Translations under genes and position numbers: made by a program
IMG/VR virus record: IMGVR_UViG_2671180349_000006
DNA: 29,349 bases
Direction: 5' to 3' (one strand)
From: a virus
Lineage: Duplodnaviria > Heunggongvirae > Uroviricota > Caudoviricetes
Notes under the pieces: model-generated
What the model was told of the DNA's origin: nothing
The model's input: the letters and a program-made list of their open reading frames with translations, nothing else
The model's database searches: none
Part shown: positions 1 through 29,349 of the stretch, in pieces
Numbering within the stretch: position 1 is the first letter of the stretch
Layout: the number at the start of each line of letters is the position of its first letter

Positions 1-12654: not shown

Positions 12655-13359
12655 TTAACTGACGGTTACAGTGCAGGAAGTGGAGGTCACTTTGTTAACC
12701 GGGCTCGCTGAATCAGAAATCTCGCAGGTATACGCACCGGCATCACCGGATGCTGCTGATGCCTTACTGAACGTTGCCGCCGTCTGTCCGGAAACAGGAG
12801 AACCACCTTTTTTCCAGGCATAAGAATAAGGCGGCACACCACCCACAGCCTCAACCGCCATTTCAAGTTTCGCTCCGGAAGCAACCCGCAGCGTGCTTTT
12901 TAAATCGACCTTCACTTTCAGCGGCTCTGTCGTCAGCACAGGCTTACCTTTCAGGCGCAGAGAAAACGTTGCAGCCACAACACCATTGGTTCCTGCAGAC
13001 CAGGTATGCTGACGCACCTCTGCCATAAAGGTAAATCCGTTGCCTGACGGAAAAATAACTTTAAAGCCATACGTGGTGTCATTGTCATAGGCACTGCGCA
13101 ACGCGTTCTGGGCAGCATTCAGATAAAAGTTGCCTGACATGGAAATCTCTGAAGCAGCCCCAAGACCGTTAATATTTTCCTGCTCAACAGAACACAGCGT
13201 GGTGACATCAATATCCTGCTTTTGTCCTGCGGTAAACTGCACCTCTTTGATTGTACAGCTCAGGCCAAGATAGCTGGCAGAATCCAGGGTTTCTGCTGTT
13301 ACCGGTGCAGACGAAATCATAATTTTCGTCAGTTGCGAACGCTCAAAATTAGAGGACAT
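12655..13359 (-). CDS. Major tail protein (V-like) with C-terminal Ig-like domain
   Basis: 234 aa; position upstream of G-T; C-terminal ~90 aa resemble a Big_2-type Ig-like domain (LKVKVDLKSTLRVASGAKLEMAVEAVGGVPPYSYAWKK...); AGGAGA Shine-Dalgarno. Confidence 0.8.
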   Translation of the reverse strand: MSSNFERSQLTKIMISSAPVTAETLDSASYLGLSCTIKEVQFTAGQKQDIDVTTLCSVEQENINGLGAASEISMSGNFYLNAAQNALRSAYDNDTTYGFKVIFPSGNGFTFMAEVRQHTWSAGTNGVVAATFSLRLKGKPVLTTEPLKVKVDLKSTLRVASGAKLEMAVEAVGGVPPYSYAWKKGGSPVSGQTAATFSKASAASGDAGAYTCEISDSASPVNKVTSTSCTVTVS

Positions 13360-13371
13360 ACTCGTCTCCTG

Positions 13372-13399
13372 AAAATAAAAAAACCCGCCAGCGGCGGGT
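13372..13399 (-). terminator. Strong intrinsic terminator-like hairpin immediately upstream of the major tail gene
   Basis: Minus-strand stem ACCCGCC/GGCGGGT (13383-13389 / 13393-13399), loop of 3, followed by TTTTTTTATTTT (13372-13382). Confidence 0.55.
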
Positions 13400-13419
13400 G
13401 GGTAAAATCATTAATGACC

Positions 13420-13764
13420 TCAGGCTATTACCTGGAATTCAAGCGTGGCTCTGCTCAGACGGGAGTCAGGATCATAACCCTGCGTTTTAGAAATAACGGA
13501 GGGTGCCAGTTTTCTTACCGCATCAAGCGCCTGCTCACGAATATTATCTGCGTCATCAGGTACTGTCGCCCAGACATCGATCTGCACGGTAATTCTGGAT
13601 TCAGCCTGCCCATCAAGCACATCAGATACCGTGTCAGACACCACAGAAAACACCAGCCACGGCGGAGATACCGCAGGCTTTCCCTCCGTCAGCGGGACCA
13701 CATAAGGATAAACCTGTCCTCCGGCCAGCTGAGACAACAGGGAATACAGTGTGGCCTCCCTCAT
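13420..13764 (-). CDS. Tail terminator / tail completion protein (lambda U position)
   Basis: 114 aa; gene order and size; ATG overlaps the stop of the upstream gene. Confidence 0.55.
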   Translation of the reverse strand: MREATLYSLLSQLAGGQVYPYVVPLTEGKPAVSPPWLVFSVVSDTVSDVLDGQAESRITVQIDVWATVPDDADNIREQALDAVRKLAPSVISKTQGYDPDSRLSRATLEFQVIA

Positions 13765-14207
13765 TTACTTAAGACCTCATCAATAGCCTGATTCATTCGC
13801 TGTATGGCAACCTGCGCCGCCAGCTCCTCTGTCGTATCGAAAGCCGGGCGAATGAATGGATGCGCGGGCATGTTTATCGTTCCCAGCTCCACAAAGCGCC
13901 AGTAAAATGCATTTCGGGGATCGCTGGCTTTCATGCTGTTATCACTGTTTCCGGTTCGCAGGTTCCGTCCGCGAATGTGGACACCCGAGATAATTTCCCC
14001 CCGACGCTTTGAACGCTGAGTGAGAACAACCACATTTTTCTTCAGTTTCCCGGTTCGCTCTGGCGCACGTTCAACAACTGCATCCCGCATAACTTCAGCA
14101 CCGGCACGGGTGGCATCGCGCAGAACCTTATTGTTTTCTGCCCTGCTGAGCGTCTCCAAATCCCGTGCAATATCCGCCAGGCCAGAAAAATCAAGACTGA
14201 AATCCAT
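13761..14207 (-). CDS. HK97 gp10-family tail-component protein
   Basis: ATG at 14207 (the ORF-track start is a GTG one codon earlier); overlaps the upstream stop as ATGA; position between head-tail adaptor and tail terminator. Confidence 0.6.
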   Translation of the reverse strand: MDFSLDFSGLADIARDLETLSRAENNKVLRDATRAGAEVMRDAVVERAPERTGKLKKNVVVLTQRSKRRGEIISGVHIRGRNLRTGNSDNSMKASDPRNAFYWRFVELGTINMPAHPFIRPAFDTTEELAAQVAIQRMNQAIDEVLSK

Positions 14208-14545
14208 CACACATTCCCCTTCAGGCTGCAGAGTATTTCAAGCCGGGTAGCGCGTGCATCCGGTATTGGTGGACCTTCTATACCCAGAATGGCCCCTTTA
14301 AATGCACCGGTCAGCACTTTTAGACATGAAGTTGCTGTTACATCTCGCCGGAATCTCATCCAGACTCTGACCGTAGCCTGAGCGGTTTCTGCTCCGCCTG
14401 AGATTATCTCCCTCCCGCTGATACCCTTAACTTCTGCCCATACGGTAGCTCCCTCCGTCACCGTCTCCACCGGATGCCCTGACGGAGAGCGGGCGGTGGT
14501 GACATTCAGAATAATTACGCGATCACGTAATCTGCCCGCCTGCAT
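14207..14545 (-). CDS. Head-tail adaptor / head closure protein
   Basis: 112 aa; strong AGGAGGAGG Shine-Dalgarno before ATG 14545; position downstream of the connector gene. Confidence 0.6.
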   Translation of the reverse strand: MQAGRLRDRVIILNVTTARSPSGHPVETVTEGATVWAEVKGISGREIISGGAETAQATVRVWMRFRRDVTATSCLKVLTGAFKGAILGIEGPPIPDARATRLEILCSLKGNV

Positions 14546-14553
14546 GCCTCCTC

Positions 14554-14871
14554 CTACAAAGGAATAAAACGATAAGGCTCCAGCAGAGAAGAAAAACCAA
14601 ACGGGACTGGTGCCTTGCTGACATCTGAGGAATTTTCCCGGTTTTCGTACCAGTGCCCGACCAGCAACATGAGCGCCAGCAAAACATCATCAGCTATAAG
14701 CACCCCTTCAGGATCACCTTCCGGCACCGTCTCCTCATAAAGCTTACGGTTGATAAAATTTTCTGCCTTGCGGCAGGCAGCCCGGAAATACAGCATCAGT
14801 AACTCATCATCAGTTGCATCATCTGTATCAATACGGCACTGCGCCCTGAGTTTTTCCACTATTGCTGCCAT
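14554..14871 (-). CDS. Head-tail connector (gp6-like) protein
   Basis: Start re-placed at ATG 14871 (GGAG upstream); the ORF-track start at 15051 would overlap the capsid gene and two hairpins. Confidence 0.6.
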   Translation of the reverse strand: MAAIVEKLRAQCRIDTDDATDDELLMLYFRAACRKAENFINRKLYEETVPEGDPEGVLIADDVLLALMLLVGHWYENRENSSDVSKAPVPFGFSSLLEPYRFIPL

Positions 14872-14903
14872 CAGAAACTCCTGCCCGCAACACTGTGCGG
14901 GCA

Positions 14904-14926
14904 TAAAAAAACCGCGTCGGCGCGGT
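14904..14926 (-). terminator. Intrinsic terminator after the major capsid gene, followed by a second hairpin
   Basis: Minus-strand stem ACCGCG/CGCGGT (14911-14916 / 14921-14926), loop of 4, followed by T7 (14905-14910 region); a second 8-bp stem lies at 14882-14903. Confidence 0.6.
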
Positions 14927-14947
14927 CTGTAACTGAACAACGAGTGG

Positions 14948-16165
14948 TTATTTGCCAGTGAGCGCCTTGATGGCTGCCACATCTTCCAGCACACAGTCAA
15001 AACGATGGAAAGCCAGAAATGCCACCTGATCAAACTCAGCATAACGCTCAACCAGACGTTTCAGTTCCATATAAGTAACGCGGCGAATGATAAAGCGGTT
15101 GAAATCCCCCAGGAAAATGAATTTTTTTCCGGTACCAATCCCGTCAATAGCCTGATCAATAACATAAGGGATCCCCAGCACAGTAGCCGGCGTACCGCCT
15201 GCAATATCCGGCAGCCATAACGGGCGTTTCTGTCCATCCTCCATCTCTTCAATAGTCTGCAATGTGGCATCATTGAATGCCCAGCGGTATTTCGGCCCAC
15301 CACGATATGCCGGATCAATGGCATGTTTCAGGGCATTCATTTCTTTCCAGGTGAAAGCGGCAGAGGCTGCAGTCTGGATGGTTCCCGTCACCGACGCTGC
15401 CAGCCCTTTTGGCTGTAACGGTGATCCCGTTCCGGTCCCCTGAACCAGATATTTTGCCTCTCCACGACCAATACGCTGGGCAATACGGTTTGCCAGATAA
15501 GATTCAATATCCACCCCACTGTCCTGGAGCAGCTCATTGGACACACGAATTATTTTTGATGACAGCTTTTTAGCCCCCAGAATAGCGGTCCCGAACGTCA
15601 CATCCTGTTCCGTTGCGGCTGTATTTTCCGCCAGCAGTTCGCCCTCTTCAGTCGTGCCATCAGACGTTGACCAGGTGATATCCTGCCCGGTTGATGTGGT
15701 CAGAAGTTGCGCCACACTGGCAATCCCGCCATAAGCCTTCATGGTGTCAATGATTTTGTTACGCATCTGCGTGGGCACCGTATATCCGCCCTGAGAATCC
15801 GTTGTTACACTCTGAGCCCGCAGTTCACGCATCAGATTACGCTCTTCAGCATTCAGTTCTGCAAATCCGGCACGCAGAAAACGGTTAAATGCCGCAGCAC
15901 GCTTCTCTTCCACCGCCTTTTTCCCGTTCTCCGCCTCATTATTCTGGCGCTCTTCCGGCCCGGACTCATCCACATATGCCTGATCCTGACGGCGCAACTC
16001 TTCTTCACGGGCGATTTGCTCATCCAGCGCATCCAGCTCAGCTTTCGCCCTGTTCCACTCTGCCCGTTGCTCATCAGTCCATGCGTTATCACCAATTTTT
16101 TCATGCAGTGCACGCATATCCTTTGCAATGGTGTTTCGTTTTTGCTTCATCTCATGAAGTTTCAT
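14948..16165 (-). CDS. Major capsid protein (HK97 fold) with N-terminal coiled-coil delta domain
   Basis: 405 aa; N-terminal ~100 aa charged and helical (scaffold-like delta domain), remainder HK97 MCP-like; follows the prohead protease. Confidence 0.85.
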   Translation of the reverse strand: MKLHEMKQKRNTIAKDMRALHEKIGDNAWTDEQRAEWNRAKAELDALDEQIAREEELRRQDQAYVDESGPEERQNNEAENGKKAVEEKRAAAFNRFLRAGFAELNAEERNLMRELRAQSVTTDSQGGYTVPTQMRNKIIDTMKAYGGIASVAQLLTTSTGQDITWSTSDGTTEEGELLAENTAATEQDVTFGTAILGAKKLSSKIIRVSNELLQDSGVDIESYLANRIAQRIGRGEAKYLVQGTGTGSPLQPKGLAASVTGTIQTAASAAFTWKEMNALKHAIDPAYRGGPKYRWAFNDATLQTIEEMEDGQKRPLWLPDIAGGTPATVLGIPYVIDQAIDGIGTGKKFIFLGDFNRFIIRRVTYMELKRLVERYAEFDQVAFLAFHRFDCVLEDVAAIKALTGK

Positions 16166-16179
16166 CGTCAGTAGTATCC

Positions 16180-16779
16180 TTATGCATTAAGAAGGGTCAA
16201 AAGACGCTCACGCGCCATTCGTTCGTTAACAGCTTTCTTCAGCGCACCACTCGCCCGCGCTTCCTGCCAGGCTTTCATTGAGCGGACACCAGAGTCTGCG
16301 TCCTGATAGGCCGGATATGTCACCGGGCTGACGTCATACAGACGAGAAATGCGCGTGATTTCCCGGATAACAATCCCCTCGTCGTCTTCATACCAGCTCT
16401 CTCCGTCACGGGCGACACGAAACGCGAACGAGGACTGATTAATGTCACCACGCAACATTGGAGACAGCACCAGGTCACAAATAGTCGGAGTATCCGGTGC
16501 AACAATGTCATAACGTAAACCGCGTTCATCCACCGACAATGACAACGTGCCGGCAGAACTTCGTCCGAGAATGAAATTAGGATCATGATTAAACAAGCCA
16601 CGTACATCATCATTCAGTACATCATCAAAAGCCCCCGGCTTGATGATTTCACGAAATCCCCACAGAGGTTCTGAACGACTGTTAAATACCGAGCCATACC
16701 CCAGAATGTGGGTCGGGGCATTATCATATTGTTCCGCCCGCACCTCCCCGCTGTAACAGCGCGTTTCACGGTCATTCAT
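16180..16779 (-). CDS. Prohead maturation protease (HK97 family)
   Basis: 199 aa between portal and capsid; overlaps the portal stop (ATGAATGA). Confidence 0.8.
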   Translation of the reverse strand: MNDRETRCYSGEVRAEQYDNAPTHILGYGSVFNSRSEPLWGFREIIKPGAFDDVLNDDVRGLFNHDPNFILGRSSAGTLSLSVDERGLRYDIVAPDTPTICDLVLSPMLRGDINQSSFAFRVARDGESWYEDDEGIVIREITRISRLYDVSPVTYPAYQDADSGVRSMKAWQEARASGALKKAVNERMARERLLTLLNA

Positions 16780-17998
16780 CGTTCTTTTCCTCTTTGCCTT
16801 TCGTATCTTTAAAGTTATTCAACGGATTTGCTGCATTTACGCTGACCAGCATTTCATCCAGACCGTCAACCGGGTTCATATCCTCAAATGCCCTGGCTTC
16901 ATTCCGACTCATCCAGCCATCTGTAATGGCAAAGTGATAGAACTGCGCACGCTCCTGTGGGGTCCCACGGAGCAACCCCGTGAGGTTGAAACGAACGTAA
17001 TACCCGGCAGCCCGTTCTGTACGGGTAAACAGGCGACGGTTAAGCTCCTGCTCCCAGTTCGCAACCCAGGGCATCATCGTGTAGCGAACAAACTGAATCG
17101 CCTGCTGCGTAATATTCGAAAATGTGGCTTTTTCCAGGTCATTAATCATGTGCGCCGGGACATTAAAAATCCCGGCAATCATCGACCGGTTCAGCTTGGT
17201 CATATCAATGATCTGAGCATCCACCGGAGAAACTGTCAGAGCGCGGTAATCCAGTTGCGCAGGCAGCAACATGGTTTTATTTTCCTGGCTGCGAAGCGCT
17301 GTCACCGCCCGCTGCCACATATTTTTAAGCCTGCCCCAGCTTTGTTCGTTCAGTTCATTTTTCACAGAAATAATACCGGCAGGACGGGCATTACCGTTAA
17401 AAAAGGCGCTGGTATACTGCTGGCCACTCATTCCCATACCAATGGTTTCAGCATGCTGCATGATCGGGCTCAGTCCCATTTTCTGATTGTTTCCCAGCGC
17501 CCTGATATGGATCATGTCGTCCGGACTTACCGCAAATGCACCCTCTTCGTTATACACCCCGTAAGTATGACGCCCACCGGTGTTAAGTAACGTAGTTTCC
17601 CATGGCATACAGCATTCAAGGCTGGTAACCTCTCCACGACGATTACGTTTTACCCACGTATAACCATTGCCCCACCCCAGCACATGACGCTGCTTCAGTT
17701 CCCGCCACTTATAGCTGGTCTGCCAGGCATTCGGTTCATCATGAACGAGCCAGAACAACGGATGATCGCGTGCAGGCTGAACATGCTCATTCGTTTTTCG
17801 CATCACATGCAGGGGCATCTGAGCCACACTGGATGAAATAACATAAATACAGGCATAGACAGCAGCCAGCTTCATGGATGTTTCCGGACTGACATACACA
17901 TCCCGGGCAAAAATATTATCCGTCTCAGCAGCCTCTCCGGTTACCGGAACCGAGGGATTTTCCAGAGGCTCACTGCGAAACAGAGCATCAAGAAGCAT
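16772..17998 (-). CDS. Portal protein (HK97 family)
   Basis: 408 aa; position between terminase large subunit and protease. Confidence 0.85.
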   Translation of the reverse strand: MLLDALFRSEPLENPSVPVTGEAAETDNIFARDVYVSPETSMKLAAVYACIYVISSSVAQMPLHVMRKTNEHVQPARDHPLFWLVHDEPNAWQTSYKWRELKQRHVLGWGNGYTWVKRNRRGEVTSLECCMPWETTLLNTGGRHTYGVYNEEGAFAVSPDDMIHIRALGNNQKMGLSPIMQHAETIGMGMSGQQYTSAFFNGNARPAGIISVKNELNEQSWGRLKNMWQRAVTALRSQENKTMLLPAQLDYRALTVSPVDAQIIDMTKLNRSMIAGIFNVPAHMINDLEKATFSNITQQAIQFVRYTMMPWVANWEQELNRRLFTRTERAAGYYVRFNLTGLLRGTPQERAQFYHFAITDGWMSRNEARAFEDMNPVDGLDEMLVSVNAANPLNNFKDTKGKEEKNDE

Positions 17999-18128
17999 GT
18001 TTTCTCCTCATGGACACCACCAGTGCATAAAGCAGCAACAAACAGCCAGACAGCATCAGAGACGCTGGCAGACCTGCATACAGATAAACGCCAGCAGTGA
18101 GCAGACCGAAACCGATCAGCCCGGTCAT
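17988..18128 (-). CDS. Possible small hydrophobic protein (46 aa) between terminase and portal
   Basis: ATG 18128 to TGA 17988, translating to MTGLIGFGLLTAGVYLYAGLPASLMLSGCLLLLYALVVSMRRKHAS; no clear Shine-Dalgarno; below the ORF-track size cutoff. Confidence 0.25.
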   Translation of the reverse strand: MTGLIGFGLLTAGVYLYAGLPASLMLSGCLLLLYALVVSMRRKHAS

Positions 18129-18145
18129 ATCAGTAATAAGCTGTT

Positions 18146-19903
18146 TCACAGAATTAACAGGTCCTCATCAGGATCAAGCGTGGACAGAAAGTCATTCACG
18201 CCCCCGCCATTTACCAGAAAGCGGCTCATGGCTGTAAAAAGCGCAACAGGGCCGTCGATTTTGGCTTCCGGCGTGGATTTATTCGGGAAGATGTTGTCGT
18301 TTTTGTCCGGTTTTACAGTAACGTTAGACATCATCCAGTTCATGACCGGATGATTGCTGTGATGGAAACGCCCGGCATAAACCAGTGATTCCGTTTCCTT
18401 CATGGCCTCTGACAGATTGCGGACCGTCTGCGGAACCTCCACCAGCGGTATCCCTTCTTCAGCCAGTGCCAGGCTGAACTGCATTGCGCTCCACGGGTCA
18501 AACCCCAGTTCCCTGAGGTTTTCACCGCCAATCCATTCCAGTAAGTCACTTTTTATCTGAGCATGATCGATAACATCACCATCCGTCAGGATGAGCTTAT
18601 CCATCTCCGCCCACTTCCGGTAAAGTTCTGCCTGCTGCCGCGAGCATCGTTCCAGCCGTCCTTCCGGAAGCCAGAATTTAAAATCAGCATGAACATGTCC
18701 GTTATCGGTTCGCCAGAGTTTTGCCGCCGCACAGATATCAATCTTATGAGCAAGGTCGACGCCGACCCACATGGGATATGTTTTCAGCTCATGTTGTGGA
18801 GCAATGTATTCGCACTTCTCCCACTTAATCATATCCATCCAGGCAGATTCGGCAGTGACCCACACATTCATGTGTTTGGTAAAAAAATTCACCCGCGCAG
18901 AGACCTGCTCCTTCGCTTTTTTCGCCAGACGACGCAGATCATCCCAGCGTTTACAGATGCCCAGGCCAGGATTCGCTTTCTGCCAGACCGTTTCATCAAA
19001 CGGATCATCTCCCTCATCGAGCGTGTAAATGATCGCAAAGTAGGAGTCGTCTTTTACCGCGCCCTCCACGTCGCTGTTATAGCCTCGCAATACCTTAATG
19101 GCGTAATCGCGCTGCTCGTAGCAAATCCCTTCCTTGTTAAAGCCAGCCGTGGTGATGCCAAATAACAGAGACTGCAGACGGGCACCGGTTGCCGTTTCCA
19201 GAACGTCCCACACGTCACGGGTTTTATGAGCATGCAGCTCATCAATAATGGCGCAGTGGATGTTCAGACCGTCCAGGTTGTTTGCATCCGAGGAAAGCGG
19301 TTCAAATTTTGATGCGCTCTGCTCCTGGTAAATCGCCAGCTTGTTGAAATCAAACAACCGCCCGAGTGTCGACCGGGCTTTTCTGACCATATTTTTGGCG
19401 TCTTCAAACACAATTCTGGCCTGGTCACGCGTGGTTGCGGCTGAATACACCTCAGCCCCGCCTTCACCATCTGCCCCCGTCATATACAGACCGATACCCG
19501 ATGACAGGGTTGATTTTGCGTTTTTACGGGCAACTTCGTTGTATGCTGTCCGGAACCGGCGCACCATCACCGGGCGTCCACTGCCATCGCTGCGCATGAC
19601 AACTTCCCCGGTTTCTTCATTCACCAGCGGAATGACAAAACCAAAAATATTAATGAGGATAAACACATGCCAGTCCATCAACTCAATGGGCTGACCTGCC
19701 AGCGCCCCTTTCACATGGGGTACAAATTTGTAGAAATTAAGGATGTGCTGTGCACGGGGTTCACTGAAATAAATCCCCCGCTCTTCGCCGTACTTCAGAT
19801 CATCAAGAAAACGCTGGCAGGCCAGACGGACAAATTCGCCAGCAACAATTTCTCCTGCAACAACACGTTCGGCGTAGCGGATCCCGTCAGCCACTTTTGC
19901 CAT
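18146..19903 (-). CDS. Terminase large subunit
   Basis: 585 aa; ATPase then nuclease domain order; ATGA overlap with the small-subunit stop. Confidence 0.9.
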   Translation of the reverse strand: MAKVADGIRYAERVVAGEIVAGEFVRLACQRFLDDLKYGEERGIYFSEPRAQHILNFYKFVPHVKGALAGQPIELMDWHVFILINIFGFVIPLVNEETGEVVMRSDGSGRPVMVRRFRTAYNEVARKNAKSTLSSGIGLYMTGADGEGGAEVYSAATTRDQARIVFEDAKNMVRKARSTLGRLFDFNKLAIYQEQSASKFEPLSSDANNLDGLNIHCAIIDELHAHKTRDVWDVLETATGARLQSLLFGITTAGFNKEGICYEQRDYAIKVLRGYNSDVEGAVKDDSYFAIIYTLDEGDDPFDETVWQKANPGLGICKRWDDLRRLAKKAKEQVSARVNFFTKHMNVWVTAESAWMDMIKWEKCEYIAPQHELKTYPMWVGVDLAHKIDICAAAKLWRTDNGHVHADFKFWLPEGRLERCSRQQAELYRKWAEMDKLILTDGDVIDHAQIKSDLLEWIGGENLRELGFDPWSAMQFSLALAEEGIPLVEVPQTVRNLSEAMKETESLVYAGRFHHSNHPVMNWMMSNVTVKPDKNDNIFPNKSTPEAKIDGPVALFTAMSRFLVNGGGVNDFLSTLDPDEDLLIL

Positions 19904-20385
19904 CAGTCTCTCGCTTTTAAAAGCTCTGCCAGCGGATCAACATCATCCGGTCCGGCGGTATTTACTTTCGCCCGGCTTGCCGGTGACATACCAAACTCTG
20001 CAAGCATCGCCCGAATCCGCTTCCAGGCATCAGCCTTCATCGCAGCAGCCGGGTGTGCCTTGATCAGCACATCGCCATTCTGCGTTTCCGTGCGGTAGGT
20101 ATAACCCTCAACATCGAGTATTTCGCAGTGATGCCGGTATTCGGTGTAGGCTTCCACCAGTAACTCGAGCGCACGTGCATCGAGCTGAGAAATGATCCCT
20201 TCCGCATTCAGCTCTTCCGCCATTCGCCTGAACCAGTACTTCCCCTGCGCCCCTAAATGTTGCGGAATTTTAGGGAGACCTTTTTCATCCTTTTTAGCGG
20301 TTTTTTTGGAGTCTTTAACTGGCCGCTTTGAGGGGTTACCTCGTATCAAATGCAGGCGTGGCGGGGTTTTCGGGGGTCCAGACAT
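19903..20385 (-). CDS. Terminase small subunit
   Basis: 160 aa with basic N-terminus, directly upstream of and overlapping the large subunit. Confidence 0.8.
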   Translation of the reverse strand: MSGPPKTPPRLHLIRGNPSKRPVKDSKKTAKKDEKGLPKIPQHLGAQGKYWFRRMAEELNAEGIISQLDARALELLVEAYTEYRHHCEILDVEGYTYRTETQNGDVLIKAHPAAAMKADAWKRIRAMLAEFGMSPASRAKVNTAGPDDVDPLAELLKARD

Positions 20386-20532
20386 AATCGGTTTTACCTA
20401 TCAATCATTTAATCACATTCCAAAAAAAAGTTTTCGAACCTGCGGCGATGCGAGGAAAGGTCAGGCGGCGGTACTGAGCAGCCAGGGTTGCAGAGATTTG
20501 ACCTGCCCCTCCCCTACAGATGGGAACTGTTA

Positions 20533-20883
20533 TCAATTGATGCGTTCGCGCGCTGTTTTTGCTTTATGACAGGGCCAGCACAGACTCTGCAGGTTACTGT
20601 CTGCATCCGTGCCACCATGAGCTTTCGGAATGATGTGGTCCACAGTTCTGGCTTCAACGGCTCTCCCATTGCGCAGGCAGTTCTGACACAGATGATTATC
20701 ACGCTTCAGTATGCGCGCACGTATGGCATCCCATTTCGAGCCATAGCCACGCTGGTGGCGGCTCAGTCCGCGTTGATGCTGTACCCATCCTTCGCCACGA
20801 TGTTTATCGCAGTAACCAGAACTGTCTGTGGTTGTACCTGCACATCCACGCTTACGGCAGGCGCGTGGGATTCGTGGGGGCAT
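20533..20883 (-). CDS. HNH endonuclease (packaging-associated)
   Basis: Cys pairs and the H...N...H core (CQNC...DHIIPKAHGG...CWPCH); start re-placed at ATG 20883 (GGAG 5 nt upstream) because the ORF-track start is a TTG. Confidence 0.8.
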   Translation of the reverse strand: MPPRIPRACRKRGCAGTTTDSSGYCDKHRGEGWVQHQRGLSRHQRGYGSKWDAIRARILKRDNHLCQNCLRNGRAVEARTVDHIIPKAHGGTDADSNLQSLCWPCHKAKTARERIN

Positions 20884-21105
20884 ATGTACTCCAATGAAGA
20901 AGCCACCGACATAGCCTCCTCCATTCATAGTGAAACTATTTTCATCTACCCAGTAATGAATTCTTTGTAGAGTTGTGATCAATACAACTCACTAATGGAG
21001 AGGCTTGTCCAACACGTTGGACAAGTTTCCTGTTTGATTTACTGGACACTATAGAAGGACAGAATGCCTTCATCACTCGAATAACATCAATTAAGGAGGT
21101 TCAAC

Positions 21106-21228
21106 ATGTTTCATTCCACAAATCATCAGGCTGTAATTATGGCTGCATCAGCTTGTGCCACAGACCTTTTCCGCTTCACTTTGAGCCTGATTCATTTCTA
21201 CCTGACCGGCTCGCCTCTATCTTTTTAA
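21106..21228 (+). CDS. Hypothetical small protein (40 aa) with a strong ribosome binding site
   Basis: AAGGAGG 6 nt before ATG 21106; translates to MFHSTNHQAVIMAASACATDLFRFTLSLIHFYLTGSPLSF; same strand as bor; below the ORF-track size cutoff. Confidence 0.3.
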   Translation: MFHSTNHQAVIMAASACATDLFRFTLSLIHFYLTGSPLSF

Positions 21229-21408
21229 TCCCCGCTTTATCCAAATTGCATTGCCAGAATGCTGACAACAGACTGACATTCAAATCCTGACTACCTCCAA
21301 TAGGCTGAGCATCCACCTATATAGTTTTAATTTTCATCAATCCATTTAACTATCGTTTAATTGTTGTCACATAGGATTCTGCCGTTTTTAACAATGCAGG
21401 ATAATAAG

Positions 21409-21702
21409 ATGAAAAAAATGTTGTTTTCTGCCGCTCTGGCAATGCTTATTACAGGATGTGCTCAACAGACGTTTACTGTTGGAAACAAACCGACAGCAGT
21501 AACACCAAAGGAAACCATCACCCATCATTTCTTCGTTTCGGGAATTGGACAGGAGAAAACTGTTGATGCAGCCAAAATTTGTGGCGGCGCAGAAAATGTT
21601 GTTAAAACAGAAACCCAGCAAACATTCGTAAATGGATTTCTCGGTTTTATTACTTTAGGCATTTATACTCCACTGGAAGCGCGTGTGTATTGCTCACAAT
21701 AA
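21409..21702 (+). CDS. bor: Bor lipoprotein (serum-resistance moron)
   Basis: MKKMLFSAALAMLITGCAQQTFTV... lipobox LITGC; AGGA Shine-Dalgarno; convergent with Rz as in lambda. Start placed at the ATG for MKKM rather than the ORF-track TTG. Confidence 0.9.
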   Translation: MKKMLFSAALAMLITGCAQQTFTVGNKPTAVTPKETITHHFFVSGIGQEKTVDAAKICGGAENVVKTETQQTFVNGFLGFITLGIYTPLEARVYCSQ

Positions 21703-21712
21703 TTGCATGAGT

Positions 21713-21730
21713 TGCCCATCGATATGGGCA
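21713..21730. terminator. Palindromic hairpin between convergent bor and Rz
   Basis: TGCCCAT cgat ATGGGCA, perfect 7-bp arms, lying between the bor stop (21702) and the Rz stop (21734); weak T-tracts. Confidence 0.35.
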
Positions 21731-21733
21731 GCT

Positions 21734-22195
21734 CTATCTGCACTGCTCATTAATATACTTCTGGGTTCCTTCCAGTTGTTTTTGCATAGTGATCACCCTC
21801 TCTCTGAGGGTGAAATAATCCCGTTCAGCGGTGTCTGCCAGTCGGGGGCTGGTTGCATTATCCACGCCGGAGGCGGTGGTGGCTTCACGCACTGACTGAC
21901 AGACTGCTTTGATGTGCAACCGACGACGACCAGCGGCAACATCAGCGCGCAGAGTTTCATTTTCAGCTTTCGCATTGGCTAATTCTCTCGAGTACTTTGC
22001 ATCGAGTGCAGCAACATCACGCTGACGCTGCTGCATGTCAGCGATGGTGGCGATCGCCTGCTTCAGCTCACTGACTTTTTTATCACGCTGTTCTTTGTAG
22101 GCGATGGCGTTATCACGGTAATGATTGACCGCCCACGACAGGCAGACGATGATGCAGATAACCAAAGCATAAATAATCGCGGCGACTCTGCTCAC
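21734..22195 (-). CDS. Rz: Rz i-spanin
   Basis: Lambda Rz-like, ...[29 protein letters not shown]...; likely GTG start at 22195 overlapping the endolysin stop (GTGA). Confidence 0.85.
21793..21975 (-). CDS. Rz1: Rz1 o-spanin lipoprotein, embedded in Rz in the +1 frame
   Basis: 60 aa, [24 protein letters not shown]...PPPPPAW...; lipobox and proline-rich core as in lambda Rz1. Confidence 0.85.
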
Positions 22196-22725
22196 TGCTC
22201 TATCCCCCAACAGGCTAATGCGCTTTCCTGGTCACGACGAATAACCTGTCCATAGCAGTTATTTGAACGTATGCGGCAATCGCGCCCACCATCTTTTATC
22301 CACCAGCGAATCGCCTCGCATGCGCCCTTACGATCACCGGCATTCAGCCGCTTATAAAACGTCGACGGGAAACACTTACCGGGGCCAATGTTATAGGGAC
22401 AGAATGACGCTATACCCGCTTTTTGTGGTTCGGTCAGTGGTACTTTAATATTGCGCTCCACCCATGCCAGCGCCTTATCACGCTCAATGGCGTTGACCTG
22501 GTCGCATTTTTCCTTCGACAGTTTCATACCGGGAAAAACGGGTTTTCCATCCACCATCGTGGCACCCCGACAGATGGTCCAGATGCCGGACCCATCGCGG
22601 TATGCCGTTGTGTGGTTACCTTCTTTTTCATCCAGAAACTGGTCGAGAATATCAGGCGCGGGCGCACCGACGGCAATCAGTGCCAGAACGGCAGCCGACA
22701 GGCCGTATCTGATTTTTGCGTTCAT
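22192..22725 (-). CDS. R: SAR endolysin (T4-lysozyme-type, signal-anchor-release)
   Basis: N-terminal weakly hydrophobic SAR segment [17 protein letters not shown] followed by E-x8-D-x5-T catalytic spacing ([16 protein letters not shown]). Confidence 0.85.
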
Positions 22726-22788
22726 GGATATTTATCAGGATTTATCGGTTTCTGCCCACGGACAGGTTTATCTGTTCCGGTCAGTGAC

Positions 22789-23139
22789 TTAAGGTTGTGA
22801 TTCCGGAGGAGTCTTCAGAGAACCAGTAATTCTTCCCGGTAGCTTTCCTTTGTAGGTTATCCATACATTCTGCGCCTCTAAAATTACGGGGCGCTTTTCC
22901 GGCGACTGCTCATCCCCTTCACATAACCCGGCAGCAACATCCAGGAAGACCTGTCTGATGCTCATTCTGGCTGCTGCCTCATAAAACTCCAGCGCGGCAC
23001 CTTCAACACGGTCCAGCGAGATGTCCAGGTCAAAAATTTCACCGTCAAAGCGTTTTTTGTCCCGTAACGCTAAAGTTACCGTAACTTTATTCTCAAAATT
23101 GCGGATCCCTTTCACAATCAGTTCATAGTTTTGAGTCAT
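22789..23139 (-). CDS. Hypothetical soluble acidic protein (116 aa) inserted between holin and endolysin
   Basis: ATG 23139 lies 4 nt after the holin stop with GGGGAGAG upstream; no transmembrane segment; no family I recognise. Confidence 0.6.
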   Translation of the reverse strand: MTQNYELIVKGIRNFENKVTVTLALRDKKRFDGEIFDLDISLDRVEGAALEFYEAAARMSIRQVFLDVAAGLCEGDEQSPEKRPVILEAQNVWITYKGKLPGRITGSLKTPPESQP

Positions 23140-23143
23140 TGAA

Positions 23144-23359
23144 TTACTCTCCCCGTGCAGCCTTACGACGGTCCTCTCTGATTTTGAAATACAGGTTAGT
23201 CAGATATGTCAGCAGCCCAAACAGCAGACTCCCCAGCACGCCTATTGCCGCCCACTGAGACGGGGAAACCCTGTCCAGCAACTGCAGGAACCAGTAGCCC
23301 GTTCCCACCGCTGACGTGGTGTATGACACACCTGTTGTGATTTTTTCCATCTGGTCCAT
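23144..23359 (-). CDS. S: Pinholin (phage 21 S-like) with dual-start motif
   Basis: [71 protein letters not shown]; two transmembrane segments; Met1 and Met4 form a dual start. The ORF-track start at 23464 is an upstream GTG. Confidence 0.85.
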
Positions 23360-23666
23360 ACCCCGTCTCCCGTTATCCGGAAGCTGACAACAATAAAAAA
23401 GCCACCAGTTAACTACTGATGGCTCTGATAACTCATGCAAGCGTCTCAGACGACCCACTGACACTACCGGTGAGTTTAACGATACCTTCCATTTGACTGG
23501 CTCACTTTTTATGATGATGCCGGTGCATTTATCTCCAGCACCAGACTTTCTATCTCAACGCCATACGTTGCATTTTTGGTAATATCCGTCAGCGTCAGTG
23601 CATTTAGTCCCACTGCCAGACTGTCTTTTATGGCCTGGAATGCCGGGCCAGTACGATGACGTAGTA

Positions 23667-23870
23667 TCACTCCGGCTCAGTTGCACCACTGACCACCACA
23701 TCACCTTCTGCTGCAATCGCCTGCATCAGGGTATAAGGGGTTATGGCCACCGGACTACCAAACGGCTGCCAGCCCTCTTTCAGTTTATGTGTCAGCTTTT
23801 CCGCAAGATCTGACGGCGGCGCCGCCCTGACAACATCATAGTATTTAAATGCCATGGTTCTTTCCACCAT
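23667..23870 (-). CDS. DUF1737-like small protein, probably the N-terminal fragment of a truncated gene
   Basis: 62-67 aa (MAFKYYDVVRAAPPSDLAEKLTHKLKEGWQPFGSPVAITPY...); a 56-codon open frame with no start codon follows in another frame (23509-23676). Confidence 0.5.
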   Translation of the reverse strand: MVERTMAFKYYDVVRAAPPSDLAEKLTHKLKEGWQPFGSPVAITPYTLMQAIAAEGDVVVSGATEPE

Positions 23871-24114
23871 CTGAAAAATAATTCTTTAAAATACCTGACA
23901 TGTAATACAGAAAAAACACAAAACCATACCTTAAATAAAAACCTGATTATCAAGCAGATATGCATGGATAAACTACAAGACGAGATATAAACCACCCTGT
24001 ATTTAAATAAACAATAAACAACATCAGAAAAATAATTCTGCTCTATGGTTTAATTCAAAAATATCATTTATACTTTTCAGAACATCACCAGCAAGGCATA
24101 AACAAGGAAAGTAA

Positions 24115-24450
24115 ATGAAGTGGATTGTGATTGATACAGTTATCCAGCCATCATGCGGAATATCTTTTTCAGTCATATGGAGTAAAATAAAATTAATAAT
24201 CTGGTATCAATCGGATGCTTTCTTACCTCCTGAAAGTATATTTACACTGACTCACACAGGCATCATGCTCAATAACAAAGTGCTACCTGTAACCATTTAC
24301 AACGTAGTACCATTCAATAAAACATTCTGGAATTTAATCAAAAACAACCAGGAATGCCCTACAAATACAGATAACGTAATGAATGAATGCTTTAATAACC
24401 GTTGCACTCTGCAAATATGTCCTTATGGACTAAAACAACAAAGTCCATAA
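24115..24450 (+). CDS. Hypothetical protein (111 aa) in the AT-rich cargo island, opposite to late transcription
   Basis: ATG 24115 with AAGGAAAG Shine-Dalgarno; very AT-rich upstream region; Cys-rich C-terminus; stop codon lies inside a 10-bp perfect inverted repeat (24421-30 / 24443-52). Confidence 0.5.
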
Positions 24451-24484
24451 GGAGTTTACTCACATCTGACAAAATCAATATAAA

Positions 24485-24506
24485 CAGCCCCTCCGGAGAG
24501 GGGCTG
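24485..24506 (-). terminator. Hairpin with T-rich tail on the minus strand, inside the cargo island
   Basis: Stem CAGCCCCTC/GAGGGGCTG (9 bp), loop CGGA; the minus-strand downstream sequence is TTTATATTGATTTT. Confidence 0.4.
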
Positions 24507-24897
24507 GAGAGTGGCGCTATGTGCCATTGCATGGTGCCGGGTGCCTCCCGGTGAATTCAGTACCAGCACCTGAATCCGCGATTATCCCATATACCTACTC
24601 GCTGATTGCCCCTCCGCACAGGGGGATTCACCATGCCAGTTTCTTTTAACAAACTCCCCGCAAACCAGACAACAGTCAACCGCCTGAATTGTGAAGTATT
24701 TAAAAATTTCTCCCGCTAACTGATACCCGGCTAACAGTCTGGCGTTTTCTTTTTCAGCAACGGGAAAGCAACAACCACCACACCCGCCACCAGCACACCG
24801 TCAGCCAGCACTGACATTATCCGGCTGCTGCAATGCCACTCACAAAAACAGTAAGCAATCACTTTTTACCGTAACAAGTGATAATCCAGATATGTAT

Positions 24898-25224
24898 CTA
24901 CCCCAGATGAGTAATCCGAAGTTCATCCATACCACAGGTACTGGCTATTCTGTTGTACTCCTGAACAAGAGCAAATAATTCTGAATTAGCAACCATGAAC
25001 TCATCGCAAACCCTCTGTATAGCATCACTATTCAGAATAATAACGTCTCTTCCCGAAAGACGATCAGGAGTACAGAACAAAACTGTCAAACGGCTGAAGG
25101 CCTTTGCTCGTCCTGCATTGACTATATCAATACGCTGCCTAAGGATGAAACACCCCGACGCCTCATCAATATTCACTCTACCCACACCATATGAATGATA
25201 AATATTTAATGCTGAAAAAACCAT
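24898..25224 (-). CDS. Hypothetical protein (~108 aa) in the cargo island
   Basis: The ORF-track start is a TTG at 25251; the first ATG is at 25224 without a clear Shine-Dalgarno; no recognisable family. Confidence 0.35.
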   Translation of the reverse strand: MVFSALNIYHSYGVGRVNIDEASGCFILRQRIDIVNAGRAKAFSRLTVLFCTPDRLSGRDVIILNSDAIQRVCDEFMVANSELFALVQEYNRIASTCGMDELRITHLG

Positions 25225-25364
25225 TAGACCGTATAACAAACACTCAATCAATACTTAACAGAACTTTTATTTTTGACAAACATAAAATATTTTCAACAAT
25301 ATCCTGAGCCAGGTATATTTCAGTATAAGGCTCTGCCGGAAGGAATCTGGAAGAATGAATATAG

Positions 25365-25438
25365 CGCGCTGTACTGGATTCGAACCAGTGACCGATTGCT
25401 TAGAAGGCAATTGCTCTGTCCGGCTGAGCTAACAACGC
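25365..25438 (-). tRNA. tRNA-Arg (anticodon UCU), no encoded CCA
   Basis: Minus-strand cloverleaf: acceptor GCGTTGT/ACAGCGC, D-arm GCTC-AGCCGGACA-GAGC, anticodon stem ATTGC/GCAAT with loop CTTCTAA, T-arm ACTGG-TTCGAAT-CCAGT, discriminator G; the 3' trailer is CTA, not CCA. Confidence 0.8.
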
Positions 25439-25538
25439 TGAATACCGATAATGGACCGCCATCGGGGACCCGCCCCCGCACCAACAACCCTGTTATCGTG
25501 TCGTCTGCTCTTCCTGATAAGCTAATGGCGGTTTGTGA

Positions 25539-25614
25539 TGGTGGCCCTTGCTGGATTTGAACCAGCGACCTGGCGATTATGAGTCGCTCGCTCTCACCAC
25601 TGAGCTAAAGGGCC
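25539..25614 (-). tRNA. tRNA with CAU anticodon, ileX/ileZ-like (tRNA-Ile2, lysidine-modified) rather than Met
   Basis: GGCCCTTTAGCTCAGTGGTGAGAGCGAGCGACTCATAATCGCCAGGTCGCTGGTTCAAATCCAGCAAGGGCCACCA; encoded CCA; closely resembles E. coli ileX as remembered. Confidence 0.85.
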
Positions 25615-25651
25615 GGGAGCAGAATAATAACGGTCCGTAATTAATTCCGCA

Positions 25652-25678
25652 ATAAAAAACCCGCTCGGCGGCGGGTTG
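25652..25678 (-). terminator. Intrinsic terminator tR' downstream of the late promoter
   Basis: Minus-strand stem ACCCGC/GCGGGT (25659-25664 / 25671-25676), 6-nt loop, followed by TTTTTT ATT; about 40-60 nt downstream of the predicted pR' start. Confidence 0.6.
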
Positions 25679-25724
25679 TAGAAACTCTTCTAACGTCAGG
25701 CATAAAAAGCCCATTATTATGACG

Positions 25725-25752
25725 AATTTACCACAGATTCCGGAAAAATCAA
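25725..25752 (-). promoter_or_regulatory. Putative late promoter pR' (target of Q antitermination)
   Basis: Minus strand: -35 TTGATT (25752-25747), 16-nt spacer, -10 TAAATT (25730-25725), immediately after the Q stop and before tR'. Confidence 0.45.
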
Positions 25753-25757
25753 CCTTG

Positions 25758-26579
25758 TTACCTAGTTACCTTTTTTAACTGCCGCTCAGCCCATGCTTCT
25801 TCAATATCAAACCGGGTCACCAGCGCATCATAGAATTTCTTAACTGTTTTTTCCCATGACGCGCGTGTTATCTGGTTTGTCACCTCGCATATAGCATTAA
25901 ATGCCTCCGTTGATGGTAGTCTTTCATAGCCACGACCACCACAACGCTGGCAGTCTCTGATAACAGGCATACCACGTTTTACCGACTCTTCACGATGAAT
26001 GGCGACACCACGCCCACGGCAATCCTTACAGGCAGTGGAAACCTCACCCTTTCCGCCACACTCCGGACAGGCAACTTTTACCACCTCCCTGACTTTTTTC
26101 CATTCTTCCCAGTAAGACGAATACACACCTTTCGTACACTTTGCCCATACCGGCGGCTTACCATCCGGATACTGGACCTTGTTTGTAAAAACTACGCTTT
26201 CAATAAATTTTTCCCCATAGCAACAAGGGCACTGCTTTTTACTCGCTGCGCTACGGGCATAATCCTCAAAAGCGTACGAAGCCATAATGCGCATCACTAC
26301 CGGTTTTATTTCTGCCGGAAGTTTTCTCAACGCCGCCACACGATCGCACCGACTGAGTGCATAATCTGCCAGTAATTCTGTTGCCCGCGCCCTGTCATTC
26401 ATACTGATGCCCATTTTCCCCAGGAACGCAGAAAAACCCATCTCAGCCCGATTCTGTGTCATGCCCTGCGCGGCCATCACATCAGTGATACTCAGCGCAT
26501 CTTTTGACGTTGAGGCCGATGCATCGGTCAGGCCAGGGGATTTTGGGGAGTAGTATTTCGGTAAATCTTCCAGTTTCAT
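25758..26579 (-). CDS. Q: Late-gene antitermination protein Q
   Basis: 273 aa with CxxC...CxxC zinc-binding motifs (CPCC, CPEC, CKDC, CQRC); position immediately upstream of pR'-tR' and downstream of rusA. Confidence 0.8.
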   Translation of the reverse strand: MKLEDLPKYYSPKSPGLTDASASTSKDALSITDVMAAQGMTQNRAEMGFSAFLGKMGISMNDRARATELLADYALSRCDRVAALRKLPAEIKPVVMRIMASYAFEDYARSAASKKQCPCCYGEKFIESVVFTNKVQYPDGKPPVWAKCTKGVYSSYWEEWKKVREVVKVACPECGGKGEVSTACKDCRGRGVAIHREESVKRGMPVIRDCQRCGGRGYERLPSTEAFNAICEVTNQITRASWEKTVKKFYDALVTRFDIEEAWAERQLKKVTR

Positions 26580-26593
26580 TTTTTGACCTGCTC

Positions 26594-26956
26594 TTAATGC
26601 ATTATGGGGTAAATCTTCACCCCCAGACGTCCACCAGATACTGGCTGACCACGAACGATATTGATTTCATCAAACTGCTCATCGTCCATTAACACTCCCG
26701 CATGCGTCAGCGCATCCAGCGGTGCTTTCAGGATATTGTCCAGGTCGCGACGACGCTTATCCGGTGGCTCTGCAATCACCTTTATCGCCAGCCTTCCGGA
26801 CAGGTTTAATTTCAGCCGCTGCTGGCGAACAATTAGCGCCACATCACGGCGATAACGCTTTCCGGCCTCCGAGATGAAATACGTATTGCCATGACGTCGC
26901 CAGTAGGTATTCACCGTCGGCGGGTAAGGCAAAACAAATTCTATGCGTTCAGTCAT
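26594..26956 (-). CDS. rusA: Holliday junction resolvase RusA
   Basis: 120 aa with PPDKRRRDLDN and catalytic Asp motifs typical of RusA; its ATG directly follows the upstream stop (TGAATG). Confidence 0.9.
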   Translation of the reverse strand: MTERIEFVLPYPPTVNTYWRRHGNTYFISEAGKRYRRDVALIVRQQRLKLNLSGRLAIKVIAEPPDKRRRDLDNILKAPLDALTHAGVLMDDEQFDEINIVRGQPVSGGRLGVKIYPIMH

Positions 26957-28015
26957 TCATGCTTTCCACTTCAGGACACCCGAATTTCTCGCGTGCATTA
27001 AAAAACGAATCAGCAACAACAGCTGGCTGCCGTGTTTTTCTTCAAAATCTTTTACCCCGGCGTGCAGTTCGTTATGACATTTACGGCACAGCGGAATAAC
27101 AAACAAATCATCAGCCTTTGTTCCCATACCTCCCAGGCCATGACCAATGATGTGATGCGGATCATCTGCCTGATTACCGCACGTCATGCATTTCTGCGTT
27201 TTTACCCAGCGCGTGTATACAGGCATCTCTTCCCGTTGTGGTTTCTGGCGCTGGAGATACTGAGCCGGAGACTCCGGATCAACGGCGATGCTTACTAACG
27301 TCTTTTCCTGGAGTGGGGGCTGTTGCTGGTGGACGTGAAGTGGCAGCGCAATATTTTTTGTGCGCTGCTTCAGTATGCTGGTGGCAGTCTGTTCTCCCGG
27401 TACGATGTCACTCTCACGGTATACGGAGCGGATTTTTTCCACCGGTAATCCCAGTGAACGACACAATACAGACTCCGGAAGCGCATCAGCCACCTGATTG
27501 CAGACCGCCCACCAGGATAATTCGGCCAGCGATAACTCCCTCTCCTGCGTACCGCTGATTGCGTGACGGATGACGTCAATCATCCATGCTGACAAGTTTT
27601 GGTGAGCAAGTTGCTCAAGTGATTCTGAGGTCTGGTCACACAACTGGTTGTCGCAGTGCCAGCACAACACCATTGCGCCGGTACCATAACGGTGAATGAC
27701 GGTTTCACTGTGGTGATAATCACCGTGTGGCCACTGGCAGGATTTAATATGGCGCAACAGCCAGTCAGACAGTGCACCAGCGCCGCCAGCAGCACGAATC
27801 ACACGCTCATTGCTGAAAAATGGCAGTAATGATTTATCCTCCGCCAGCGGCTGGCGAACGGCAGGGACGACTCCGGATGGCAGGCCGCACATGCTTTTCG
27901 GTTCCGGCTCCACCAGCACTCGAGGATTATGAAATATCTGTATGGATTCACGGCCCGGCTTAAGGACCACCAGCCCAAGCTCAGGCACCAGAACAGGTCT
28001 AAGTAATACCCGCAC
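26957..28015 (-). CDS. DUF968-family protein (YdfU-like) with C-terminal HNH-like Cys/His motif
   Basis: ~350 aa; C-terminus CMTCG...HHIIGHG...CRKCHNELH; GTG start at 28015 abuts the upstream stop (an alternative ATG lies at 27892). Confidence 0.75.
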   Translation of the reverse strand: MRVLLRPVLVPELGLVVLKPGRESIQIFHNPRVLVEPEPKSMCGLPSGVVPAVRQPLAEDKSLLPFFSNERVIRAAGGAGALSDWLLRHIKSCQWPHGDYHHSETVIHRYGTGAMVLCWHCDNQLCDQTSESLEQLAHQNLSAWMIDVIRHAISGTQERELSLAELSWWAVCNQVADALPESVLCRSLGLPVEKIRSVYRESDIVPGEQTATSILKQRTKNIALPLHVHQQQPPLQEKTLVSIAVDPESPAQYLQRQKPQREEMPVYTRWVKTQKCMTCGNQADDPHHIIGHGLGGMGTKADDLFVIPLCRKCHNELHAGVKDFEEKHGSQLLLLIRFLMHARNSGVLKWKA

Positions 28016-28016
28016 G

Positions 28017-28289
28017 TTACCTCCAGATCCGTTGCTGGAAAGTGCGGGACGGACGTGGTGGGCGTTCGGAATAAGGCAGCCTGACAGAGATTATCCAGTG
28101 CCGATAGTCGAGACTGAGAGCTTTCTTAACCTCGAACCCGCGCCTGCGGTAAGAATGAATCAGCCATTCGGCCTGTTCTTCAGTACATGGTGGGTGTTGG
28201 TACCAGTCGGTTTTAAATGCGTGTGAACGCCGCTCATGCCGGATGGCAAGGTCGGTATCAGAATTGTGAAATTTGGTTTTGTGCGCCAT
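28017..28289 (-). CDS. Hypothetical nin-region protein (90 aa)
   Basis: ATG at 28289, translationally coupled to the DUF968 gene; basic protein, no family recognised. Confidence 0.5.
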   Translation of the reverse strand: MAHKTKFHNSDTDLAIRHERRSHAFKTDWYQHPPCTEEQAEWLIHSYRRRGFEVKKALSLDYRHWIISVRLPYSERPPRPSRTFQQRIWR

Positions 28290-28359
28290 CTGTTTTCTCT
28301 GCTGGCGCAGCAGGTGTCAGGTGTTCAGGCTGACGTGCGAATTGTAAACCAGAATGCCA

Positions 28360-28388
28360 GGAAAAAACAAAACCCGCCGAAGCGGGTT
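28360..28388 (-). terminator. Intrinsic terminator at the 3' end of the hok transcript
   Basis: Minus-strand stem AACCCGC/GCGGGTT (28371-28377 / 28382-28388), loop of 4, followed by TTTTGTTTTTT. Confidence 0.55.
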
Positions 28389-28456
28389 AAGTGCGGGTGC
28401 GTTGAGGATGCCTGACACATCAGCGGTGGCGAGGGATTTCTCCCCCGCCTGGTCTC

Positions 28457-28612
28457 TTACTCCTCAGGTTCGTAAGCTGTGAAGACAGCGACCTCCGTCT
28501 GGCCGGTTCGGATTCGTACCTCGCAGAGGTCTTTCCTCGTTACCAGTGCCGTCACTATGACGGTTAAACAGATGACGATCAGGGCGATTAACATCGCCTT
28601 TTGCTGCTTCAT
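28457..28612 (-). CDS. hok: Hok-family type I toxin (51 aa)
   Basis: Translates to MKQQKAMLIALIVICLTVIVTALVTRKDLCEVRIRTGQTEVAVFTAYEPEE, a canonical Hok/Gef sequence; below the ORF-track size cutoff. Confidence 0.9.
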   Translation of the reverse strand: MKQQKAMLIALIVICLTVIVTALVTRKDLCEVRIRTGQTEVAVFTAYEPEE

Positions 28613-28800
28613 AGCCTGCTTCTCCTTGACCTTTCGGTCCGTAAGAGGCTAATCTCTATGTGTCGCATAGATATGGCCTCAGATTAATGTTAAGCGTCTT
28701 GCAGGACGCGTAATGTTAACTGGGGCTTTTCTCTATCTGCCTTTTGGTGTTCATGCCTGAGACAGATAGCCTCAAGCACCCGCAGTCATTCTACTTAACT
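28613..28800. promoter_or_regulatory. hok leader region expected to carry the mok overlap and antisense sok RNA
   Basis: A short upstream frame (MRHIEISLLRTERSRRSRL) ends by overlapping the hok ATG; inverted repeats at 28731-28769; placement by analogy to hok/sok loci. Confidence 0.35.
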
Positions 28801-28870
28801 AAGATTTCCCCGCAAACCGTTTTTGTCCGGCACAGTAAATATCCAACTAAACCAATGGCGTTCGCTGTAT

Positions 28871-29050
28871 TTACCGCCAGTATTCAATGCACATGACCGC
28901 CATGAACACCCCTAAAAAAAGGGCATTTATATATCCAAATATTAATATCAAAACATCAACTTTTTCCATATACCTTGCTGTGAAGATGATGGGCATACAT
29001 GATACGAACAACCAGAACGCAACAAACAAAAACTGCAATGCGTTTTTCAT
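28871..29050 (-). CDS. Hypothetical small membrane protein (59 aa), AT-rich
   Basis: AGGAGG 6 nt upstream of ATG 29050; translates to MKNALQFLFVAFWLFVSCMPIIFTARYMEKVDVLILIFGYINALFLGVFMAVMCIEYWR, with two predicted transmembrane helices. Confidence 0.5.
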   Translation of the reverse strand: MKNALQFLFVAFWLFVSCMPIIFTARYMEKVDVLILIFGYINALFLGVFMAVMCIEYWR

Positions 29051-29166
29051 TATTCCTCCTACAATCAATGTGCAATTACATTTAAACACACCTCAGTTTG
29101 GCCGGACATATAAATATCTAAACCAGAAAAAATCACTTACATAGCGTTACAAACTCTTTAGTCTAA

Positions 29167-29347
<181 letters not shown>

Positions 29348-29349
29348 TA

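Follow-up and report, generated by a model that had tools for sequence, protein, structure and literature searches.

The lysis cassette studied here raises the question of what a 116-aa gene is doing between the pinholin gene (S) and the SAR endolysin gene (R), that is, whether it belongs to the lysis machinery or is carried along with it. The cassette lies in a stretch of 29,349 nucleotides of Caudoviricetes DNA (IMG/VR record IMGVR_UViG_2671180349_000006), which is referred to below as the window. The initial annotation, made from the letters of this stretch alone, described the gene as unknown and proposed that it could be a lysis regulator or a moron carried in the lysis operon. According to our analysis, the ORF that it had placed between the two genes is confirmed to its exact coordinates, on the minus strand, by ORF reading and by Pfam (Table 1).

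Table 1. Features of the lysis region, in window positions
Feature	Position	Strand	Basis or remark
Terminator-like hairpin and T-run just upstream of the holin start	23398..23426	minus	12-bp stem, TTTATTGTTG tail
S21-type (class II) pinholin gene, 71 aa	23144..23359	minus	Pfam PF04971, E 9e-33; PGAP "class II holin family protein" on identical DNA
Shine-Dalgarno GGGGAGAG within the last holin codons, 7 nt 5' of the ydfR ATG	23147..23154	minus	Sequence reading
ydfR-family gene, 116 aa (DUF1327), ATG start, stop included	22789..23139	minus	ORF read, Pfam, PHROG, RefSeq identity, dN/dS
Conserved N-terminal domain, residues 1-73	22921..23139	minus	AlphaFold2, alignments, BLASTP
C-terminal tail, residues 74-116, CEGDEQSPEKRPVILEAQNVWITYKGKLPGRITGSLKTPPESQP	22792..22920	minus	Alignment, pLDDT, variants
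Mosaic breakpoint segment, 51 nt (last 4 codons, stop, first spacer part)	22753..22803	minus	blastn vs 2H10
ydfR-endolysin spacer, 63 nt, AU-rich	22726..22788	minus	Sequence, alignment, RNA fold
SAR endolysin, RrrQ-type phage lysozyme, 177 aa	22192..22725	minus	PF00959; phrog_7 endolysin; lysozyme / rrrQ annotation
Rz (i-spanin)	21734..22210	minus	PF03245, E 5e-50; end of lysis cassette
Rz1 (o-spanin), embedded in Rz	21793..21975	minus	PF06085, E 2.8e-20

The pinholin has a dual Met1/Met4 start (MDQMEK...), and a longer GTG-started ORF reaches 23464. Its TAA stop (23146..23144) is followed by 4 nt (TTCA) and then by the ydfR ATG at 23139, as the initial annotation had read it, with the strong Shine-Dalgarno GGGGAGAG in front; ydfR itself ends with a TAA at 22791..22789. 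The same annotation had the endolysin starting 63 nt further on with a poor Shine-Dalgarno, and this, too, was borne out, since our reading of the spacer detected none in the leader, where the endolysin AUG is preceded by ...AUAAAUCCUGAUAAAUAUCC. The final ~14 nt of the spacer (CCUGAUAAAUAUCC) are kept across the aligned cassette variants, folding of the spacer against shuffles gave no significant RNA structure (z 0.18), and an Rfam search of the whole window returned no match within or beside ydfR. The endolysin begins with a Gly/Ala-rich, SAR-like segment. Beyond Rz/Rz1 lies a Bor/Iss lipoprotein gene on the opposite strand, while the Q antiterminator gene and two tRNA genes are found farther upstream of the holin. 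Several complete E. coli chromosomes contain the 1.4-kb holin-ORF-endolysin block at 100% identity, and its PGAP context there is an apparently complete lambdoid prophage adjoining ompW.

The protein, for which no recognisable family had been proposed, is identical over its length to RefSeq WP_000193264.1, a "YdfR family protein" (100% identity). It matches Pfam DUF1327 (PF07041) over residues 1-112 with 142.4 bits against a cut-off of 25 (E 5.3e-42), as well as phrog_406 and phrog_2091 (E about 1e-68), both PHROGs without assigned function; NCBIfam gave no match. In pairwise comparisons of the N-terminal 72 codons with diverged homologues, dN/dS was 0.2-0.45, which, together with the Pfam score, argues that the ORF is not a chance reading frame and that selection acts on the protein. 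It is therefore near certain that the ORF is an already catalogued gene of the YdfR/DUF1327 family, and the label "unknown" does not hold for a gene that is named, resides in the K-12 prophage Qin and has related DNA in 4349 of 5426 complete E. coli genomes (about 80%), at up to 10 copies in each. The initial annotation had also allowed that the gene might prove to be a common, already characterised lysis-cassette gene: common and conserved in such cassettes it is, functionally characterised it is not. As a common member of a named family, the gene is, to this extent, an ordinary finding.

The family appears to be confined to Escherichia and Shigella, judging from the collections searched. A collection of 5.8 billion proteins contains 319 family clusters, of which those with a named source are nearly all from these two genera, and a set of 1.84 billion cluster representatives gave only 91 matches. 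In species-representative genomes, matches were limited to Escherichia and Shigella, apart from two evidently mis-binned MAG contigs.

A survey of phage-21-type cassettes, which the initial annotation had suggested, located ydfR in 101 deposited phage records, compared with 427 records containing an S21-type holin (about 24%); the gene is thus present in cassettes of this type, and its co-occurrence with holin and endolysin is not obligatory. A direct comparison is possible with the ydfR-less VT2-Sakai (933W type), whose holin is 97% identical to that of the window and whose endolysin belongs to the same SAR family. There, the endolysin ATG itself lies 4 nt past the holin stop, behind the same GGGGAGAG (junction GGGGAGAGTAAGCTGATG), so the proposed insertion within a phage-21-type cassette is confirmed by the endolysin taking the very slot that ydfR takes in the window. 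In the 933W and VT2-Sakai cassettes, ordered S-R-ant-Rz, it is ant that is inserted, between R and Rz, a position at which the window has no ant. In phage 21 itself, too, S and R are adjacent. Since the endolysin occupies the same 4-nt slot when ydfR is absent, ydfR is dispensable for lysis; the comparison shows that the pair of S21-type holin and SAR endolysin can do without it, and ydfR itself is an insertion between S and R which has captured the coupled start site.

The upstream side of this slot is constant and its downstream side is hypervariable. In every fetched locus having a holin, ydfR starts 3-4 nt past the holin stop and the Shine-Dalgarno is kept; the 4-nt junction is common to K-12 Qin, YYZ-2008, mEp460, 2H10, phage 86, Evi and about 90 IMG/VR loci. 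Downstream of the ydfR start we distinguished at least 12 slot architectures. The form of the window (116 aa followed by a 63-nt spacer) occurs in 68 of the fetched IMG/VR loci. YYZ-2008 has 114 aa and a 50-nt spacer, K-12 has 103 aa overlapping rrrQ, and 2H10 and PhiR12_2 have 176/183 aa followed by 321 nt with a convergent 86-aa ORF. Further forms are 268 aa with the convergent 104-aa orf6 (Stx2 phage 86), 263 aa with a convergent 157-aa ORF (Stx1_499), 72 aa with a convergent 98-aa ORF (Evi) and, in phiSTEC1575-Stx2k, 114 aa with convergent ORFs and then a different lysis set of two holins and an M15 peptidase. Presence/absence polymorphism with sharp mosaic boundaries between otherwise collinear phages was thus found for ydfR, whose GC content is only slightly under that of its neighbours (0.43-0.51 vs 0.52-0.56). 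The gene accompanies both N-terminal types of holin (MKSMDK and M[YD]QMEK), and the M[YD]QMEK type also occurs without it. We considered whether ydfR makes up for the lack of a dual-start antiholin and rejected this, as the holin N-terminal type is uncorrelated with the presence of ydfR.

The best-known relative is YdfR of E. coli K-12 (b1555, UniProt P76160), encoded in the cryptic prophage Qin in the order essQ-ydfR-rrrQ-rzpQ/rzoQ, which matches that of the window, and likewise starting 4 nt past the stop of an S21-type holin gene, essQ. The two proteins belong to the same Pfam and PHROG families and are 80% identical and 95% similar over residues 1-74 (BLASTP), but the C-terminal 30 residues of the 103-aa K-12 protein are unrelated to the window protein, and the K-12 ydfR stop overlaps the rrrQ start (ATGA) where the window has its 63-nt spacer. 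The long forms of 2H10 (gp52) and PhiR12_2 share the holin coupling and the endolysin leader with the window, and differ in having a ~67-aa helical extension and the convergent 86-aa gene (phrog_2572, function not assigned). According to blastn, 2H10 has the same organisation as the window and 95% identity to it up to codon 112; the homology stops past this codon and returns 27 nt before the endolysin ATG. In between, 510 nt in 2H10, comprising the 67-aa C-terminal extension and the convergent 86-aa ORF, stand against 51 nt in the window, and this 51-nt/510-nt exchange is a clean cassette boundary.

With respect to expression, pattern scans for the sigma-70 consensus detected no such sites on the minus strand between 23140 and 23500, and no terminator was found after ydfR. 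A classical moron with its own promoter and terminator was therefore rejected, as neither flanks the gene in these scans. Of the initial moron proposal, what stands is passenger or moron-like cargo, in view of the polymorphic presence of the gene and of the occurrence of its domain in tail gene clusters (see below), while the classical sense, lacking a promoter of its own, does not. The hairpin upstream of the holin is kept in related cassettes, where the alignment reveals the conserved block CTGGTGGCTTTTTTATT. Its position, the coupled start driven by GGGGAGAG and the lack of a promoter-like site at the gene itself suggest a Q-dependent late transcript of S, ydfR and R, so that ydfR would be expressed only from antiterminated late RNA, together with the holin and in step with it. 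This agrees with the report that almost no RNA-seq reads come from ydfR in uninduced K-12 (PMC13232886). The initial argument that the placement implies co-expression is upheld insofar as ydfR is translationally positioned, by the 4-nt coupling and the shared Shine-Dalgarno, for production with the pinholin.

The protein is soluble and acidic and has no transmembrane segment, as initially described: its pI is 5.23, its GRAVY -0.34 and its top 19-residue Kyte-Doolittle mean 1.03. AlphaFold2, run with a diverse alignment (pLDDT 92.2), predicts that the N-terminal domain folds as a three-stranded antiparallel sheet (residues 5-14, 18-27 and 34-43) packed against one long helix (50-74). Residues 1-73 are the sole part common to all family members in our alignments, in which Y5, L7, Y53, E54 and A57 show little or no variation. 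A double-stranded RNA-binding domain (PF00035) was considered and rejected, on the basis of its helix-strand-strand-strand-helix topology and of profile matching. The remainder of the protein, by contrast with the shared domain, is variable. Residues 72-116 have pLDDT below 50, and the 43-residue tail of the window allele (…EKRPVILEAQNVWITYKGKLPGRITGSLKTPPESQP) is conserved in one family sub-group; it is replaced by an unrelated C terminus in the K-12 and mEp460 alleles (103-104 aa). The 176/183-aa alleles add the ~67-residue helical extension and alleles of 263-287 aa add other domains, whereas forms of 72-76 aa consist of the N-domain alone. A search of solved-structure sequences with the family profile returned only noise (CENP-P, E 0.65), and Foldseek against the viral models in BFVD returned nothing at E <= 0.001.

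The most distant homologues we identified share 25-39% identity with the window domain; they are N-domains standing alone, 72-76 aa long, and lie outside lysis cassettes, in tail gene clusters. One (L006) is located between the tape-measure gene (H) and tail gene M, one (L009) between tail genes M and L, and two (L007 and L008) between tail genes I and J; a small convergent ORF follows the N-domain gene in each of the four. The convergent 98-aa protein that Evi carries in its S-R slot has 63% identity to that of L006. When IMG/VR was searched with this Evi partner, all 14 loci recovered had a tail-to-tail DUF1327-N gene 24-33 nt away, 11 of them in S-R slots, two between I and J (L116 and L117) and one near a KilA-N antirepressor gene (L115). 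For the Evi-type partner dN/dS was 0.07, the remaining pairs having saturated dS. YdfR variants of other types have different convergent ORFs as partners, and the C terminus varies with the partner. No convergent partner has a Pfam family, and in PHROGs they match only families without function; the label "DUF1823" deposited for one of them was not reproduced by Pfam. The queries P0193 (species genomes) and P0169 (IMG/VR) gave no confirmed loci, and PADLOC-DB 2.0 contains no defence model matching the window protein, the 183-aa variant or six convergent partner proteins. The ydfR of the window has no convergent partner. Because the N-domain also occurs in tail gene clusters, each time with a convergent gene, it behaves as mobile cargo and is not tied to lysis.

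Phage-encoded modulators of RNase E are known in T4 (Srd), T7 (gp0.7) and phiKZ (Dip), T4 Srd acting on the N-terminal half of the enzyme. The sole functional experiments on the YdfR family that we found in the full-text literature concern the K-12 protein and point to the same enzyme (Göpel et al., RNA Biol 2026; PMC13232886); for DUF1327 and essQ/rrrQ, the literature searched yielded no functional work. In that study, residues 1-72 of K-12 YdfR came up three times when RNase G served as bait in a two-hybrid screen, and they gave a stronger signal with RNase E than with RNase G, while the full-length protein was positive only with Rne(1-597) (PMC13232886). Rne(1-598)-FLAG co-purified with Strep-YdfR from cells, along with large amounts of DNase-resistant nucleic acid, and the authors could not rule out a contaminant as the RNA binder in the YdfR preparation (PMC13232886). 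Of YegJ and YdfR, only the former was shown to interact directly and in a nuclease-resistant manner (PMC13232886); as the YdfR co-purification was carried out without nuclease treatment, bridging by RNA is possible. Over-expression of YdfR altered few transcripts and did not affect growth (PMC13232886), which argues against a strong global inhibition or activation of the essential RNase E. The link to RNase E thus comes from one study, on a homologue whose C terminus is unrelated to that of the window protein, and the acidity of the N-domain (pI 5.0), unusual for an RNA binder, counts against RNA binding.

Taken together, the comparative data favour passenger or moron-like cargo over a regulator of lysis. 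The explanation that we prefer, at somewhat less than even confidence, is that ydfR may be an optional accessory gene expressed late, outside the lysis machinery, whose product acts on RNase E and/or RNA; within this explanation, the RNase E/RNA mechanism is only weakly suggested. An activity of this kind is proposed because K-12 YdfR is 80% identical in the relevant domain. The product would be a 13-kDa cytoplasmic protein in which only the 73-aa three-strand-plus-helix domain is universally conserved. By transfer from K-12 YdfR, this domain would bind the catalytic N-terminal half of the host RNase E, RNA, or both, so as to modulate RNA decay late in infection, and the variable C-terminal tail may supply an allele-specific function. 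If the K-12 result does transfer, and only then, YdfR would resemble Srd, gp0.7 and Dip as a small phage protein contacting RNase E during lytic growth.

Regulation of lysis timing, one of the two roles initially put forward, would have a protein of the cytoplasm, produced in stoichiometric amounts with the pinholin, bind the basic cytoplasmic C-terminal tail of the holin or the membrane-tethered SAR endolysin and thereby delay or sharpen triggering, as a functional analogue of the soluble T4 antiholin RIII. The invariable 3-4 nt coupling past the stop of an S21-type holin, with the Shine-Dalgarno embedded in the holin gene and shared, speaks for such a role, as does the pairing of an acidic protein (pI 5.2) with a basic holin (pI 9.2), and the Keio ydfR deletion is among the matches of a CPRG screen for envelope leakiness (PMC3879167 supplement; cited in PMC13232886). 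However, polarity is an obvious alternative explanation of the Keio phenotype, in that the kan cassette could drive the downstream lysozyme gene rrrQ, and the same holin N-terminal and endolysin types occur with and without ydfR, the 933W/VT2-Sakai type being among those without, whereas the ydfR cassette of phiSTEC1575-Stx2k has an endolysin of a different class. The conserved domain is also found in tail clusters with no holin within 3 kb, and no PHROG or Pfam family of the lysis category was matched. Antiholins would be expected to have a transmembrane domain (as in S107, S21-71, LydB and RI) or to bind the holin, and to co-occur obligatorily with holin and endolysin; neither the membrane topology nor the obligatory co-occurrence was found for YdfR. 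The soluble antiholin RIII of T4 is, like YdfR, a small cytoplasmic protein made alongside a holin, but the two share no homology and differ in predicted fold, and ydfR is optional, with its domain also present outside lysis cassettes. We therefore deem a lysis-timing regulator improbable. An effect mainly in cis is, in our estimate, more improbable still. It would have the insertion uncouple endolysin translation from that of the holin and lower or retune the expression of R, with the protein itself near functionless. It is true that R is deprived of GGGGAGAG and left with an AU-rich leader free of any Shine-Dalgarno, which is kept across all ydfR-containing variants, and that K-12 regains coupling by the ATGA overlap of ydfR and rrrQ. 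On the other hand, the spacer has no significant RNA structure, the N-domain dN/dS is well under 1 and the domain is conserved to 25-35% identity in stand-alone homologues elsewhere, and these last two observations indicate selection on the protein itself.

We rank above both of these, and below the RNase E/RNA cargo, the possibility that the window gene is what remains, without its partner, of a mobile conflict module of two genes, which we regard as unlikely. In such a module, of a toxin/antidote or defence/anti-defence kind, the late DUF1327 protein would neutralise or regulate a convergent helical partner probably expressed in the lysogen, and the window copy would be an orphan or would have a related host target. 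All 14 Evi-partner loci of IMG/VR carry the convergent DUF1327-N gene, and the same pair occupies the S-R slot of Evi and of 11 loci and recurs between I and J, between the tape-measure gene and M, and near the antirepressor gene. The Evi-type partner is under strong purifying selection, the C termini of YdfR variants change along with the type of partner, and the swap between the window and 2H10 covers exactly the segment of the C-terminal extension and the partner. Against this, the solo 116-aa and 114-aa forms far outnumber all others and show purifying selection of their own, and hence are not orphans in decay; the partner families have no match in PADLOC, Pfam or annotated PHROGs, and the convergence could reflect two independent cargo genes at one insertion hot spot. 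This reading is compatible with the RNase E/RNA cargo that we prefer. A broader version, which we consider somewhat more doubtful, would make the DUF1327 N-domain the constant module of undescribed, mobile and polymorphic two-gene cassettes of enterobacterial lambdoid phages, working as conflict or regulatory pairs, with solo ydfR genes as partner-less derivatives having a host-directed activity. Each cassette would consist of a late-strand three-strand-plus-helix domain with a variable C terminus and of a convergent small helical protein, inserted at S/R, H/M, M/L or I/J; for example, an effector expressed in the lysogen could be switched off by its late partner, possibly via RNase E.

YdfR belongs to the "y-ome". 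Most E. coli genomes contain its gene, often more than once, and translation of this gene begins at the best start in the lysis cassette. The sole biochemical lead ties the protein to RNase E, the central enzyme of RNA decay. The remaining interest of the locus lies in what this prophage gene, so widespread in E. coli, does and in the modules with convergent partners noticed here, and the comparative picture of dispensability, a hypervariable S-R slot and a travelling domain frames the choice between RNA decay, lysis timing and a conflict module.

Across the fetched loci, a 72-aa stand-alone DUF1327 N-domain gene and a gene for a helical protein of ~98 aa (phrog_25324, a PHROG of unknown function) form a tail-to-tail pair, 24 to 33 nt apart. 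A DUF1327 gene is present at 14 of the 14 loci found with the ~98-aa partner, and the same pair occurs in four settings, namely in the slot between pinholin and endolysin, between the tape-measure gene and tail gene M, between tail I and J, and close to an antirepressor. The two genes constitute a conserved two-gene module.

Some database proteins of the DUF1327 family have altered architectures. Part of the N-domain is duplicated internally in tandem in P0073 and P0096 (196 and 169 aa), while P0025 and P0034 are read-through fusions with the holin and P0066 is one with Rz1; these are probably frameshift or assembly variants. The YdfR proteins of loci L100 and L102 and database protein P0068 come from records labelled "Veillonella parvula MAG," "Bacillota bacterium MAG," and "Enterococcus faecalis." With 74 to 95% identity to the E. 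coli gene, they are almost certainly Escherichia phage contigs, mis-binned or contaminating.

In the window, the dual-start N-terminus of the minus-strand pinholin (23350-23359) reads MDQMEK. Its counterpart in 933W-type phages is MYQMEK, whereas phage 21 and K-12 have MKSMDK. In the classical form of the S21-71 antiholin logic, the longer product has an extra Lys2. Because the longer product gains no positive charge here, this logic may fail to hold for the window allele. According to the alignment, the hairpin block upstream of the holin is kept in other S21-type cassettes. The STnc100 match and the IraM homologue are flanked by the Q/tRNA region on one side and the lysis cassette on the other, so that the late leader contains a second cargo island. 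The two tRNA genes are labelled tRNA-Arg and tRNA-Ile in the identical RefSeq record, which also labels the Bor-family gene "increased serum survival lipoprotein Iss" and has an IS5 insertion near the hokD/sok-type locus. The sok match in the window belongs to a type I toxin-antitoxin locus of this type.

Coordinates of features in the window and at the fetched loci
Feature	Sequence	Position	Strand	Remark
Bor-family lipoprotein gene	window	21409-21702	+	convergent with lysis cassette end
Terminator-like hairpin	window	23398-23426	-	12-bp stem then T-run; directly upstream of holin start
IraM anti-adapter homologue	window	24115-24450	+	adjoins STnc100 match, opposite strand
STnc100 sRNA match	window	24476-24665	-	Rfam, 132 bits
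Two tRNA genes	window	25365-25438, 25542-25614	-	downstream of Q antiterminator
sok antitoxin RNA match	window	28610-28781	-	Rfam, 107 bits; early region
K-12 ydfR	L002	8055-8366		
DUF1327-N/partner module	L015	1501-2040		
DUF1327-N/partner module	L006	446-992		
DUF1327-N/partner module	L116	2998-3545		
DUF1327-N/partner module, further loci	L117, L115, L104-L114			
Longer YdfR variant and convergent ORF	L010	1501-2373		
Longer YdfR variant and convergent ORF	L011	1501-2186		
Longer YdfR variant and convergent ORF	L012	1501-2631		
Longer YdfR variant and convergent ORF	L013	1501-2218		
Longer YdfR variant and convergent ORF	L014	1501-2803		

The Keio ydfR deletion appears in the hit list of a CPRG screen for envelope leakiness (PMC3879167, supplement). 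Since the SAR lysozyme gene rrrQ lies directly downstream of ydfR in K-12, this phenotype could plausibly have a trivial cause, namely polarity of the kan cassette.

In phiSTEC1575-Stx2k (L011, 1281-3299), no SAR lysozyme comes after the S21-type holin and ydfR; a second lysis set takes that place, made up of an M15 metallopeptidase and two genes of the holin family, so that this phage appears to have two holin systems. YdfR variants of 169 to 268 aa are each accompanied by a different small convergent ORF (86, 104, 157, or 90 aa), assigned to phrog_2572, 1853, or 2411 or to no family, and where the partner differs, the YdfR C-terminus differs too (L010 to L014). By analogy, this arrangement recalls a polymorphic system, with a constant head and a variable tail.

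Follow-up and report, generated by a model that had tools for sequence, protein, structure and literature searches.

iraL, the small RNA gene STnc100 and the gene for a conserved late-strand protein in the position of stx form part of an AT-rich island in a lambdoid late operon

Which genes does a lambdoid prophage carry between its tRNAs and its lysis cassette if this part of the late operon is not occupied by a Shiga toxin? The question arises from positions 23871-25364 of the window, i.e., the whole stretch of 29,349 nucleotides analysed here (IMG/VR virus record IMGVR_UViG_2671180349_000006). An earlier note, which was based on the sequence alone, described this segment as an AT-rich cargo island at the stx-equivalent position and as the likely place of an undescribed accessory function. 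The location and the composition of the island were verified: its GC content is 0.391, compared to a mean of 0.519 (standard deviation 0.042) over 1494-bp windows, which makes it the lowest-GC stretch of this length in the whole window, and it is situated between the genes for Q and the holin, in the cargo (moron) region of a lambdoid late operon. The Q-type antitermination protein is encoded by a 273-aa ORF on the minus strand (25758..26579), for which PGAP gives the name 'antitermination protein' in the EC32 record of 100% identity, and the orientation of Q sets the minus strand as the late strand of the prophage. Located 3' of Q on this strand are a tR'-like intrinsic terminator (25658..25677), which consists of a 7-bp stem (5 of the pairs are G-C) and the subsequent TTTTATTG, an ileZ-type tRNA-Ile2(CAT) gene (25539..25614; ARAGORN, 72.5 bits with the Rfam tRNA model, tRNA-Ile according to PGAP) and a tRNA-Arg(TCT) gene (25364..25438; ARAGORN, 68 bits with Rfam). 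Between these two genes lies the decayed middle member of the ileZ-argN-argO trio (minus strand, approximate limits 25451..25531). This remnant aligns to the tRNA-Arg(TCG) of strain CFT073 (L004, 12388-12464), its centre has diverged from that of the CFT073 gene, and both ARAGORN and Rfam gave no tRNA in this stretch. The lysis cassette starts with the gene for a class II holin (23144..23359, minus strand), which was annotated by PGAP on the identical EC32 record (L001, 5274-5489). The order along the minus strand is Q, tR', tRNAs, ORF92, DUF3927, STnc100, iraL (inverted), a deleted nanS-p esterase gene and the holin gene. The content of the island that goes beyond chance consists of three family matches, those of the iraL ORF (E = 3.7e-48), the late-strand ORF (4.9e-70) and a structured segment (6.5e-30). 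Two ORFs of 28 codons had also been claimed; one of them is listed (24892-24978, plus strand), the second is absent from the list, and ORFs of this class are at chance level since some 20 ORFs with a length of 25-50 aa overlap the island.

The gene that is transcribed against the late operon encodes the IraM-family RssB anti-adaptor IraL. As described earlier, a Cys-rich ORF of 111 aa is found at 24115..24450 on the plus strand and is preceded by a good Shine-Dalgarno sequence (AAGGAA, 7 nt 5' of the ATG). The statement that its product resembles no known family had to be abandoned: the protein matches the NCBIfam model NF007393 (162.3 bits, cutoff 121, E 3.7e-48; residues 1-110 aligned to 1-113 of the 114 model positions) and the IraM structure PDB 8TWD (E 1.4e-31), and it is 98% identical to the characterised protein of CFT073. 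The identity with CFT073 iraL extends over 334/336 nucleotides and 109/111 amino acids; the ORF is intact, and both substitutions, S78N and L89M, are conservative. Hryckowian et al. (mBio 2014, PMC4045071) count a gene as iraL if its entire coding region is identical to CFT073 iraL in 95% or more of the nucleotides, and with 99.4% the gene at 24115..24450 is an iraL gene in this sense. [quoted passage not shown] It has also been published that iraL (c1429) mRNA is increased by 1.6 log2 at 37 C and that IraL levels go up in the absence of Fur. The neighbours of iraL in CFT073, namely the tRNAs, DUF3927, the STnc100 region, the DUF1737 remnant and the holin gene, match those found here in equal orientation, and positions 23501-25656 of the window share 97.9% identity with the CFT073 potB prophage. 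In contrast, the middle tRNA-Arg gene is decayed only here, the structural genes of the two prophages differ, and the prophage adjoins potB in CFT073, whereas its end adjoins a truncated ydfJ in EC32.

IraM (YcgW) of E. coli K-12 belongs to the same family as IraL; however, with 61% identity it is a distinct paralogue. Its gene is located just outside the annotated e14 prophage, and a search for an STnc100 copy beside K-12 iraM found none. [quoted passage not shown] The clusters of residues with which IraM contacts RssB in the 8TWD crystal are largely kept in IraL. All five residues of cluster I (I4, I6, W22, K26 and I42) are identical in the 111-aa protein, as are three of the four residues of cluster II (C14, F18 and W30, with T13S) and two of the four residues of cluster III (I61 and Y62, with H63N and I64V). 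The protein contains five Cys residues, four of which are found within the last 31 residues, and these four C-terminal Cys are invariant between IraL and IraM.

The GC-rich structured segment with a 9-bp hairpin that had been noticed in the island is present, but it is not undescribed, as it represents the small RNA gene STnc100 together with its terminator. The Rfam model RF02076 matches 24476..24665 on the minus strand over its complete length (model 1-206 of 206; 132.4 bits against a gathering threshold of 47, E 6.5e-30), and the fold has a minimum free energy of -74.6 kcal/mol with a z of -2.26. The hairpin (24485..24506, minus strand), which is composed of 9 pairs, 7 of them G-C, and a 4-nt loop and is accompanied by a T-run, corresponds to the 3' stem of the RF02076 consensus and forms, with TTTATATT, a terminator-like site on the minus strand (24506-24476); it begins 35 nt beyond the stop codon of iraL, which is located on the other strand. 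PGAP calls a 'hypothetical protein' pseudogene at 24521-24646 on the plus strand, which lies antisense within STnc100 and was regarded as a spurious call. In the literature, STnc100 is treated as a prophage sRNA and reported to be a relative of the PasD sRNAs, which are associated with Hfq (Zhu, Shabalina & Storz, bioRxiv 2026). Like other members of the STnc100/PasD family, the gene resides in a lambdoid late region between the post-Q cargo and the esterase and holin genes. In Stx phages (L007, L012), STnc100 is found directly 3' of stxB, whereas it is located 3' of DUF3927 here.

The gene 5' of STnc100 on the late strand (24731..24862, minus strand) encodes a small hydrophobic protein of 43 aa, which is a short variant of the DUF3927/TciB-like proteins (PF13064, 95.6 bits against a gathering threshold of 25, E 1.7e-27; phrog_1470 'TciB-like', E 7.8e-13). 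Its C-terminal 28 residues (12-39) match TciB of phage JLK-2012 without a difference, and the DNA homology to JLK-2012 tciB stops at 24830; in place of the hydrophobic N-terminal segment of TciB, which has 54 aa, the protein has 11 unrelated residues. In the TciA/TciB pair of JLK-2012, TciB occupies the same position 5' of STnc100. In the window region, however, no tciA homologue was found, the full 54-aa TciB architecture with a tciA partner is not present, and the place of tciA is taken by ORF92. A literature search on DUF3927 yielded nothing relevant.

ORF92 corresponds to the ORF of ~108 aa that had been described on the late strand (24898..25224, minus strand): 108 aa are encoded from an ATG at 25224, while the conserved core is shorter and comprises 92 aa from a GTG at 25176 (24898-25176). 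It had been stated that this protein also lacks a known family, which is correct in so far as no family of known function matches; yet the protein belongs to phrog_2873 (E 4.9e-70, residues 1-108 on model 1-108 of 108), to which a divergent homologue, P0016, can also be assigned (E 5.1e-47). The homologues in two further loci (L005 and L006) share 60-64% amino acid identity, length and stop codon with ORF92, and the dN/dS ratio is 0.24-0.28 at a dS of ~1; purifying selection acts on ORF92, which is a real gene. The other larger ORF, iraL, is present in 1446 of 5426 complete E. coli genomes. ORF92 and its homologues always occupy the cargo region behind Q and point in the late direction, and the family occurs only in enterobacterial prophages. 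When the family profile was used in an exhaustive HMMER search, it recovered 20 clusters among 1.84 billion proteins, all of which are short and of the same kind, without fused domains. Using tblastn against 50,697 phage records, ORF92 was found in one record, mEp460_ev081, in which the ORF is unannotated, and it is likewise missing from the PGAP annotation of EC32 and CFT073. The AF2 model of ORF92 is a two-helix hairpin (pLDDT 84.5), and a Foldseek search with this model against the PDB and BFVD returned only generic helical hairpins (EmrA, prefoldin and designed helical bundles) with E > 0.3. Searches of Pfam, NCBIfam and PADLOC with ORF92 yielded nothing; Pfam RHIM (E 0.075, under its cutoff and covering 12 residues only) and GapR/UPF0335, the top match of a profile search against PDB sequences (E 0.05 over 47 residues, not significant), were rejected.

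The Stx2c phage 2851 (NC_049943) is collinear with the locus and contains Q, tRNAs, cargo, STnc100, an inverted IraM-family gene, nanS-p and the holin gene; it shares 70% identity with window positions 23698-24694 (~1 kb) and 84% identity in the tRNAs. Phage 2851 carries stx2cAB between the tRNAs and STnc100, whereas ORF92 and DUF3927 occupy this place here. Judged by this collinearity, only ~24695-25348 is the true stx-equivalent segment; the earlier assignment holds for this part, but not for the rest of the island. The IraM-family protein of phage 2851 is a third variant, which is 74% identical to IraL and unannotated, and a literature search for IraM-family genes in Stx phages returned nothing relevant. 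The esterase of phage 2851 is encoded by two separate annotated CDSs, which lack the internal deletion seen here. Comparison of the same slot across related phages, as had been suggested, revealed that it is modular and variable: in addition to phage 2851, mEp460_ev081 has the ORF92-DUF3927-STnc100 part in common with the island and lacks iraL, and vB_EcoS-640R1 has iraL and STnc100 in common with it and lacks ORF92. At least 80% of the island is found in 863 of the 5426 complete E. coli genomes.

The locus is very probably a cargo mosaic of four modules in a lambdoid late region, of which the iraL module raises RpoS in the lysogen. The iraL promoter region (24049..24082, plus strand) lies within an upstream region with a GC content of 0.279 and consists of a -35-like hexamer (TTTAAT, 24049-24054), a -10 hexamer (TATACT, 24069-24074) and a transcription start site at 24082, to which the start of the CFT073 iraL mRNA determined by 5' RACE, ACATCACCAGCAAGG... 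(PMC4045071), maps. The -10 hexamer, the start of the 5' UTR, the Shine-Dalgarno sequence and the 33-nt leader are conserved with respect to CFT073; in the alignment, a 1-nt deletion has turned the only good -35-like hexamer from TTTACA in CFT073 into TTTAAT, and three further changes are found, a G>A exchange at -1 and two between the Shine-Dalgarno sequence and the ATG. One could therefore argue that this iraL copy is a silent or decaying duplicate whose promoter was killed by the -35 deletion and that the island is a functionless relic in a degenerating prophage. The TTTAAT allele is indeed the minority form, which is present in 171 of the 1446 iraL-positive genomes, the loss of the argN tRNA and the deletion of the nanS-p esterase gene point to local decay, and a -35-mutated second copy, iraL2, was reported for JJ1886, for which PMC4045071 left open whether it is expressed. 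However, the iraL ORF carries only two conservative substitutions, the -10 hexamer, the position of the start site and the Shine-Dalgarno sequence are retained, although the base just 5' of the start site is altered, the allele persists in 171 complete genomes, and the annotation shows intact genes for lysis, terminase and structural proteins in the prophage. A silent copy is considered a doubtful, if serious, alternative to an active iraL module.

Less probable still is the proposal that the island holds an accessory system not described before, with a role in virulence, superinfection exclusion or anti-phage defence; this system would now have to depend on ORF92, with or without DUF3927. Its basis is that ORF92 is maintained by purifying selection at a constant place and orientation, belongs to no family of known function and fills exactly the segment that stx2AB occupies in phage 2851; furthermore, a promoter-like sequence (TTGAAA-16-AAAAAT, 25296-25269) is found upstream, but promoter-like sites are at chance level in this region (6 versus 4.9 expected). 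Against this proposal speaks the search of PADLOC-DB 2.0, in which no family matched ORF92, P0016, DUF3927 or IraL at E <= 0.1. In addition, the fold of ORF92 is a generic two-helix hairpin with uninformative structural neighbours, and its family, with only 20 clusters, is tiny. An obligate pair of ORF92 and DUF3927, i.e., a conserved two-gene system, was rejected, as DUF3927 does not accompany the divergent ORF92 homologues. It is hardly conceivable that the island arose by decay of stx or nanS-p genes. A nanS-p/YjhS-type esterase gene with an internal deletion does adjoin the island (23512..23855, minus strand), and PGAP gives two pseudogenes there; it consists of an N-terminal DUF1737 part (23855-23634; PF08410, E 2.5e-16) and 46 C-terminal codons (23649-23512), and tblastn with YjhS of JLK-2012 recovered residues 1-74 and 572-617 with 89% identity each. 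This remnant, however, lies outside 23871-25364. Stx1A and Stx1B gave best tblastn E-values of only 2.8 and 6.3 against 23300-25700, which refutes an stx remnant at the sensitivity of tblastn and agrees with the earlier statement that the island holds no recognisable toxin; moreover, the island genes are intact members of other families.

For the favoured cargo mosaic with an active iraL module, the following course of events can be proposed. In the lysogen, a sigma-70 promoter of its own would drive transcription of iraL against the direction of the late operon, as shown by 5' RACE for CFT073. IraL, which is predicted from 8TWD to be a small beta-barrel with an IraM/PmrD-like fold, would bind the adaptor RssB as expected from the 98% identical CFT073 protein, and RssB would consequently stop handing sigma-S (RpoS) to ClpXP. 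RpoS would then be stabilised during exponential growth, as known for the CFT073 protein, and the island would thereby act as a lysogenic-conversion module that raises the general stress response of the host. The STnc100 transcript probably ends at the 9-bp hairpin and would converge on iraL. ORF92 and DUF3927 are in late orientation and may be transcribed mainly upon Q antitermination at tR'. Of the undescribed accessory function that was thought to be expressed from the lysogen, the accessory gene on the opposite strand stands; its function, however, has already been described, and both IraL and STnc100 are published.

Most of the island content, i.e., iraL and STnc100, is already known, and it does not constitute new biology since IraL was published in 2014 and STnc100 is a curated Rfam family. 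What is added here is a map that places each module precisely, the exact limits of the segment equivalent to stx, the minority promoter allele of iraL and the presence of ORF92 in the stx slot. Two further ideas were considered, and it seems improbable that either ORF92 has an undescribed accessory activity or STnc100 and the IraM-family gene form one regulatory unit. ORF92, controlled by Q or expressed as a moron, could, for example, modulate lysis, a host factor or competing phages. The convergent STnc100/IraM-family pair, which shares 70% identity between this locus and Stx2c phages, could be one regulatory unit; Q-driven late transcription through STnc100 would then collide with iraL and shut it off, thereby tying the stabilisation of RpoS to the lysogenic state. 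Stx2c phages carry a third, apparently unannotated IraM-family variant right 3' of stx2c. In UPEC/ST131-type E. coli, the late cargo of a lambdoid prophage includes the host-physiology regulator IraL, with a small RNA beside it, instead of a toxin.

The region at window positions 23871-25364 has a GC content of 39.1%, the lowest value in the window (mean 51.9%, sd 4.2, for 1494-bp windows), which bears out its description as an AT-rich cargo island in the earlier note; upstream of its 111-aa ORF, the GC content is 27.9%. The ORF listing, the tRNA search and the annotation of the E. coli EC32 record NZ_CP085619, which is 100% identical to the window, show that the late strand is the minus strand. 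In late-strand order, the gene for the Q antiterminator (25758-26579, -) is followed by a tR'-like terminator (25658-25677, -), the genes for tRNA-Ile2(CAT) (25539-25614, -) and tRNA-Arg(TCT) (25364-25438, -) detected by the tRNA search, the island (25363 to 23871), a DUF1737 ORF (-), the class II holin gene (23144-23359, -) and, further downstream, a YdfR-family gene and the genes for lysozyme and Rz/Rz1 (all -). tRNA-Arg(TCG), the middle member of the ileZ-argN-argO trio in the uropathogenic strain CFT073, is decayed at around 25451-25531 (-): the flanks align to the CFT073 tRNA, but the centre is divergent, and no tRNA was predicted there. The same prophage carries further morons, namely the sok antitoxin RNA with hokD (28610-28781, -; Rfam, 106.7 bits) and the iss/bor serum-survival lipoprotein gene (21409-21702, +), which is oriented against the lysis genes. 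Within the island, the coordinates of a 111-aa ORF, a 108-aa ORF and a 9-bp hairpin were confirmed; two proposed 28-codon ORFs are at chance level, given the roughly 20 ORFs in the range of 25-50 codons that overlap this region.

The 111-aa ORF (24115-24450, +), named "anti-adapter protein IraM" by PGAP in the EC32 record, is IraL as judged from its sequence. It matches NCBIfam NF007393 with 162 bits (cutoff 121; E 3.7e-48) and crystallised IraM (PDB 8TWD, E 1.4e-31), and the same gene is found in the same context in the potB prophage of CFT073, in which IraL was discovered. Only 2 of 336 nt of the coding sequence differ from CFT073, and 109 of 111 residues are shared (the exceptions being S78N and L89M); the protein does belong to a known family, although none had been recognised in the earlier note. 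Identity to K-12 IraM is 61%. Most of the residues that contact RssB in the IraM-RssB structure, in clusters I-III, are conserved (cluster I, 5/5; cluster II, 3/4 plus T13S; cluster III, 2/4). The label "Cys-rich" given to the protein goes back to C81, C92, C97 and C102, all in the C-terminal tail (residues 81-102, window 24355-24420). These four cysteines and the motifs QECP and ICPYG are invariant in IraM, both compared IraL copies and the variant of the Stx2c phage 2851; the tail was left out of the crystallised IraM construct, and the structure paper calls it less conserved, with predicted flexibility. In CFT073, IraL increases the level of sigma-S and its half-life in log phase (approximately 5 vs. 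2.5 min), and iraL is common in UPEC and Shigella (Hryckowian et al., mBio 2014; PMC4045071). Later work reported an increase of iraL (c1429) mRNA by 1.6 log2 at 37 °C and elevated IraL levels in a fur mutant. Transferred from elsewhere by 98% identity, the window protein would bind RssB and block the delivery of sigma-S to ClpXP, thereby stabilising sigma-S in growing cells. The proposal of an accessory function expressed in the lysogen was right in kind, but this function had already been published.

The iraL mRNA of CFT073 starts with ACATCACCAGC... (PMC4045071), which maps to window position 24082. The promoter and leader of the window gene (24049-24114, +) show four differences compared to CFT073: a 1-nt deletion, which changes the sole good -35-like hexamer from TTTACA to TTTAAT (24049-24054), a G>A exchange at -1 and two changes, CC>GT, between the SD sequence and the ATG; the -10 element TATACT (24069-24074) and the leader are kept. 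This 411-nt allele (identity class of at least 99%) is a minority form present in 171 of 1446 iraL-positive complete E. coli genomes, the majority of which carry the 412-nt CFT073-like allele. A second copy, iraL2, with a -35 mutation whose consequence is not known, was described in the ST131 strain JJ1886 (PMC4045071). The match of the island to ST131 genomes is 99.9%, at two places in most of the genomes listed, and the window allele may be that of JJ1886 iraL2. Transcription of iraL would start at 24082 and run counter to the late operon, the activity of the variant promoter being the main uncertainty.

The GC-rich structured segment of the island corresponds, by cmscan, to the small RNA STnc100 (RF02076), which is matched at full length at 24476-24665 (-) with 132.4 bits (gathering score 47). 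The 9-bp hairpin (24485-24506) forms the terminal stem of this model and, on the minus strand, is scored as an intrinsic terminator; the RNA has a folding energy of -74.6 kcal/mol (z = -2.26). The hairpin begins 35 nt beyond the iraL stop codon and lacks a T-run on the plus strand, so that it would terminate iraL transcription only weakly, if at all. STnc100 has been described as a prophage sRNA, is related to the PasD sRNAs identified by Hfq RIL-seq in EPEC, and lies, according to published work, 75 nt beyond the stx2 operon of Stx2 phages; the family directly follows stxB in Shigella phage 75/02 and phage 2851. Phage vB_EcoS-640R1 has two copies, and the late region of a bovine-strain prophage (E. 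coli OkiPb01698) has five (2667-2879 and 4639-5618; 119-172 bits each), four of them in tandem, immediately downstream of a homologue of the 108-aa ORF. A PGAP pseudogene antisense within STnc100 (24521-24646, +; "hypothetical protein, missing C-terminus"), at whose position vB_EcoS-640R1 has a 70-aa CDS, probably reflects a false ORF prediction in a G+C-rich sRNA gene.

Could the island be a decayed remnant of stx or nanS-p? A tblastn search with Stx1A and Stx1B against 23300-25700 revealed no similarity (E > 2), in agreement with the earlier impression that no toxin is recognisable. A nanS-p/YjhS-type sialate esterase gene has indeed been deleted internally by about 1.5 kb, retaining residues 1-74 and 572-617 (89% identical) and leaving the 67-aa DUF1737 ORF and a C-terminal fragment (junction near 23636-23651); however, it lies at 23512-23855 (-), just outside the island, and the remnant explanation was rejected. 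The placement at the stx-equivalent position holds in part. In phage 2851 (NC_049943), the tRNAs, which align to the window at 84%, are followed by stx2A, stx2cB (5621-5890, -), STnc100 (5335-5546, -), an unannotated 107-aa ORF of the IraM family in opposite orientation (5001-5324, +) and nanS-p. Window 23698-24694, spanning the 5' end of nanS-p, the iraL-family gene and its promoter, and STnc100, is collinear with this phage (70% over approximately 1 kb). By this alignment and gene order, the strict stx2AB equivalent is only 24695-25348 (approximately), which holds a DUF3927 gene and the 108-aa ORF, whereas the iraL-family gene occupies the next slot downstream and is carried alongside stx by Stx2c phages.

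In Stx2c and some Stx2a phages, stx2c and STnc100 are immediately followed by a 107-aa IraM-family ORF on the other strand. IraL matches 46 phage records by tblastn, 41 of them in the 60-80% identity band, and is 74% identical to the phage 2851 ORF. This ORF is unannotated in almost all records (one calls it iraM) and seems to be a third paralogue in addition to IraM and IraL; no paper on it was found in the literature.

Of the two late-strand genes, 24731-24862 (-) encodes a 43-aa DUF3927 protein (PF13064, E 1.7e-27; phrog_1470, "TciB-like"). Over its last 28 residues, it is identical to TciB of phage JLK-2012, whereas the first 11 differ, with DNA homology ending at 24830, and comparison with this phage revealed no tciA in this region of the window. 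The 108-aa ORF, here ORF92 (24898-25224, -; 92-aa conserved core from GTG 25176), is unannotated by PGAP in EC32 and CFT073, but codon comparisons show it to be a real gene: homologues in two other prophages share 60-64% amino acid identity over 92 codons from the GTG, with the same stop and no indels, third-position differences dominate, and dN/dS is 0.24-0.28 (dS ~1). One homologue is annotated (WP_001017777.1), and all are located after Q, oriented with the late genes. ORF92 and DUF3927 would be read mainly after Q antitermination. In prophages with divergent ORF92 homologues, a gene for a 241-aa AraC-type HTH regulator is found in the post-Q region directly upstream of the homologue (3969-4694 in locus L009; 3256-3981 in the OkiPb01698 prophage). 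As initially stated, the protein resembles no characterised family: it belongs to phrog_2873, with no function on record, fold and profile searches gave nothing informative, and PADLOC gave no match. In the AF2 model (pLDDT 84.5), two helices form a hairpin whose (T/P)PD(R/K) turn is conserved. The family comprises 20 clusters among 1.84 billion representative proteins; ORF92 is present in 1 of 50,697 phage records and 1313 of 5426 E. coli genomes.

Almost the entire island is found in 863 of 5426 complete E. coli genomes. Comparison across related phages supports a variable cassette whose modules recombine independently: mEp460_ev081 shares 24528-25700 at 99% but lacks iraL, and vB_EcoS-640R1 shares 23300-24694 at 97.6% but lacks ORF92. 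The function of iraL is already published and STnc100 is a curated Rfam family; ORF92 alone is left as a candidate for the predicted undescribed accessory function.
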